DNA from: an archaeon
Lineage (GTDB): Archaea; SpSt-1190; DYHY01
DNA: 64,000 bases
Assembly (NCBI GenBank): GCA_037442745.1
Contig: JBBIPP010000003.1
Coordinates: 1 to 64,000 of the forward strand
Direction: 5' to 3'
Below, piece by piece: positions 1 through 64,000 of the stretch. A program made the position numbers and the translations under genes. The first letter of the stretch is position 1; every line of letters begins with the position of its first letter. Below the pieces are notes generated by a model. It saw only the letters and a list, made by a program, of their open reading frames with translations, did no database searches and was not told the DNA's origin.

Positions 1-103
1 GTCTTTATATAGTTTTTGTCATTTGGGAATTTTTGGAAACTCGCAATTTTTGCCATGGCCAACATTTTTTTACTTCATTGGGCTGTTGAAACCCTCCTAG
101 AAA

Positions 104-578
104 ATGACCGAAAGGAATATCAGGCCAGAGCCCCGGATATTTGTTCATTTTGTGACAAACAAACCTTTGTTTAACCTGTTCAGGAAGTATTTATTGAAAG
201 CGGGCATCCCGGAGAGAAATTCCCAGTTCTCGAACAAAATCTATTCCAACAACGCCCACCTCTTCTACCTCGTCAAGACAACGGAACGCTCGTTCCGGAG
301 AAAGGCGAGCAGCAGCCTTTTCATTGACTGGACGGGATTCTCCCAGAATTACCAAGTATTACGCCATCAGGATAGACAGCTTAATCTCCCGCAATTCCTT
401 CGTTAAAGCGGTCATTGCGGCAAACGAACGGGGTTTTGTTGTCGGGGCGGCGTTCGTTCGGGGATGCGAATCCCCAGCTTTCCACAAAGTGCTGATGACT
501 GGCGTGAAAGCAGACGCGGGAAAGGGAAAAGTCCAGCCGGGAACGGAGGAAATGCTGCTGTTTCTCGGAAAATCTTGA
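104..578 (+). pseudogene. Hypothetical gene possibly split by a frameshift (ORFs 104-406 and 324-578)
   Basis: Two overlapping same-strand ORFs fill the space before the promoter at ~604; no family motif recognised. Confidence 0.3.
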
Positions 579-632
579 TGCCTGGATTTTTCTGCTGATA
601 ATGCTTATTAAGCCAAAAACGCCCAGAGCCCT

Positions 633-2234
633 ATGGCTGGGAAACTGACCGCTCCTTCCAAGGCTAGATTCCTGGCGGTAATTTTCCTCTCCTTCCTCTC
701 GGGAGCGGGAATAATGATTCTTGAAATCTGCGCATCCCGCCTTCTCTCGCCATATTTCGGAAACAGCATTTTCGTCTGGGGGAGCCTGATAGGAGTTGTC
801 CTCCTCGCACTTTCATTGGGCTATCTTCTTGGGGGATATTTCGCTGACAGGTTTCCGTCCGAGAGGATTGTCCCGGCAATTGTCGCCCTCTCCGGACTCT
901 TGGTTTTCCTAGTCCCGGTTTTCTCGGGAGCGGTTTTCTCCTTTGCCCGCGGATTCGGCTTTGTTTTCGGCCCCCTCTTTTCGGCATCGGTTCTCCTTAT
1001 TCCTGCAAGCGTTCTTCTGGGCGCAGTCTCCCCGTATTCAATGAAGCTTCTCGGGAAGGGGAATGGGCTCGGAAAATCCTCCGGGATTCTTTACGCAGTC
1101 TCGACTGCGGGGAGCCTTGTTGGGACGTTTCTCGCAACTTTTGTCCTAGCACCTTTCATTGGGACAAGGGAAACGGTTCTCGGTCTCGGTATTCTCCTTC
1201 TCTTTTCCGGACTGGCGTCCCTTTTATTTTTCTCGCGGAGGGGCTCTTTTGCGCTCCTGCTCATGCTCCTGCCAATGGCAGCCCTCTTTGTTCCTTTCCT
1301 CGGGGCAGTCCCCTCTTTCGGGGAGGCTGATTTCGTTCCTTCGGGAGCGCAAATAATTCACTCGGAAGATTCCCTATACCAGAGAATAATTATAGCGGAT
1401 CGCCCGTTCTGGGGCAATTCATCAGAGGTTGTGCGCCTCCTTATGACTGACGGCCAGCTGTCGGGGGCAATCTATCGGGATCGCCCGTGGGAGTCGCCAT
1501 TCCCGCTGGTTGATTATTTCGGCCTCGCATATACAATAAAGCCCGACATTGCGAGCGCCCTTTTTGTCGGGGGCGGGGCGTTCTCCCTCCCGAGGAGATT
1601 CCTCCAAGGAAACCCGTCAATTAGAATTGATGTTGTTGAGATAGACCCTGCCGTTGTAATGGTCTCGAGGGAATATCTGAACCTGAGTGACGACCCCGGC
1701 TTTGGGATTTCTGTCGGGGACGGGAGGGCGTTCCTGAATTCAGCTGAAGGAAAATACGACCTTGTGGGTATTAACGCGTACTCGGGCTGGACAATTCCTG
1801 CACATATGCTGACTGTTGAATTTTTTGAATTGGTCTCGTCAAGGCTCGCGGACGACGGCGTTCTTGCAGTGAATTTGATAGGCGCGACCGAAGGGCGTCT
1901 TGCCAAAGTAACTGAAATTGTCCACAACACACTTTCGGAAGTCTTTCCCGCAGTTTACGTAATCCCGGTCGGGGGGCCATTGCCCGAAAACCGGGTTGCA
2001 AACATCCTTATTTTCGCCTCGAAAAACCCTTCAATTATCCCCCCGGAAACTCTCAAAAAAAGGGCAGTTTCCCTTTCAGCTACCTTGGGAATAGTCGGGT
2101 TCCCTGAGTATTTGAACGGCTACGACCCCTACTGGCCAAGGAATTCATCGGGTGGAGGGATATTCACTGACAATTATTCCCCGGTAAACAACCTAATTGA
2201 CTCGGAGCTCTCCAGCTTTTTCCTGCTTGGATAA
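633..2234 (+). CDS. Fused MFS-like membrane domain / spermidine synthase-like SAM-binding protein
   Basis: N-terminal TMs (GAGIMILEI..SRLLSPYFGNS); C-terminal FVGGGAFSLP, VVEIDPAV, VGDGRAFL, FTDNYSP. Confidence 0.9.
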   Translation: MAGKLTAPSKARFLAVIFLSFLSGAGIMILEICASRLLSPYFGNSIFVWGSLIGVVLLALSLGYLLGGYFADRFPSERIVPAIVALSGLLVFLVPVFSGAVFSFARGFGFVFGPLFSASVLLIPASVLLGAVSPYSMKLLGKGNGLGKSSGILYAVSTAGSLVGTFLATFVLAPFIGTRETVLGLGILLLFSGLASLLFFSRRGSFALLLMLLPMAALFVPFLGAVPSFGEADFVPSGAQIIHSEDSLYQRIIIADRPFWGNSSEVVRLLMTDGQLSGAIYRDRPWESPFPLVDYFGLAYTIKPDIASALFVGGGAFSLPRRFLQGNPSIRIDVVEIDPAVVMVSREYLNLSDDPGFGISVGDGRAFLNSAEGKYDLVGINAYSGWTIPAHMLTVEFFELVSSRLADDGVLAVNLIGATEGRLAKVTEIVHNTLSEVFPAVYVIPVGGPLPENRVANILIFASKNPSIIPPETLKKRAVSLSATLGIVGFPEYLNGYDPYWPRNSSGGGIFTDNYSPVNNLIDSELSSFFLLG

Positions 2235-2239
2235 TTTTC

Positions 2240-2404
2240 TTAGGGAGAACGCCTCGGTTTACTTTTTCTTCTTTTTTTGGAGGAAGCCGGCCTTTTGACA
2301 GGGGCTTTCCTTTTCGCTTTTGGCAGTTCCTCGTCAATGCAACAACGGTCTTCTTCAGAGTGCTTCTCGGGATGGCTCCCGCAGCATTCGTGCCCTTTTT
2401 CCAT
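2240..2404 (-). CDS. Small Cys/His-rich protein with basic tail (54 aa)
   Basis: ATG at 2404 with TATA-like TATATAAAA ~22-30 nt upstream; HECCGSH..H..RCC then K/R-rich tail. Confidence 0.5.
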   Translation of the reverse strand: MEKGHECCGSHPEKHSEEDRCCIDEELPKAKRKAPVKRPASSKKRRKSKPRRSP

Positions 2405-2483
2405 GTCGAAAACCTCTGAAAGTAGTATATAAAATATGCTTGTCCTGGAAAACTCTTTTATTTGAATTCTCCCGACTACTTGC

Positions 2484-2789
2484 ATGAAAAACCCTGTCTA
2501 TTTCTCCGTTCTTGGAGCGGCAATCCTCGTTCTTTCCCTCATTGTCCATCCGTTCACAATATCGTTTGCCGATTTTGAGAGTTTTGAAACAACCATTTCC
2601 CTCTGCGAGTCGGGTGTCGGAGTGTCGGGCGAACTCCTCTCGAAGGAATTCTCGTTTGAATGCACGCAGATTGGGAAAATGAGGGCAATTGTCCTTGGCG
2701 CCCGGACTGGTTGGATTGCCGGGGTTGGTCTGATTGCCCTCGGGCTTTTCCTCAGTTACTGGAAGAATTCTCCAAAGAAAAAGAAATAA
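2484..2789 (+). CDS. Small membrane protein (2 TM)
   Basis: 101-aa ORF with two hydrophobic helices and KKKK C-terminus. Confidence 0.65.
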   Translation: MKNPVYFSVLGAAILVLSLIVHPFTISFADFESFETTISLCESGVGVSGELLSKEFSFECTQIGKMRAIVLGARTGWIAGVGLIALGLFLSYWKNSPKKKK

Positions 2790-2814
2790 AAAGCTGGTTT
2801 TTCTCATTGGGCGC

Positions 2815-3870
2815 ATGGTATTCGACTATCGGGCTTTCCTCGCAATTGAGTTTTTTGGAAACGCTCTCCAATCTTACCTAGTCTCCCTCGGAATTTTTCT
2901 CGGGAGCCTGATTCTCCTCTGGATTTTCAAGAACATTGTAGTAAAGCATCTGGAAAATCTGGCTGAAAGGACGGAGACGGATCTTGACGATGCGATAATT
3001 TCGGCAATCAAGGCGTTCGGAATTGTCCCCCTCTCCTTCCTCGCGCTCCAGATTGCTACGGAGTTTCTAGCCCTTCCAGAACGGTTCCCGGACATTCTTG
3101 ACAAGGCAACGCTTGTTGTCGCCGCGTTCTACGGGGTAAAGTCGGGAATACTACTCCTCGACTATCTCCTGAAGAAATACGGGGAGAAAAGGGGGGATGT
3201 TGACTCCAGTTCCCTTGACTTAATGCGCCTCATCCTGAAAATCCTCTTTTGGAGCATTGCGGGCCTCTTCATAATCTCTCTTCTTGGGTTCAACATCTCC
3301 GCCCTTCTGACCGGCCTGGGTATTGGGGGGATCGCGATTGCGTTCGCCCTCCAAAACATCCTCTCCGACATTTTCGCATCATTCTCTATTTATTTCGACA
3401 GGCCGTTTAAGGTCGGGGACTATATTGTCGTCGGGACTGACAAGGGCACTGTCAAGAAGATTGGAATAAAGACAACGAGGGTCACGACAACTGAGGGGGA
3501 TGAGCTCGTAATATCGAACAAGGAATTGACGAGCGTCCGTGTCCGGAACTATAAGAAAATGTCCGAGAGACGGGTGAGCTTCGACCTCGGGGTCGCCTAC
3601 CAGACTCCGAACGAGAAAATGGAGAAAATCCCGGAGATTGTAAAGGAGGTTGTTGGAAAAACAAAGAACACCCGCTTCGACAGGTGCTATTTCACCCGCT
3701 TTGCGGACTCTTCCCTGCTCTTTGAAATTGTCTATTTCATCGGCGACTCGGACATTGTTCTGTTCAGAAAAGTCCACCATGAAATTTCCCTCGGAATAAA
3801 GGGCGCGTTCGAAAAGGAAGGGATTGAGATAGCATATCCGACCCGGACAGTTTTCCTGAAAAAGGACTAG
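2815..3870 (+). CDS. mscS: Small-conductance mechanosensitive channel
   Basis: GLGIGGIAIAFALQNILSD, DRPFKVGDYI, GTVKKIGIKTT, IEIAYPT; start reassigned to ATG 2815. Confidence 0.95.
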   Translation: MVFDYRAFLAIEFFGNALQSYLVSLGIFLGSLILLWIFKNIVVKHLENLAERTETDLDDAIISAIKAFGIVPLSFLALQIATEFLALPERFPDILDKATLVVAAFYGVKSGILLLDYLLKKYGEKRGDVDSSSLDLMRLILKILFWSIAGLFIISLLGFNISALLTGLGIGGIAIAFALQNILSDIFASFSIYFDRPFKVGDYIVVGTDKGTVKKIGIKTTRVTTTEGDELVISNKELTSVRVRNYKKMSERRVSFDLGVAYQTPNEKMEKIPEIVKEVVGKTKNTRFDRCYFTRFADSSLLFEIVYFIGDSDIVLFRKVHHEISLGIKGAFEKEGIEIAYPTRTVFLKKD

Positions 3871-3876
3871 GTAAAA

Positions 3877-4398
3877 TTGGCAGTCCGTCTGAGGGGAATT
3901 TCCGGGCGCCTGAGGCTCGCCCTTATCCTCGGGGCAGTTGCCTTGGCAGTCGGGATCTGGGCCCTCGGGTTCGGGGAAAAGATATCGGGATATCTCTCTG
4001 GTCTTGGGATCCTCGGGGCAGTTGTTGCGGGATTCTTCTATTCTAGCGGGATAACCACTCCGTTCGCCCTCTTGGCCCTAAAGGATCTACTAGCGTCGGG
4101 CAACGGCTTTCTTGTGGCAGTTGTCGCCTCCCTCTCGGCAGCCCTTGCGGACTCCCTGATGCTCTCGTCGGGAAGTGGTTTGATAGGGGAAATGAGGCTC
4201 TCTTCCCTGAGAAAGCGCATGGGAAGGTTCTCATTCCTCCTTGTCTTTTTGGGATTCCTGGTCTTTGGCTCCCCTGCCCCTGACGAGACGGGAATTGCGC
4301 TAATGGGCCTTGCCGGAATTGGCCGGATGCGCTTTTTCGCAATTGTTTTCCTCGCCAAATTCGCGACTCTTCTCGGAATCCTGATTGTCCTCCTTTGA
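3877..4398 (+). CDS. Membrane protein, VTT/DedA-like
   Basis: Highly hydrophobic 173 aa with SPAPDETGIALMG motif; family assignment tentative. Confidence 0.6.
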   Translation: MAVRLRGISGRLRLALILGAVALAVGIWALGFGEKISGYLSGLGILGAVVAGFFYSSGITTPFALLALKDLLASGNGFLVAVVASLSAALADSLMLSSGSGLIGEMRLSSLRKRMGRFSFLLVFLGFLVFGSPAPDETGIALMGLAGIGRMRFFAIVFLAKFATLLGILIVLL

Positions 4399-4442
4399 AC
4401 CTAGATAATGATTTTTAAAAGGGGCTGCTGCCTGCATGCCCG

Positions 4443-6092
4443 ATGGAAATCTGGCAGTTGATTTTCGCAATTGTCCCGGGACTCGCGCTCTTCCTCTACG
4501 GAATTGAGAGCTTCAGCAAGGAGATTGAAAATATTGCCGGGGAGAATTTCAAGCGCATTATCCAGAGGGCAACTGACAACCCCCTCGGGGGGACTTTTCT
4601 TGGAGCAATTGTGACTGCAGTAATACAGTCGAGCAGCGCAACAACAACAATAACCGTAGGGCTCGTGAACGCCGGGATTCTCTCTTTCACACAGAGCCTC
4701 GGGATAATTTTCGGGGCGAACATCGGGACAACAATAACAGCCCAGTTGGTGGCGTTGAAGCTCACTTTCATTGCCCCCCTGTTCATAGGGGTCGGTTTCG
4801 CCCTAGACCTCTTCTCGAAGAAGCACAAAGTCCTCGGAAAAACCATTTTCTATTTCGGCCTCGTTTTTTTCGGCCTGAATCTGATCTCCTCAGCAGTCGC
4901 CCCGATAAAGAACGACCCACAGATAATGGAGCTCTTCCTCCGGCTTGATAACGTTTTCCTTGGGCTTGCCGCGGGAATAATCCTGACAACTATTGTTCAG
5001 TCAAGTTCGGTAACTACTGGGTTGGTGGTTCTCTTGGCAGGGGAAGGCCTAATAAGCCTCGGGAGCGCGCTCCCTATCCTTCTTGGAGCCAATATCGGGA
5101 GCACGACAACTTCCCTTTTCGCCGCATCCTCAATGGACCTCTATTCGAAGAGGGCTGCGGCAGCCCACACGCTGTTCAATTTATTCGGAGCGGTTCTTTT
5201 CCTGCCATTCCTCCCGGCCTTTGCATCAGCAATAGCATCTCTTGGAGGGGAGCCCGCAAGGCAGGTCGCAAACGCGCATTTGGCATTCAACTTTGTGTGC
5301 GCGGCAATCTTCCTTGTTTTTCTTCCCCAATTCAGGAGGCTCGTTGTTCTGGCAGTCCCGGGGGAGGACGAGCAGATAATACTGAAGACGCGGAACCTGA
5401 AGGAAAATTATTCCGACATAGGAGCCCTTCTTTCAGATTCGTGGCTCGAAATACGGCATTCTTTCGAGGTTTCCAAAAAGGCGTTCGATTATGCAATACT
5501 TTGCTCGAAAAGCGTGGATTCCGCAAAGGCCAACCGTGTGAGGAGGCTAGAGCAGCTGTCGGACTTTTTGAACGAGCGGATAAACAACGCAATCCTCTCA
5601 TTTTCAAAGGAGACTGAAGGGGCCCTTTCTGAGAGGGAGGCAGAGCTCCTGATATTCACAACAAGAATCTCTAACGGCGTCGAGAACTTTGCAGACGAGG
5701 CGGTGAACATTCTCGAGACTGCTGAGAGGGCTCAGTTCGCTGGGGCTTCGATGTCTGAGGAGGCAATAAAGGAGCTCGACTCCATCTATTCAGTATTCGG
5801 GGAGAACCTCGGGATACTGATTTCGTCGGAAGATTTTTCCGGGAAAGTGCGCCTGAAAATAAAGAAAAACGACTGGATTCTCCGGGAGAGGATAAGCGCA
5901 TCCTATCTCAAGCAGTTGAAGAGGATTTCTGGCAAGGGCTCGAAGGACCTCCTCGTCTCGAGAAAAGCACATGCCGGGAGCGGTTTCATTGAAACCCTCT
6001 CTACAATAGAATCGGCGAACTCTAGGTTAGGAGAGCTCCGGCGGATATCCGTTCAGTATACACGGCTCAAGGGGATGAGAGCTTCAAAGTAG
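4443..6092 (+). CDS. Na/Pi cotransporter family protein with PhoU-like C-terminus
   Basis: Repeated QSSS and GANIGTT/GANIGST motifs; ANAHLAFN. Confidence 0.93.
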   Translation: MEIWQLIFAIVPGLALFLYGIESFSKEIENIAGENFKRIIQRATDNPLGGTFLGAIVTAVIQSSSATTTITVGLVNAGILSFTQSLGIIFGANIGTTITAQLVALKLTFIAPLFIGVGFALDLFSKKHKVLGKTIFYFGLVFFGLNLISSAVAPIKNDPQIMELFLRLDNVFLGLAAGIILTTIVQSSSVTTGLVVLLAGEGLISLGSALPILLGANIGSTTTSLFAASSMDLYSKRAAAAHTLFNLFGAVLFLPFLPAFASAIASLGGEPARQVANAHLAFNFVCAAIFLVFLPQFRRLVVLAVPGEDEQIILKTRNLKENYSDIGALLSDSWLEIRHSFEVSKKAFDYAILCSKSVDSAKANRVRRLEQLSDFLNERINNAILSFSKETEGALSEREAELLIFTTRISNGVENFADEAVNILETAERAQFAGASMSEEAIKELDSIYSVFGENLGILISSEDFSGKVRLKIKKNDWILRERISASYLKQLKRISGKGSKDLLVSRKAHAGSGFIETLSTIESANSRLGELRRISVQYTRLKGMRASK

Positions 6093-6227
6093 AGCTATTA
6101 TTTGCCCTCTACAGGCTTGGGCGGATAGGGGCATTGATATTTCGGCAAAAGCTGACTTGCCCGGCCTTGCGCCCGAAAGCTCGTTGAAAACTTGGCAATA
6201 GTGCGCATGTATCGACATGCCAAGATC

Positions 6228-6556
6228 CCCGGGATGTGCCAAGTCGGTAATTTCATAGCCCCCTTCAGTGGAAAAGACCTTCGAGACGCGTTCCTGATCG
6301 TCCTTCCCGGATATTGGCATTTTGGGAGGAGTCTTCCCGGGAGTGCCAGAACTGAGAAAAAAAGTCCGAAAATAGCTGGGAGATTACTATCTCAATAATG
6401 CCCGGAAAACCCGAAAAGAGAAAGTTGGCCCCATTCCGAGGGCTTCTGCAACCCCCCGGAGTCTTTTGGATTGTCCTCCAGAAAGTGAAAATCCCCTGAA
6501 TGCAACAGGCTTCTGTCACTCGGACGAGCCTTATACGCCCGGGATGTGCCAAGTCG
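6228..6556. repeat. Exact 19-bp direct repeat CCCGGGATGTGCCAAGTCG (6228-6246, 6538-6556)
   Basis: Read directly; lies in a 550-bp gap between convergent genes. Confidence 0.9.
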
Positions 6557-6638
6557 AGAGCGCTGTCGGGGATTGTGGAAATTGTTGGTTAGTGCTGCTG
6601 AGGGAAGGTTCTTGAGACAATTTTTTCGGGGCCAATTA

Positions 6639-7646
6639 TCAGAGAATTCCTTCCATTTTTCCGACATCGTCCGGCCAGACGGATGACTGCACCTCGCCAA
6701 TGTGCTTCTTCTGGAGAAGGAGCTTGCAGAGGCGGGACTGGCCGATTCCGCCACCTATTGTCAGTGGAATTGTCCCGTCAAGTATTCCTTTGTGGAAGGG
6801 CAGATTCTTCCTCTCTGAGAGGGAGGTCCTCTCAAGCTGGTAGAGGAGCGCCTTTCTGTCAACACGGATTCCCATTGAAGAAAGTTCAAGGGGTTTTCCC
6901 CTAACACCGTCAAATACAATTATGTCCCCGTTCAATCCCCTCCGTCTCCCGAAAGTCTCGGTGCTCCAGTCGTCATAGTCAGACGCCCTGAGATCGTGGG
7001 GTTTCCCGTCCCTGAGGGAATGCCCAATCCCGATTATGAATACTGCGCCAAGTCTCTTTGTTATTTCGTGCTCCCGTTCCGCGGGAGTCTTCTCAGGATA
7101 CGTTCTTTCAAGATCCTCCGAATGCACAAATCGTATTTTCTTCGCGAGACTTGGCTTGAGATGTGGGAATTCCGAATGGACAGCTTTTTCAGTCTCGAGG
7201 ATTGCCGAGTATATTTTCCGGACAACCCCTTTAAGGAAAGAGAGCGTCCTTTCTTCGGGGCCGATAACCAGTTCCCAGTCCCATTGGTCAACATAAATGC
7301 TGTGGATTTCGGAGACGTCCTCGTCTTTCCTTATTGCGTCCATGTCCGTATAGAGACCGGTTCCCTTTGGAAACCCGTACTTTCCTAGTGTGTGCCTCTT
7401 CCATTTGGCTAGGCTGTGGACAACCTCTATCTCCTTGTCGGTGAATTTCGCCCTAAACGAGACGGGGACTTGCGTACCTGCGAGATCGTCTTGCAAGCCA
7501 GTTCCGGTAACAAGGAACCTTGGCGCAGTCACCCTTAGAAGGGAGAGCTTTTCTGACAGCTTCCTCTCGAACACGTCCTTCACGAGTTTTATTCCTTTTT
7601 GGGTTTCAATGAAATCCGATTCCCTTGTCTTTGTTCTTGATTTCAT
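6639..7646 (-). CDS. asnA: Aspartate-ammonia ligase (asparagine synthetase A)
   Basis: VVHSLAKWKR, YVDQWDWE, DYDDW, ELSSMGIRVD, IGGGIGQSRL, HIGEVQ. Confidence 0.97.
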   Translation of the reverse strand: MKSRTKTRESDFIETQKGIKLVKDVFERKLSEKLSLLRVTAPRFLVTGTGLQDDLAGTQVPVSFRAKFTDKEIEVVHSLAKWKRHTLGKYGFPKGTGLYTDMDAIRKDEDVSEIHSIYVDQWDWELVIGPEERTLSFLKGVVRKIYSAILETEKAVHSEFPHLKPSLAKKIRFVHSEDLERTYPEKTPAEREHEITKRLGAVFIIGIGHSLRDGKPHDLRASDYDDWSTETFGRRRGLNGDIIVFDGVRGKPLELSSMGIRVDRKALLYQLERTSLSERKNLPFHKGILDGTIPLTIGGGIGQSRLCKLLLQKKHIGEVQSSVWPDDVGKMEGIL

Positions 7647-7896
7647 CTTGTCTTGCCTGCCTTTTGGTTTGTTTTCTGGAAAATAGAAAAAACGGGCGAA
7701 CTTGCTCTCTTAGAATTTCTTGTTGTCAATTATTGGAAAGCCCGTTAAGTTTTTCCATTCCCGCATCTTTCCGTTCCTCCCTATTATCCCTTGTTGATAA
7801 AAATTGATAGAATAGTAATAAAAAGTAAGTATTATAAACTAAAAAACGACTAAATGACGGATATTGGTTGGCAAGTTCCGCCTCCGGTGGAGGAAA

Positions 7897-8361
7897 ATGT
7901 TGAAAATGGAGAAATTGAAAGTAAAGGAGAAGGACGCGAAAATACTGGCCGAACTGAAGAAGGACGCTAGGCAGTCGACTGCTGAAATAGGGAGAAAGCT
8001 CTCGATTCCGAGGGTGACTGTGCACGAGAGAATTCAGCGCCTTGTTGCAACGGGCGTCGTAAAGCGCTTCACGCTCGAGCCGGACTATGCTCTCCTCGGA
8101 AAGCCGGTGAAGGCGTTCATACTTGTGAGCTATTCCACGAACGCGAAAAACACCCAAAGGCAGCTCGCGCTAGAGCTCTCGAGGATTTCCGAAGTCTCCG
8201 AAGTCTCGATTCTTGCTGGGGATTGGGACATTCTTGTGAAAGTGCGCTCGGAATCTATTGAGGCACTCGGCCGGCTTGTTGTTGACAAAATCCGCTCAAT
8301 TCCCGGTGTCGGGAAATCTGTGACAATGCCCGCCCTTGCAACCGAGAAAGAGGAGCTTTGA
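7897..8361 (+). CDS. Lrp/AsnC family transcriptional regulator
   Basis: D..ILAELKKDAR..AEIGRKL.I...TVHERIQRL HTH; GDWDILVKV RAM domain; SD-like GGTGGAGG before ATG 7897. Confidence 0.95.
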   Translation: MLKMEKLKVKEKDAKILAELKKDARQSTAEIGRKLSIPRVTVHERIQRLVATGVVKRFTLEPDYALLGKPVKAFILVSYSTNAKNTQRQLALELSRISEVSEVSILAGDWDILVKVRSESIEALGRLVVDKIRSIPGVGKSVTMPALATEKEEL

Positions 8362-8400
8362 GGGGAAAAATGACTTAAAGCAGGGGGTCGGGTTTCGGCA

Positions 8401-9030
8401 ATGGAAAAATTCGTAGACTCTGCGCCTGCGTACGAACTGAATTCAAAGGATTTGACTCCGGGAGTCCTTTTGGGAAGCCTTTTTGGGTCAGTTACACAAG
8501 GGGTGCTCGCAAAGAAGAGCTTCTCCAAGCGCTTGGCGCACCTGAAATACTACAAAGTCAGGATACCTTTCGGCCTTTTCGCCAAGTTCCCTTCCGCGCG
8601 GGAGGCGTATCAGGAGGGAATCTATGCCTATTTCTTCGGGCTACATTCCCTCTCCCGCCTTGCAATGATAAACACGCTCAAGCTCGCCCTCCGGAAGAAG
8701 AGGGGGGAGGGAAAATATTTTTCGGGAAAGATCGGGGACCTTGTGAATTGGAGCGCTCGCCAAAGGGGGAGCGAGCACCAGTCAGCCGTTGCAAAGGGGT
8801 TGCTCGTCAGGAACGTGGGAGAGGAGAACAATCTGGACATAATAAGGTATTTCTCCGAGATAATTAACAGTTTCTATCCCTATAAAACTGGTGACATAAG
8901 CGTCTTCTGCCCTTCCTGCGGAAAGCTCGAGAGCTATGAGATCCCCGTAGAAGACCTCTTCCTCGGCAACTCCGTTTCAGTAAAGTGCAGGAGTTGCACG
9001 AACTCATTCTCCCTTTTCCTTGTGGGCTGA
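8401..9030 (+). CDS. Hypothetical protein, HEPN/DUF4145-like helical domain plus C-terminal zinc ribbon
   Basis: AYQEGIYAYFFG..SLSRLAMINTLKLAL pattern; CPSC...CRSC. Confidence 0.6.
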   Translation: MEKFVDSAPAYELNSKDLTPGVLLGSLFGSVTQGVLAKKSFSKRLAHLKYYKVRIPFGLFAKFPSAREAYQEGIYAYFFGLHSLSRLAMINTLKLALRKKRGEGKYFSGKIGDLVNWSARQRGSEHQSAVAKGLLVRNVGEENNLDIIRYFSEIINSFYPYKTGDISVFCPSCGKLESYEIPVEDLFLGNSVSVKCRSCTNSFSLFLVG

Positions 9031-9038
9031 TTTTCCCT

Positions 9039-9734
9039 TTGCTAAAAGTCTCTATTGTCTCGAAGCTTTCCGGGGAAGCAAAGGCGCTTGCGGAGAGGGT
9101 TGCCCTTGAGCCCGGGATGAAAATTGTCGGCAGGGGGGCGGATGTGATTGTCGCGCTCGGAGGGGACGGGACTCTTCTTCTGGCTGAGCGGGCGTTTCCG
9201 GGAATACCGAAACTTCCGGCAAGAGCGGGAGGGAGTCTTTGCCTTGGATGCGCTGAGGAGGACGTTGTTCTAATTCTTCGCAGACATTCCCTTGGGAAAA
9301 CAAAGATGGTAGGAGTGAGGAAACTGCGCTCGGAAATTTTTAGGGGAGGGCGGAGAATTGCCTCGTTTGTTGGCGCAAACGATGTTGTTATACGGAACGC
9401 CGAACCGTATCAGGCAATCAGGTTCTCCCTTTCAGTCGGCAAATCGGGCGGACTATTCATAGGGGATGGGATTGTGGCGTCAACCGTTTTTGGGTCAACC
9501 GGATATTTCAGGTCAGTTTCCGGAAAGTCATTCAGCGGGGGATTCGGGTTCGCACTTAACAACCCGACAAAAAGAAGAGGGCCGTTCTATTCTGACACGG
9601 GCTCTGCAAGATTTGAGCTCCTCCGCAATTCTGCGGTAGTCTGCGCGGACAATTGGACAAGGCTTTTCCTCATGAAAGCGGGGGATTTGGCGGTTTTTTC
9701 CCGGGCAGTGGGAAAAATGTTTCTCCTGAGGTAA
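9039..9734 (+). CDS. nadK: NAD(+) kinase
   Basis: GGDGT, ANDVVI, GDGIVASTVFGSTGY; TTG start at 9039 chosen. Confidence 0.9.
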   Translation: MLKVSIVSKLSGEAKALAERVALEPGMKIVGRGADVIVALGGDGTLLLAERAFPGIPKLPARAGGSLCLGCAEEDVVLILRRHSLGKTKMVGVRKLRSEIFRGGRRIASFVGANDVVIRNAEPYQAIRFSLSVGKSGGLFIGDGIVASTVFGSTGYFRSVSGKSFSGGFGFALNNPTKRRGPFYSDTGSARFELLRNSAVVCADNWTRLFLMKAGDLAVFSRAVGKMFLLR

Positions 9735-9749
9735 TCCATCGGCTCTGCC

Positions 9750-10193
9750 TCACAGATCGGATGTGCAGTTCTGGCATCTGGTTGCCTTGATTGGGATTTT
9801 GGAGAGGCATTTCGGGCAGTCTTTTGTTGTCGGTTCCGCAATCTCTTTCACAGCGTCGTTCTTTCTTATCCTGTTTATCTGGGATATTATTACGAATATT
9901 GCGAGAGCAACCAGGGTGAAGTCGATTATTGTTGTTATGAAATTCCCGTAATTGATGGTCACTGCGCCAGCTGCCTTGGCATCGGCTAGGGTCGGAAAGT
10001 TCCCCCCGGAGAGCACAACGAACATGTTCGTGAAATCCATTTTGCCGAGAAGGAGCCCTATGGGAGGCATTAAAATGTCCGAGACGAATGAGCTAACTAT
10101 TTTCCCGAATGACGCCCCTATTATCACTCCGACTGCGAGATCGACGACATTTCCCCTCATTGCGAATTCCTTGAATTCCTTTGCGAATCCCAT
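9750..10193 (-). CDS. mscL: Large-conductance mechanosensitive channel with C-terminal zinc ribbon
   Basis: [21 protein letters not shown]; CPKC..CQNC tail. Confidence 0.96.
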
Positions 10194-10533
10194 TGGTTTT
10201 TCGAAAAGAGTCCCGGTTTTTAAGCATAATGCTGAAACTTTGGGAATTAGATAGATATAAAAAGGATATTAACTATATTATTGATAGGGATGGGGACCGC
10301 AGTTCAGCGAGTTCTCTTTGCCATCCCCCTTTCGAGCAAGCGGAACTGCAGTCCATTCAATCCCGAATTAGATTTTCGGTTTTCGGGATTTCGCTCTTTT
10401 TTTCTGCCCCGAAGACTGCTCGGACTCTTGCAAAGAATGCGCGCGAAAAAGCGTTCTGTGGAAAGGGATTGTTGGGAACAGTCGGCAGGAGGCAGACAAT
10501 TGGAAGGTATTACTGGGGGAGGGGATTGGAGGG

Positions 10534-10605
10534 GGCCCAGGGAGGGAATCGAACCCACGTTTGGGGATCCACAGTCCCCCAGTCTACCACTGACTTACCC
10601 GGGCC
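10534..10605 (-). tRNA. tRNA-His(GUG), G-1 encoded, CCA not encoded
   Basis: Cloverleaf: GCCCGGG/CCTGGGC acceptor, AGTC/GACT D stem, GGGGA-CTGTGGA-TCCCC anticodon arm, TTCGATT T loop, discriminator C. Confidence 0.96.
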
Positions 10606-10667
10606 ATTGGCAAGAACATTAATTGGAGCAAAGAAGTTTATAAAGATTCAAGTTCCGGCGTTTCCTT

Positions 10668-11714
10668 GTGAAAGATCTGATTCCTCTCGGCTTTGATGCC
10701 CTGCGCTCGAATTTCGCAAGACCCCCTAGTCCTTTCAAGCTGACGTTTGCAGTAACATACAACTGCAACTCTCGGTGCAAGACCTGCTCGATTTGGAAAA
10801 AGAAAAGCGTGGGAGAGCTCTCGCTTTCCGAAATTAGGAAATTCTTCGCGAATAACAGGAGTTTCAGGTGGATTGCAATAACCGGGGGTGAGCCTTTCCT
10901 GAGGCAAGACCTCTATGGAATTGTCAGGGCGGCAGTTGACACGAACCAAGTTTCCGTTCTGACAATTACGACAAACGGCCTAATTCCGTCAAGGGTTGTC
11001 TCGGACGTGAAGAAAATGCTTGGCTTGAAAATCCCCCGCCTGATTCTCACCCTCTCATGCGACGGGCCTGGGAAAATCCACGATTCTGTCAGGGGCGTTC
11101 CGGGAAATTTCGAGAAAATATGTGGGATTTATTCTTCCTTGAAGGGATGCCAATCGGAAAACTTCAAGATTTTCTTCGGTTTCACTCTCTCATCTTTCAA
11201 TTCAGACCAGTTCGAGCCCCTTTACAGGGAGCTTAACCGGCGGTTCCCTGAAATCGGCTATGACTATATTCATGTCAACGTTTTCCACTATTCCCCCCAT
11301 TTCTACTCGAACAATAGGGTCTCGGGCTGGGAGGCTCGTGCCAAGGGGGAGATTTCAAAAATACTTTCCAAGAGAAAATACTCCCCTATTGACCCTCTTG
11401 GCTTTCTGGAGCGGAAATACCTTGAAGGTGCGCGGGAATTCTTGGGAACGGGAAAGAGCCCGCTCCCTTGCAAGGCGGCATCATCGTCAGTTTTCCTCGA
11501 CCCGCACGGGAACGTCTATCCTTGCACAATCTGGAACACTATCTTTGGGAACGTCAGAAAAACTCCGTCCCTGTCCTCTTTTTGGAACTCTGAAGAAACT
11601 GCCCTGACTGCGAAAATGGCGTCTTCCCTGAAATGCCCCCAGTGCTGGACTCCCTGCGAAGCATACCAGACAATTGCCGGAAACTTGGGAAAATCCCTCT
11701 TTTTGGGAAAATAA
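10668..11714 (+). CDS. Radical SAM protein with SPASM/twitch domain
   Basis: CNSRCKTC, ITGGEPFLR, C..SSVFLDPHGNVYPC, CPQCWTPC. Confidence 0.93.
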   Translation: MKDLIPLGFDALRSNFARPPSPFKLTFAVTYNCNSRCKTCSIWKKKSVGELSLSEIRKFFANNRSFRWIAITGGEPFLRQDLYGIVRAAVDTNQVSVLTITTNGLIPSRVVSDVKKMLGLKIPRLILTLSCDGPGKIHDSVRGVPGNFEKICGIYSSLKGCQSENFKIFFGFTLSSFNSDQFEPLYRELNRRFPEIGYDYIHVNVFHYSPHFYSNNRVSGWEARAKGEISKILSKRKYSPIDPLGFLERKYLEGAREFLGTGKSPLPCKAASSSVFLDPHGNVYPCTIWNTIFGNVRKTPSLSSFWNSEETALTAKMASSLKCPQCWTPCEAYQTIAGNLGKSLFLGK

Positions 11715-11745
11715 TCCAAGTTGTTCTTGGAGCCGGGGATTTTTC

Positions 11746-12000
11746 CTAGAGCTGTTTTTTCGCATATTCCCAGGAGAGGTATATCAGGAAAACGAGGAAT
11801 GCGGTCGTAGCAATTCCGACGGGTATTGCGACAGCGACAATCCGATACCTGTCCGAAAAAATCCCGAATAGGAAAAGGAAGAGGACCATTACGAGGACCA
11901 CCACTCCGAGAATTCCTGAGATGTTGTCTGACACAAGCGAGCTTTTCTTTCCGTCGTCTTTCTCCCGTGATTTCCCCTGAATTTCCTGCTTCCTTGCCAT
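11746..12000 (-). CDS. Small membrane protein (2 TM)
   Basis: 84 aa, charged N-terminus then two hydrophobic helices. Confidence 0.65.
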   Translation of the reverse strand: MARKQEIQGKSREKDDGKKSSLVSDNISGILGVVVLVMVLFLFLFGIFSDRYRIVAVAIPVGIATTAFLVFLIYLSWEYAKKQL

Positions 12001-12059
12001 TGTTCTTTGGCGTTTTCTGCGAAATCTAATTAAAAAGGGTTGCTGAAATTCCGCGATAA

Positions 12060-12257
12060 ATGCTCTCAGAAGTCAAGAACTCTGCCTTGAGAACGCTCAT
12101 AAGGGCGAGCCTTGAAACAAAAAAGATCCTGACATTCTCAGACCTCTTCATAATTTCCGGGGTTCCACCCTCGGAACTGAAGGAAGTCCTCTTCAAAATG
12201 GAGCTTGAAGGGATAATTGAGGAACCGATTGTGAATTCCTACAGGCTGAAGAAGTGA
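12060..12257 (+). CDS. Small winged-helix-like protein
   Basis: SGVPPSELKEVLFKMELEGIIEEP...YRL wHTH-like pattern; TTAAAAAG ~30 nt upstream. Confidence 0.65.
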   Translation: MLSEVKNSALRTLIRASLETKKILTFSDLFIISGVPPSELKEVLFKMELEGIIEEPIVNSYRLKK

Positions 12258-12365
12258 AGTGGAAACGCGCCTTCTTCTTTTCAGGGGTTTGCATGCAAAC
12301 CTCTTTTTTGGTCAAACTTTCGTAAAGTTTGTTGAGGAACCGATTGTGAATTCCTACAGGCTGAA
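12217..12365. repeat. Exact 34-bp direct repeat (12217-12250, 12332-12365) flanking an 81-bp palindrome-rich insert
   Basis: TTGAGGAACCGATTGTGAATTCCTACAGGCTGAA read twice. Confidence 0.93.
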
Positions 12366-12477
12366 AAAATAAACACGTTTTCTCTCTTCTCGGGAACCGG
12401 CGAAGCTTTCGTTTTCTTTCCCCTCAAGGGCGTTCCCGGGTTGTTCGCTAGCGAACCCCGCTCTCTGGTAAATTTTT

Positions 12478-12608
12478 TGGTGCAGGAGGCCGGATTTGAA
12501 CCAGCGAACCCTCTAGGGGACCAGATCTTGAGTCTGGCGCGTTTGGCCCCAAACCTTACGGCGGATGTTCGGCGCGAGAGTCTGGATTGACCACTCCGCC
12601 ACCCCTGC
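12478..12608 (-). tRNA. tRNA-Leu(CAA) with a 44-nt intron at 21/22 (12543-12586); CCA encoded
   Basis: GCAGGGG/CTCCTGC acceptor, CCAGA-CTCAAGA-TCTGG, long variable arm; GGTC/GGCC helix with AAT and AAA bulges; removal restores GGTCAA-ACGCG. Confidence 0.93.
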
Positions 12609-12680
12609 GTCGGTATATTGCTATTGCTAACAGGGGGGTTTAAAATGTTTTTTTGCCGGGGAACTTGTCCGGAATGAATC

Positions 12681-13391
12681 CTAGTTCCGGTTGAGCTTTG
12701 AGATCTCTTCCCGGATTTTCCTTATTCTCTCCTCAATGTCGCCCATGTTTTCCGGGGAAGCCTTCTTCACATTCTCGTATCGGGAGCCTTTTACCCTCTC
12801 CTCAATGTCCTCGAGGCGCCCCAGAATCTTGTCAAGCTTCACCTGGCTTCGCTCCAATTCCTTCATTAGCCCATCGAGAATGCCGATTGAATCGAGCTGG
12901 ACTTCCCTTACAAGTCCGAAAACTTCCGTGAGGTTCTTCACGTTCTGTATTGTTGCTTTCATGTCGGAGAGTTCCGTCAGAATCTCCTCGTATTTGTCAA
13001 TCTTTATGAAAACGGGGGCGTTCGGGTCGGTCGCAACAACTGTCGGTTGCGTCTCGACTTGCTCCACTGTCTGGGCCATAAATGGCTCCCTTGAGTAATC
13101 CGGATATGCCTGGGGCATTTGTTGGGGTTGTTGCTGGGGGGTTGCTTGTGTATGGACCTGAACAACGACGGGCTGGCTTGTGACAATTGGCTGCTGCTGA
13201 GGTTGGGGTTGCTGTGAGAACTGGGGCCTTATTGCGTCCTGGGGAACCGGGGGGCTGTAATTCGGGGGAAGCTGCGACCCTTTGGGGGGAATCCATTGGG
13301 GTGGCTGGGCTCCGGTAGAGGAGAAGGGTATTGTCTGTGGCTGGAATCCCGCGTCTTTTTCCTTTAGGGGTTTTGGTGTAAAGAGTCCCAT
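12681..13391 (-). CDS. Hypothetical protein, P/Q-rich N-terminus and coiled-coil C-terminus
   Basis: Low-complexity PQ region then PVFIKIDKYEEIL and heptad-like helices. Confidence 0.8.
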   Translation of the reverse strand: MGLFTPKPLKEKDAGFQPQTIPFSSTGAQPPQWIPPKGSQLPPNYSPPVPQDAIRPQFSQQPQPQQQPIVTSQPVVVQVHTQATPQQQPQQMPQAYPDYSREPFMAQTVEQVETQPTVVATDPNAPVFIKIDKYEEILTELSDMKATIQNVKNLTEVFGLVREVQLDSIGILDGLMKELERSQVKLDKILGRLEDIEERVKGSRYENVKKASPENMGDIEERIRKIREEISKLNRN

Positions 13392-13477
13392 TCTTGATTT
13401 TGCACCTTTTGGGGAATTACATAGCCTCCGCTTTAAAAAGGTTCTTTAGTGATTTTATTTTACTTTGGAAAAATCCC

Positions 13478-16222
13478 CTACTGGAATGCGCCCCTCGCCT
13501 TTTTGTGGTTGAATGCCTTTATGCCCTCGTATATCACGAATATTGAGGATGCTGCAACGAAGGACACCAGCCAATCGAACGCGCCCAGAGGAACTGTCCC
13601 GAATATTGTCTGGAAAAATGGCACATAGAGAATCAATATGTGCGAAACTCCCAAGGCAACAATTGAGTATGTCGTTATTTTGTTCGAGAGAATCCCTATT
13701 TTGAATGCGGATTCCTCAAAAGACCTGCAGTTCATTACGTTGAACACTTGGAAGAGGGCAAAGGTCGTGAAGGCGAGTGTCTGGGCCTTGGGAACCGAAT
13801 ACGCCAGTTTGTCTAGTGCGAAATAGAATATGCCGAGGGTGACTGTCGCCATTATTGCGCCAGAGAAGAGAATGTTCTTTAGCATCCCCCCAGATATCAG
13901 GGGTTCGTCCGAGCCTCTCGGCTTCTTTGACATCAGTTCGCCTGATCGCGTTGGTTCAAGGCCTAGGGAAAGCGCGGGAGGCCCGTCAATTGAGATGTTC
14001 ACCCACAGGAGCTGGACTGGCAGAAGCGGGAGTGGCAAGTTTATTACAACGCTTGACAATATCATTAGTATTGCCCCGACATTCGTTGATATCTGGTATC
14101 TGATGAACTTCCTGATGTTCTCGTATATCCCTCTCCCCTCCTCGACTGCGGAGACAATGCTTGAGAAATTGTCGTCCAAGAGTATCATTGAGGAGGCCTC
14201 TTTTGAGACATCCGTTCCGGCAATCCCCATTGCAATCCCAATGTTCGCTTTTTTCAGGGCAGGGGCGTCGTTTACTCCGTCCCCAGTCATTGCAACAATA
14301 TACCCCTTGGATTGGAGGGCTTTCACGATTTTTAGTTTGTGGTCGGGCGAGACTCTTGCGTAAATGACAACGTCCTCGACTATTCTCTCGAATTGGGTGA
14401 GAGCGTCGAGCTCCCGTCCGGTTATTACCTTCGGCTCGAGCCCGAGCGAGCGGGCGATTGCAACAGCAGTCCCCGCATGATCCCCGGTTATCATTACAAC
14501 CCGTATTCCGGCAGTCCTGCACTTCTCAAGGGCGCCTTTCACTTCTTCCCTTGGGGGGTCGATCATTCCCTGGAGCCCGACGAAAATTAGGGATTCTTCA
14601 GCCGGCTTATCCTCGTCCCGGTAGAGTGGCCGGTATGCGAATCCGAGAACCCGCAGTGCCTCCTTTGAGAAAACGTCGTTCGCTTCGAGTATTTCCCGGC
14701 GCTTGGCGTCAGATAGAGGCGATTCCTTGCCGTTCTCAAGAATCCTTGTGCAACGCCGGACTATCTCGTCTGGTGCGCCCTTGACAAGGAGAGTGGGGTT
14801 GACGCCAATAAGGTTGACTGTGCTCATGAGCTTCCTTTCGCTCGTGAACTCGAATTCGTCAATCCTTCTGAAGACCTTCTCTAGCTCCTCTTTCTTTATT
14901 CCCCCTTTCGAAGCAGAGGAAATTAGCGCAATCTCTGTCGGGTCGCCAGACACCTTGTCGTGGAAAAGGCTTGCGTTGTTGCATAGCGCCCCTATTTGGA
15001 GGAGCATCTCAAGCGCAGTGGTCTTCTCCCCGAGTATTGTCCCGTGGACCGAATACCCCTCTCCGGTTACCTCCACAACTTTGCCGTCATAGAAGAGCCG
15101 GACAACGGTCATCTGGTTCTTTGTGAGAGTCCCTGTCTTGTCTGTGCAGATTACGGAAACGCATCCGAGAGTCTCGACTGCGGAGAGGCGCCTTACGAGG
15201 ACGTGCCTTTTCACCATTCTCCTGACTCCGACTGCGGAAGTTATTGTCATCACAATTGGCAGACCTTCTGGGAGGGCCGCAACAATCATTGCTATTGAGA
15301 GGAGGAGTATTTCCATCCACGGCCTCCCGAAGAAGAGGACAAGCACTGTGAACATTATTATTGAGAGGCCTATTACGGAATAGGAGAGGTTCTTTGCCAT
15401 CTCCTCAACGCTCTTCTGGAGGGGCGTGTCCTCAAAGCTCATTTCGTCTATTGATTTGGCGATTTTTCCTATTTCAGTGGAATTGCCTGTCGCGGCAACA
15501 ACTGCTGTTGCCCGGCCCGAAGAGACTATTGTCCCGGAATATACCATGTTCTTCCTTTCTGCCAAGGGAGTCTCATTGTGAAGTGAGTCTGCGTGCTTCC
15601 TTGAAGGGAGGGACTCTCCTGTCAGGGCTGCTTCAACTGTTGAGAAAGAGTGGTGCTCTATTACCCGGGCGTCCGCAGGTATCTTGTCTCCGGTCTCGAG
15701 GAATATAATGTCCCCGCGAACGAGATGTTGGGAATCGATGAGTTGCTTTGTTCCGTCCCTGAGGACTTTTACTTTCAGGGCAGAGAGTTTCTTTAGGGCA
15801 GCTATTGCCTTCTCGGCCCCCCTCTCCTGGAAGAATCCGATTATTGCGTTTATTGTTATTATCAGCACAATTGCAATTCCTTCGGGCGAAAAATGGGGAG
15901 ATATTGAGAGGTCTTGTTCGCTCACTAGGAATGAGAATGTGGCGGCAATTATCAGGAGTATTATCGGGAGGCTTTTGAACTGGTTCAGGAAAACTATTAT
16001 TGCGTGGACCTTTTTCCCTTCTGATATTGCGTTCTTTCCCTCTATGGAAATTCTCCTCTGGGCCTCGTGGTTCGAAAGCCCATCTTTGCTTGTTCCGAGC
16101 TCCGAGAGAACGGCCTCGGTGTCCTTTGCGTGGTGGGTATGCGCGTGGTGAGAGGGGTGAAGGGGCTTTTGATGGGAATTCTCGGAAGCGTGCTTTTCGG
16201 AATGATGTGTTGGTTGCGCCAT
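13478..16222 (-). CDS. P-type IIA (Ca2+-type) cation-transporting ATPase
   Basis: TGES, PEGL, DKTGT, KGAPD, GDGVNDAP; His-rich N-terminus. Confidence 0.96.
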   Translation of the reverse strand: MAQPTHHSEKHASENSHQKPLHPSHHAHTHHAKDTEAVLSELGTSKDGLSNHEAQRRISIEGKNAISEGKKVHAIIVFLNQFKSLPIILLIIAATFSFLVSEQDLSISPHFSPEGIAIVLIITINAIIGFFQERGAEKAIAALKKLSALKVKVLRDGTKQLIDSQHLVRGDIIFLETGDKIPADARVIEHHSFSTVEAALTGESLPSRKHADSLHNETPLAERKNMVYSGTIVSSGRATAVVAATGNSTEIGKIAKSIDEMSFEDTPLQKSVEEMAKNLSYSVIGLSIIMFTVLVLFFGRPWMEILLLSIAMIVAALPEGLPIVMTITSAVGVRRMVKRHVLVRRLSAVETLGCVSVICTDKTGTLTKNQMTVVRLFYDGKVVEVTGEGYSVHGTILGEKTTALEMLLQIGALCNNASLFHDKVSGDPTEIALISSASKGGIKKEELEKVFRRIDEFEFTSERKLMSTVNLIGVNPTLLVKGAPDEIVRRCTRILENGKESPLSDAKRREILEANDVFSKEALRVLGFAYRPLYRDEDKPAEESLIFVGLQGMIDPPREEVKGALEKCRTAGIRVVMITGDHAGTAVAIARSLGLEPKVITGRELDALTQFERIVEDVVIYARVSPDHKLKIVKALQSKGYIVAMTGDGVNDAPALKKANIGIAMGIAGTDVSKEASSMILLDDNFSSIVSAVEEGRGIYENIRKFIRYQISTNVGAILMILSSVVINLPLPLLPVQLLWVNISIDGPPALSLGLEPTRSGELMSKKPRGSDEPLISGGMLKNILFSGAIMATVTLGIFYFALDKLAYSVPKAQTLAFTTFALFQVFNVMNCRSFEESAFKIGILSNKITTYSIVALGVSHILILYVPFFQTIFGTVPLGAFDWLVSFVAASSIFVIYEGIKAFNHKKARGAFQ

Positions 16223-16367
16223 TTCAGCCGGTGCTGACTCTTTTGGGGTTAATAATGTTTGTTTCGGTCCTATCGGAGCTGGACGGATTGTGGAGGAGTG
16301 GGCTGGGTAGTATGCCGAGGCATCAGAAATCGGCCGAGGTCTAGGAGCCCATGACTGAACGAAAGGA

Positions 16368-16431
16368 AAGGAGTGGGGTCGTAGGCTGAATGAAATGAAG
16401 TCTAGGACAAGGGAAGGAGTGGGGTCGTAGG
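16368..16431. repeat. 18-bp direct repeat of the tRNA-Trp 3' end (16368-16385, 16414-16431)
   Basis: AAGGAGTGGGGTCGTAGG read twice, 46 bp apart. Confidence 0.88.
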
Positions 16432-16623
16432 GATTTGAACCCTAATAAGCAGGTTTCTCCGAACCGTTTGCAATAAGCATTACTCGGCAGGTTTCTTTCT
16501 CTCAAACCCGCTTTCCTGGTTTTTCAGTCATCTCCGGGAGGGTCTGTGGGAGCTTCCCGAATCTTCGCTCCAAAGTTTTAGTTCTCTGGAGCCTGCCGTA
16601 ATGCCTAGTTATACGACGACCCC
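16420..16623 (-). tRNA. tRNA-Trp(CCA) with a 131-nt intron at 37/38 (16455-16585)
   Basis: GGGGTCG/CGACCCC acceptor, GCAGG/CCTGC anticodon stem, TTCAAAT T loop; canonical BHB: CTCC/GGAG helix, AGA and AAA bulges, GAAC/GTTC. Confidence 0.95.
16455..16585 (-). ncRNA. Intron-encoded box C/D-like guide RNA
   Basis: CTTTGGAGC (16575-16567) is antisense to the anticodon/5' junction and N+5 from AAGA falls on C34; AAGCGGGTTT (16513-16504) is antisense to the 3' junction; boxes degenerate. Confidence 0.7.
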
Positions 16624-16650
16624 TTGCTTTCGGGAGATTCTGGGAACTTA

Positions 16651-16658
16651 TTATATAA
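16651..16658. promoter_or_regulatory. Palindromic TATA box probably shared by tRNA-Trp and acdA
   Basis: TTATATAA lies ~28 nt from the tRNA 5' end (16623) and ~28 nt from ATG 16687. Confidence 0.65.
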
Positions 16659-16686
16659 AACTTGGCACTTTCTACTCTTGTTGAAA

Positions 16687-18069
16687 ATGTCTAGTGAATT
16701 TGGCGAATCTCCCGGTTCAGTCAGCGGGTTCTTCTCTGCGAACAGTGTCGCGGTTGTCGGAGTCTCATCAACTGACGAGGAGGGGCCCGGCAGGGCGATT
16801 TTCCGAAACCTAATCTCTGGATTCTCTGGAAAAGTCTTCCCGGTCAATCCCAAAGCGGGGGAAATAGAGGGACGCCCCTGCTATCCTTCGGTTTCGGCAA
16901 TTCCGGAAGAGATAGGTCTGGTTGTTGTTGCGACTCCCGCGGCAACGGTCCATTCGGTCCTTGAGGATTGCGCGAAAAAAGGAGTCGGGCATGTGGTAAT
17001 AATTTCTGGGGGATTTTCGGAGATCGGAAACCGTGACCTTGAGAATTCCCTTCTCGCAATTGCCCGGGAGAATTCGATGAGAATAATTGGACCGAACTGC
17101 CTCGGGTTATATGACGCTCACAGGGGAATGAACGCCTTCTTCCTCCCGAACTATCGGATAAAGGCGCCGAAAGCTGGAAACGTCGCGTTCGTCTCCCAAA
17201 GCGGGGCGGTTGCTGGAGGGGGACTCGATTGGGCGGCGTCCGAGAACATCGGAATATCGAAAATCGTCTCCTACGGGAACAAGCTAGATGTTGACGAGGT
17301 TGATGTGCTTGAATTCCTTGAAAACGACCCTCAAACGAAGGTGATTATGCTCTATATTGAGGGCTTGAAGAACGGGAAAAGGTTCATTGAGGTTGCAAAA
17401 AGAGTTTCCGGGAAAAAGCCTATTGTCGCATTCAAGGTTGGAAACAGCGAAAGGGGCGCAAGAGCCGTTATGAGCCATACAGGCTCCCTTGCGGGCGACT
17501 CGAAAGTCTATTCGGGGGCTCTCCGGCAGGCGGGAATTGTCCAGGCGAAGACGTTAGAAGAGCTCTTTGATTTCGCAAAAGCGTTCTCCCTCCAGCAGGC
17601 TGGGGGAAAGAGGGTTCAGATAATAACATCGGGCGGGGGGTTTGGCGTAATGGCAACGGATGCCCTTGAAGAGGGCGGGCTTTCCCTTGCGGAAATGTCA
17701 AGGGAGAGGCGGAGGGCTCTCGAGGAAAAGTTCCCGTCCCACTGCGTTGTCAAAAACCCTATTGACCTGACGGGCGACGCTGACCCCGGGAGATATCTCT
17801 TGGCAATCGAGGCGTCAATAGAGGATGAAAATGTTGACGCAATACTTGTTATTTTCCTCTTCCAGCTGCCGAAACTCTCAACCGAAATAGTTCAAATGGT
17901 TGCTGCCGCCGACAGGAAAACTGACAAGCCTATTGTCGCGGTTGCTATTGGGTCGGACTTTACCCACATGCACAAGATTGCAATAGAGGCATCGGGAACC
18001 CCTGTATATGACACGCCGGAGAGGGCTGCAAGGGTGTTAAAGGCGCTCTCGGACTTTTGGGGAGAGTGA
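16687..18069 (+). CDS. acdA: Acetate--CoA ligase (ADP-forming) alpha subunit
   Basis: SVAVVGVS, IIGPNCLG, VSQSGA, SHTGSLAG (phospho-His), NPIDLTGDA; start reassigned to ATG 16687. Confidence 0.93.
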   Translation: MSSEFGESPGSVSGFFSANSVAVVGVSSTDEEGPGRAIFRNLISGFSGKVFPVNPKAGEIEGRPCYPSVSAIPEEIGLVVVATPAATVHSVLEDCAKKGVGHVVIISGGFSEIGNRDLENSLLAIARENSMRIIGPNCLGLYDAHRGMNAFFLPNYRIKAPKAGNVAFVSQSGAVAGGGLDWAASENIGISKIVSYGNKLDVDEVDVLEFLENDPQTKVIMLYIEGLKNGKRFIEVAKRVSGKKPIVAFKVGNSERGARAVMSHTGSLAGDSKVYSGALRQAGIVQAKTLEELFDFAKAFSLQQAGGKRVQIITSGGGFGVMATDALEEGGLSLAEMSRERRRALEEKFPSHCVVKNPIDLTGDADPGRYLLAIEASIEDENVDAILVIFLFQLPKLSTEIVQMVAAADRKTDKPIVAVAIGSDFTHMHKIAIEASGTPVYDTPERAARVLKALSDFWGE

Positions 18070-18122
18070 CTTCATCGCCTGTCCCAGTTAGAATTATTAA
18101 TTAGTCAGTCCTACACCTGAAA

Positions 18123-19556
18123 ATGGAACAGAAATTCCCTCTCCGGCTGTTCAACACAATTTCAAGGGAAATTGAGGTCTTCCGGCCAATTGGCGAGACG
18201 GTGTCCCTTTACACGTGCGGGCCGACAATCTACAATTTCGCGCATATCGGAAATTTCAGGGCATATGTTGCGCAAGACATTCTCAAGCGCTATCTGAAAT
18301 ACAAGGGATTCTCAGTCAAGCATGTGATGAACCTGACCGACGTTGACGACAAGACAATTCGGGATTCGAAAAAGCAAGGCCTGCCCCTCTCAGCATTCAC
18401 TGCGAAATACAGGGAAGCATTCTTTCAGGACTGCTCAACGTTGAACCTCGACCCGGCGGACAGCTATCCGGAGGCAACTAAATATATCGAGGAAATTATT
18501 GACTTGATATCGGTTCTGATTGAAAAGGGCCTTGCATACCGGGGGGAGGACGGGTCAATTTACTATTCTGTCTTCAAGTTCCCCGGATACGGCAAGCTCT
18601 CGAAAATCCCGATGGATTCCCTAAAAGCGGGAGCGCGCGTAAAGACTGATGAGTATTCCAAGGAGGAAGCGAAGGATTTCGCCCTCTGGAAAGCCCGGGA
18701 CGAGGGGGACGGGGACGTCTTCTGGGAGTCCCCTTTCGGACGGGGCCGGCCCGGCTGGCACATTGAATGCTCCGCAATGGCAATGGCAAACCTCGGAGAG
18801 ACAATTGACATCCATGCAGGGGGAATTGACCTCGTCTTTCCCCATCACGAGGACGAGATTGCGCAGTCGGAAGGCGTTACCGGAAAGCCGTTTGCGAACT
18901 ATTGGGTGCACAACGAATACCTGATGGTTGACGGAAAAAAGATGTCAAAATCTCTCGGAAACTTTTACACCTTAAGGGACGTTCTTGCAAAAGGATATTC
19001 CGGAAGGGAGGTGAGATATCTCCTCCTCTCTACACACTACCGTTCCCCTCTGAACTTTACTTTCCGTGCCCTTGACGGCGCAAGGGGCGCTCTTGCGAAA
19101 TTGCATGAATTTATCCAAAACCTTCGCCAAATTGAGCTTTGGGGTCCAGAAAAAGAAAGTGGGGGAGTTCAGGCCATTTCTGACATTTCAAGGAGAAACT
19201 TCGAAAAGGCTTTGGATGCAGATCTCGGAATGCCTGAAGCGCTTTCCGCCGTTTTTGAATTCGTAAAAGAGATCAATAGAATTAGAGAAACTTTGAGCAA
19301 GAAGGACGCCTCTAGCATTCTTAATGTTATGCGTGACTTTGATCTGGTTCTGGGCGTTCTTGGGGAATATTTCACTTTGCTTAGTTCTGACATTCCTCCT
19401 GAGATTGAGGATTTGGCGAATGCGCGTGTATTGGCAAGAGAACGAAAGAATTGGGAAGAGTCTGACAGATTGAGGGATGAAATAGAAAAAAGAGGTTATT
19501 TGGTTCAGGACACGAAGAACGGGCAAATAATCCGGATTTGTGTTGGAAAATATTAG
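18123..19556 (+). CDS. cysS: Cysteine--tRNA ligase (class I)
   Basis: CGPTIY, HIGN, DFALWK, GRPGWHIECSAM, DIHAGGIDLVFPHHE, KMSKS. Confidence 0.98.
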   Translation: MEQKFPLRLFNTISREIEVFRPIGETVSLYTCGPTIYNFAHIGNFRAYVAQDILKRYLKYKGFSVKHVMNLTDVDDKTIRDSKKQGLPLSAFTAKYREAFFQDCSTLNLDPADSYPEATKYIEEIIDLISVLIEKGLAYRGEDGSIYYSVFKFPGYGKLSKIPMDSLKAGARVKTDEYSKEEAKDFALWKARDEGDGDVFWESPFGRGRPGWHIECSAMAMANLGETIDIHAGGIDLVFPHHEDEIAQSEGVTGKPFANYWVHNEYLMVDGKKMSKSLGNFYTLRDVLAKGYSGREVRYLLLSTHYRSPLNFTFRALDGARGALAKLHEFIQNLRQIELWGPEKESGGVQAISDISRRNFEKALDADLGMPEALSAVFEFVKEINRIRETLSKKDASSILNVMRDFDLVLGVLGEYFTLLSSDIPPEIEDLANARVLARERKNWEESDRLRDEIEKRGYLVQDTKNGQIIRICVGKY

Positions 19557-19999
19557 CGCTTGCCCGGAAATACTATTCTCACGGAATAGTTCGGCCTCTC
19601 CTTTAGTTTAGCCATTTCCTCCTCGATTTTCGAGAGGATTTTCCCTAGCTCCGGAGAATTCTCAAGCTCTGCGGAAAATCCGGTCGGGGAGAACTCGGCT
19701 GAAAAGAGGGACTCTTTCCCGATTGAATCGGCCCAGATAATCCGCTCAATGAACTTCTCCGGGCTCTCAGAAGCCATCTGCTCGGAATATGTCTCAAGGA
19801 GAGCTTCCTTCTCAATCGGAGATTTTGGGTCCCGATAGTGGACGAATTTCGTGTACTGGGGATAGAACACAAACCCCTCCTTTTTTTCTGAGAGAATGTC
19901 TGGCTGGAAAAGCGAGATTTCTATTCTTTCCGGTTCGCCGAATAGGTCGATTAGGGCTGATAGGAAGGATGCTGGCCAGACAGTTGTCAGGAACCTCAA
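19553..19999 (-). CDS. Hypothetical protein
   Basis: 148-aa ORF overlapping the cbf5 stop; no motif recognised. Confidence 0.6.
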   Translation of the reverse strand: MRFLTTVWPASFLSALIDLFGEPERIEISLFQPDILSEKKEGFVFYPQYTKFVHYRDPKSPIEKEALLETYSEQMASESPEKFIERIIWADSIGKESLFSAEFSPTGFSAELENSPELGKILSKIEEEMAKLKERPNYSVRIVFPGKR

Positions 20000-21069
20000 G
20001 GCTTTGTATATTCACCCGCGCGCGCTTTTTTGCTCCACATTCTGGGATATGTGCCGGACTGCATCACTACACGCAGTGGCTTGGCAACGAATCCTCTCTT
20101 AATTGATATTGCGTCCTCTGCAAAGACGAAAGAGGTTGCGACTGCAACTAGCTCGTCTTTTCCGGAAAATATGGAGATTGTGTCCCCGGGAGCTATTCCG
20201 GAATCTATTTTCGTTACTCCGACAGCTGCCAATGGCGCCCCTGAACAGACTGCCTCAATTGCCCCGTCTTGTATCCATAGCTTGGGAAGGTTGCTGACTG
20301 CCGACTCTATTGGAAGAATTACTTTCCTTATTTCTCTTTCATCCGCAGTCTCCTTGAAATCCTCGAAAGCGTCCTTCAGGTCGTGGAGGGTTACTGAATC
20401 CTTCTCTGAGAAAGGCCCTGCTCTGGTTCTTCGAAGCTCAGTCATGTTCCCTCCTCCGAGTTTTTCTCCCAAATCGTGGCAGAGTTTCCTTATGTATGTC
20501 CCGGCCTCCACGGAGGTCCTGAAAAGGACTGTCCTGCCTTCGGTTTCTATTATCTCGAGGGAATATACGTTCCTCGGCCTTGTCTGCCTCTTTACCGCCG
20601 ACCTCACTGGGGGCTTTTGCATTATTGTGCCAACGAACTCTTCTGCGGCAGCCTTCAGGTCCCCTTCCGAAAAGTCCTTGTGGACCCTCATTGTTCCGAC
20701 ATATTCCTTTCCTGCAAGGAGAAGGGTCCGGAGGACCTTTGTCCCCGAACTGAGCGCGGTCGGAAGAACCCCTGTGACGTTCGGGTCCAGTGTTCCCGAA
20801 TGCCCTGCCTTTTTCGCCCCGGTTATTTTCTTCACCCAGTCCGCAACCTGGTGGCTTGTCGGCCCAGCCGGCTTGTCAACGTTTATTACACCCAATTCAA
20901 GATGCCTTGATAGCGCCCGTTCCTCTGGCCGGCATCCGTATTTCTCAGAGGTCTCGTCCTCTCTCCTGACAAGAATCTCTCCTGTTAGCGGGGCCATTTG
21001 TTCTTCGGGGCGCCTGCTGTCTTTAAAATCTTGACTCTCCTCCTGAAAGGGAGCTGATTGTTCGGTCAA
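19996..21069 (-). CDS. cbf5: RNA-guided pseudouridine synthase Cbf5 (TruB family) with PUA domain
   Basis: DKPAGPTSHQV, GHSGTLDP, KEYVG, EAGTYIRKLCHDLG, YPRMW; start uncertain. Confidence 0.97.
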   Translation of the reverse strand: MTEQSAPFQEESQDFKDSRRPEEQMAPLTGEILVRREDETSEKYGCRPEERALSRHLELGVINVDKPAGPTSHQVADWVKKITGAKKAGHSGTLDPNVTGVLPTALSSGTKVLRTLLLAGKEYVGTMRVHKDFSEGDLKAAAEEFVGTIMQKPPVRSAVKRQTRPRNVYSLEIIETEGRTVLFRTSVEAGTYIRKLCHDLGEKLGGGNMTELRRTRAGPFSEKDSVTLHDLKDAFEDFKETADEREIRKVILPIESAVSNLPKLWIQDGAIEAVCSGAPLAAVGVTKIDSGIAPGDTISIFSGKDELVAVATSFVFAEDAISIKRGFVAKPLRVVMQSGTYPRMWSKKARAGEYTKP

Positions 21070-21125
21070 TAAGACACGCCCAGATTTGCGCTATCCGGAA
21101 GCGGAAAGCCGGATTCTCGGGGAAT

Positions 21126-21593
21126 TCAGACATCGATCTCGAGGACTTGCCTGACAATAATGCTAGCAACAATTGCAATATAGAAATACCACCAGAACCA
21201 GGTGAGTTCGCTGACTATTGCGAAAGGAGGCATTGCCCATTTTGTTATCAGTAGGGGAATCGGAAGCTTCACTAGCAAGTCCTTGTATGTTGTCTGGACG
21301 AATCCGAATATCAGAATGAATACGAGGGAGGAAAGTAGGTTCGGTTTCAGGGTCAGCTTCATCCTCCTCATTGAGAGCTCGTTGATTTTCGAAAGCTCCT
21401 TTTCAATTCTTTGGGTGTCCTTTGCCTTCTGCGCCTCCTTCATCCTCTTCTGGGCGGTTTCGACCTGCTTTTTGACCTCTTTCAACTGAGCCTGGTCTGA
21501 GAGCTTCTTGAAGAGGAGGTTCTGCACAATTACGGCAACAATTGATATTACTGCCAGTTGAAGCGCGGGGTTCTCTATTATCTGGACTGCCAT
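21126..21593 (-). CDS. EMC3/TMCO1 (DUF106, Oxa1 superfamily) membrane protein
   Basis: TM, coiled coil, TM, WFWWYF..TM topology; position after secY. Confidence 0.85.
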   Translation of the reverse strand: MAVQIIENPALQLAVISIVAVIVQNLLFKKLSDQAQLKEVKKQVETAQKRMKEAQKAKDTQRIEKELSKINELSMRRMKLTLKPNLLSSLVFILIFGFVQTTYKDLLVKLPIPLLITKWAMPPFAIVSELTWFWWYFYIAIVASIIVRQVLEIDV

Positions 21594-21601
21594 TTCTTTC
21601 C

Positions 21602-23074
21602 CTATCTTTTCGCAACGAAAGTTTTTAGCATTGGCGCCATGTCTGCAATGTGCTCGCGGACAACGCTCTCATACATCTTGTAGACAATCATTACTGCAAG
21701 GAGGATTCCCGTTCCTCCGCCTACTGCGTTCGTGAAATCGGCAAAGGCGGCAAGCATTCCGACTGATGCGCCCCCGATAACTGTGAGATAAGGAATATAC
21801 CTGTCAAGGACCATTTCTATTACCCTCGGGTCGCTCCTGAATCCCCGGACCTGCATTCCGGCCTTGTTTATCTGCTTGGCAACGGATTTTGTGTCCTGCC
21901 CGCTCGTCTTCACCCAGAAAATGGAGAACAGAACAGAACCAACAACCATGAAAAGCGTGTATGTGAAAGCCCGGATAATCATTGTGAGATATGTGAGGTT
22001 GTAAAAGTTGGTTGCCCCGAGCGCGCTTTGGCTTATTCCGAAGAGGAGGGAGAAATCCCGGGCCAGGCCAGAGAAGAAGGCGATTGGATTGAGTAGATAG
22101 ATTATCAGGTCCCTTGGCGGAGTAAGGAAAAATATGAGACCGGTCAAGGGCTCGCTCGCTGAGTTCACTGTCCCGAAAATTGAGAACCCTGCGTTCTGGG
22201 CGAGGCGCGCCCATAGCTGGATGTTCATTACGAGCGCGGCAACGAGGATTACCGGCATTACTCCTGTGTAGAAGAGGTTGAGGGGCCACCTTGTTGACAT
22301 TCCGGAAATTCTTCCGAATGCGAGGGGTATTTCGACGTTAATTGACTGGGCATAAACCACTATGAAGAAAACAACTAGAGTGAAAATAATTGGAATCAAG
22401 ATGTACAGGGCCTGCATTGGGTCGCCCTGGCCCAAGAACTGGAGAGCTGCCGGTATTCTTCCCGCGGAAATTGAGGGGTTCTGCGGGTTCGGGAGAGGGT
22501 TTAGGGCCGCGACGAATATTTCGGTTGCAACCCCAGCCGCAATGAAAAGGCTTATTCCGGAGACGAATCCCCATTTCTGGGAGACTTCGTCAAGGAGGAC
22601 TATTAGTATTGTTCCGAGGAACAGCTGGGCGACAATTAGCATTTTCAGGTTGGGGTCGTTATTCAGCGCCGGAAGCCCCCCCATATAGACATATACAATT
22701 GCCTCGAAAATTGCAACAATCAAGGTCAATAGCTGGGAGAGGCCCTGGAAAGTGTGCTTGTCTTCGGCCTTTGAGAGATCGAGCGGCAAGATCTTCACTC
22801 CAACAAGGAGTTGAAGGATTATTCCGGCAGTGACTATTGGTCCTATTCCCAAGGTTATTATTGACCCGAATTTGCCGGCAATTATTGCCCGGACTGCCTC
22901 GAAATAGTCTGTCTCCCAAGTTGGATCAAGGCCCCAGAGAGGAATCATTCCGAGGATATAGTATATCAGCAGGACTATTGCAGTCCATTTGAGCTTCTCG
23001 TTGAACCCGAGGCGCGTTTTCGGCTTGCCAACTGCAGGAAGGTATTTCACGATCCCCGCAATTGAGAAAGCCAT
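21602..23074 (-). CDS. secY: Preprotein translocase SecY
   Basis: EKLKWT, TLGIGPIVTAGIILQLL, SGISLFIA, LDRYIP, GTGILLAV. Confidence 0.98.
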   Translation of the reverse strand: MAFSIAGIVKYLPAVGKPKTRLGFNEKLKWTAIVLLIYYILGMIPLWGLDPTWETDYFEAVRAIIAGKFGSIITLGIGPIVTAGIILQLLVGVKILPLDLSKAEDKHTFQGLSQLLTLIVAIFEAIVYVYMGGLPALNNDPNLKMLIVAQLFLGTILIVLLDEVSQKWGFVSGISLFIAAGVATEIFVAALNPLPNPQNPSISAGRIPAALQFLGQGDPMQALYILIPIIFTLVVFFIVVYAQSINVEIPLAFGRISGMSTRWPLNLFYTGVMPVILVAALVMNIQLWARLAQNAGFSIFGTVNSASEPLTGLIFFLTPPRDLIIYLLNPIAFFSGLARDFSLLFGISQSALGATNFYNLTYLTMIIRAFTYTLFMVVGSVLFSIFWVKTSGQDTKSVAKQINKAGMQVRGFRSDPRVIEMVLDRYIPYLTVIGGASVGMLAAFADFTNAVGGGTGILLAVMIVYKMYESVVREHIADMAPMLKTFVAKR

Positions 23075-23086
23075 TCTGACTCCCCC

Positions 23087-23551
23087 TTATTCTTCCGACC
23101 CGGCTTTGGGGGAAACGAGGAGAGTGACCTTCCCTCCGGCAGCCTCTATTTTCCGTATTGCCTGCTCTGTTGCATATTTGCAGGTCAGGAAGAGTTTCTT
23201 TCCGACTTTTCCTGAGCCAAGTAGCTTGTCAATACTGAGCTTCCCTAGGTCAATTGAATATGCGCCGGCCTTTTCCTCGGCAAACTTTCTTGAGACGAGC
23301 GTCTCCGCAGTCGCGTCAATTAGCCCGACATTTATTGTGACAATCCTGTCTGCTTTCTGCCAGGGGGACGAGAATCCGTGCTTGCCGAAATGTCCCGGCT
23401 TGTATTTGAGGGTATATACCCACAAGTGCTTGTCCCAGGCGAATCCCTTGCCTCCCTTGTTTCCTTTTCCTCTGTGCTTCTTACCTGCGCCATATCCGTG
23501 GGAGCGGTGCGCCCTTTCCTTTCTTGACCGTTTCTTGAATCGCCTGACCAT
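23087..23551 (-). CDS. rpl15: Ribosomal protein uL15
   Basis: SHGYGAGKKHRGKG, HFGKHGF, KLLGSG, KIEAAGG. Confidence 0.97.
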   Translation of the reverse strand: MVRRFKKRSRKERAHRSHGYGAGKKHRGKGNKGGKGFAWDKHLWVYTLKYKPGHFGKHGFSSPWQKADRIVTINVGLIDATAETLVSRKFAEEKAGAYSIDLGKLSIDKLLGSGKVGKKLFLTCKYATEQAIRKIEAAGGKVTLLVSPKAGSEE

Positions 23552-23576
23552 GTTGGGATGAAGGTGGGAAATTCGC

Positions 23577-23584
23577 TTTATAAA
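23577..23584 (-). promoter_or_regulatory. TATA box of rpl15-secY
   Basis: TTTATAAA ~26 nt upstream of ATG 23551. Confidence 0.6.
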
Positions 23585-23661
23585 TTTTGGTTTTCAACAT
23601 GTCCGGACGATTTTCGAGTGGTTAGATTTCCTTTTATATGGGCTCCGGAAATTGTCCTTAA

Positions 23662-24348
23662 ATGGGATACGGGGACGACGATCTGTCGAGCTTTGAAAAG
23701 TCTCTCCTAGGAATAAATCCTGCCCATTCAGTCTATCTTGTGAGAAATTCCCTAGGGGACGTTGTGTCAATAAAGACTGTCGACCATGTCGGGAACAGGG
23801 AGAACGTGATTGACCTAAGGTCCCCGATGCACAGGGAAGGGCAGTCTTCGGTCATTGAGGCTGTGAAAATGGTTTATGGTGGTCTCTCGAAACTCCCCCA
23901 GAATTACATTGTTGTAATGGATCCTTCCGGCCAGTTGAGCAGGGGAACACTCTCCGGGGCGTCCGGATATTCCCCGGGAGAATCGAAAAGCAGGAATGCG
24001 GAAAGAGTTACGGGTTCGGTAATGGGAAACAATTCCACTCTAGAGTCATTCAAGGGCGGAGAAAGGAGAAGGGTTGCTTCCGACGCGTACGGGCCTGGAG
24101 AGAGTTCGGCGCCATATTTTCAGGACAAGTCTGAATATGGCAAGAAAACTCTTCCCGAGGAAATGGGGACTGTCGAAAAAACAATGCCGGAAAAGTCGAT
24201 TGACGAACTTATGGCTGACTTTGCTTTTGCGGAGCAAAAAAGGATTATGAATGAAGCTCTCTCTTTGAAAAGAAGGAAGGCAAGAGTCAATTGCTCCGAC
24301 ACATATGCCAAGGACCTCTCGGACACTTGGGAATTCTCGGTATTTTAG
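23662..24348 (+). CDS. Hypothetical protein on the opposite strand between rpl30 and rpl15
   Basis: 228-aa ORF with own TTTTATAT (23632-23639); no motif recognised. Confidence 0.7.
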   Translation: MGYGDDDLSSFEKSLLGINPAHSVYLVRNSLGDVVSIKTVDHVGNRENVIDLRSPMHREGQSSVIEAVKMVYGGLSKLPQNYIVVMDPSGQLSRGTLSGASGYSPGESKSRNAERVTGSVMGNNSTLESFKGGERRRVASDAYGPGESSAPYFQDKSEYGKKTLPEEMGTVEKTMPEKSIDELMADFAFAEQKRIMNEALSLKRRKARVNCSDTYAKDLSDTWEFSVF

Positions 24349-24401
24349 GAACGGAGCGCCAAATATTGAGAGATTCGCTCCGGCCTAGCGCTCCCGGTTT
24401 T

Positions 24402-24875
24402 TCAGATCATTCTTCCGACAAGATCCGCTATTTTCTCTTTCCGGTCACCTGCCTCTCCGCGCTGGGTGAGGGGCCTCTTCAAGGTTCCCTTGAATCCGCC
24501 TTTCGGGGGATGGAGATGAACGTCCTTTTTCACGCCAATTTCAGAGAGCTTGCCTTCGGAAACAACTACCTCGACAGCTTTCTTCGCTAGTTCAGGGGTG
24601 AGTTTCTTCCCTCCGAACGTCTTTCCGCGCTTGAGGAAAACCTCTTCCGCAAACTCTGGAGTAACGGTTCCCCAGGTAACATAGTCTTTGACCTTCTGGA
24701 GCATTGACCTGTTCCTAGGGCTGTCGAAAAGGAGACGGGCAGTGTTTATCTGCAACAATCCAAGAAGGAAGAGGGTCTTCTTCGCGTCAGGCTTTGCGCC
24801 TATCGGGGACTTTATCATTGCAACGGCAATTATCCCTTTGCCATGTGCCGGTGTTGATGTTTTTGCTTTTTCCAT
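24402..24875 (-). CDS. rpl30: Ribosomal protein uL30
   Basis: MLQKVKDYVTWG, LHPPKGGF; operon position. Confidence 0.95.
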   Translation of the reverse strand: MEKAKTSTPAHGKGIIAVAMIKSPIGAKPDAKKTLFLLGLLQINTARLLFDSPRNRSMLQKVKDYVTWGTVTPEFAEEVFLKRGKTFGGKKLTPELAKKAVEVVVSEGKLSEIGVKKDVHLHPPKGGFKGTLKRPLTQRGEAGDRKEKIADLVGRMI

Positions 24876-24896
24876 TTTGTCTCTTTCTCCCTTGTC

Positions 24897-25709
24897 CTAC
24901 TTCAATCCCCATTTCCCGGCGAATTCTTCCGGAACGGAGAGGACGCTTGTCTTCCTGAGCGCATCGAAAACTGCGTATCCTAGGTTTATCCTGTTCCTGG
25001 TTTCCCCAAAAGTCCTTGACCATGCGTCAGTTATTCCCGCAATTGTGAGGAGCCTTTTCGCCTCCGGATGGACAACGAGTCCCGTTCCTCTGGGCGCCGG
25101 GAAAAGCTGAACGGCTACCGAGGACGACTTGCCTTCAACTTGGAACGGAACGCTGTGGGGCTTTCCGCAACCGCATTCCCACGAGCCGCATGCCCGGAGA
25201 ACCTTTATCATTGAGAGCTTCGCCGCCTTTATTGAGGATTCCTTCGCAGGAAGGGATTCCCTTGAGGACCCTTTTCCGACGCCGATATATCCGTCGCCGT
25301 TTCCTACAATTGCGATGTAGGAGAACTTTGTCCTTGAGCCTTCCCTGATTTTCTTCTGGGTAGTCTTATACGCCCTTCTCGCTCCGCCCCCGAATTTCCC
25401 CTTGGATTGGCCGATCATCACGAAATCGGCCTGGAGCTCCGGAAAGAAATAGTCAACAATCTCTGTTTCCATTATTTTTATTCCGGTCGAGAGAACCTCG
25501 TCAAAGGTCTTGAGCTTCCCTGCCAGAACGTCTCGCCCTAGCTTAGTTTTTGGAACCCAGAGTTTCGGCTCTTTTTGGGCGTCGTCATAGCGTTCCCGGC
25601 CACCTCTTCCGGCGCCGGGCTTGCCCAGTCCACTTGGAGGGCCCCTTCTGAAGCCTCCCCCTCTTCCCCGTCTTCCAGCATTCTGTTGTGGTTGTTGTCC
25701 TTCTGCCAT
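24897..25709 (-). CDS. rps5: Ribosomal protein uS5
   Basis: WVPKTKLG, CGSWECGCG.PHSVP, PAPRGTGL. Confidence 0.97.
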   Translation of the reverse strand: MAEGQQPQQNAGRRGRGGGFRRGPPSGLGKPGAGRGGRERYDDAQKEPKLWVPKTKLGRDVLAGKLKTFDEVLSTGIKIMETEIVDYFFPELQADFVMIGQSKGKFGGGARRAYKTTQKKIREGSRTKFSYIAIVGNGDGYIGVGKGSSRESLPAKESSIKAAKLSMIKVLRACGSWECGCGKPHSVPFQVEGKSSSVAVQLFPAPRGTGLVVHPEAKRLLTIAGITDAWSRTFGETRNRINLGYAVFDALRKTSVLSVPEEFAGKWGLK

Positions 25710-25721
25710 TGTTATTCTCAA

Positions 25722-26270
25722 CTACTCCTTTTTGGATGATATTTTCTCCTTTACTGCTTTGAAGCTTTGCGGAAGAGACTTGGGGTCAATCCCGCTCTTT
25801 TTGTACATTGAGAATGTTGAGGGCGCTCCTGAGATGTGCGCTCCGGTTATTCTCTCTTCAGTCGGCATTGCTTCCTCATCGAAGGGAATTTGCATCCCCC
25901 CGTCAACAGCCCCTTTCAGGACTGCGAAAATCTTTCCTCCCTTGGCAGGCTTTTGCATGCCAATATCGAGGATCGCTTCCTTGACAGGCGTCCTCTTTGC
26001 GAGAAGGTATCCGACAAGATATGCTGAAGGGATGTTTCCGAGGGACGGGGTCTTCCACCCGAACTCTGCCAAGTCTTTTCCGTTTGCGCTGGCAACTGTC
26101 CTGTCTCCTGTTGGCGAGAACTCGACTATTTGCGCATAGACGTTGGAATTGCTTCTCCTCACAACAAGCCGGGCCTTTCCAGACCGTACGAGGGCGAGCC
26201 TTTTCACGTAGTTTGTCTTCTTTTCCCGTCTTCTTTTGAAGGGAACTTTGTGCGTTGGTGATTTTGCCAT
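25722..26270 (-). CDS. rpl18: Ribosomal protein uL18
   Basis: RRREKKTNY.KRL, NIPSAYLVG, KGAVDGG. Confidence 0.97.
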   Translation of the reverse strand: MAKSPTHKVPFKRRREKKTNYVKRLALVRSGKARLVVRRSNSNVYAQIVEFSPTGDRTVASANGKDLAEFGWKTPSLGNIPSAYLVGYLLAKRTPVKEAILDIGMQKPAKGGKIFAVLKGAVDGGMQIPFDEEAMPTEERITGAHISGAPSTFSMYKKSGIDPKSLPQSFKAVKEKISSKKE

Positions 26271-26271
26271 T

Positions 26272-26715
26272 TTATTTCTTCCTAATGCCTTCCTTTTGCA
26301 TATGCAGCTTCAGGTGCGTCTTGCTCCTGAAGAATCCGCCTCCAGCCTTTGCATAGAGGTCCTTGTAATCCTCCTTTGTTATCTCGTCCTTCTCAAGGAG
26401 CGCCGAGAGCACGCGCCTTATCGGCCTTATTGTGTTTATCCACTCTCGCTTTCCGGCTTTTGTCTTGCCCTTGACTTTTCCCGCGCCCCTTGGCCGGCCC
26501 TTTTTCCTCTTCTCGTGCTTGTCTCGTGCGCGCCCTCTAGAAGTTCCGATTTCCGGCTTCTTTCCTATTATTCCCTTGGAAATGAGCCTTCTTACATCTT
26601 CCCTAGTTATTGCGCCTTCGACTTTTTTCGCGTCTTCTGGGGAAATCCAGACACGGTTAACTCCGACTTTGAGGAGTTCTGACGCAATCCTCCTCTGTGA
26701 GCTTGTGTTTGTCAT
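26272..26715 (-). CDS. rpl19e: Ribosomal protein eL19
   Basis: QRRIASELLKVG..RVWI, AITREDVR, GTSRGRAR. Confidence 0.97.
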   Translation of the reverse strand: MTNTSSQRRIASELLKVGVNRVWISPEDAKKVEGAITREDVRRLISKGIIGKKPEIGTSRGRARDKHEKRKKGRPRGAGKVKGKTKAGKREWINTIRPIRRVLSALLEKDEITKEDYKDLYAKAGGGFFRSKTHLKLHMQKEGIRKK

Positions 26716-27144
26716 TTATTTCTTCTCCTCCTTTGGCTCTGCTTTTTCCCGTGGCTTGCCCTCGGGCTTGCCCTCGGGCTTGCCCTCAGGCTTTTTCTTC
26801 TTCTCCCTTGCGGGGTTGAAGACAGTTATTCCGAGCTCCTTCGCCTTGCCTGTGAGAGCTAGCTTGGATCTTGCGGAAAGCTTGGAACAGAGCCTTGCTC
26901 CCGAATCCTTCTTTCCTTTCAGGAGAACCAGTTCCTTCTCAGTCCTCACTAGGACGTCGATTAGACCGGACGGGTGGAGGAATCTTTCGCTTGCATCCTT
27001 CCCGTATCCAGCGTCGACAACCGGGGGGTTGCCTTTCCTGTGCTCCCTCATTTTGCTGTGCCGGCCCCTTGGCTTTCTCCAGACATCGTTCTTGCCAACC
27101 CGCTTGTAGCGATGGTATTCCTGTTTCTTGAAATTCTTTGACAT
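26716..27144 (-). CDS. rpl32e: Ribosomal protein eL32
   Basis: WRKPRGRHSKMR, LHPSG; GKPE repeat tail. Confidence 0.95.
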   Translation of the reverse strand: MSKNFKKQEYHRYKRVGKNDVWRKPRGRHSKMREHRKGNPPVVDAGYGKDASERFLHPSGLIDVLVRTEKELVLLKGKKDSGARLCSKLSARSKLALTGKAKELGITVFNPAREKKKKPEGKPEGKPEGKPREKAEPKEEKK

Positions 27145-27149
27145 TCTGT

Positions 27150-27704
27150 CTAGGCCCCTCCCCTGATTTTCCTTTCCATTATGTATATCCCGTCCTGGAA
27201 CGTCCTTCTGTCCTTCCTCTTTATTTTCGTCCCGTCCTCGAGCTTTTGTGCGCTTTTCGCTACCAGTTCTAGGTCAGCTCCGGAGAGGAAAACGTCCTTT
27301 CCTTCTACTTTTATCTTGACCCCTTTTTCGAGCTTCACTATCCGGGCGTCCTTTTCGCCGTTGAAGTTCTCGACTTTTATAGTGTTCCCGGAGGCCGTGA
27401 CCTTGGAGGGGAAGTGGCTTTGGACAATTTCCATCCTGTATGTGAACCCCTCAGTTACCCCGATTAGCATGTTAGTCGTGTGCGCAACATATGTCTCAAT
27501 TAGCGCCTTGGCCTTTCTCTTTGGGTTCGTTGTCTCGAAGTTCACGCTACCGTTCTCAAGGGACATCCGGATGAGCGCGTTTGAGAAATTCCGGGTGACT
27601 TGGCCCTTGGCGCCCTTTGCAGTCAGGATTTGCCCTGAGATTGTCGCTTCCGCGCCCTTGAACTGGGCAAGCGCAACTTGCCTCTTTATTGTTTCGTTTT
27701 CCAT
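27150..27704 (-). CDS. rpl6: Ribosomal protein uL6
   Basis: GVTEGF.Y, SHFP, NFNGEK, DRRTFQDGIY. Confidence 0.97.
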   Translation of the reverse strand: MENETIKRQVALAQFKGAEATISGQILTAKGAKGQVTRNFSNALIRMSLENGSVNFETTNPKRKAKALIETYVAHTTNMLIGVTEGFTYRMEIVQSHFPSKVTASGNTIKVENFNGEKDARIVKLEKGVKIKVEGKDVFLSGADLELVAKSAQKLEDGTKIKRKDRRTFQDGIYIMERKIRGGA

Positions 27705-27724
27705 TTTTTCCGTTCTCCCTTCAA

Positions 27725-28111
27725 TTAGTAGACGAAAGCAATGAGCTTTCCTCCGAAATGCTTCTTCTTCGCCTCAATGTGTGTCATTACTCCGGCGGAA
27801 GTCGTGACCAATAGGAGGCCGAAACCCTGTGCTGGAAGGTATCTCTTCTCCCATTTCTCGAGTTCGGACGCCTTGACGGGCATCCGGGGGCTTATTGCCC
27901 CGCAGTTGTTTATTGTGTGGGAGAGCTTTATTTTGTAGACTTTTCCACGTCCGTCGTCAATTGTCTCGAACTCTCCTACATATCCCTTCTCCTGCATTAG
28001 TTTCAGGACATGGGTTGATATCCCGGAGGTCTGCCTGACGAATATCTCAGTCTTTCCGACCTTCGCCGCGTTCTTCACCGACGAAAGCATGTTTGCGAGC
28101 GTTTTTGTCAT
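27725..28111 (-). CDS. rps8: Ribosomal protein uS8
   Basis: INNCGAISPR, YLPAQGFG, TTSAGVMTH. Confidence 0.97.
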   Translation of the reverse strand: MTKTLANMLSSVKNAAKVGKTEIFVRQTSGISTHVLKLMQEKGYVGEFETIDDGRGKVYKIKLSHTINNCGAISPRMPVKASELEKWEKRYLPAQGFGLLLVTTSAGVMTHIEAKKKHFGGKLIAFVY

Positions 28112-28128
28112 TTTGTTGTTTCATTCTC

Positions 28129-28290
28129 CTATTCGTATTGCTTGAACCCGAGGTCTTTTGCCACTTCCCTGAAGCACTGCCGGCAGACGTTCAGGCCGTA
28201 TTTTCTTATTATTGCCCCATGCTCATTGCAGGTCCTGCAGGTTCTCGATCCTTTCCCGAATTTCCTGACGACTTTTTGGTTCTTGACCAT
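28129..28290 (-). CDS. rps14: Ribosomal protein uS14 (zinc-binding, 53 aa; below the ORF-track cutoff)
   Basis: Manual translation [53 protein letters not shown]. Confidence 0.96.
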
Positions 28291-28292
28291 TT

Positions 28293-28850
28293 TCACTCGT
28301 TCTCCCTCTTGCGTATTGCTTCTTCTTCCTCTTCTCGTATCTTGACGGAGAATTCCTTCTTAATGAAGGCAATTGTCTCCTCTTTTCCTATCCTGTGGCT
28401 CTTTCCGACCTTGGTCGGTTTGAGGCGCCTCATCTTGACCCTGTAGCCGGGCCTCTTCATTGTGACGCAGACATCCATCCCTATTATCCCGAGAGTTGGG
28501 TCGTACTTTACGTCGGGAAGATCTATATGTTCCTTCACTCCGAACGAAAAGTTGCCCATTGTGTCAAAGTTCCTCTCTGAGAGGATGTGTTCGACCGCGT
28601 GGAGAGCCCTTTTCAGGAAAGTTTCCGCGTCCTTCCCCCTTAGGGTGAGCTTGCACCCAATTACTGTCAATGGTCTTACCCCGAAATCAGGGATTCTCTT
28701 GGATGTCGAGGTCTTGACGGGGGATTTGCCAATTATTTTCTTTAGGACATTTATCGCGTTCTCGAGCTTTGATCCCCCCTCTCCCGCTCCGACGTTCAGT
28801 GTTATTTTGTCAATCTTTATTTTCCTCATCGGATTGTCGTTTTTCGGCAT
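28293..28850 (-). CDS. rpl5: Ribosomal protein uL5
   Basis: [29 protein letters not shown]. Confidence 0.97.
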
Positions 28851-29588
28851 TTAGTTGCTTGCCTCCTTTGCGGTTTCTGGAACAGATATCTCGGTCTTTC
28901 CATTTTCACCTATTGCTATTACATATTCCCGCAGGGTTTCAAGAGTCTTCTTTCCTGACTCCAGTAGAACCGTTCTCGGGGAATATGCACTCCCCGTCTT
29001 CACTTGGGAGATTTCAAGAACGTTTCCGCTGTGTACTCCCGCAAAAACTAGGGCGCTCGCCCCCTTGTCCAAAGCTATTATTTTGTCTATTTTCTTCGTT
29101 GCAAGGTCGAAGACTGCCGAGGTTCCGGTCATTATTTTCGCGCCTTCCTCCTTTGAAAAGAGGGCGTTTCTCCCGTCATGGAAGGTGACCTGGATTTTCC
29201 CTCCGGAAACTGTTGTCTTCCGTATTACTTTCAGTATTTTTGTTTTGCCCTCTTTCTCCGGGATTTCTGGGAAAATAAGACCCTTCTTCGATGGGAATGC
29301 CCGATAGGTCTTCCCTATTGTCTTGACTGACACAACATCCATCAGCCCAATTCCTTGCTTAGTGTCAGAGGCCTTTTCGCCGTCAACAAGAACTGCTCCT
29401 GATTTCAGTATTGATTCGGCTTCCCTGGCTGTCCGCGCGAGCTTTAGGACATCTCGGATTACTACAATGAGAGGGACTGCGGCTTCCGCCTTGTGCTTTC
29501 CCGGCCTTGGCGAAGCCACCCAGTAGAATTCCTTCTTCCCTGTCTTCCATGACAGGGGCGCTGTTATTCTTTTCATGTGTTGTGCCAT
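28851..29588 (-). CDS. rps4e: Ribosomal protein eS4
   Basis: HMKRITAP.SW, PGKH, GLMDVV, HDGRN. Confidence 0.96.
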   Translation of the reverse strand: MAQHMKRITAPLSWKTGKKEFYWVASPRPGKHKAEAAVPLIVVIRDVLKLARTAREAESILKSGAVLVDGEKASDTKQGIGLMDVVSVKTIGKTYRAFPSKKGLIFPEIPEKEGKTKILKVIRKTTVSGGKIQVTFHDGRNALFSKEEGAKIMTGTSAVFDLATKKIDKIIALDKGASALVFAGVHSGNVLEISQVKTGSAYSPRTVLLESGKKTLETLREYVIAIGENGKTEISVPETAKEASN

Positions 29589-29594
29589 TTCTTA

Positions 29595-30008
29595 TCATAC
29601 GCCCTCCTTCTTCAGCTCTTCCTTGACCTCGGTCTTGGCCTCGGCCTTTTGTCCGGAAAACCTTCTCTTGTCTCCGGTAGCAAGCTCTATTATTATCAAA
29701 TTTGACGCCTTGAAGGGCTTTTGCACTTTTGCCCCGTTCGCCTTGCTCGTCGCAAGGCCTTCAATGAATATCCGAGCGTCCTTTAGCTCAATTCTGTCTA
29801 TCTTCCCAATTGACCCTTTGTCATCTCCGCGCATTACCTTCACCTTGTCCCCTTTTCTCAAGGGAACCGCGCGCCTTCCGATTTTTCCAGAAAGCTCTTC
29901 TGAGAGGTGGGCTGACACCCCTTTTTGCTTCACGTGGAGGCTTGCGTTATAGAGGTTCTTTCTCTGCTTCCTTCTAAGGGAAGATGTTTTCCTGATTGTT
30001 TTAGCCAT
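29595..30008 (-). CDS. rpl24: Ribosomal protein uL24
   Basis: RKQRK..YNA, RKGDKVKVMRG. Confidence 0.96.
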   Translation of the reverse strand: MAKTIRKTSSLRRKQRKNLYNASLHVKQKGVSAHLSEELSGKIGRRAVPLRKGDKVKVMRGDDKGSIGKIDRIELKDARIFIEGLATSKANGAKVQKPFKASNLIIIELATGDKRRFSGQKAEAKTEVKEELKKEGV

Positions 30009-30025
30009 TTTTCAGATTTCTCTCC

Positions 30026-30454
30026 TTAGACAACTATTTTTGCCACTTTTGCGAGTTTGTTCCATCGCTCGATAGCCTCTTTCGCAATTGCTGCCTTGAC
30101 TTCCGACCCCTTGGGCCCTCCTTCGTCATCGACAACAACACAGGTGTTCTCCTCGAACTTTATCCTGGTTCCGTCCGGCCTTCTGAACTCCTTTTTCATC
30201 GAAGTTATCACGGCTTTGACGAGCTTTTTTCTGTATTCGGGGGTCCCGGTCTTTACCGCAACGAACACCATATCCCCTATTGTTGCTCTCGGCTGCCTTC
30301 CGCGGGTCCCCTTATATCCCTTGATTGCCGCGATTTCGCAGATTTTGGCGCCTGAATTATCAATGCATTTAATCCTGCTTCCAGTGTTTAGCCCCCTGAC
30401 AGTCCTTATTGTAAGGGGCCGTTTTCCCGAAACCTTTATTCTTCGCTGTCCCAT
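30026..30454 (-). CDS. rpl14: Ribosomal protein uL14
   Basis: DNSGAK, GDMV, FRRPDG.RIKFEEN. Confidence 0.97.
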   Translation of the reverse strand: MGQRRIKVSGKRPLTIRTVRGLNTGSRIKCIDNSGAKICEIAAIKGYKGTRGRQPRATIGDMVFVAVKTGTPEYRKKLVKAVITSMKKEFRRPDGTRIKFEENTCVVVDDEGGPKGSEVKAAIAKEAIERWNKLAKVAKIVV

Positions 30455-30727
30455 TTATTCTGTCGAACTCTCCTTTTCGCCTGCTTTCCTGATTAGTTTC
30501 GTTATAATGAAGTTGACTGTTTTTGAGAGCTTCCTTGTCTCCTCAATCCTGACATAGTCGCCTTCCTTTGCTGAAATTGCTTCGGGGTTTTTCGCCTTTA
30601 CCCGGCTTGTCAGGCGGTAGAATCTGTTGAATTTCCCTGATTTCACGACCCTCGGCCATTCGACAATTGCAGTCCCCTGCATTCTTGCGGACACTATTGT
30701 GCCTTCGAAGAATTTCCCTCGGGTCAT
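30455..30727 (-). CDS. rps17: Ribosomal protein uS17 (short, 90 aa)
   Basis: RGKFFEGTIVS.RM, ETRKLSKT; ATG overlaps the rnp1 stop (TAATG). Confidence 0.93.
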   Translation of the reverse strand: MTRGKFFEGTIVSARMQGTAIVEWPRVVKSGKFNRFYRLTSRVKAKNPEAISAKEGDYVRIEETRKLSKTVNFIITKLIRKAGEKESSTE

Positions 30728-31176
30728 TATTTTCTGGGAGCTTTCGCTCTTAGAAGTTTGAGCAGTCTTTTTGTTCTTTCTTCCGGTTTCGCGTGGATTG
30801 TCCATCCTTGTATATCGACCTTTTTGACCTGTTTTCGGCGTTGTCCGCATACAGATTCGCAATTGTCCGGAAGCGTGAACCGGAAAGTCGTCCCTACCTT
30901 CTGGACGGATACAGTCTTTCCCGTGCGCGTGTTCTTCTTCTTCTTTTTCTTCTTTTTCTTCGGATTGCTTCCCTGTTCGGACAAGCCCTCTTTTTTGACA
31001 ACTAAAAGGTTCTCGGTCTCGTCGATTACCTTCCCGGAGATTCCCCTCTGGGTCGGATCGCTCGAGAATACAACTTCTACTTTCAGGCCTATTAGCTCGT
31101 GGCCTGCGAGGTTTTTCTCCGATATTGGCGCGTTTTCTCGCGCTTTTCTCGTTAGGGCCGAATCTGGCACAATCAT
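30727..31176 (-). CDS. rnp1: RNase P protein Rpp29/POP4
   Basis: HELIGL.V.V, G.VIDET.N, KPEER; poly-Lys insertion. Confidence 0.92.
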   Translation of the reverse strand: MIVPDSALTRKARENAPISEKNLAGHELIGLKVEVVFSSDPTQRGISGKVIDETENLLVVKKEGLSEQGSNPKKKKKKKKKNTRTGKTVSVQKVGTTFRFTLPDNCESVCGQRRKQVKKVDIQGWTIHAKPEERTKRLLKLLRAKAPRK

Positions 31177-31211
31177 CTGCTGGAAGCTTGTGGAATTCCA
31201 GAAGACCCTTT

Positions 31212-32882
31212 TTAAGCTTTTCTTGAAACTGAAAAAGCCCCTTTTCCGGAAACAATTGCGTTAGTTTTGAACAAGTCAGTCCTTGGGGGGCTGTATTCAG
31301 TCTCCTTTCCGGTTCTTCTGTCAACTCGGATTGTTGTTATTCCGCAGGTGGCGCAGCACGAGTTCGAGGCAGAAAAGCCATTCTTTGATATCTGCATTGT
31401 TGTCCAGGAATACTCGAAAATCCCGGTTTCTTCGTCAAGATTGGAAGAGCAAAGGAAGGGAATTTCTATTGTTTCCCGTCCGGCAACTGACTGGGCTTGG
31501 AGATCGCTCCCGGAGACTTTGGATGAATTTATCCCAATTATTGCGAGCGCTGTCGGAACAATGTCTGCCGATGTCCCGAGAACTGGGGTCCTTCCTCCGC
31601 TTGCCCTTGGAACATATATGATTAGGGGAATGTTTGAAGCGCTTGCTGAGGGGATCCAGAATCCGAATGGGGAATATGTTGGAAGAGCGGTTTCAATTCC
31701 TGACTCGCTGTCTTTCAGGTGTAAAGGCTTTCCTGTAAATGGGAGGGGGTATGTTGAGGTAATCACAATTACTGTCTTTCCGAGTAGCCCCTTTTTTTTG
31801 AGAGCTGAGAGTATTTCTGAAATGGATGAATCGAGCAGGTCAAGACCTCTTTTCCTCTCTGAGAAAAGGTCGCCTATTTTCGCATCTTCTCCTTTCAATT
31901 CCGATAAGCGGGCTCCGTTGCCCAGAGGGATTTCCCTATATGCTTTGCCGGATTCCGAATCAACCCTTATTGCCCCGGCTCCGAAAGGATATTTCCTGAG
32001 GGAATATTTCTGCCAGGCAAGCGCGGATTCGCTTGATCTTGCGAAATAGGCGAACTTTTTGTCGTTGGGAATCTTTTCAATTGATTCCGCCAGATTGGAC
32101 AATGCATTTCCTTCAAAGTGCACCTTTTCTACCCTTTCAAGGCTGAAGGGGAGCCCGTAAGCCTCTTCGAGGGTATTTGCTGGATAGTCCGAAAAATATT
32201 CTGAAGAATATCCAAGTTCAGCAGTCTCGGATATTATGAGCATTCTTGAGAGTGAATAGTTGGCTGGTTTGAGCGTTTCGTCCCCGTAAAACGGTGAGAG
32301 AAAAAAACCCCTTTCAGGATCCGGAAGGCTTCCGGATGCAATTGCCTCCTCTTCCGAGAATGCGCCCCCGTATACTGGCGAATATATTTCCTCGAAAATT
32401 AGGGAGTTCGGCTCAAGGGGTCTAAGAGAGCGCAACTTTCCAGTCTCGGAGTTGAATCTGTATTGGGCAACCTCCCCTATTGAGAGGCCGTCTATTGCGA
32501 TTACTATCAGGTTGCAGCCAGGGCAGAGCGCCCGCGGAATGGCTTCTCCGGGAACTGTTCGCCCATCGCTAGATCCTGTGAGGAACCAGACAATGGCAGT
32601 CAGGATTATTGCGGAGACAAGTATTGTTATTGCCGGAAGAATCTTCGGATTCTTCCTAATCTCTGAGATTACTTCCGAGAGCATGTCGAACCCGAGAAGA
32701 ATGATTAAAACAACTCCGACGGCAATGAAAGTGCCTTCAGAAAGCCTTAGGAACTTTTCTTTCGCGCTTAATGCGAAATAGTTGTCGGATCCAAGCCCCC
32801 AGTTAGCGCCTGCGAACGCGAGAAATATTAGGGAGAGCAGGAGGCCTGTCAGCATTCCCTTCAGTTCGGGCATTTTTTGCAC
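31212..32882 (-). CDS. Membrane-anchored sulfatase-like (alkaline phosphatase superfamily) protein, catalytically degenerate
   Basis: 3 N-terminal TMs; CPGCNLIVIAID, GLLGKTVIVITS, IPLIIYVP, DIVPTAL; lacks CxPxR and DHG. Confidence 0.7.
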   Translation of the reverse strand: MQKMPELKGMLTGLLLSLIFLAFAGANWGLGSDNYFALSAKEKFLRLSEGTFIAVGVVLIILLGFDMLSEVISEIRKNPKILPAITILVSAIILTAIVWFLTGSSDGRTVPGEAIPRALCPGCNLIVIAIDGLSIGEVAQYRFNSETGKLRSLRPLEPNSLIFEEIYSPVYGGAFSEEEAIASGSLPDPERGFFLSPFYGDETLKPANYSLSRMLIISETAELGYSSEYFSDYPANTLEEAYGLPFSLERVEKVHFEGNALSNLAESIEKIPNDKKFAYFARSSESALAWQKYSLRKYPFGAGAIRVDSESGKAYREIPLGNGARLSELKGEDAKIGDLFSERKRGLDLLDSSISEILSALKKKGLLGKTVIVITSTYPLPFTGKPLHLKDSESGIETALPTYSPFGFWIPSASASNIPLIIYVPRASGGRTPVLGTSADIVPTALAIIGINSSKVSGSDLQAQSVAGRETIEIPFLCSSNLDEETGIFEYSWTTMQISKNGFSASNSCCATCGITTIRVDRRTGKETEYSPPRTDLFKTNAIVSGKGAFSVSRKA

Positions 32883-32921
32883 CTTTTTTTTCCGGGCAGT
32901 CGCGAGACATTTTCCGGGATG

Positions 32922-33233
32922 TTATTTTATCTCAACTGATTCTTCCGGGAATCCGGCCGATACGAGAGCGGAAAGTATCCTTTTCCGATGGTCTCCTTGG
33001 AGCTCGACAACTCCCGAGCGGTCAGTCCCCCCGCAGGCGAGCTTTTCCTTCAGCTTCTTTGTTACATCTCCGATATTGACGTCGCGGGGATTCAGGCCCT
33101 CTACAAGAGTGACGTTCTTCTTGAACCGCCTCTGCTCGAGCCTCACAATTATTTTCTGGGCTTCCCTAGAAATGCTCTCGCAAACGCAGAAATCCTTTGG
33201 CAATCCGCATTTTTTGCAGACATCCGTTCCTAT
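32922..33233 (-). CDS. Translation initiation factor aIF1/SUI1, probable AUA start
   Basis: CKKCGLPKDFCVCE, LKEKLACGGT, ELQGDHR; the conserved CxxC lies upstream of the only TTG. Confidence 0.93.
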   Translation of the reverse strand: MGTDVCKKCGLPKDFCVCESISREAQKIIVRLEQRRFKKNVTLVEGLNPRDVNIGDVTKKLKEKLACGGTDRSGVVELQGDHRKRILSALVSAGFPEESVEIK

Positions 33234-33490
33234 TTCTTTTTCACGCTCGCTTGGGTTTTGGGGGCTCTTGCCTTTTTACCTTTGCCTTTTTTGCCGTTGG
33301 TTTTGGCGTTTTGGATTGTCAAAAGCTGGGCAACTGTCCTCCTCAGGTTCTTGATTGTGGAGGGTTTTGTCGGGGCGCCTCCGGTAGCGCGCTTTGACTG
33401 CTCCCGCGAAAGCTGGGAGCGCGTCTCCTTGAGCCGTTTTTCTATTTCCTGCCCGTTTCCGGCAAGCTTTGAGAGTTCGTTTGATTTCAT
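33230..33490 (-). CDS. rpl29: Ribosomal protein uL29
   Basis: GGAP..PSTIKNLRRTVAQLLT; position after uS3. Confidence 0.92.
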   Translation of the reverse strand: MKSNELSKLAGNGQEIEKRLKETRSQLSREQSKRATGGAPTKPSTIKNLRRTVAQLLTIQNAKTNGKKGKGKKARAPKTQASVKKK

Positions 33491-33493
33491 TCC

Positions 33494-34171
33494 TTATTCA
33501 ACCTCCAGTTTTGTGTCAACTTTGGCTTCTGCCTTGACCTCGGTCTTGATTTCGGCCTTTGGCTTGGGCGATGGAGTCTTGGCAGTAATTAGTATTTCGT
33601 CCGGGAACGCGACATTCGGGGGCATTATCCTTACCCTCACTCCGACAACTCCCGGTTTCAATTGGGCGTCGTAATAGCCGACCAACACGTCGTCTTTGAC
33701 GACCTGCCCGCAGTGCCGGATGTATCCTTTCTTGAATATCCAATCCTTTGCCCTGGAAGAGGGGACTTTTCCGGAAATCCTGACTTCTGCGCCTCTTGCC
33801 CCGGATTCCATTATCCTGTCAAGAACCCTGTGGGCGACTTTCTTGAAATAATATCCGCGTTCAAGGAGGTTTCCTATTTTCGCCGCTTGGAGCTGGGCGT
33901 CAATGTCCGGCTGTTCTATCTGCTTGACTTCGACCTGCGGATTGTCTATCTTATAGTTGTTCTTGAAAGCGTCTGTGAGATCCTTTATTGCCTCTCCGCC
34001 TCTCCCGATTACGAGCCCGGGCCTTGTTGCGTAGATTATTACGCGGGTTCCCATTGGCGTCCGCTTTATCTCGGCATGTGAGTATCCAGCCCGCCTGAGC
34101 TTTTCGTTGAGATATTTCTTGACTTCTAGCTCCTTTGCCTTTTCCGTTATGAAAAATCTTTCAACTGTCAT
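33494..34171 (-). CDS. rps3: Ribosomal protein uS3
   Basis: RPGLVIGRGG KH domain, GARGAEV.ISGK, GVVGVRVRI. Confidence 0.97.
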   Translation of the reverse strand: MTVERFFITEKAKELEVKKYLNEKLRRAGYSHAEIKRTPMGTRVIIYATRPGLVIGRGGEAIKDLTDAFKNNYKIDNPQVEVKQIEQPDIDAQLQAAKIGNLLERGYYFKKVAHRVLDRIMESGARGAEVRISGKVPSSRAKDWIFKKGYIRHCGQVVKDDVLVGYYDAQLKPGVVGVRVRIMPPNVAFPDEILITAKTPSPKPKAEIKTEVKAEAKVDTKLEVE

Positions 34172-34195
34172 TTTTTCTCTTTCCTCGCTCTTTTA

Positions 34196-34654
34196 TCAGG
34201 ATTTTTTCTCCTCTAAGACCAATTGGATGTTCGCCCTTCTCGACCTTTGGGAAGGCCCCTTTGAGAACACTCTCGCGTTCCCGGGCCTCTTGTGAAACGA
34301 CCTGTTCGCAACTGCGGACGCGACATAGAGCTTTTGGGTATCCATTCCCTTGGCTTTCGCGTTCGCCTGCGCGTTCTTCAGCAGGAGAAGGAACTCTTTT
34401 GCGGCGTTGACCGGATACCTTCCGGGGCCAATCCCGGGCTTGTGGCCGAGTTCTGTGTTGTGCCTCGTGAACTTGACTGGAGTCTCCTTTGCAATCACCC
34501 CTTCGAGGATCGCCTGCGCCCTTTTGGCAGTCAGCCCTTTCAGGTTGTGCGCAAGCTCCCTTGCCTCTTTGGGCGAGAGGTGCGTTGCGTCGGCCTTTGC
34601 CGCTGCGAACTTTGTCTTCTGCGACTTTGGATTGTATGCGTAGTTTCCTGCCAT
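34196..34654 (-). CDS. rpl22: Ribosomal protein uL22
   Basis: SPK, GRYPV.AA, NA.ANA..KG. Confidence 0.95.
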   Translation of the reverse strand: MAGNYAYNPKSQKTKFAAAKADATHLSPKEARELAHNLKGLTAKRAQAILEGVIAKETPVKFTRHNTELGHKPGIGPGRYPVNAAKEFLLLLKNAQANAKAKGMDTQKLYVASAVANRSFHKRPGNARVFSKGPSQRSRRANIQLVLEEKKS

Positions 34655-34680
34655 TTTTTCTTATTCTCCCCTTGTTTTCC

Positions 34681-35079
34681 CTATTTGAGCGGAATGAACA
34701 TGCTGCTTTTTGTCGCCCCTATTCCCGGAGCTCCGTGGCTGACCCGCTTCCTTGTCGAAACGAACTCTCCTAGCCTGTGGCCAAGCTGTTCTGGCTGTAT
34801 TTCGAATGTCACAAACTCCTTTCCGGAATATACCGCAATCAACGCTCCGACCATTTGGGGCGTTATTATAATGTCCCTGCAGTGGGTCCGTATCGGCTTT
34901 TTGTTCGAGCCAGTCTTTGCGGCTTCCAGGACCTCGAAAACGAACTTCTTCTCAGTCGGCGAGAACCCCCGGAGAAGCCTTCTCCGTGCGTTTGCGGGAA
35001 CTAGTTTTGAGAACTCTTGGAGCGTGAGCTTTTGCAGTTCCTCTAGAGTTTTTCCTCGGTATTTGAATATTCTTGCCAT
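34681..35079 (-). CDS. rps19: Ribosomal protein uS19
   Basis: YRGKTLEEL, IRTHCRD, GHRLGEF, GIGATKSS. Confidence 0.97.
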   Translation of the reverse strand: MARIFKYRGKTLEELQKLTLQEFSKLVPANARRRLLRGFSPTEKKFVFEVLEAAKTGSNKKPIRTHCRDIIITPQMVGALIAVYSGKEFVTFEIQPEQLGHRLGEFVSTRKRVSHGAPGIGATKSSMFIPLK

Positions 35080-35085
35080 TCTTTA

Positions 35086-35901
35086 TTATGCGCTCTCCTT
35101 GTTCGTGTTCTTTCTGGACTCGGACTGCTGGGACTGGCCGGAGGCTACTTCCTTCGAGCCCCCACCTACCTGCGCCCGGAGTTTCTTCTTCGAGCCACCG
35201 CGACCCATTGACCTTGCGGCAATGCTCCCCACTTTCCTTCCTGGCGGGGCATTGTGGGTAACAGTCTGGGATTTGCCAAGATGCTGGTGCCCTCCCCCTC
35301 CGAACGGATGGTCGACCGGGTTCCTTGCGGACGCAGATGAGCGCGGCCATCTGAGGTTCCGTGCGTGCATCTTATAGTGCATTTTGCCCGCTTTTGCGAA
35401 AGGCTTGAGCGTCCTTCCTCCGCCCGACGCGACTCCGATCGTTGCCCTTGAAAATGGCGAGAAGGATTTGGTCTCGCCCGAGGGAAGCCTGACATTCACT
35501 CCCTTTGAATCCTTTGAGACAATGTATCCGTAGCTCCCGGACGAATGGAGGACTTTTCCTCCGTCACCTGGCCGAAGCTCAATGTTGAAGAGGGGCGTTC
35601 CGTCGGAAATCCTTCCCAGAGGGAGGACGTTTCCCGCCTTTATTTCGGACGCTTCCCCTATTGTTATCGAGCTTCCGACAAGGAGGCCGTCGCTTGCCGG
35701 GAGAAAGTGTTTCTTCCCTGAGAAATCAACGACTGCGAGCGGAATGTTGTGCCCGATGGAATGTATGAGATCCTCGACTTTTCCGATGAGGGTCTCCTCG
35801 CTGATGTCGGGATATGATATTTTCCCGGCATATCTGTGAGAAGGCGCCCGAAATGTCGGAAGGTTCTTTCCTCTTCTTTGTTGCGGTAGTCTTTTTCCCA
35901 T
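35086..35901 (-). CDS. rpl2: Ribosomal protein uL2
   Basis: MGKR..QRRG, PGDGGK, DHPFGGG. Confidence 0.97.
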   Translation of the reverse strand: MGKRLPQQRRGKNLPTFRAPSHRYAGKISYPDISEETLIGKVEDLIHSIGHNIPLAVVDFSGKKHFLPASDGLLVGSSITIGEASEIKAGNVLPLGRISDGTPLFNIELRPGDGGKVLHSSGSYGYIVSKDSKGVNVRLPSGETKSFSPFSRATIGVASGGGRTLKPFAKAGKMHYKMHARNLRWPRSSASARNPVDHPFGGGGHQHLGKSQTVTHNAPPGRKVGSIAARSMGRGGSKKKLRAQVGGGSKEVASGQSQQSESRKNTNKESA

Positions 35902-35904
35902 TTT

Positions 35905-36246
35905 TTATAGCATCCCCAGTTTAGAAGCGAGATCTGTCGCGGAATAGTCGGCAGTCAGCCTGACAAACGCCTTCTTTTTCCCTGCGGAAAACGAGTTGTT
36001 CGTCCTTACTGACGCGACTTTTACGCTGTAGAGAGATTCCACAGCAATCTTTATTGTGCGCTTTGTCGCATTTCTTGCGACAACGAAAGTCATAACGTTG
36101 TCTGCAGAGCCCCTGACTGATTTTTCGGTCGAGCTCGGATAGAGAATCACCGTTTCAGGAACGAAATTTTCCGGGAGTTTCTTCCCGGTCGCCTGCTGCC
36201 TTTTCGCTGGGGGCTTTTCCTTTGTTTCGGTATTAGCGTTTTCCAT
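35905..36246 (-). CDS. rpl23: Ribosomal protein uL23
   Basis: TEK, A.K..IK.AVE.LY.VKV, KKAFVRL; start set at ATG 36246. Confidence 0.95.
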   Translation of the reverse strand: MENANTETKEKPPAKRQQATGKKLPENFVPETVILYPSSTEKSVRGSADNVMTFVVARNATKRTIKIAVESLYSVKVASVRTNNSFSAGKKKAFVRLTADYSATDLASKLGML

Positions 36247-37054
36247 TCGTATAGAGTCCTTCCTCCTTGAGTTTTTCGATTGCACCCTCGCTCCAGACAG
36301 TCACCCTTCCGGGCACGCCTCCGGGAGCGAGAAGCTCGGCCGAGAGCTTTTTGACTGAGGCAGAATCAATCCCGGGTATTCCAGTCGCGCCCTTGGGTTT
36401 TGAATCGGAATAGATGAAGAGGACGGATTTTTTCTTCTTGTAGGGCCTTCCCCTCATCTTTCCCTTGCCCGCCCTCCTTGTCTTCTCTTTCCCCCTCTCA
36501 AGCTCTTCTGCTAGACCGAGCTTTTCAAGGAGCGCTATGAAATCTTTGGTCTTTGATATTTTTTCCGAATCTGCTTCGACAATGAAAGGGAGGGCGGTCT
36601 TCTCAGAGAGCCTGTGTCCCCTTGCAATCACAGCACCAATGTCTGCTGTCGCGGTTATTGCAGACCTTATTGCGAGCCGTCTTTCCTTTATGTTAATGTC
36701 GTTTGAAAAATTCCTGTAAGGTATTGGCGCATGGGCTGCGCGTCCGCCTACTGACTGCGGGACTATTTTAGTCTGGCCCGCTCGCCTTCCGCCCTTCTTG
36801 ATTAGGAGCCTTGGGAGCCGGGCGCGGCCATAGCTGTACGAGTGTCCCCATCCTTTCCTTGTTCCTTTATATTTGGCGGATGTCCGCTGTCCAGATTCCG
36901 GGTCCGGTCCATATCCTTGCCTCCGGTTGTTCTGGGCTGCGATGACTGCCCGCTTTATGACATCGGGCCTCGCGCGTTCCGAGAACTGAACGGGAAGCTC
37001 TAAAGTTTTCTGAGTCTTTTCCCCTTTTGCCGAATAAACATGCACGTTTACCAT
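36233..37054 (-). CDS. rpl4: Ribosomal protein uL4
   Basis: RPDVIKRAV, VGGRAAHAP, LAPGG.PGR. Confidence 0.96.
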   Translation of the reverse strand: MVNVHVYSAKGEKTQKTLELPVQFSERARPDVIKRAVIAAQNNRRQGYGPDPESGQRTSAKYKGTRKGWGHSYSYGRARLPRLLIKKGGRRAGQTKIVPQSVGGRAAHAPIPYRNFSNDINIKERRLAIRSAITATADIGAVIARGHRLSEKTALPFIVEADSEKISKTKDFIALLEKLGLAEELERGKEKTRRAGKGKMRGRPYKKKKSVLFIYSDSKPKGATGIPGIDSASVKKLSAELLAPGGVPGRVTVWSEGAIEKLKEEGLYTNGKR

Positions 37055-37055
37055 T

Positions 37056-38000
37056 CTAGATCTTTACCCCCTCTATTGAGACGTTCGCAATTCTCTGCGG
37101 ATCGAAAACCTTGTCGCGAACCCTTGCCGCGAACCTCATACGGACAAGCCTCTTTGCGGGCCCGGGAATTGAGCCGTGGAGGAGTATTACATCCCCCTCA
37201 ACTTTTCCGTACCTGTTCGCGGAGCCGTTGAAAGTTGTTATTGAGAGGACGCGCTTGTTATAGTCGCACCTCTGGTGGTATCCCGTCTTCCCCCCCATTG
37301 GAGTCTGCCAAAGGACCCTTTTCGGCCTCCAGCTCCCGATGTTGGCTGGCCTTCTCCTTGACCGCTTGGTTTTGACTGACATCAGTGGAACGTTCATTCT
37401 TTGAATTGGCCCCAAGAACCCTCTTCCCTTGGATACTGCAAATACGTCCAGATAGTCCCCGACTGCCAGAACATCTGACGCCTTTAGCTCCTTTCCGACA
37501 AGCTCAATTGCCTGCTTTTTTTGGGCCTCTGCGTCTCCCGAGAGGGCGACTTCCATTATTTCTGGCTTTTTCTTTCCGAAACCTGCGAGTCTCGGTTGCA
37601 TTGACATTATTATGACAACGCGGTCGAATTCCTTGACTTCCTTTGGAGCCTTTTCGGCTTTTGGGAGGGGCCTTATTGTTCTTCCGAGATCCTTGTGGAG
37701 GTTGGGGGCAAACAACTGGCCGACGGCCTTTTCCTTGAGATAGAACCTCGCTCCAATAACCTTCACCGGGGGGACCTGGATTACTGTCACCGGCTCCTGC
37801 CTCGGCTGGTTGACAAGGGCGCTCTTGGGGTTGTTCTCAATGAGTTCGGCGTGCATTGTGGTAACTTTGTATCCGGCGAACCCGAGAACGGTTTTTCCGT
37901 CTCTTTCAACCCATGTGCGGATTCTTGGCACTTCGGATTTCGCCCTGTTTCTCGGGGCAAACTGCCTTGACCCGCGTCGAGGATGACTGAATTTTCCCAT
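37056..38000 (-). CDS. rpl3: Ribosomal protein uL3
   Basis: PRRGS, FAGYK, SKGRGF.G, GYHQR, GSIPG. Confidence 0.96.
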   Translation of the reverse strand: MGKFSHPRRGSRQFAPRNRAKSEVPRIRTWVERDGKTVLGFAGYKVTTMHAELIENNPKSALVNQPRQEPVTVIQVPPVKVIGARFYLKEKAVGQLFAPNLHKDLGRTIRPLPKAEKAPKEVKEFDRVVIIMSMQPRLAGFGKKKPEIMEVALSGDAEAQKKQAIELVGKELKASDVLAVGDYLDVFAVSKGRGFLGPIQRMNVPLMSVKTKRSRRRPANIGSWRPKRVLWQTPMGGKTGYHQRCDYNKRVLSITTFNGSANRYGKVEGDVILLHGSIPGPAKRLVRMRFAARVRDKVFDPQRIANVSIEGVKI

Positions 38001-38030
38001 TTTGCTTCAGGGGCAGGTTTCCTGCCACTC

Positions 38031-38038
38031 TTTATAAG
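38031..38038 (-). promoter_or_regulatory. TATA box of the ribosomal superoperon
   Basis: CTTATAAA ~30 nt upstream of the rpl3 ATG. Confidence 0.6.
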
Positions 38039-38076
38039 TATTCGTGGTTTTTAAAGGGTGGCGGGTTGCCTCCCTT

Positions 38077-38715
38077 TCACGCTTTTTCCTCAGAGACGCT
38101 CTCGTCCGCCTTCAGCCAGAGGTGGTAGAAGAACATGTACACCGCACGGAGGAACATTTCTATCAGGATCACTACCATAAGGAAGCTCCAGATTGTCGTT
38201 ATTCCGGTGACCGCATCAGTTATTCTTGGGAGTGCGTTTGAAAGCAGGTCAAGGTTCGGGTTTGAAAGGAACGTTGCGAGGAGGACTATTGGCAGGATTT
38301 TCGCTATTTCCGTCGAGAGCTCTTCTTTGTAATATGCCGCAATCCGAACTGCCGTTATTATTGCAATTGACAGTATGAAAATCTGGGTGGGCGCCTGGTT
38401 TGAGAGGACTAGGAGAATTCCCGAAATTGCGGCAAACCAGAGGAAAACAAGGAAGGGGAGGGCAAGCATGAACTTGAATATCCAGAAAAGCAGGCGGACG
38501 AACGCGCTTTTATGGGCAGTGTCAATCCTTACGAAATCCCGCTTGGACATTCCGCGGTAGAAATTGAACGCAATGAAGGAATACAGGAAAATCCCGGCAG
38601 AAAGAATGCCAATTTGCCTGAAAACCGGGAGAGTTGTCTCTGAGAATATCTGGGAGATTATTTTGGATACTATTGAAATGGATTTCTCAATTGCTATTGC
38701 GAATCCTGCGTCCAT
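38077..38715 (-). CDS. Hypothetical membrane protein (about 5 TM)
   Basis: Hydrophobic helices with AVRIAAYYKEELS.EIAKILP. Confidence 0.8.
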   Translation of the reverse strand: MDAGFAIAIEKSISIVSKIISQIFSETTLPVFRQIGILSAGIFLYSFIAFNFYRGMSKRDFVRIDTAHKSAFVRLLFWIFKFMLALPFLVFLWFAAISGILLVLSNQAPTQIFILSIAIITAVRIAAYYKEELSTEIAKILPIVLLATFLSNPNLDLLSNALPRITDAVTGITTIWSFLMVVILIEMFLRAVYMFFYHLWLKADESVSEEKA

Positions 38716-38765
38716 TTTGTTCTCTTATTTCGGGTGCTTCCGGATTTAAGTTTACTCATCGGGGT

Positions 38766-40286
38766 TCAGCCTTTGAGAACGCCCATTGGCCGGAGCTTTG
38801 CGACAACTCCGGCAATTCCCGCCCCTCCGGAGACTCGGGCGACTTCGTCAACATCCTTGTAGCTCTCCGGCGCCTCTTCGGCTATTGACCTCCGGGAGGC
38901 TGATTTGACAATAATCCCCCTGCCTTCAAGGGCTCGGACAATGTCATCCCCTCTGTTCCTCCGGAGAGACTCGCCCCTGCTCATTATTCTTCCTGCGCCG
39001 TGGGCGGTCGAGCTGAAGCTCTTCTCATGAGAAGTAGTTTTCCCCACAAGGACGAAGCTTCCGGTTCCCATGCTTCCTGGAAGTATTGCCGGCTGGCCGA
39101 CCGCGCGGTACTCCTCTGGGAGCTCCTTTCTTCCGGGGCCAAGAGCCCTAGTCGCCCCCTTCCTGTGAAGGTAGCATTTCCGCCCCGAGTGCTCTTCTAT
39201 TTTCGCAATGTTGTGACAGACGTCGTAGAGGAGGGTCATTCCGAGCTTTTCCGCATCCGCCCTGAAAACTTCGGAGAACGCGTCCCTTATTCCTGACGTT
39301 ATCTCCTGCCTGTTTGCGAAAGCGAAATTGACTGCTCCCGACATTGCCGAGAAATAACTTTCGCATTCCTTCGAGTGTGCGGGCGCATATGCTAGCTCCC
39401 TATCCGGGAGTCTTGAGAGCTCTTCTGGAAATTTCCCCTCAATTGCGCGCAAATAGTCTGAACATGTCTGGTGCCCCAGTCCCCTTGATCCGCAGTGAAC
39501 CATTATAACTGCCTGGCCTTCTTCGAAGGAGAATGCTTTCGCGCTCTTGGGGTCGAGAATTTCTGATACCCTTTGGATTTCCAGGAAATGGTTTCCTGCC
39601 CCTAGTGTCCCTAGCTGGTCTTTTCCCCGCTTTTTCGCATTGTCAGATACCTTGTCTGCGCGGGCGGAGGTCATTCTTCCTCTCTCCTCGCAAAATTTGG
39701 AATCCCCGCGAAGCAGGGGCTTGGAGAGTGCTTTTGAAAATATTCCCTCTTCCAGCACGCTGTCAATTTCCTTATTGGAAAGCTTTCTTTTCGATCCTCT
39801 TCCTACGCCGGAAGGCACCCTTTTGTTCAGGGCCTCGAGAAGGGGCTTTATTTTCTGGAAAACGTCCTCTGCCCGGAGGCAGGTTCTTATCAGACGGACA
39901 CCGCAATTGATGTCATAGCCGATTCCTCCGGGGGAAATTCCGCCTGTTTCAATGTCAAGGGCAGCAACACCCCCTATCGGAAACCCGTATCCCTCGTGGG
40001 CATCTGGCAGTGCAACAGGGGGCGCTACTAGGCCCGGTAGGGTTGAGATGTTTGAGAGTTGCCGAAGGGTCCGGTCGTTTCTCATTTTCTCTAAAAGAAG
40101 CTCGCTTGCAATCAGGCGCGAGTGGGAGTTCATCCCGGCAACGGCTCCTTTGGGAATAATCCATTCGAATTCCGATGCCCGCTCAATTGGAATATCTCTC
40201 GAATCGCTTGGAGTTTTCCGGCGGGGTTCCCGGCAGGGTTCCCGGCAGGGTTCTTTTTTGCTTTCGGTTGGGATGTTTGAATCCAT
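38766..40286 (-). CDS. rtcB: RNA-splicing ligase RtcB
   Basis: PDAHEGYGFPIGG, DINCG, GNHFLE, HNIA, HRKGA, HGAGR, EEAP..YK; no intein. Confidence 0.98.
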   Translation of the reverse strand: MDSNIPTESKKEPCREPCREPRRKTPSDSRDIPIERASEFEWIIPKGAVAGMNSHSRLIASELLLEKMRNDRTLRQLSNISTLPGLVAPPVALPDAHEGYGFPIGGVAALDIETGGISPGGIGYDINCGVRLIRTCLRAEDVFQKIKPLLEALNKRVPSGVGRGSKRKLSNKEIDSVLEEGIFSKALSKPLLRGDSKFCEERGRMTSARADKVSDNAKKRGKDQLGTLGAGNHFLEIQRVSEILDPKSAKAFSFEEGQAVIMVHCGSRGLGHQTCSDYLRAIEGKFPEELSRLPDRELAYAPAHSKECESYFSAMSGAVNFAFANRQEITSGIRDAFSEVFRADAEKLGMTLLYDVCHNIAKIEEHSGRKCYLHRKGATRALGPGRKELPEEYRAVGQPAILPGSMGTGSFVLVGKTTSHEKSFSSTAHGAGRIMSRGESLRRNRGDDIVRALEGRGIIVKSASRRSIAEEAPESYKDVDEVARVSGGAGIAGVVAKLRPMGVLKG

Positions 40287-40358
40287 TTGTGTTTTCGGAC
40301 AATGAGGAACGTGGCTATAAGGGTTTCTTTATTCCGTAGCGGTGCGCCCGACCATCAG

Positions 40359-40820
40359 TCAGATGTCAAGTAACGCTCTGCAGACAACTGACCCGTCCTT
40401 TTTGCGAACAACTGACATTCCGTGATATGTGACTGCCTTGACAATGTATATTGCTTCGTGCTTTTTCTCGGAAATCCGCTCGCCGTATGCGATGCAGTCG
40501 AACTCGCCAGCTTTTCTTTTCTTGACCGAGAACTTGGAGAAAAACATCCTTTCAGAATCCGCGAGGAAAATGAGCCTGTCCAAAAAGTCGTAGAGAACGG
40601 TTATCTCGTCGCCCCTTGGGGAGATTGTGAATTTCCTCTTTTTATTCGGGGAAACGAGCGAGAGATTCGTCATTCCCGAGAATGCCGCGAGCCCCGCGTT
40701 TTCAAGGGCAGTTTCAAAGTCTTTTCCGTTCGACTCGAACTCGAGATCGGTAGTGTGCCTGAGGAACCGGAACCTACTTTCTCTTTTTCCTTTTCGGCTT
40801 GAGCTTGGCTTTTTCTTCAA
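40359..40820 (-). CDS. Archease
   Basis: HTTD, VKAVTYH, C-terminal LDI; adjacent to rtcB; only TTG starts (40820 or 40844). Confidence 0.92.
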   Translation of the reverse strand: MKKKPSSSRKGKRESRFRFLRHTTDLEFESNGKDFETALENAGLAAFSGMTNLSLVSPNKKRKFTISPRGDEITVLYDFLDRLIFLADSERMFFSKFSVKKRKAGEFDCIAYGERISEKKHEAIYIVKAVTYHGMSVVRKKDGSVVCRALLDI

Positions 40821-41352
40821 TTTTTTCCGCCTCCCCTGCAACAACGTCCGCTATTTTTTCAGTATATCTTGAGAGGTGCTTGTAGAACACCTTTCCCGAA
40901 TCCCAAAAGAGCGAAAGCGAGAAAATCAGGAATGCGAAAAATATTATTGTCGCAAGAGTAGGACCGGCAACTGGTATAAGGGCAATTGTTCCGGGAATTA
41001 TTGGGGTGAGGACTATCAGGAAAACCGCAATAACAACTTTCTTTATTGCCTTTCTGAAATTCGCTCCCTCGCCTTCGCGCGCAAGCCCGGTTGAGGTGAG
41101 TAAAAGTTCGGAGATCCCTTCCGCAAGTGAAACGAGGTCTTTTGAAACGGATATTGCGAAATATCCAATCACAATTATCATTGAGATTATTATCATAAAG
41201 CCTGCTGACATGTGGGAACCGGGTATTGCTGCGCCCATGCTCTGGACTGCTGGGGAAATGAGCGTTGCAATGAACCAGATTGAGAACATTACCGCAAGGT
41301 TGAGCATTATTCTCGGGAGCTTTTTGCGAAGTTTTTCGGAAAGTTTCTGCAT
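40774..41352 (-). CDS. Hypothetical membrane protein (about 4 TM)
   Basis: Hydrophobic part of the 342-aa ORF; ATG 41352 with TAAATAT upstream. Confidence 0.75.
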   Translation of the reverse strand: MQKLSEKLRKKLPRIMLNLAVMFSIWFIATLISPAVQSMGAAIPGSHMSAGFMIIISMIIVIGYFAISVSKDLVSLAEGISELLLTSTGLAREGEGANFRKAIKKVVIAVFLIVLTPIIPGTIALIPVAGPTLATIIFFAFLIFSLSLFWDSGKVFYKHLSRYTEKIADVVAGEAEKIEEKAKLKPKRKKRK

Positions 41353-41387
41353 CGGTTGATTGTTGGGGAGAGGATATTTAGAGTTTT

Positions 41388-41747
41388 CTAGACTCCGCTG
41401 GTCCGGGTCCTTATTAGTGGATTGTATAATCGGAAGCTCGGAAGAGAGGGTACGAGGTTCCCTATTGGGGCCCCCTCCCCGTCCGGAGACGCCCCCGAGA
41501 CAAGGGCGCTCCCCGGAACGGGGAAGAAAGCTGACAAGGGGACTTGGGAGCGCTCGGCTGGGTTTACAATCGAGACTGTCCCGCAAGAGGAGCACTGGTG
41601 CACCCTTGTCTTGTTTCGGCTGATTCGTGTTTCCGAACCGCCTCTGCCACATCCAAAGAGGCTTGTGGTTGTGGAGGAACCTCCAACTAGCCAATACTTG
41701 CCGCATTTCCTGCAAGACTGGAGTTGGGTTGTTTCCATTCCAGACAT
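41388..41747 (-). CDS. Putative small zinc-ribbon protein
   Basis: CRKCG and CSSCG; overlaps a highly structured region. Confidence 0.45.
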   Translation of the reverse strand: MSGMETTQLQSCRKCGKYWLVGGSSTTTSLFGCGRGGSETRISRNKTRVHQCSSCGTVSIVNPAERSQVPLSAFFPVPGSALVSGASPDGEGAPIGNLVPSLPSFRLYNPLIRTRTSGV

Positions 41748-41952
41748 TGTCCTGTCCGGGCATATAGGGAATTGGAGGGAGGAGTTTTCCGGTATTCGGC
41801 AAGGATTGTTGTTATTTTGCCTGATATTGTGGATCTGTCGTTGAAGTGTGGCAGAGGCGTAGCAGAGGTCTGAACTCGGACGAAGGAAATCTGGCTCAAG
41901 TCAGGCAGAATTGAGAAATTAATTTATTCGTTGATTTCTGTTTTCCTGCTGA

Positions 41953-42492
41953 ATGGAAATTCCCGAGCCCGGAGAAATCTACGACCCTTCGGAAGATTCC
42001 GCCCTTCTTGTGGGAGAAATCCTCTCCGGAAAATATTCGGGGGAGACTGCGTGCGACATGGGGACTGGCTCAGGAATTGTCGCAAAGGCTCTCGCAAAAT
42101 TCTTCGGGAGAGTTGTTGCAGTTGACATAAATCCGAGGGCACGGGAATCGTTCTCTTGGGAGGATGCGGAAAAAATCTCCTTTGTTGAAAGCGACATGTT
42201 CTCAAAAGTCAGGAAGGAAAAGTTCGACCTGATTGCATTCAATTCCCCATACCTTCCGGGGTTCGAAGACAGGAGGTGGTCTTGCGGGGACGGGGAAGTG
42301 CTTGTCCGGTTCCTCTCGGATGCAAAAGAGTTCCTCTCTGAAACAGGCGAAATCCTTTTTCTGGTCTCATCCCTTACGCCGGAAACCGTTCTTTCTGAGG
42401 CGAGAAAACTCTACGCAGTGTCAATTGCGTCCGAAATGCGGCTCCCGGGGTTTGAGACGCTCTTCCTCCTGAGGCTTTCCCCTATCAAGTGA
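41953..42492 (+). CDS. HemK2/PrmC family methyltransferase
   Basis: YDPSEDS.LL, DMGTGSG, NSPY (NPPY-like). Confidence 0.9.
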   Translation: MEIPEPGEIYDPSEDSALLVGEILSGKYSGETACDMGTGSGIVAKALAKFFGRVVAVDINPRARESFSWEDAEKISFVESDMFSKVRKEKFDLIAFNSPYLPGFEDRRWSCGDGEVLVRFLSDAKEFLSETGEILFLVSSLTPETVLSEARKLYAVSIASEMRLPGFETLFLLRLSPIK

Positions 42493-44107
42493 CGTTATAG
42501 AAAACGAACCCCTCGGGCGACCTTGAAACAACCCGGTCAGAGAATGTTTCCGAAATTCTCCTGCATTGGCCCTCCTCGAACGGGGGGACTGTGCACCAAA
42601 AACCGTAATCGAATACAATGCAGGGATTTCCCTCACGTATTCTGGCCGAGAGCTCGGGATTTTCAATATACCAGGGCTGCGCTGTCGAATAGCCCTCATT
42701 CGCATATAGCGAGGTTACGTGGCTCACAATTAGGCACTCATTCGGAAGGTTCCCCCTTGAAATCTCTAGGAGCGCATAATCCCTGTAATCCCGTGCCATT
42801 TTGGCTTCAGCAATTTCCGGGCCCTGTCTTGAAACTTGGGGGAATGCGTAATAGAAGGAGGATACTATCAGGAAGACTGCGAGAATTATTGCGCCGTTTC
42901 TGGAAAGAAGTCTCCCAAAGGCTCCTGCGAGGAGGGCGAGAGCCGGATAATATGAGAGGGCATATCTCACGTCCGCCCCGTATTTGACGCTTCCCGCATA
43001 GAAAAAGCAATAGAGGAGGAAGAAGGAGAGGAACGCTACTGAAAGGAAAATTGCTTGTTTTGGGAGGAAGAGCCCCTTTTTCGGGACAAGCATTGTCGCA
43101 AGCCCGACAAGGGAGAATATTGTTAGGGAAATCGGGTGGACTGATACTTCCGGATAGCCGAAAAGGAGGAATTTCGAATTAACGGGGAATATTTGAAGAA
43201 AATTGTCTATTGAGAATTTATCGAGATCTCCTGCTCCCCAATCGCTTCCCTTTCCAGCAATTGATATGTGGATTAGCGCTATTGAGGACAAGGCAAGGGC
43301 GAGCGCAATGGAGAGAGAAAGGTGGAGGATGTTCGCCGGAAGGCTGGCCCGCCTCCATGGGTAGAACAGAAGGGCTCCGAGATAGAAAATCGGGAAGAAT
43401 AGGATTCCTTCCGCCTTTGTCTGGACGAGGAAGGAGAGGGCTGTTGAGAAGAGGAAAAGAGCCCTAAGGGAGCCGGTCTCCCTGAAAAGCATCAGGGTGG
43501 CAAGCGAGAGGAGAAAGAAGAAGAGCATTGTCGGTTCGGCCGCGGCAGTCATTGACCATTCGATGAAAACTGGAACTGCGGAGAGCGCTCCGGCCGAGAC
43601 TATTCCCGCTGACTCTTTTCCGAATAGAAGGGTCCCAGAGACGAACGCGAGAAAAATCGAGAGGGCGGGAAATATTGTCGAGATTATTAGTTGCCCCCTC
43701 TCCGCTCCGAACAGGGAGACGGCCCAGCCAAGGACGAACGGATGCGACGATGGCGCCTTGTTCATTATGCAGTCGACGCAGTCGCCCTTCTCGGCATAGT
43801 TGCACATGCATGCCTGCATTCTCTCGGCAATGTTCTTTCCGGTGTTCAGATACAAGTCCTCGTCAAAAAATATCCTGCTTGTGAGGGGGACGAATGCCGC
43901 CCTGAAGGCAATGAATATCAGGATTATTGCGAATATTGCCGCTGCGCCCTTCCTCGACACTTTTCTCCTCAGAACCTTGTATGCGAGGCCGGAGGAAAGA
44001 GTCAGGAGGATGACAGTTATCGCGAGACCGGCATAGAGGAGAATCGGCTCTCCCCGAATTATCAAGGTTTTTTCGAATTCCGTTGCCGGAAAAAGCTCCC
44101 CAGTCAC
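42485..44107 (-). CDS. GT-C fold (PMT/ArnT-like) membrane glycosyltransferase
   Basis: About 12 TMs, FFDEDLY first-loop acidic pair, DVRY. Confidence 0.75.
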   Translation of the reverse strand: MTGELFPATEFEKTLIIRGEPILLYAGLAITVILLTLSSGLAYKVLRRKVSRKGAAAIFAIILIFIAFRAAFVPLTSRIFFDEDLYLNTGKNIAERMQACMCNYAEKGDCVDCIMNKAPSSHPFVLGWAVSLFGAERGQLIISTIFPALSIFLAFVSGTLLFGKESAGIVSAGALSAVPVFIEWSMTAAAEPTMLFFFLLSLATLMLFRETGSLRALFLFSTALSFLVQTKAEGILFFPIFYLGALLFYPWRRASLPANILHLSLSIALALALSSIALIHISIAGKGSDWGAGDLDKFSIDNFLQIFPVNSKFLLFGYPEVSVHPISLTIFSLVGLATMLVPKKGLFLPKQAIFLSVAFLSFFLLYCFFYAGSVKYGADVRYALSYYPALALLAGAFGRLLSRNGAIILAVFLIVSSFYYAFPQVSRQGPEIAEAKMARDYRDYALLEISRGNLPNECLIVSHVTSLYANEGYSTAQPWYIENPELSARIREGNPCIVFDYGFWCTVPPFEEGQCRRISETFSDRVVSRSPEGFVFYNVT

Positions 44108-45828
44108 CTGCGTTTCCCGGTCCCTTTTAGCTCAATATGTATCCCTTCGGCGAACATATGGCGAGTCTTTGTGCGCTCCTGCATTTCGAGGGCTTCCCTG
44201 ATATTTGAGACTATCGGGTCCCCGTGGTAGTTGAAGCTAGTGTTAAGGACGGCTCCCGTTCCGGTGGATTTCTTGACTGTTGATATCAGGCGCATGTACT
44301 CTGGGTTCTCAGACCCGACCATCTGGGGGCGGGCGGACATATCGACGTGTATTGCGGCCGCAAGCCTTTTCTCCCCGAGGAGGGAGCAGGAATATCCCAT
44401 TGTCATGAATTTGTCCTCTATTCCGTCATAGTCCGTGAAAAGCTTCTTCGCTTCGGTCGCGAGTATTGACGGACAGAAGGGTTGATACCAATTCCTCTCC
44501 TTTATCCTCAGGTTGAGCTTGTTTTTCACGTCAATGGAGTCCGCGGGCGCGACAATGCTCCTGTTGCCAAGCGCCCTTGGGCCGTATTCCATCCTTCCCT
44601 GGAAGAGGAAGAAATAATCGTTCTCCTTTGAGAGGATTTCGGAGGCCTCCTTCTGCCACCTTCCCTTGCGGTTGACGGACCAGGAGAATTTGTTCTTGTT
44701 TTTCTCGAGGAAATCAATTATTTCGCCCTGTCCGTTTGGGCCGGGCCCGAAATAGACTGATTTCAGTTTTTTCTTCTGGGGATTTCCGGCAACGAAAAGC
44801 GCGGCACCCAGGGCTAGCCCGCCGTCCCCCATATGAGGGAAAACGAACCAGTCCTTCAAGGACAGTTCTGAGCGTATTCTCTGGTTGAGCTTGATGTTTG
44901 ATGCAATCCCTCCCGACCACGAAATTCCCTTCGCGCCAGTCTCCTCCTGCGCATTCGAAAAAAGTCTCAGTATGTTCTTCTCGAGGGTCTCTTGGACCAT
45001 TCTTGCGAAATCCTCTGGCGGAGTCCTCCATGCTAGGCGCTCTAGGAAATTGTACTGCGCTATCGGGTTCAGCTTGGCCTTGATTGAGAGGCCGTCGACT
45101 GAGAAGAGCCCTTCCATCCTGTTCCCTGTCTTGTGGGAATAGTCGGCCAAACTCATCAGTTTCCCCTCGTCTTCGAGTTCCCTCATCCCGAGGACTGTTG
45201 TCGCCTGCTCGAAGAAGATTCCTATGGAATTCCCGGCAGAAGTCTCGCCTATTCTGGCGATTTTTCCGTCCGCGCAATAGTTGACAGTTGATGAGACTCC
45301 GTCGCCCAAACCGTCCATTGTTATGCAAACTGACTCGTCCATTCCGGAGGTGTGGTATGCCGCGGCTGCGTGGGCAACGTGGTGGTCAACGGAATGGAGC
45401 CTGAATTTTTTGAATCCCGCTTTCCTGAGAGTCCTTGTAATGTGCGCCCTGTTGACCGCTTTCAGGACGCCTCTTGGCTCTGTCGGCTGGCCGAGAGTGA
45501 ACTTGAGATATCTCTGCAAATTGTGGAAACGTGGGCGGTCGATTTTCCTTCTCCTGAAAAGGTAGTATTTGTCGGCAATTATTGGAAAAACCCGGGAGGC
45601 TGTCTTTGTCCAGTCAGTTGTCGAGAAAGCAATGTCTGTCACATCCTCTTTTTCCGCGTGCGCGAGTTCTAGGCACGCCCCTATTGATAGGTGGGGGAAC
45701 CCCGAGTGGAGCTTTTTCCTTGATAGGCGCTCCTCGTTCACTGCCGAGAGTATTTTCCCGCCATAGTCTGTCAGCGCAGCGCCAGCGTCATGCCCGTCCC
45801 ATATTCCGAGAATTTTTCCTTCCGCCAT
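44104..45828 (-). CDS. Carbamoyltransferase (NodU/CmcH/TobZ family)
   Basis: GHDAG, EERLSRKK, HHVAHA, DGLGD, EGKLM, GDGG, MEYGPRALGNRS, RPQ, NTSFN. Confidence 0.96.
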   Translation of the reverse strand: MAEGKILGIWDGHDAGAALTDYGGKILSAVNEERLSRKKLHSGFPHLSIGACLELAHAEKEDVTDIAFSTTDWTKTASRVFPIIADKYYLFRRRKIDRPRFHNLQRYLKFTLGQPTEPRGVLKAVNRAHITRTLRKAGFKKFRLHSVDHHVAHAAAAYHTSGMDESVCITMDGLGDGVSSTVNYCADGKIARIGETSAGNSIGIFFEQATTVLGMRELEDEGKLMSLADYSHKTGNRMEGLFSVDGLSIKAKLNPIAQYNFLERLAWRTPPEDFARMVQETLEKNILRLFSNAQEETGAKGISWSGGIASNIKLNQRIRSELSLKDWFVFPHMGDGGLALGAALFVAGNPQKKKLKSVYFGPGPNGQGEIIDFLEKNKNKFSWSVNRKGRWQKEASEILSKENDYFFLFQGRMEYGPRALGNRSIVAPADSIDVKNKLNLRIKERNWYQPFCPSILATEAKKLFTDYDGIEDKFMTMGYSCSLLGEKRLAAAIHVDMSARPQMVGSENPEYMRLISTVKKSTGTGAVLNTSFNYHGDPIVSNIREALEMQERTKTRHMFAEGIHIELKGTGKRR

Positions 45829-46539
45829 TTATCTTGAAAACGCCTCCTTTGCAATTGTCCGGAGTATTATAAATCCATCCCTGAAAGTCCGGAGATTCCC
45901 TTCCCCGTGGAGCCTGAGCTTTTCATAGCTTGGGACCTCGCAGATTTTCATTCTCTCCTTTGCCGCAAGTATTGATATCTCAGTCTCAATTCCGAACCCC
46001 CCGCTAGCGAGCTTTGGAGAAAGGGTTCGGGCCGCTTTGCGGGAGAACGCCCTGTATCCGTAGCAGAGATCTGTGTATTTCGTCCCCCAAATAAGGTTCA
46101 CGAGGAAAACGAATAACTTGTTTCCGAGAAAGCGAAGGACTGTAATGTCTCCGCTCCCGCCTCCCTGAATGAACCGTGAGCCCATCACGACGTCAAACCC
46201 CCGTTTTTCTATCCGCTCGACCATCCTGTTTATTTCTTCCGCTGAATGGGAGAAATCTGCATCCATTATCACTATTGTCCTCCCGCGAGAGGCTTCAAGG
46301 CCCTTCTTTATCGCGGCACCCTTGCCAATTGAGTCGTATATTATTCTCGCTCCTTTTTTCCTTGCAAAGGAAACTGTCCCGTCCCTAGAATGTCCGTCGA
46401 CAACAATTATCTCGCAGTCCTTTTCCTTGACCGATTTCGAGATGTCTTCAAAGACTCTCGGGAGGTTCCTCTCCTCGTTTAGGGTAGGTATTACTATTGA
46501 GAGCCGGGGAAGTTTTCGCTTTTTTGCCATATTTTCCAT
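45829..46539 (-). CDS. GT2, dolichol-phosphate glycosyltransferase-like
   Basis: IPTLNE, VDGHS.DGT, MDADFSH, GSRF. Confidence 0.92.
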   Translation of the reverse strand: MENMAKKRKLPRLSIVIPTLNEERNLPRVFEDISKSVKEKDCEIIVVDGHSRDGTVSFARKKGARIIYDSIGKGAAIKKGLEASRGRTIVIMDADFSHSAEEINRMVERIEKRGFDVVMGSRFIQGGGSGDITVLRFLGNKLFVFLVNLIWGTKYTDLCYGYRAFSRKAARTLSPKLASGGFGIETEISILAAKERMKICEVPSYEKLRLHGEGNLRTFRDGFIILRTIAKEAFSR

Positions 46540-46543
46540 TTTT

Positions 46544-49219
46544 CTATATCACGTAGAAGCTTTTCGCGAACCCGTTCGAAAACACTTCCCTGAACCTCTC
46601 CGTTCCCGCGCCGTCGAGAATGTATGTCCGGGTGAAAATGTTCCTGTCACCGCCTTTTGTTGCGTAAATTGCCGCGCCCGGAATTAGTATTGCGCTTCCG
46701 GAATCCAGCTGGGCGCCGGACGAGTTTGTCTCAAAAACCCCGTCATAAGTAGCAATTGAGGAAAGTACTGCTGCGCCCGCCTGTCCGGACACCCCTATTA
46801 GCGGGAGGGCAGTCCCGTTCTGGTCAACAATTGCAATGAAATATCCTCCGGAGGAATATATTCTTCCCTTGCCTAGCAGGGTGTCGGAATCCCTCAGATA
46901 TGGGAACACTGCGTATTGGACGGGACGAAGGCCTATGCTTGAAGCCGCCGACATTTTTCCTATCATTGTGGAATCGTGCGTCATTAGCCTCGGGGGCTTT
47001 AGCTTGTTCTCAAAAGGGGAGTATCCGAAAATTAGATTTCCTCCTTCGGCCCGGAGATACGGCTCTATTCTTGTCTTGTCCCCGACCCTCTCAAGGGAGA
47101 CTTCCCCTTCGTTGAAAGGCGTTGTCAAGCCTATCTGGACTGTGCTAATTTCGCCAGCCTCGGGAACCTGGACTTGCCCTTCCCTGCCGGAATAGACCTC
47201 CCTATAATTCACAAGGAGTTTGGCTGAATATTCGCCTTCCGGGAGTTCTGAGAGGTTGACGGAATATCCGGAGCAGGTCTTTTGCCTTGGTCCGGGATTG
47301 TCCCCGACGCATTCGCCCTTGATTAATGTCTTTTCGGGAAGGAAGCGGGGATAGAAATCCTCCGCATAAACCTCGTTGGAATATTCGTATGTCTTGTCCC
47401 CTTTTGAAAGGGTGAGAGTGACTATTGGATAGTGCATTGTTGTCATCCAGTCGGCCGCCCTGTTCTCGTCAGAATCAGTGAACATTAGCCCGAGCTCTTG
47501 GTTCATTTTCAATATCCTGTTTCCGCCGTCGGCAACAGATGGCCTCCTAGCGAAATACTGTATCCAGTAGCCATAGTCCCACCATGCGAGAACCGGGCTC
47601 TCTTTTGCGAGGTTCTGGTCGCTCCATTTGAAGTTCTCGAACCATTCGGAATTGACAGATGTCCTTATTCCCGAAGCGGAACTGAGAACAGTTGGATAGA
47701 GCTGGACGAATATTGCGAGGACAATGAATGCGGCAGCCCATTTGGGAGCGGATTCGGGAAAATTCCTCGAAATTGCCCCTATTGCAATTGCAACTCCCGC
47801 AAGCCCGAGGAAAATATAGACAAGAATAGGCTCTTTCGAGAATCCGGCGAACAGGAATCCTGTTGAGACAAGAATCCCCCCGAAAATCAGGGACAGCGAC
47901 TTGTTCTTCGAGTTGCGGTATAGTGATGTTATTGCCTGGCCTGCGGCGAACGCGACTATTGGCGCAAGGCTAACGAAAAACCGGACGCCCCTGCTCGCAG
48001 AATAGAGGTTGAATGCAAGGAGGCAGGCAGTCAGCAAATCCTCGTCCCTCTTTGAGAAGAAGAGTGCAGGGAAAATCCCTAGGGAGAGCGCGAAAACAAG
48101 CCCAAGCTGGAGCCAATATGTGTTCGCGCCCTGGGCGAATGCTGGCTCCCATGGGAATGCCCATGAGGTCGGCTGGTTCTCGCCAACCGTCCCTCCGTGG
48201 ATCGAGTATCTAAGGGGGTTTGAGAATTGGCGGGTTATTGAGGAGACTGTTTCAACAGGGTTGTTTCCTGTTGCAAGGAGGATTACGAGTCCGGCAAGGA
48301 GAGTGGCCACAACCGAAAGCCAGAGGAGGGTGCTGTTGGAAAGCTTTTTTTTCGGGAAAATTCTGTCAGAATATCTGAAGAAAAGATATGCTATTACCGG
48401 AAATGCCGTTGCTCCGTATAATGCGAGGTTCAGGGACGATTTCGCGAAAACGAGTCCTCCTGTGTTCCCATACCACAGGCGCATTATTACTGGAAAGATG
48501 ACAAATGGGATTGTTCCAAGAACATTCGCTTTTGCCCTGTACCTAAATGCCTGGACTGCCGTGAAAAGCAGTACAGGAGCAACATAGAGAACGTATGAGG
48601 AAAGGGAGAGGGCGGCGAGCCCCATTGATATTCCGGCAAATGCCCCGAAAATCAGTATTGAGCCGATTCTCTCCTCCTGAATATATCTGTAAACGAAATA
48701 AATGGAGATTGTCATTAAGAAGAACGCGGCAGTGTCCTTGTCAGTGAATCCGGCAACTGACCGAAACATTGCGCCCGGAACAATTGCGAAAAGGAGCGCT
48801 CCTATGAACCAGTCCTTCCCCGCCCTGTATCCTAGATAGGCGAGAACAATTACAGTCAGTATTGTGAATATTGGCGCATACCATTTGGACGCCGATTTGA
48901 CTCCCTCGAAGGTTGAAAGGCAAAATGGGTTTATTCTGCAGAGGAATGCGACGGAATATGTCGGGACATGGTAGTCCCCTCCGTCATATATCAGGGGGTA
49001 ATACCGGTCAGTCTCGGAAGAGGGCAGTTCCCCTGTTCTGATAATTTCCTCCGCCTTGTTATGGAAATACATTGTGTCGAACTCGAGAAGGTGCGGGTCG
49101 TCTAGGCTCTGTAGCCTCGTGAATAGTGTGAGAAGTATTGTTGCAAAGACTGCCAGAATCGCGAGTATTCTTGCGAAATTTGCTCTTTTTTTGGGAAACT
49201 TGTTTTCGCTCTCTTGCAT
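46544..49219 (-). CDS. aglB: Oligosaccharyltransferase AglB (STT3)
   Basis: EFD motif, R.VAGFTDKD, TVGE, WWDYG, ADG. Confidence 0.95.
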   Translation of the reverse strand: MQESENKFPKKRANFARILAILAVFATILLTLFTRLQSLDDPHLLEFDTMYFHNKAEEIIRTGELPSSETDRYYPLIYDGGDYHVPTYSVAFLCRINPFCLSTFEGVKSASKWYAPIFTILTVIVLAYLGYRAGKDWFIGALLFAIVPGAMFRSVAGFTDKDTAAFFLMTISIYFVYRYIQEERIGSILIFGAFAGISMGLAALSLSSYVLYVAPVLLFTAVQAFRYRAKANVLGTIPFVIFPVIMRLWYGNTGGLVFAKSSLNLALYGATAFPVIAYLFFRYSDRIFPKKKLSNSTLLWLSVVATLLAGLVILLATGNNPVETVSSITRQFSNPLRYSIHGGTVGENQPTSWAFPWEPAFAQGANTYWLQLGLVFALSLGIFPALFFSKRDEDLLTACLLAFNLYSASRGVRFFVSLAPIVAFAAGQAITSLYRNSKNKSLSLIFGGILVSTGFLFAGFSKEPILVYIFLGLAGVAIAIGAISRNFPESAPKWAAAFIVLAIFVQLYPTVLSSASGIRTSVNSEWFENFKWSDQNLAKESPVLAWWDYGYWIQYFARRPSVADGGNRILKMNQELGLMFTDSDENRAADWMTTMHYPIVTLTLSKGDKTYEYSNEVYAEDFYPRFLPEKTLIKGECVGDNPGPRQKTCSGYSVNLSELPEGEYSAKLLVNYREVYSGREGQVQVPEAGEISTVQIGLTTPFNEGEVSLERVGDKTRIEPYLRAEGGNLIFGYSPFENKLKPPRLMTHDSTMIGKMSAASSIGLRPVQYAVFPYLRDSDTLLGKGRIYSSGGYFIAIVDQNGTALPLIGVSGQAGAAVLSSIATYDGVFETNSSGAQLDSGSAILIPGAAIYATKGGDRNIFTRTYILDGAGTERFREVFSNGFAKSFYVI

Positions 49220-49307
49220 TTCGTCCGTTTGGCTCTTCTTGGGTGTTTTTTAAAACCTTTTTAGGGGAATTGTGTTTTAAAGCCGGGAAACCCCCCGTTT
49301 TCGGCAG

Positions 49308-50267
49308 ATGGGGCGACCGAGTTTCGTTGTTAGTGGTGGGGCGGGGTTCGTTGGTTCCGCGCTTGTCCGGGAGATTTTGGAATCCAGAAAAGGAACGCAA
49401 GTCATTGTAATTGACAATCTTTCCTCGGGGAAAAAGGAGAACATCCCTCCGGGAGCCTTCTTTTTGCCGATTGACCTCGCAAAAGAGTCTCCCGGCGAGA
49501 TTTCCAGAGCAATTTCCGGAGCGGAAACTGTCTTCCATCTTGCCTCAAACGCCTCCGTTCCGAGAGGCGGAATTAACAGGTTCTTTGATTTGAAGAACAA
49601 TGTCGAAGGGACTGTTAGGCTCCTTGAGGCGTGCGCGCTTTCGGGAAGCGTGAAAAGAATTGTCCTTGCATCGAGCTCCGCAGTATATGGTCTTCGGGCG
49701 GGGAGACGTCCCTCAGAGACCGCTCCTTGCGAGCCAATATCAATGTACGGGGCGTCGAAGCTCGCCTGCGAGGGGTATTTGTCCGCGTATTGCAACAATT
49801 TCGGGTTCGAAGGAAGCGTTTTCAGGATTGCGAACATTGTAGGAAGGGGGCAGGAGAGAGGCATTCTCCACGACATTTTCTCAAGGAAAGGCGACTTGGC
49901 TCTCTTCGGAAATGGCGCTGAGAAAAAATCCTATTTGCACGTGAATGACTGCGTTTCGGGAATTCTTGCGGGCGCCTTTTGGGGAGGCGCTGTTCCGGGG
50001 AAGGTGGAAACTTTCAACCTTGGCTCGGATTCGGCAATCTCCGTAAAGGCGCTGTCAGCAATTGCCCTCGGGGAAATCCGCAGGAAGACTGGGCGTTCGC
50101 CCGCCCTCTCTTTTTCGGGAAAACCGAGTTGGCCGGGAGACGTCCCTGAAATGCGCCTAAATTGCAGAAAGCTGAAAAGCATCGGCTGGATCCCTGAACT
50201 AAAAAAGAGCGCGGATGCTATTGAGCGTGCGGCAGAGGAACTTTCGGACAGGTGGCTTGGAAAATGA
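49308..50267 (+). CDS. NAD-dependent epimerase/dehydratase (GalE-like)
   Basis: GGAGFVGS, SSSAVYG, YGASK. Confidence 0.92.
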   Translation: MGRPSFVVSGGAGFVGSALVREILESRKGTQVIVIDNLSSGKKENIPPGAFFLPIDLAKESPGEISRAISGAETVFHLASNASVPRGGINRFFDLKNNVEGTVRLLEACALSGSVKRIVLASSSAVYGLRAGRRPSETAPCEPISMYGASKLACEGYLSAYCNNFGFEGSVFRIANIVGRGQERGILHDIFSRKGDLALFGNGAEKKSYLHVNDCVSGILAGAFWGGAVPGKVETFNLGSDSAISVKALSAIALGEIRRKTGRSPALSFSGKPSWPGDVPEMRLNCRKLKSIGWIPELKKSADAIERAAEELSDRWLGK

Positions 50268-51151
50268 AAAGAAAAATATCTGTTATCTGCACTGTCCGAA
50301 ACGAGGAGAGTGCGCTGAATGCGCTCGTTGATTCCATTCTTTCCCAGAAAAGGTTGCCTGATGAGATAGTGTTCGTTGACGGGGGGTCTGTTGACCGGAC
50401 GCTTGAAATCCTGAAAAGCTATGGAAAAAAGCTCCGGGTAATCTCGAGCCCCGGGGCGAACATTGCCGAGGGGAGAAACATTGCAATAAGGAGCGCGAAG
50501 GGGGAATGGGTTGCCTCAATTGATGGGGGATGCGTTGCGGACAAAGACTGGCTACTGAATCTTGAGAGGAAAATGTCGTTTGCTGATGTTGTCTCTGGCG
50601 CATATCTTCCTATTGGAAAAACTCGATTCGAAAGGGTTCAGGGAAGAGTTGTCGTGAAGAACCCGGAGAAGTTGGATTCGAAGAGTTTTCTTCCATCCTC
50701 CCGCTCAGTTGCTTTCAAGAAATCCGTCTGGCTTGCTGTCGGGGGCTATCCTGAGAACACATATACTGCGGAGGACACCCTTTTCGACATGAAACTGAAG
50801 CGGGCGGGCTTTAGGTTCGCTCTTGCGAGGGACGCGATTGTTTTCTGGAGAATGAGAGCGACCCTTTCAAAATTCGCAAAACAATTCTTCCTTTATGGCA
50901 AAGGGGACGGAAAAACCGGGCTCGTTTTCCGGATGCCGTTGAACCTCGCAATGGCAACCTGTTTCCTTCTAGCTTTTGCTCTCTTGTTCCTCGGGAATTT
51001 CTGGCTCCTTGGGGCAATTATGGGGGCGCTCGTTCTTGTGGGATTTTCAAAATCCCGGTCAGTTCAAGAATTCCCGATTGCCCTTCTTTTAGTGTCTGTG
51101 AAGAGGATTGCATATTCGGTGGGCGTTTTTTGGGGGCTTGTCCAAAAATGA
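50264..51151 (+). CDS. GT2 glycosyltransferase
   Basis: VDGGS.D.T, GRN, AED; ATGA overlap with the epimerase. Confidence 0.92.
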   Translation: MKRKISVICTVRNEESALNALVDSILSQKRLPDEIVFVDGGSVDRTLEILKSYGKKLRVISSPGANIAEGRNIAIRSAKGEWVASIDGGCVADKDWLLNLERKMSFADVVSGAYLPIGKTRFERVQGRVVVKNPEKLDSKSFLPSSRSVAFKKSVWLAVGGYPENTYTAEDTLFDMKLKRAGFRFALARDAIVFWRMRATLSKFAKQFFLYGKGDGKTGLVFRMPLNLAMATCFLLAFALLFLGNFWLLGAIMGALVLVGFSKSRSVQEFPIALLLVSVKRIAYSVGVFWGLVQK

Positions 51152-52380
51152 AATTTCCCGGACCATCCTCCTTCGTGGGGAAAAAAAAGGATGCAATATT
51201 CCTCTCGGGTGCGAACCTGATGAATTATGCCCTCTCAATGCTTGCGGGGATTGTTGCCGCGGGAATTCTCGGGCCGGAGCAGTACGCAACAAAGGTTCTT
51301 GTTTTCTCAATTGTCGGCCTTGTGGCATCGTTCTCCGACCTCGGAATATCCTTTGCCGTAATGAAGGATGGCGGGGGAAAGGGTGGCTCCAGGACGTTCT
51401 CATCGGGCTTGTGGCTGTCAATAATTTCCGGCGCAGTGTTTTTCGTACTCTTGTTCCCCGCATTCGTTCTTGTTGGCAGGGGATATGGAATATCTGAACC
51501 CTTTCTCTTTGCAATCTATGCGGGAACCGGGCTACTAAAGCAGATCTCGTCAATAGGATATTCCTACCTTGTTTCGAGGGAAAGGGCGGGGGTTGCCGCT
51601 AGTCTAAACGCGGTTGCCGGAATTTCCTACTTAATTCTGGTCTTGGCGCTCACGTGGGCTCTTGGGCTTTTCGGATTCTTCCTTGCGGTCTTCCTCTCAA
51701 GCCTTCTAGACGCCTCTCTGAAACTTTTTTGGGCTTTCCGCGAACTGGGAAGGGCGCCCATTGCTTTTTCGGGATTCGGCCCTATTGAAAAATCGATTGT
51801 TACAACAGGGCTTGCCTCGACAGGAATGAGTTTGCTTTCATATGTCGCGCTGAATTCCTCGAAGTTCGCGCTTGGTCTCCTGTCAGACAGGGCCATTGTC
51901 GCATATTTCGCAATAGCGCTCCTTCCAATATATCCCATAATTGTAGTTTCCGGATCAATTGCTTCGAGCATTGTCCCAAGAGTCAGGAGGGCGCGGGGAA
52001 ATGAAAGAATGAGGCTTGTCGGAAAATCTCTCCGCTATTCCGCTCTTGCCGGATTTGGGATAGCCTCCATTGCAGTGCCCGGCTATTGGATTCTGACAAA
52101 CGCGTTCCTTCCAAAATACTCGCCTTCGCTTGCGCTCCTCGCGTTTCTTGCGGTTCCGATAGCTATTGAAGGTGGAATTAGCTCTATTTCGGCAACATTC
52201 CTATTGGCAATGGGCCGGAACCGGGAGGCGCTTTTTGCAAGGGCTGTCGGAGTTATCCCGATTCTGGTTCTGGGGCCGATCTTGACTTTGCAGTTCGGGG
52301 TCTGGGGGACAATTGCCGCTTTTTGGGCAGGCTCCCTTCTTGGGGGGGTTCTCCTCCTGAGAACAGTCCTGAAGAATTAA
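51148..52380 (+). CDS. Wzx-type oligosaccharide flippase
   Basis: About 12 TMs, LGPEQY, DLG; ATGA overlap. Confidence 0.85.
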   Translation: MKFPGPSSFVGKKKDAIFLSGANLMNYALSMLAGIVAAGILGPEQYATKVLVFSIVGLVASFSDLGISFAVMKDGGGKGGSRTFSSGLWLSIISGAVFFVLLFPAFVLVGRGYGISEPFLFAIYAGTGLLKQISSIGYSYLVSRERAGVAASLNAVAGISYLILVLALTWALGLFGFFLAVFLSSLLDASLKLFWAFRELGRAPIAFSGFGPIEKSIVTTGLASTGMSLLSYVALNSSKFALGLLSDRAIVAYFAIALLPIYPIIVVSGSIASSIVPRVRRARGNERMRLVGKSLRYSALAGFGIASIAVPGYWILTNAFLPKYSPSLALLAFLAVPIAIEGGISSISATFLLAMGRNREALFARAVGVIPILVLGPILTLQFGVWGTIAAFWAGSLLGGVLLLRTVLKN

Positions 52381-53486
52381 CGCAGTCTGCCAGAGAGGAC
52401 TTGCTCGTATATTTTCCGGTATTTCTCAATTACGGTTTTTTCCGAATGGAATTTCTCAATATGCTTTCTCGCGGAAATCCTGTCCGAGTGCTTTAGGGAC
52501 CGGACAGCCGAAAAGAACCCGGCTTTGTCCCTGAACTCCTTTATCGGAGCTCCCTTTTCGCATCCGCAATCTCCTGATACTCCGATAACTGGGACTCCTT
52601 CGGCCATTGATTCAAGGCCGTTATATCCAAGCCCCGCGGGCTCAAAAGTCACAATTGCCGACATTTTTGAGACTGCTCTTCTGACCTCTGCCGGGCTGGG
52701 GAGCCTGTAGAAAAATATCTTCTTCTCCGCGCCCTCCTTTTTTGCAAGGGCTTTTAGGGAGTTCTCGAGGGGCCCATATCCTATAATGTGAAGTTCCGCT
52801 GATTTGTCAATTTCGCGGGAATATTGGGCGAACCAAGACACTAGCGTGTCAAGACGTTTCAAGGGTATGTATCTTGAAACTGAGCACAATCGCGTCCTAT
52901 CGGGCGCTTTCCCGGGGCTTTTGGCGATTTTTGAGACCGCGTGCTGTATAACGACTTTTTTGTCCGAATATGGATATATTTCTGAGAGCATTTTGGTGTT
53001 GAAAACGAGGAGTTCGCTTCGGCAAGCGGCAATTTCCGAGATCTTCCTGGCCAAACTGGATGCAACAATTGATTTTGGGAATTTCCTCCCGGAAAACATT
53101 TTTGAGGCATAGTTTAGGCTCCCGTGAACGTGGGTTACTGTCGGCTTTTCGCAATACATTGAGTATATTTCCCCGTTTGCGTGGCAGAGGTCGAACTTCC
53201 CCTTCCGGAAAATTGCCCGGATTTTTGGGCGAAGAATCGGGATGTTCAGGAGATGCTCTAGGGACACGGGATCCTTTGACGGATAGAACCGCGTCCTTGT
53301 TGCAAAGAGCGCGCGTTTTTCCTTCGCCTGGGCTTCCTGAGCGGGCGAGCAGATGAACGCGTTTTCATGAGATATTTTCGCTCGGGAGAGGGCAGAGTTG
53401 TGCCAAGAGAAGAATGTCTCTACTCCTGCAGGCTTGAGGGAGCCATCGGGAAGATAGGGATAATGGGTGAGTGTGAGGAGGTTCAT
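52377..53486 (-). CDS. GT4 glycosyltransferase
   Basis: GVE, HVHGS, SR..P.KR, ESMAEG.PVI. Confidence 0.88.
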   Translation of the reverse strand: MNLLTLTHYPYLPDGSLKPAGVETFFSWHNSALSRAKISHENAFICSPAQEAQAKEKRALFATRTRFYPSKDPVSLEHLLNIPILRPKIRAIFRKGKFDLCHANGEIYSMYCEKPTVTHVHGSLNYASKMFSGRKFPKSIVASSLARKISEIAACRSELLVFNTKMLSEIYPYSDKKVVIQHAVSKIAKSPGKAPDRTRLCSVSRYIPLKRLDTLVSWFAQYSREIDKSAELHIIGYGPLENSLKALAKKEGAEKKIFFYRLPSPAEVRRAVSKMSAIVTFEPAGLGYNGLESMAEGVPVIGVSGDCGCEKGAPIKEFRDKAGFFSAVRSLKHSDRISARKHIEKFHSEKTVIEKYRKIYEQVLSGRLR

Positions 53487-53542
53487 TACAGGTTCCAACT
53501 TTTCGCCTAGTATTTAAAATCTGGAGGTGGATTTCCACGGAA

Positions 53543-54595
53543 ATGAGAATACTTCATGTCACGCCCTTTTTTTCTCCCCATATTGGCGGGGTCGAGAGAC
53601 ACGTCCTTGAGGTTTCCCGGTGCCTTGCTGAAAAGGGGCATTCCGTCTCTGTCTTCACTGTCGCCCATGAAAAGGGGCTGTCTGAGAGGGAAACTATCGG
53701 ACGAGTCAGGATAATCCGCGCCCCTTTCTGGGGAATGGGGTATTTCTCACGTCTCTTTTCGGCTTGGTGGTTTGTCATCAGGAACTGGAAGGAATTTCGG
53801 GAGTTCGACATAACCCATCTCCATGATTTTCCTGCTTTCGCCTGGCTCCTCTTTCTTCCGGAAAAAAAGACAATCACTTTCCATGGGTATGAAAGGGACC
53901 CTGTGACTCTCAAGCACAAGGTATTGAGGAAGATTGCCGAAAAATTCACCCGCTCGAACTTTTGCGTTGGAACGCATCTTGTCGGGCATTATGGCACGGC
54001 CTGCCCGAAAGAGAGGATATTGGTTGGCGGGGTTGATTCCGGAAAAATCAAAAGGCGGGCAGTTCCCTTCCGGAAAAAGGAACGGAAGAAAATATTGTTC
54101 CTTACGCGCCTCGCATGGGATACCCAGATAAGGGAATTCGTCCTCGCAATGAGGCACCTTCCCGGGTTTTCCCTCGAAGTTTATGGGGAAGGCCCTTTGA
54201 AAGAAGAGCTGACAAAACTCGCGAAAAGCGAGCGCCTTAAAGTTCGGTTCCTTGGAAAATGGCCGGGCGACTCTAACGACCTCTTCAGGAAATACAGGTT
54301 CGTCTTTGCCGCGCGACAACTGACAATTCTTGAGGCTCTCGGGAACGGGGCAATTGTCTTCTCAGTCCACACATCGGAAATAATGAAAAATCTCCTTATT
54401 GGAATGGGTTCCCCGAGGGAAACCCACATTCTTACGGGCTCGGTCGGGGAGCTGGCAGAGCGCTTTAGAGAAATTGCAGGGGAGCCGGAAAACTCCCTGC
54501 TCCTGCGTTCGGAGAAGGGGAAAAAATACGCCCTCTCGTTCGATTGGGAAAAGATTGCAAATAGCTATCTGAGGGAGTATTCCCGGATTCTCTAA
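53543..54595 (+). CDS. GT4 glycosyltransferase (copy 1)
   Basis: MRILHVTP..P.IGGVE, TFHG, ILEAL, FDWE. Confidence 0.9.
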   Translation: MRILHVTPFFSPHIGGVERHVLEVSRCLAEKGHSVSVFTVAHEKGLSERETIGRVRIIRAPFWGMGYFSRLFSAWWFVIRNWKEFREFDITHLHDFPAFAWLLFLPEKKTITFHGYERDPVTLKHKVLRKIAEKFTRSNFCVGTHLVGHYGTACPKERILVGGVDSGKIKRRAVPFRKKERKKILFLTRLAWDTQIREFVLAMRHLPGFSLEVYGEGPLKEELTKLAKSERLKVRFLGKWPGDSNDLFRKYRFVFAARQLTILEALGNGAIVFSVHTSEIMKNLLIGMGSPRETHILTGSVGELAERFREIAGEPENSLLLRSEKGKKYALSFDWEKIANSYLREYSRIL

Positions 54596-54604
54596 GGACA
54601 ACTT

Positions 54605-55000
54605 TCACTTCTTTGCAAGGTTCGCGATTGTCTCCGCAATGAATTCCGCGTCCGCTTCCGAGACTGATGCGTGGACAGGAAGAGCCAACACCTCTTTTGC
54701 GGCTTTTTCGGCCTGCGGGAGAATCTGGGCGTTCCATTCAGAATAGGATTTCTGCTTGTGAACGGGTATCGGATAGTGGATTCCTGAGCCTATTCCCTTC
54801 TCTTTTAGTTTTTCAATAAGGGCGTCCCTGTCAAGGCCGTATTCGTCCGGGAGAACGCGTATAACATACTGGTGGAAAACGTGCTTCCTTCCTGGGAGGA
54901 CTTTTGGGACAATAATTCCCGGGACTTTGGAGAGGCGGGCGGAGAGTATTTTCGCGTTCCGTCCCCTTGTCCAGTTCCTGTTATCGAGATGAGTGAGCTT
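54605..55000 (-). pseudogene. 5'-truncated DegT/DnrJ/EryC1/StrS aminotransferase
   Basis: Manual translation ...NAKILSARL..HVFHQYVIRV..RDALIEKLKEKGIGSGIHYPIPVHKQ..EVLALPVH..stop 54605; no start and no PLP-Lys domain. Confidence 0.88.
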
Positions 55001-56096
55001 CTTTGTCGCGTTCGCGGACCTCGGGATACAGTTCTCCCTTCTAAGAGAGATTGGGAGCAGAAAATCCGAAAAAGCCAGGCGTTTCCTCCTTTCAAGGGGT
55101 CTTGCGATAAACTCTCTGACTGTTTTTGTTTTCTACTGGGTCGCCCTCTTGGCGTTCATCCCTATTGGGCGCGCTTATGGAATAGGAAACCCGTTCTTCC
55201 TAGTTTCCCTCTCTGCTGCATTCAGCATAAAGCAGATTGCCGCCCTCCTATTCTCATATTCTGCGGGAAAGAGGATGTTCAAACAGCTGTCAGAAGCAAT
55301 TGTCCTCTCGGCAATTGCGTATTCCGTCCTAGCAATATTTCTGACAATGCTCTTCGGAATAAGAGGACTTTTCTGGGCGATTCTTGCCGGTTCGATAATA
55401 GACGCGTTCCTAAAGGCTGGAATGGTGAACTTGCGCACGGCGGACGTCTGGGCCCTTGGAAAATCCTTCTTCAGGTTCGGCTCGCCTGAGGACAGGCTTC
55501 TCGTCTCCGGAGGTCTTGTTTTCATGGCATCAACCTGGTTCGCAACTGCGCTTCAGAATTATGACGACCTCATTCTGGGGGCTTTCCATGAAAAAGGGCT
55601 TGTGTCGTATTATGCAGTTGCATACCTCCCGATTTTTCCGATGCTTGTTGCAGCAAACTCAATATTCGCAGCACCCCTTCCGGGAATCTCTTCCCTCTCT
55701 GGGCCCGAAAAAAGGAGGGTTTTTGGCAAGTCCGTGAAATACGCCTGCCTCGTCTCTTCCGCCTTGGCCATTGCCGGAATTCCCGCATATTTCTTTCTGA
55801 CTGAATTCTTCCTCGAGAAATACGCGCTCTCAGCGACTCTTCTGACTTTCCTCGCAGTCCCGTTCATAATAGAGTCCGGCGTGAATAACACAACAGTCAA
55901 TTTCCTGATTGCGTTCGGCATGAACCGCGTGTCCTTTGCAATGAGGGGGATTCAGCTAACCATCTCGGTCATATTCGGCTTCTTCCTGATAAGGGAGTTC
56001 TGGATATGGGGAGCGGTCGCCTCCGTCTGGATGAGTTCTCTTTCAGGTCTTGCCCTCTCGGCTTTCTTCTACTTCAAGGGAGAATTTTTCAAATGA
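54993..56096 (+). CDS. Wzx-type flippase paralog, N-terminally truncated (possible pseudogene)
   Basis: Aligns to 51148-52380 from about residue 55 (FADLGI vs FSDLGI). Confidence 0.75.
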   Translation: MSFFVAFADLGIQFSLLREIGSRKSEKARRFLLSRGLAINSLTVFVFYWVALLAFIPIGRAYGIGNPFFLVSLSAAFSIKQIAALLFSYSAGKRMFKQLSEAIVLSAIAYSVLAIFLTMLFGIRGLFWAILAGSIIDAFLKAGMVNLRTADVWALGKSFFRFGSPEDRLLVSGGLVFMASTWFATALQNYDDLILGAFHEKGLVSYYAVAYLPIFPMLVAANSIFAAPLPGISSLSGPEKRRVFGKSVKYACLVSSALAIAGIPAYFFLTEFFLEKYALSATLLTFLAVPFIIESGVNNTTVNFLIAFGMNRVSFAMRGIQLTISVIFGFFLIREFWIWGAVASVWMSSLSGLALSAFFYFKGEFFK

Positions 56097-57103
56097 GAAT
56101 ACTTCATGTCACGCCCTTTTTTTCTCCCCATATTGGCGGGGTCGAGAGACACGGCCTTGAGGTTTCCCGGTGCCTTGCTGAAAAGGGGCTGTCTGAAAGG
56201 GAAACTATCGGACGAGTCAGGATAATCCGCGCCCCTTTCTGGGGAATGGGGTATTTCTCACGTCTCTTTTCGGCTTGGTGGTTTGTCATCAGGAACTGGA
56301 AGGAATTTCGGGAGTTCGACATAACCCATCTCCATGATTTTCCTGCTTTCGTATGGGCATTGCCACTCTTCGGGAAGAGAGCAATTACTTTTCATGGTTT
56401 TGAGCACGACCCGCCCAAGTTCTATAACAAATTGCTGAGGAAACTCGCGGAAAAGTCTGTCGGCTCCGTTTTCTGCGTGGGAAAATATCTTAGGAGAATT
56501 TATGGCACGAGATGTCTTGACAAGAACATAATTGTCGGGGGGGTTGAATGGAAGAGATTCTCGGGCAATAGGAAAAGGATAAGGAATAAGATTGTTTTTC
56601 TGAGACGCCTTGAAGGGGACAACCATCCGTTGGAGTGTATTGAGGCGCTTTCCGGAACGGGAATCGGAATAGATTTCTACGGGAAAGGCTCTCTCGTCGC
56701 AAAGGCAAGGGCGTTTTCTGTTGAACGGGGGGTTTCGGCGAGATTTTTCGGAGAAACAAAACATCCAGAAAATATCCTTCCCAGATACGAACTGGCTTTT
56801 GCGTCAAAACAGCTCGCAATCCTCGAATCCCTTGCTTCCGGATGCGCCGTATTCTCGCTTCACTCTAGCAACCTCCAAAAAGAGCTTTTGAAAGGAATGG
56901 GTCTTCCGAGAAAAGTGGTCGCGGATTTCCTGGTTTCTGACATCAAGAAGGCTGGGAGAGAAATTTCCGCGAGAATGATATCAGGTGGCGGGACCGGTTC
57001 CGGGATATCTTTCCGGAGAAGGCTTGCGAGAAAGTTCGGCTGGGAGAAAGTTGCCGATACGTACGAGAGGGAATACTTACGTCTGTTCAATGACCTTCCC
57101 TGA
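56093..57103 (+). CDS. GT4 glycosyltransferase (copy 2, 13-aa internal deletion)
   Basis: Same N-terminus as copy 1; ILESL, FGWE; ATGA overlap with the flippase. Confidence 0.85.
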   Translation: MRILHVTPFFSPHIGGVERHGLEVSRCLAEKGLSERETIGRVRIIRAPFWGMGYFSRLFSAWWFVIRNWKEFREFDITHLHDFPAFVWALPLFGKRAITFHGFEHDPPKFYNKLLRKLAEKSVGSVFCVGKYLRRIYGTRCLDKNIIVGGVEWKRFSGNRKRIRNKIVFLRRLEGDNHPLECIEALSGTGIGIDFYGKGSLVAKARAFSVERGVSARFFGETKHPENILPRYELAFASKQLAILESLASGCAVFSLHSSNLQKELLKGMGLPRKVVADFLVSDIKKAGREISARMISGGGTGSGISFRRRLARKFGWEKVADTYEREYLRLFNDLP

Positions 57104-58091
57104 AAACCTCGATCTTGTTCGTCCGCTCGAGCCATTTCTTGTATTTGGATATTTCCCTTAGATAGTCTGGAAAGATTTCCGAGAGTCTTGAGGGCGCGCG
57201 GGAATCTTTTTCTAAGACGAGCGGGTCGAGGAACCTTGCTTTTCTAGAGATTACATAGTCCCATTTTTTGTCGTTGAATTTTATTCTGGTCCTCTTCGAT
57301 ATGAGGGAGAGTTTTTCTCGTATTTTGAAGTTGGAATTCCTGACAAGCTTCGCCATGAACTCCTTTTCGGTCAGCTTCGTCAAGTCCTCCCCAGTTATTA
57401 TCCCTATCCTCAGGCCTTCGGCGATTGCTTCTGCGAGGAATTTCGAGAAAGTGTTTTGGATCGGGCTCGCCCATTCAGAATAGGAGAGCTGGAGATATTT
57501 CTTAGATGCTAATAGGGCATTTCTCATCCCGGAGAACGCGAACATCCACCTTCCCCCGAAATCCAGCATCTTGACAGATGCAAGTATCCTCTCCGCTTGG
57601 ACCCTTGAGAGCTTACCGACAGTCACCCCGTCCCTGAGGAAATAGTCTATCCTGTCTGCCGAAAGATCTGGGAGCTCTGCCGTGAGAAGGGGGTTCTCCC
57701 CCCTGATAACTTCCTTCAAGCTCAATCCGTGCCTTGAGAGTATCCCGGGGATTTCCGACGATTCGAGCGTTGCCTCGAAAATCTTGTCATGGTAGCTCTT
57801 CTCATCGCTATCGAATATCTTGTCAATCACGTGGGAGAATACTGTATGGGAAATGTCGTGGAGGAGCCCGGCCAGACACTCTTCCCTCGGGGCTCCGAAC
57901 AGGACAAGTATGTGATAGACTCCTATCGAATGTTCGAGCCTTGTCGTGTTCTTGTGGGGATCCGAGAGAACGACAGCGCCGTATTGGTTTATCCCAGAGA
58001 GTCTCCTCATCGACTTGGACCTTATTATCGCCTCTGCCAGGGGATCGGATATTGAAATCCTTCCATAAACCTTGTCGTTCAGGGAAAGCAT
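57087..58091 (-). CDS. HD-domain phosphohydrolase (SAMHD1-like family)
   Basis: D.VYG, RL.GI.Q, RLEHSIGV, LLHDISH..FSH, ADRIDY. Confidence 0.92.
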   Translation of the reverse strand: MLSLNDKVYGRISISDPLAEAIIRSKSMRRLSGINQYGAVVLSDPHKNTTRLEHSIGVYHILVLFGAPREECLAGLLHDISHTVFSHVIDKIFDSDEKSYHDKIFEATLESSEIPGILSRHGLSLKEVIRGENPLLTAELPDLSADRIDYFLRDGVTVGKLSRVQAERILASVKMLDFGGRWMFAFSGMRNALLASKKYLQLSYSEWASPIQNTFSKFLAEAIAEGLRIGIITGEDLTKLTEKEFMAKLVRNSNFKIREKLSLISKRTRIKFNDKKWDYVISRKARFLDPLVLEKDSRAPSRLSEIFPDYLREISKYKKWLERTNKIEVFREGH

Positions 58092-58203
58092 TCTCTTCGG
58101 AAAGGTTTTCCTGAAAAGGGTTTAATAAACTGTTCCTAGAAGCGTCCCGGTAAGAAGGCATACATAATTGTTTAAAAGGCTGCTACGGTTCTTCTGGGAA
58201 CAT

Positions 58204-59022
58204 ATGACTATTCGCCAAGGATTTTTCAGGAAAAGGGATTTCGTCGCGGTGATTCTTGCGGGCGGAGAGGGTTCAAGGATAGGACTCCCATTTTCCAAAT
58301 GCCTCCTTCCGGTTGAGGAAGGCAGACCCCTCCTCCTAAAGCACATCAACTATCTCCATAAGGCAGGGATTAAAGAATGGATTTTCGTGATAAATCCTGC
58401 GCAGACGGACATATTGAAGTTCATTGCGAAGGAGACTCCGGAGGACACACGCTACCACATCGTCCTTCAGCCGGCTCCGGTCGGGATATCGGAGGCCCTG
58501 ATGCGCGCGATCCCCTACATTCAGGAAGCGGACAACGCGATGGTCCTCCTTCCGGACACTTACATGAACGGGGAGAACCCCTACGAAAAATTGAAGAAGG
58601 CGCATACAGCGGAGAAATCTCCTGGAGGGGTAACGCTCTGCCTCTGGTCGAAGGAGAACAATTTCGGAAGCCTCGATTTCGTGAAAACATCGGGAAATGT
58701 CTGGACTGAAATCGACCCGACCTTGAAGCACGACAGCAAGGGTTGGGGCTGGGGAGCGATCGCGTTCTCCGTTGATTCCCTCGCATCGAAGGAGAACCCA
58801 TTTATACAGAAGGTCTATGGAAGAAACGAGAAAGTGATTGACAACATGGGCCTCCTCTTCACCGAAGTCAGGAAAACTGCGCTCATGCTTCCCTACAAGT
58901 ATTGCAAGGTGAAAGGGGACCGGATTGACTGCGGGACAATCGAGGGCTTTACAAAGGCAGTCAATTATGTCGGGCGAAGGGTCGGAGCCAAAGGGAAAGC
59001 ACTAATAAAGAAAAGGAATTAG
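58204..59022 (+). CDS. Sugar-phosphate nucleotidyltransferase (RmlA-like)
   Basis: ILAGG.GSR, K.LLPV, Q..P.G, DCGT. Confidence 0.85.
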   Translation: MTIRQGFFRKRDFVAVILAGGEGSRIGLPFSKCLLPVEEGRPLLLKHINYLHKAGIKEWIFVINPAQTDILKFIAKETPEDTRYHIVLQPAPVGISEALMRAIPYIQEADNAMVLLPDTYMNGENPYEKLKKAHTAEKSPGGVTLCLWSKENNFGSLDFVKTSGNVWTEIDPTLKHDSKGWGWGAIAFSVDSLASKENPFIQKVYGRNEKVIDNMGLLFTEVRKTALMLPYKYCKVKGDRIDCGTIEGFTKAVNYVGRRVGAKGKALIKKRN

Positions 59023-59029
59023 TTGGAAA

Positions 59030-60145
59030 TCAGTTTTTCCTCTCTGAGACTGCGAGAATTTCCCGCTCGATCTCTCCTGCTATCTTCTCCCATGAAAATT
59101 TTCGGGCGAATCCCCTCGAAATCCCGGGAACTCCCTTATTCTTGAGCGCCCTCTTCGCATTTCCTATCTGCTTGAAAAATCCCGCTTTTCCATCGGAGAG
59201 GAATCCCGCCGGTAGAGGGGCAGTTACTTCGGGGAGGGACGCGGAATTCAATGTGACTGATATTTTTCCGCATGCGGAGGCCTCGAGGGGAGGGATGCCG
59301 AATCCTTCCCAGGAGGACGGATGGAGATAGATGTCTAGGGCGTTGAAGAATCCGTTCAGGTCCTTCTCTGGGAGGTTCTTAAGAAGGATCGCCCTTTTTC
59401 CTAGGGAATTTTTCTCGATAAAATCGAGATATTCCTTTTCCAGCTCCCCGCCGCCCGCAATCGCAACAGTTACCGACTTGTCAAGTAAGGCATATTCCAG
59501 GAGATACTTGTGGTTCTTGTAGGGGACAAACCTCCCGATTGTTCCGAGGAAGAAGGCCTTCCTCGGCACTCTGTATTTTCTCCGGAAGTTCTCTCCTTCT
59601 TTTTTGGATGGCTTCAGCCGTTCGGTGTCAATTCCGCAGTAAATCAAGCCATCCGACTTTCTAAAGTAGATTGCTTTCAGCTGACGCTCCATGTATTCGG
59701 AACAACATATGTTTCTTTTCGCGAGGAAAACCGTCGGGAATCCCGAAAGGTAGTTGTCTATCCAGCGGAGGGGATTTTTCAGAAACTCTGAGAAAACCGT
59801 GACTTGCCCCCAATAGTAGTTTATAGTCGGGATTCCGGAGAGAACTGCCGAGTTCGAAAGGATTGAGGTGTATGTGAATATGATGTCTGGGGAAATTTCT
59901 TTTATTTTATTCGGATAGAGGGAAAATTGCCTTATCCTTCCGAGAAAGGCTCCGCCATAAGGAACTGTTTCCGTTTTTATCCCCTCCTTCCTGATTAAAT
60001 CAATCATTTCAGGCCGTGTGTTCTCGGAAAAGGTCAGGATTGTGACATCGTGGCCCTTTCTTCTCATTGCCCTCGCTGCCTCAAAAATGAATCTTTGTTG
60101 CCCTGTCATAGATTTTGCGCTTGTGAGGGTGAAGAGTATTTTCAT
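59030..60145 (-). CDS. GT4 glycosyltransferase
   Basis: GR.VP.K, PSSWEGFGIPPLEA, FSWE. Confidence 0.93.
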   Translation of the reverse strand: MKILFTLTSAKSMTGQQRFIFEAARAMRRKGHDVTILTFSENTRPEMIDLIRKEGIKTETVPYGGAFLGRIRQFSLYPNKIKEISPDIIFTYTSILSNSAVLSGIPTINYYWGQVTVFSEFLKNPLRWIDNYLSGFPTVFLAKRNICCSEYMERQLKAIYFRKSDGLIYCGIDTERLKPSKKEGENFRRKYRVPRKAFFLGTIGRFVPYKNHKYLLEYALLDKSVTVAIAGGGELEKEYLDFIEKNSLGKRAILLKNLPEKDLNGFFNALDIYLHPSSWEGFGIPPLEASACGKISVTLNSASLPEVTAPLPAGFLSDGKAGFFKQIGNAKRALKNKGVPGISRGFARKFSWEKIAGEIEREILAVSERKN

Positions 60146-61146
60146 TTCGAGACCTTCCTTATTATTGTCGATGCAATTAATTTCGCAGAGTTCGAAACAA
60201 TGCAAAGAGGCCGTGCGACCGGCGCGAGGAGCCTGCTGGAAAGCGCTGTTTGGAAAAAGGTTCCGCCGAATTCCTTCGTTGAAAATTCCCTTATCTTCTC
60301 GGCAATCTCCCGGTTTCCCAAGGCAACGTTCTTCTCATACAGCCTGTCGGCAAGCTGTCGGGAACGGGAGATTATTTCTTCCCTTGACGGGATTTGAAGC
60401 CTTTTCGCGTGTTTCAGCGCCTCGAGATAGATCCTGTGGGTTTCCTCGAGATACATCGCATCCCGCCCAAACGAGATATTCGTCTTCCTAATTATGTCGG
60501 TTGCCAGAGGCTCTTTTATGTATGCTATTTTCTTCCCTGATAGAACTGTCAAGAGAAAGAAATAGACGTCGAACGCCGCAGGGTATTTTCTGGGAAACCC
60601 CCCTATCTCCTTGAAGAGGGATTTCCGGAAAACTAGGGTCGTTATTCCTAATTCGAACCTGTTGCTCCAGCCTTTCACTAGAAGGACTTTGATGAAGTCG
60701 TTCTTTCCGAGCCTCTCCGGAATGTCAAAGACCCGCCTCTCTGAATATTTTCCGTCTTCGGTCGCCCTATAAAACCCCGAACAGACAATCCCGACATCCG
60801 GTTCCCGCTCCAGGATATCCAATGCCTTGCCGAGAAGCGTTGGCTCGTAGATGTTATCGTCGTGGAAAAGGGCGATGTATTTCCCGCGTGCGCCCTTTGC
60901 CGCCTCGTTGAAGTTCTCGAGCTGGAGTATTTTCTTCGGATGTATCTTGAACCGGACACGTGGATTTTTCAGCCCGCGCAGGTATTCCGCAGTGTCGTCA
61001 TTTGACGCGCTGTCGGAAACAAATATCTCAAAGCTCCGCTCGGGCCTTGCCTCGGAGAGGAAAAATCTTACGTTCTTTTCGAGGAGCTCCCGACGGTTCA
61101 TTGTCGGGATGCATATGGAGATTTCCGGATGTTTCCTTTCCGGCAA
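60142..61146 (-). CDS. GT2 glycosyltransferase
   Basis: SICIPT.NR, DSAS.D.T, N.N, HDDN. Confidence 0.9.
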   Translation of the reverse strand: MPERKHPEISICIPTMNRRELLEKNVRFFLSEARPERSFEIFVSDSASNDDTAEYLRGLKNPRVRFKIHPKKILQLENFNEAAKGARGKYIALFHDDNIYEPTLLGKALDILEREPDVGIVCSGFYRATEDGKYSERRVFDIPERLGKNDFIKVLLVKGWSNRFELGITTLVFRKSLFKEIGGFPRKYPAAFDVYFFLLTVLSGKKIAYIKEPLATDIIRKTNISFGRDAMYLEETHRIYLEALKHAKRLQIPSREEIISRSRQLADRLYEKNVALGNREIAEKIREFSTKEFGGTFFQTALSSRLLAPVARPLCIVSNSAKLIASTIIRKVSK

Positions 61147-61152
61147 ACTGCA

Positions 61153-62208
61153 TCAGTTCTCCTCTAGTGTCCCGCGCTTCACTTTCTCGAAATCGGCAGA
61201 TACCATTCTTTTCACGAGCTCCTTGAAAGCCACTTTCGGCTTCCAACCGAGCTCTTTTCTCGCCTTTTCAGGGTTCCCTATAAGATGCTCGACTTCTGCC
61301 GGCCTCATGTTGTCAGTTGTCGACACTATTAAAATTTGTCCTGTCTTTTCGTCGAATCCTTCCTCTTTTCCGCTCTTGTCCTTCCGCCAGGAGAGCTTCC
61401 AGCCGAGCTCCTTCGAGGCCTCTTCCGCGAACTCCCTCACGCTGTGGCACTCGCCGGTCGCAAGAACATAGTCGTCCGGGCTCTTCGCCTGGAGAATCCT
61501 CCACATCCCCTCCACATAATCGGGTGCATATCCCCAGTCTCTCTTCGCGTCGAGGTTCCCTAGATCTAGGGGAATCTTCCTCTCGCCCAGTTTTATCCTG
61601 GAGAGCTCTATTGTTATTTTCCTTGTAACGAACTGCGGGCCTCTCCTCTCGCTCTCGTGGTTGAATAATATTCCGTTGACAGCGAACATTCCGTAGGACT
61701 CGCGGTAGTTCTTCACTGCCCAGAAAGCGAAGAGCTTTGAGAACCCGTATGGCGAACGGGGATAGAACGGGGTTTTCTCTGTTTGGGGAATTTCGACAGC
61801 TTTCCCGAATAGTTCCGAGGTCGATGCCTGATAGATTTTCGTCTTCAGGCAGGACTGCCTGACCGCTTCCAGTAGCTTTAAGACTCCAAGGCCAGTCGCT
61901 TCGGCAGTCTCTATCGGCATGTCGAAGCTCGCTTTCACATGGGATTGCGCGGCGAGATTGTATATCTCGTCGGGCTTGGTTTTTCTCAGGATTGAGAGTA
62001 TTGACATTAGGTCCGTCAGGTCCCCGTAATGGAGATGGAAGTCTGGATTGTCCCTTATCGCTCCTATGCGCCAGGAAGTCGTCGCGTCAGACCTCCGGAC
62101 AAGGCCGTGGACAACGTATCCTTTCGAAAGGAGAAGCTCCGCTAGATAAGAGCCGTCCTGGCCAACAACGCCGGTTATCAATGCGGACTTTTTCTTCGGA
62201 TTGAGCAT
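61153..62208 (-). CDS. gmd: GDP-mannose 4,6-dehydratase
   Basis: [39 protein letters not shown]. Confidence 0.97.
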
Positions 62209-62232
62209 GGAAATCCCCCGTCCCCTCTCGTT

Positions 62233-63342
62233 TTATAATTTGTCCCGCTTTCCGGGGAGAATTCTTCCTATTTCAGCCGCTATCTGGGTGGCAGACCTGC
62301 CCTCTCCGAAAGCCAGTCTGGCGTTCCTGGCTATTTTCCATTTCCCGGCTTTTGCCTTCTTCAGGTGATGGGCAATTTCCTCCGGGACAATTGAGCGAAC
62401 GGACGCCCCTGTTCTCTCAGCCTCCGTCCTCTCGGAATGCCTCCTGAACTGGATTGACGGGACTCCGAGATAGCACGCCTCTTCTGTCTCCCCTCCGGCG
62501 TCGGTCAGTATTGCCGTCGCGTTCGAAAGGAGGGAAAGGAACTTTTTCTGTGGGAGGAATCCTTCAGTCCGGGCAGTTTTTGGAATTCTTATTTTGAACT
62601 TCTCGGCCTGCCTTTTCAGGTTCTCGGGAAGTATCAGTATTGTCGGAAGGGGCGAGAGCTCAATTGCCCTGAAGAAATTCCTGATCCGCTCCTTGCTCGT
62701 TATGTTCTCGTGCCGGTGGAGCTTTGCAATTGCGTATTTGCCCTTGGGAATTTTTGCGGATCCCTTGGATTTCTTCGAGCGCAAGACATCGATATTCGTG
62801 TTCCCGGTAACGAATATCCTTGACCTCTGCTTCCCCTCAGAGAGGAGGTTTTGCGCCGAGTGCCGGGTCGGGCAGAAGAAATAGTCTGAGAGGGAATCTG
62901 CAAGGCGCCTTGAGAGCTCTTCGGGGAAAGGCTCTCTTGCGCTCCCGGAGCGGAGTCCTGCCTCAATGTGCGCAAGCTTCTTTCCGACAAGTTTCGCACC
63001 GATTGCCCCGGCAGTTGTTGTCATTGTGTCTCCGTGGACAAGGACAAGGGAGATTTTCCTGTCTTCCGAGAGTTTTTTCGAAACCCATCCGATTGCCCGA
63101 AGAGCCCAAGTCCCCGCCGAGAGCTTGGATGAAAACCTTCCCCTTCCCCGGGCAGAAGAGTCAAAGACGTGCTTTGGCGGGCGCATCTTGTTCTCTTTTA
63201 GGGCGTCCTCGATATTGTGCTGGCCTGTGAAGAATATTTCGTATGGAATTCTCCTTTTCTCAAGTTCGGAGACTATTGGGGAGATTTTTATGAGTTCAGC
63301 AATTGTTCCTATTACGAATGCGGCTTTTTTGCCGGGGCTCAT
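62233..63342 (-). CDS. wecB: UDP-N-acetylglucosamine 2-epimerase (non-hydrolysing)
   Basis: TGQH, VHGDT, HIEAGLRS, PFPEE, TGN, HRHEN. Confidence 0.92.
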   Translation of the reverse strand: MSPGKKAAFVIGTIAELIKISPIVSELEKRRIPYEIFFTGQHNIEDALKENKMRPPKHVFDSSARGRGRFSSKLSAGTWALRAIGWVSKKLSEDRKISLVLVHGDTMTTTAGAIGAKLVGKKLAHIEAGLRSGSAREPFPEELSRRLADSLSDYFFCPTRHSAQNLLSEGKQRSRIFVTGNTNIDVLRSKKSKGSAKIPKGKYAIAKLHRHENITSKERIRNFFRAIELSPLPTILILPENLKRQAEKFKIRIPKTARTEGFLPQKKFLSLLSNATAILTDAGGETEEACYLGVPSIQFRRHSERTEAERTGASVRSIVPEEIAHHLKKAKAGKWKIARNARLAFGEGRSATQIAAEIGRILPGKRDKL

Positions 63343-64000
63343 TCGGAGCCACCTGTGTATCTCAGGACAATTGAGCCCGCCCCTTGGGAATTGACGAACT
63401 GCTTTTCAATTGCGAAGAGGTCCGGATATTTCGAGGCAAGGGCGAGGGCATACTTGGGCTGGGCCCAGTCGTAATTGTTCACCTCAAGATATTCCGCCTC
63501 CCCTCTCTTGAGTTGCTCGAGAAGAGCCTCTTCTGTTTCCGGAAATGCTCTCACTTGCCCGTTGTGGAAGAGGGAGACAATCCTATATGCCCCTGCGAAA
63601 ACCCTCTCCCCTTGCGCGTTCCGGGCGAGCCACTCCCCGGAATATTCTATCTCGACATATCCGCCCTTCTTTGAGTTGTGCATTCCTTCGCCGACTGAAT
63701 AGGAAAAAATCGAGAACCCGATTATTGTGATTGCAAAGAGCGCGCGCCCGGCTCCCTTGTTTTTTAGGAACTTTTCGATCGGAAACATTGCGAGGTTCGC
63801 TAGGGAAATTGAGAGAACGGGGAGTATTGACACAAAATATCTCGCATCATAGGGGATTCCCGCAAGGCGCGAAACGGGTGAGAATATTACAAACGCGAGG
63901 AGGGGGAAAAACAGCTCGCTCTTCCTGAACAATGCAAGCCCAGAAAGGGAGGCTAGAAAGACAATAATGTGCAGTTGAACAAACCGCATTGACTCCAAGA
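63339..64000 (-). CDS. Membrane protein, probable GT-C glycosyltransferase (3' part only; runs off the window)
   Basis: TMs with DARYF..P motif then a soluble C-domain. Confidence 0.6.
   Translation of the reverse strand, partial: LESMRFVQLHIIVFLASLSGLALFRKSELFFPLLAFVIFSPVSRLAGIPYDARYFVSILPVLSISLANLAMFPIEKFLKNKGAGRALFAITIIGFSIFSYSVGEGMHNSKKGGYVEIEYSGEWLARNAQGERVFAGAYRIVSLFHNGQVRAFPETEEALLEQLKRGEAEYLEVNNYDWAQPKYALALASKYPDLFAIEKQFVNSQGAGSIVLRYTGGSE

Follow-up and report, generated by a model that had tools for sequence, protein, structure and literature searches.

An ACG codon at the start position of the single aIF1 gene of an archaeon, and weak aIF1 starts in other archaeal lineages

Two initiation factors are described as controlling their own synthesis from a weak start: bacterial IF3, whose gene infC begins with AUU (Butler et al., 1987, described in PMC4705826), and eukaryotic eIF1, whose AUG lies in a poor context (Ivanov et al., 2010, cited in PMC6237735 and PMC4705826). 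aIF1, the archaeal homologue of eIF1, is reported to destabilise complexes formed on non-AUG codons, and discrimination against such codons is described for the factors of Saccharolobus solfataricus and Pyrococcus abyssi (PMC6237735; PMC4705826). The protein is reported to be essential in Haloferax volcanii (PMC3828320). Coupling of termination to reinitiation is reported to operate in archaea (PMC6728339, 2019), in an account that concerned canonical starts and not ACG or CTG junctions. A search of the literature found no archaeal counterpart of the weak-start autoregulation of IF3 and eIF1 in print.

We analysed a stretch of archaeal DNA of 64,000 nucleotides (hereafter the window), in which a sequence-only reading had proposed that an aIF1/SUI1 gene starts at AUA and that an out-of-frame AUG just downstream acts as a decoy when aIF1 is abundant. 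The gene and the elements around its start are as follows, in positions of the window.

32922..33227, minus strand: aIF1/SUI1 gene as proposed here, 101 codons plus stop TAA (32924-32922)
33230..33490, minus strand: rpl29 (uL29) coding sequence, Pfam Ribosomal_L29 4.4e-11, stop TAG (33232-33230)
32946..33161, minus strand: SUI1 domain, Pfam PF01253, 7.8e-20
33180..33218, minus strand: zinc-knuckle codons C-K-K-C-G-L-P-K-D-F-C-V-C, of the form CX2CGLPX3CVC
33276..33278, minus strand: in-frame TAA that closes the aIF1 frame upstream, within rpl29
33241..33244, minus strand: GTGA, a 4-nt Shine-Dalgarno-like match, 13 nt before ACG and 7 nt before ATA
33231..33233, minus strand: ATA, the start proposed by the sequence-only reading, overlapping the rpl29 stop as ATAG
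33225..33227, minus strand: ACG, the aIF1 start proposed here, aligned with the ATG or GTG of relatives
33149..33223, minus strand: out-of-frame ATG (33223) and its 24-codon ORF
33201..33203, minus strand: TTG, the first canonical in-frame codon (Leu of C-G-L-P)
33209..33215, minus strand: heptamer A AAA AAT, in the frame of the out-of-frame ATG
33203..33221, minus strand: predicted hairpin GUCUGCA/AAAAA/UGCGGAU over the C-K-K-C-G codons, within a larger fold

The identification of the gene as aIF1/SUI1 is upheld by profile searches. Its product matches SUI1 (Pfam PF01253, 8.7e-20; 71.4 bits against a cut-off of 25.5) and NCBIfam NF002096, where it scores 127.4 bits (cut-off 98) and spans positions 3-101 of the 102 in the profile; counting from ACG, residue 2 aligns with profile position 3. 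NF002096 carries the NCBI name 'YciH'. A profile search of the genome, which is 94.5% complete, gave this single SUI1 match. The N-terminal zinc knuckle of archaeal aIF1, defined in PMC6237735 as CX2CGLPX3C(V/I/M/A)C, is present as C-KK-C-GLP-KDF-C-V-C. The reading frame is intact across the 101 codons, and rps3 and rpl29 lie directly upstream in a ribosomal-protein operon, an order shared with relatives.

From the TAA at 33278-33276 to the first cysteine codon (TGC, 33218-33216; the preceding frame reads ...GAA ATA GGA ACG GAT GTC TGC) the aIF1 frame contains no ATG, GTG or TTG. The sequence-only reading had described this gap correctly, together with the in-frame ATA and ACG, the out-of-frame ATG with its 24-codon ORF and a zinc-knuckle motif that begins upstream of the TTG at 33203. 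A stretch of seventeen codons lacking any canonical start is not an improbable outcome of chance; the missing start gains its weight from the fact that CX2CGLPX3CVC precedes the first canonical codon, such that a start at TTG would drop the first two cysteines of the knuckle, and from relatives that start exactly at the ACG position. The ACG follows the rpl29 stop TAG after a spacer of 2 nt, and the spacing is identical in the same-genus genome G001. The same reading had also pointed to an SD-like GCGTGA 7 nt before ATA; its position is right, but it pairs with the 3' end of 16S rRNA (...GGATCACCTCCT) across only the 4 nt GTGA. This GTGA, also found in G001, is the sole SD-like match near the aIF1 start. 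The larger fold predicted at the start region spans 121 nt (-32 kcal/mol, z -2.59), and 4 of 200 shuffled sequences fold as well.

Comparison with relatives identifies which of the two candidate codons occupies the start position. The start region of G001 reads ATA AGA ATG GAA GTC TGC and that of the window ATA GGA ACG GAT GTC TGC, at equal length; the codon at the ACG position is ATG in G003, of the same family, and GTG in G002 and G004. By this alignment it is ACG at 33227-33225, and not the proposed AUA, that occupies the homologous start position. A contig from another study (X3), about 94% identical to the window with 38 differences in 612 nt, has A for G at plus-strand position 33226 and thus ATG. 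Since this strain reads ATG where the window reads ACG, the ATG to ACG change is, on these comparisons, recent and private to a species-level lineage. The differences listed for the X3 strain leave 33221-33224 untouched, so the out-of-frame ATG is apparently present there alongside an in-frame ATG and would predate the ACG. G001 and G003 have ATG at the aIF1 start and no out-of-frame ATG. The relatives' starts thus bear on the sequence-only reading in both directions: in the window's phylum aIF1 has a non-ATG start in 10 of 15 genomes, in line with it, whereas the ATG of the closest strain, G001 and G003 argues against a conserved, purpose-built device in the window's own lineage and goes part of the way to a refutation named in that reading (ATG in all relatives), and the apparent age of the out-of-frame ATG speaks against its role as a decoy. 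The further possibility that one missing G hides an ATG was rejected along with any other indel. Contigs of runs X1 (depth 17.3) and X2 (depth 11.3) show 0 differences and 0 indels against window positions 32900-33520, and the relatives have the same length; the two runs come from one study and are possibly the assembly's own source, and as assembled contigs they would leave minority ATG alleles invisible.

We consider it fairly probable that an ATG was recently changed to ACG in the sole aIF1 gene and that translation continues from the ACG by reinitiation after rpl29, with weak synthesis as the expected outcome. A single T to C transition would have turned the ancestral ATG into the ACG at 33227-33225. 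The protein would most likely still be made from this codon, read by the ordinary initiator tRNA, when ribosomes that terminate at the rpl29 stop 2 nt upstream reinitiate at ACG; both initiation at ACG and its dependence on rpl29 termination are what we infer from the arrangement. An ACG start would be expected to yield little aIF1 and, because aIF1 rejects non-AUG codons, its synthesis should vary inversely with its level, falling when the factor is abundant and rising when it is scarce. Taken alone, we hold this feedback of aIF1 level on its own synthesis only tentatively. The out-of-frame ATG lies 4 nt downstream of the ACG and should compete strongly for reinitiating ribosomes.

Set against the described systems, the locus resembles infC in that a factor that rejects non-canonical start codons is itself encoded behind one, for which an inverse dependence on its own level would be expected. 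IF3 and aIF1 are, however, unrelated; infC has a widely conserved AUU and a feedback demonstrated by experiment, whereas the ACG of the window is confined to a single species-level lineage, the archaeal cases with conservation being CUG and GUG, and aIF1 initiation in the window is probably reinitiation after rpl29. With eIF1, its homologue, aIF1 has in common the SUI1 fold, the role in start-codon fidelity and a weak initiation site on its own mRNA; in eukaryotes the weakness lies in Kozak context met during scanning, whereas that of aIF1 lies in the codon itself, on a polycistronic and coupled mRNA. As to termination-reinitiation, rpl29 and aIF1 overlap as ATGA in Hadarchaeota.

The comparison gives no support to the idea that aIF1 is special within the window's genome (G000). 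There, at least three further genes have ACG where relatives have ATG or GTG, as do genes in two sister genomes, and the ACG sites in the window's family mostly adjoin the stop of an upstream ORF. In G000 a TtuA-like PP-loop gene has GGAGG, 9 nt and then ACG, 5 nt past the stop of a ThiS-like gene, and its first canonical codon lies about 153 codons downstream; its orthologues have ACG without a canonical start in G003, ATG in G001 and GTG in G002 and G004. The same pattern is found for a 416-aa membrane protein and a 296-aa protein of G000, and an ABC ATPase in G001 likewise has GGAGG, 9 nt and ACG, with no canonical codon in approximately the first 199 codons. Unlike these genes, aIF1 has no good SD before its ACG (only the GTGA 13 nt upstream). 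A tally over 874 long ORFs took the codons that precede the first canonical start by 12 codons or more. Among them, ACG was preceded by an SD 5-mer in 5 of 37 cases compared with 206 of 4798 overall, the highest value of all codons; the enrichment is modest (about 1.6 expected, 5 observed) and would fail correction for 61 codons. On this evidence ACG looks like a rare genuine initiation or reinitiation codon in the window's archaeal family.

Start positions were also compared between G000 and G001 in a strict screen of orthologues, which gave 207 clean pairs over about half of G001 (593 kb) and was noisy; aIF1 is absent from it because a longer antisense ORF overlaps the gene. Looser screens were dominated by alternative-frame ORFs and alignments entering 5' leaders, and were left unused. 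One candidate of the SD tally in G000 (contig C2, index 167739) was discarded, as the G001 alignment starts past downstream ATG codons. One orthologous pair, at G000 C8 23993-25217, has no canonical codon over a stretch of about 47 codons in either genome. A dedicated ACG-reading initiator tRNA was rejected: the sole initiator-like tRNA has the anticodon CAU, and tRNA-Thr(CGU) is marked as an ordinary elongator by G1:C72 and its likeness to tRNA-Thr(UGU).

A survey of roughly 340 aIF1 loci indicates, judged from aligned start positions, that aIF1 has weak or near-cognate starts in several other archaeal groups too, as the sequence-only reading would lead one to expect. In addition to the ten genomes of the window's own phylum, one Hadarchaeota family (f20) has CTG at the position where aIF1 starts in 34 of 45 genomes, spread over ten genera, and 27 of these CTG-type genomes offer no canonical alternative. 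The codon follows a strong GGAGGTG 8 nt upstream, the neighbouring genes use canonical starts, and CTG occupies the start position in 34/34 cases compared with 12/34 at another Leu codon of the same gene. These loci share with the window the position after rpl29 in the operon, a near-cognate start and the lack of a canonical alternative; they differ from it in having CTG and not ACG, in conservation over ten genera and in their strong SD. Thermococcales-like genomes have GTG at the aIF1 start in 30/30 cases and mostly ATG in five neighbouring genes, a comparison from which rnp1 was left out as its chosen start (GTG in 19, GTA in 11) is probably wrong. Almost everywhere else aIF1 starts with ATG, in 75/79 metagenome loci, 64/64 methanogen and other loci and 49/49 loci of three further phyla. 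Other genes of the operon have weak starts in places: rps3 starts with TTG in 20 of 30 Thermococcales-like genomes, rpl29 with GTG or TTG at 16 of 25 Hadarchaeota-side loci and rnp1 with ATC in all three genomes of family f32.

In 20 of the 34 CTG-type Hadarchaeota genomes the rpl29 stop is overlapped by an out-of-frame ATG situated 7 nt ahead of the CTG; the other 14 lack one, and the decoy ORFs span 7 to 72 codons. We also considered a +1 frameshift from this ATG of the ATGA overlap as a general route into aIF1 in Hadarchaeota and rejected it: the ATG is missing from those 14 genomes, in one genome (G053) the CTG precedes the rpl29 stop, and at four loci of the genome collection the stop is TAA and ATG is absent. 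An SD-anchored scan of 398 kb of two Hadarchaeota genomes found CTG with an SD in 2/42 cases compared with 106/4391 for other codons; the scan was noisy, both CTG matches look incidental and the aIF1 CTG itself was missed, which makes it a weak test. One Hadarchaeota genome (G032) has ATA where genomes of the same genus have ATG, with a like arrangement in another (G089), and in family f3 of the window's phylum aIF1 is without the zinc-knuckle cysteines.

From these cases a wider proposal can be framed in two parts, namely that archaea control aIF1, as bacteria do IF3 and eukaryotes eIF1, through a start site that aIF1 disfavours (CUG in the Hadarchaeota family, GUG in Thermococcales, GUG, UUG or ACG in the window's phylum) and that the window's family accepts ACG as a genuine start at termination-reinitiation junctions of several genes, aIF1 among them. 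As a whole this is possible, and we would not call it likely. Feedback of the IF3/eIF1 kind appears plausible from the distribution of start codons, with static down-tuning within the ribosomal-protein operon as an equal rival. Under the latter the weak start (GTG, TTG, CTG or ACG) of a gene tightly coupled to rpl29 simply lowers the amount of aIF1 relative to ribosomal proteins, with no stringency feedback, and ACG is a tolerated further step down; this is a serious possibility, if short of an even chance, and it is favoured by the lineage-specific occurrence of weak aIF1 starts, set against the prevalence of ATG elsewhere, and by the weak or near-cognate starts that rps3, rpl29 and rnp1 have in some lineages. 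It leaves unexplained why aIF1 goes to such extremes, with CTG retained at the start well above its use at another Leu codon and GTG invariant beside ATG-rich neighbours; moreover, a near-cognate start on the mRNA of a factor that rejects near-cognates would give some feedback as a side effect. A selected device, in which near-cognate AUA or ACG competes with the out-of-frame AUG and high aIF1 diverts ribosomes to this decoy, is unlikely. Its anatomy is present in the window and a similar layout recurs in the 20 CTG-type genomes, but the decoy ATG is apparently older than the ACG (X3 strain), neither G001 nor G003, both with an ATG start, carries a decoy, the other CTG-type genomes lack the out-of-frame ATG, the ORFs vary widely in length, and ACG is found at the start of other genes in the window's genome.

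The remaining explanations dispense with ACG as the working start or with the gene as a working allele. We think it improbable that translation begins at TTG 33203, giving a 93-residue aIF1 without the first two cysteines, in which case the change to ACG would have truly abolished the former start. In its favour, no canonical codon comes earlier in the frame than this TTG; 36% of archaeal aIF1 proteins are reported to lack the zinc knuckle (PMC6237735), as do those of family f3; and gene callers emit 93-aa forms for Hadarchaeota, in 43 of the best 120 database hits. No SD precedes this TTG, however, it lies 27 nt from the rpl29 stop, half a zinc knuckle (2 of 4 cysteines) is unlikely to fold, and the window's family has ACG at the start positions of other genes. 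The ATA at 33233-33231 is very doubtful as a start even though it is in frame, 7 nt past GTGA and overlaps the rpl29 stop as ATAG, with Hadarchaeota G032 and the similar G089 as parallels: G001 shares the ATA yet starts at ATG two codons later, G003 has an in-frame stop two codons before its ATG, the relatives' starts do not align with it, and the other non-canonical genes of the family have ACG, not ATA. That the ACG allele is defective or unrepresentative, through a deleterious mutation, a consensus artefact or replacement of the gene by an unassembled copy, would agree with a recent change private to one species-level lineage and with a genome that is 94.5% complete; we regard it as very improbable given an identical consensus in two runs (depths 17 and 11), a frame intact over 101 codons, one SUI1 match in the genome and the reported essentiality of aIF1 where tested (PMC3828320). 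Initiation at the out-of-frame ATG 33223 followed by a -1 slip on A AAA AAT (33215-33209) into the aIF1 frame is highly improbable. In its favour, no other strong start codon lies near, the heptamer matches X XXY YYZ, the sixth A (33210), which completes it, is specific to the window's genome, and the start region folds better than most shuffled sequences. Against it, this base is G in the X3 strain and in G001, so that the heptamer is unconserved, the product would lack the first cysteine, the analysis showed no downstream stimulator, and one synonymous change per 20 nt is expected at 6% divergence. In plant organelles ACG start codons are edited C-to-U to AUG, and several genes in three genomes of the window's family have ACG exactly where relatives have ATG; to our knowledge no such mRNA editing occurs in archaea, and we judge this route to AUG extremely improbable.

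The window offers a clean natural case of a one-base ATG to ACG change in a presumably essential, single-copy aIF1 gene. The conserved CUG and GUG cases can be tested in archaeal in vitro systems, using P. abyssi or S. solfataricus 30S subunits with aIF1, aIF1A and aIF2. The strictness of archaeal initiation is one matter on which a putative working ACG start in an archaeal family would bear. Gene calling is another; ACG is outside the standard prokaryotic start list, and present callers truncate such genes or miss their starts. Some GenBank protein records of Hadarchaeota aIF1 already begin at the CTG codon.

The frame that follows rpl29 encodes a SUI1 protein, aIF1 (Pfam 8.7e-20), which matches NCBIfam NF002096 with 127 bits (cut-off 98). 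All coordinates of the sequence-only reading were confirmed when the sequence was re-read, and the features at this 5′ end are as follows.

33490..33230, minus strand: rpl29 (Pfam L29, 4.4e-11)
33278-33276, minus strand: in-frame TAA, the upstream limit of the open SUI1 frame
33232-33230, minus strand: rpl29 stop codon, TAG
33227-33225, minus strand: ACG, at the aIF1 start position
33223, minus strand: out-of-frame ATG, opening a 24-codon ORF
33218-33216, minus strand: first Cys codon of aIF1 (Cys1)
33203, minus strand: TTG, the first canonical codon in the aIF1 frame, encoding the Leu of the zinc-knuckle motif CX2CGLPX3CVC

No ATG, GTG or TTG occurs in the aIF1 frame ahead of Cys1, which reads GAA ATA GGA ACG GAT GTC TGC. 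In both the window and G001, a genome of the same genus, only 2 nt separate the rpl29 stop from the aIF1 start position, and the sole SD-like element is a GTGA 13 nt upstream of that position (the 16S 3′ end reads ...GGATCACCTCCT); because of this spacing and this single element, initiation of aIF1 probably depends on ribosomes coming from rpl29. The start region (33140-33260, minus strand) is predicted to fold as a long hairpin whose loop holds the A-run (-32 kcal/mol, z -2.59). A 228-codon ORF on the plus strand (window 32988-33674) lies antisense to aIF1 and rpl29 and is longer than both real genes; it is probably not a gene.

Comparison with 30 loci from the genome collection placed the aIF1 start at the ACG. 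G001 reads ATA AGA ATG GAA GTC TGC; at the same position the family member G003 has ATG and two further relatives (G002 and G004) have GTG, giving M-E-V-C, and the window reads ACG GAT GTC TGC at equal length. Since the ATG and GTG of the relatives align there without a change in length, ACG 33227-33225 is by alignment the positional homolog of their start codon. The AUA start proposed in the sequence-only reading was not supported by this comparison, as G001 shares the ATA yet starts two codons beyond it, and G003 has an in-frame stop two codons ahead of its ATG. Nor was a missing G, raised in the same reading, borne out: contigs assembled independently from the public runs X1 (depth 17.3) and X2 (depth 11.3), which belong to the same study and are possibly the source of the window DNA, showed 0 differences and 0 indels against window 32900-33520, at the level of contigs rather than raw reads, so that rare alleles would be invisible. 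A relative from a different study (run X3) has 38 differences in 612 nt, 32 of which were listed, the remainder presumably lying near the ends of the aligned piece. One of these, G>A at plus-strand 33226, converts the coding-strand ACG to ATG, and another, T>C at 33210, is synonymous (AAA to AAG). None of the listed differences falls at 33221-33224 and therefore the X3 strain, which would read ATG GAT GTC TGC, also appears to bear the out-of-frame ATG. By this comparison the start-codon event is a single T>C transition, and loss of the ATG is recent.

On similar comparisons, aIF1 is not the sole gene with an apparent ACG start in the window's family. An ortholog screen of G000, the window's genome, against 593 kb (about half) of G001 yielded 207 clean pairs, among which a single G000 gene stood out: a TtuA-like PP-loop ATPase (Pfam PF01171, 4.8e-14; contig C7, locus L276 1272-2503, outside the window) whose conserved N-terminus starts approximately 153 codons ahead of the first canonical codon. 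Upstream, a ThiS-like gene (PF02597, 5.9e-7) ends GG-stop, and 5 nt past that stop comes an ACG, separated by 9 nt from a preceding GGAGG. In the G003 ortholog the aligned codon is likewise ACG, and no canonical codon follows the stop upstream of it; the start is ATG in G001 and GTG in G002 and G004. An in-frame CTG overlapping the ThiS-like stop is an alternative candidate for this gene. Two further G000 genes have an SD and then ACG: a 416-aa membrane protein (contig C7, L441:261-1508, minus strand), with ATG in G001 and G003 and GTG in G002; and a 296-aa protein (contig C12, L442:239-1126, minus strand), where relatives have ATG or GTG and the G003 ortholog has no canonical start either. 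Read from the sequence, a short ORF opening at an out-of-frame ATG overlaps the ACG of each (about 7 codons in the first gene and about 13 in the second). In G001, an ABC ATPase (L267, minus strand) has no ATG, GTG or TTG in its first ~199 codons but has GGAGG, 9 nt and then ACG, with the upstream gene stopping in another frame ~20 nt after the ACG; the ACG lies within ~20 nt of the upstream gene's stop in this gene, in the TtuA-like gene and in the window's aIF1. An unbiased tally over 874 long ORFs, taking codons at least 12 codons ahead of the first canonical start, lends modest support to ACG as a start codon, as an SD 5-mer preceded ACG most often among the codons tallied (5/37 versus 206/4798 overall).

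A special decoder for ACG was ruled out, since G000 has one normal initiator tRNA (anticodon CAU, A1:U72, an anticodon stem with three G-C pairs) and its tRNA-Thr(CGU) is an ordinary elongator. Separately, a ~400-aa protein of G000 (contig C8, 23993-25217, plus strand) and its G001 ortholog (L263) are conserved from ~47 codons before the first canonical codon, where both genomes read AAA ATA ATC; either a non-canonical start or a conserved leader may account for this.

The start codons of aIF1 genes across archaea were then compiled from approximately 340 loci with a few duplicates; the surveyed genomes are kin and the counts not independent, so formal statistics would be unsafe and only counts are given.

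Start codons of aIF1 genes by group
Window's phylum (17 species genomes, 15 with the gene): ACG 1, ATG 5, GTG 8, TTG 1
Thermococcales-like family (30 loci, L333-L362): GTG 30/30
Thermoplasmatota-like sample (29): ATG 25, GTG 4
Three further phyla: ATG 49/49
Metagenome loci (79 with intact 5′ end): ATG 75, GTG 2, TTG 2
Methanobacteriales, Methanofastidiosa and others: ATG 64/64

Among neighbours of the Thermococcales-like aIF1 genes, ATG was used by rpl29 in 28/30, rps17 in 27/30, rpl14 in 28/30 and rpl24 in 30/30; rps3 has TTG in 20 and ATG in 10. Judged from these sequences, weak or near-cognate aIF1 starts are lineage-specific yet recurrent.

The aIF1 gene of G032, a member of the Hadarchaeota, also lacks a canonical start. 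We read the 5′ ends for the whole of its order: of 65 species genomes, 64 have the gene and 63 an intact 5′ end (L031, L112-L135, L278-L328). Family f20 contributes 45 genomes with aIF1, with CTG in 34, ATG in 5, GTG in 4 and ATA in 2, and the CTG lies exactly at the ATG of the sister families (L-P-E-V-C versus M-P-E-V-C), which have ATG in 18/18 (f29, f30, f31 and f32). The ATA of G032 aligns with the ATG of four genomes of the same genus, and G089 is arranged alike. In 27 of the 34 CTG genomes the stretch from the upstream in-frame stop to Cys1 is free of ATG, GTG and TTG; in the other seven the Val codon beside Cys1 is GTG. The start CTG is invariant (34/34), the preceding codon takes nine forms and the following codons differ synonymously. 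For the Leu of C-G-L-P these genomes use six codons (CTG in 12/34), and 24% of all Leu codons in these aIF1 genes are CTG. GGAGGTG stands 8 nt ahead of the CTG in most such loci. Of the CTG genomes, 20 have an out-of-frame ATG that overlaps the rpl29 stop (ATGA) and 14 lack it, which excludes frameshifting from it as the general route in Hadarchaeota. Seven neighbour genes at 25 loci of the order have ATG, GTG or TTG wherever the alignment reaches residue 1, with the exception of rnp1 (RNase P protein 29) in f32, which has ATC in 3/3 (L130, L131 and L132; I-P-I-T versus M-P-I-T); in L131 the ATC has AGGAGG 6 nt ahead of it, and no canonical codon separates it from the upstream stop.

NCBI records for Hadarchaeota aIF1 (P0004-P0123, protein named 'YciH') disagree on the start. 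Some have M at the CTG position (102 aa; P0054 is apparently identical to the G055 translation), others start one codon ahead of Cys1 (99 aa), and there are 96-aa forms as well as 93-aa forms starting at the TTG of G-L-P, the last accounting for 43 of the best 120 database matches by our count. The annotation pipeline already takes the CTG as a start without comment, as GenBank records beginning with it show.

For the window, we consider it reasonably probable, from comparing metagenome-assembled genomes, that aIF1 is initiated at the ACG. Ribosomes ending rpl29 would reinitiate there with Met-tRNAi, part of them would be captured by the out-of-frame ATG 4 nt downstream, and aIF1 output would be low. 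Termination-reinitiation coupling operates in archaea (in passages of PMC6728339), and in Haloferax ribosome profiling ~30% of putative alternative initiation sites were at near-cognate codons (PMC7261190). Initiation complexes at non-AUG codons are destabilised by aIF1, according to sections of PMC6237735 and PMC4705826; because aIF1 disfavours ACG, rising aIF1 should lower output from its own ACG. Real feedback of this kind is a tentative proposal that we regard as less likely than not, and static down-tuning, in which aIF1 is simply kept low relative to ribosomal proteins, accounts for the comparative pattern about equally well. Passages of PMC6237735 mention eIF1 autoregulation for eukaryotes only, and parts of PMC4705826 leave open what role weak starts have in archaeal control; full-text literature searches, covering few subscription journals and no supplements, found no description of non-AUG starts of aIF1 genes or of ACG starts in archaea.

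Rivals to initiation at the ACG include translation from the ATA, which the G001 and G003 alignments disfavour, or from TTG 33203, a canonical codon that lies within a motif present in 64% of 744 archaeal aIF1 proteins (in the relevant part of PMC6237735). Ribosomes might instead start at the out-of-frame ATG and shift into the aIF1 frame on A AAA AAT; however, this heptamer is specific to G000, position 33210 being G in the X3 strain and G001, and the product would lack Cys1. C-to-U editing of the ACG would supply an AUG, and the allele might alternatively be defective, in a genome with one SUI1 gene (G000; 1.14 Mb, 20 contigs, 94.5% complete). In Haloferax volcanii aIF1 is essential, as stated in part of PMC3828320.

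The operon order is broken after the window's aIF1. Where rnp1 and rps17 come next in the Hadarchaeota and Thermococcales-like loci, a 556-codon ORF (window 31212-32882, minus strand) lies downstream here. This ORF has GTG as its first canonical codon, a hydrophobic N-terminus and only a sulfatase match below threshold (0.0047).
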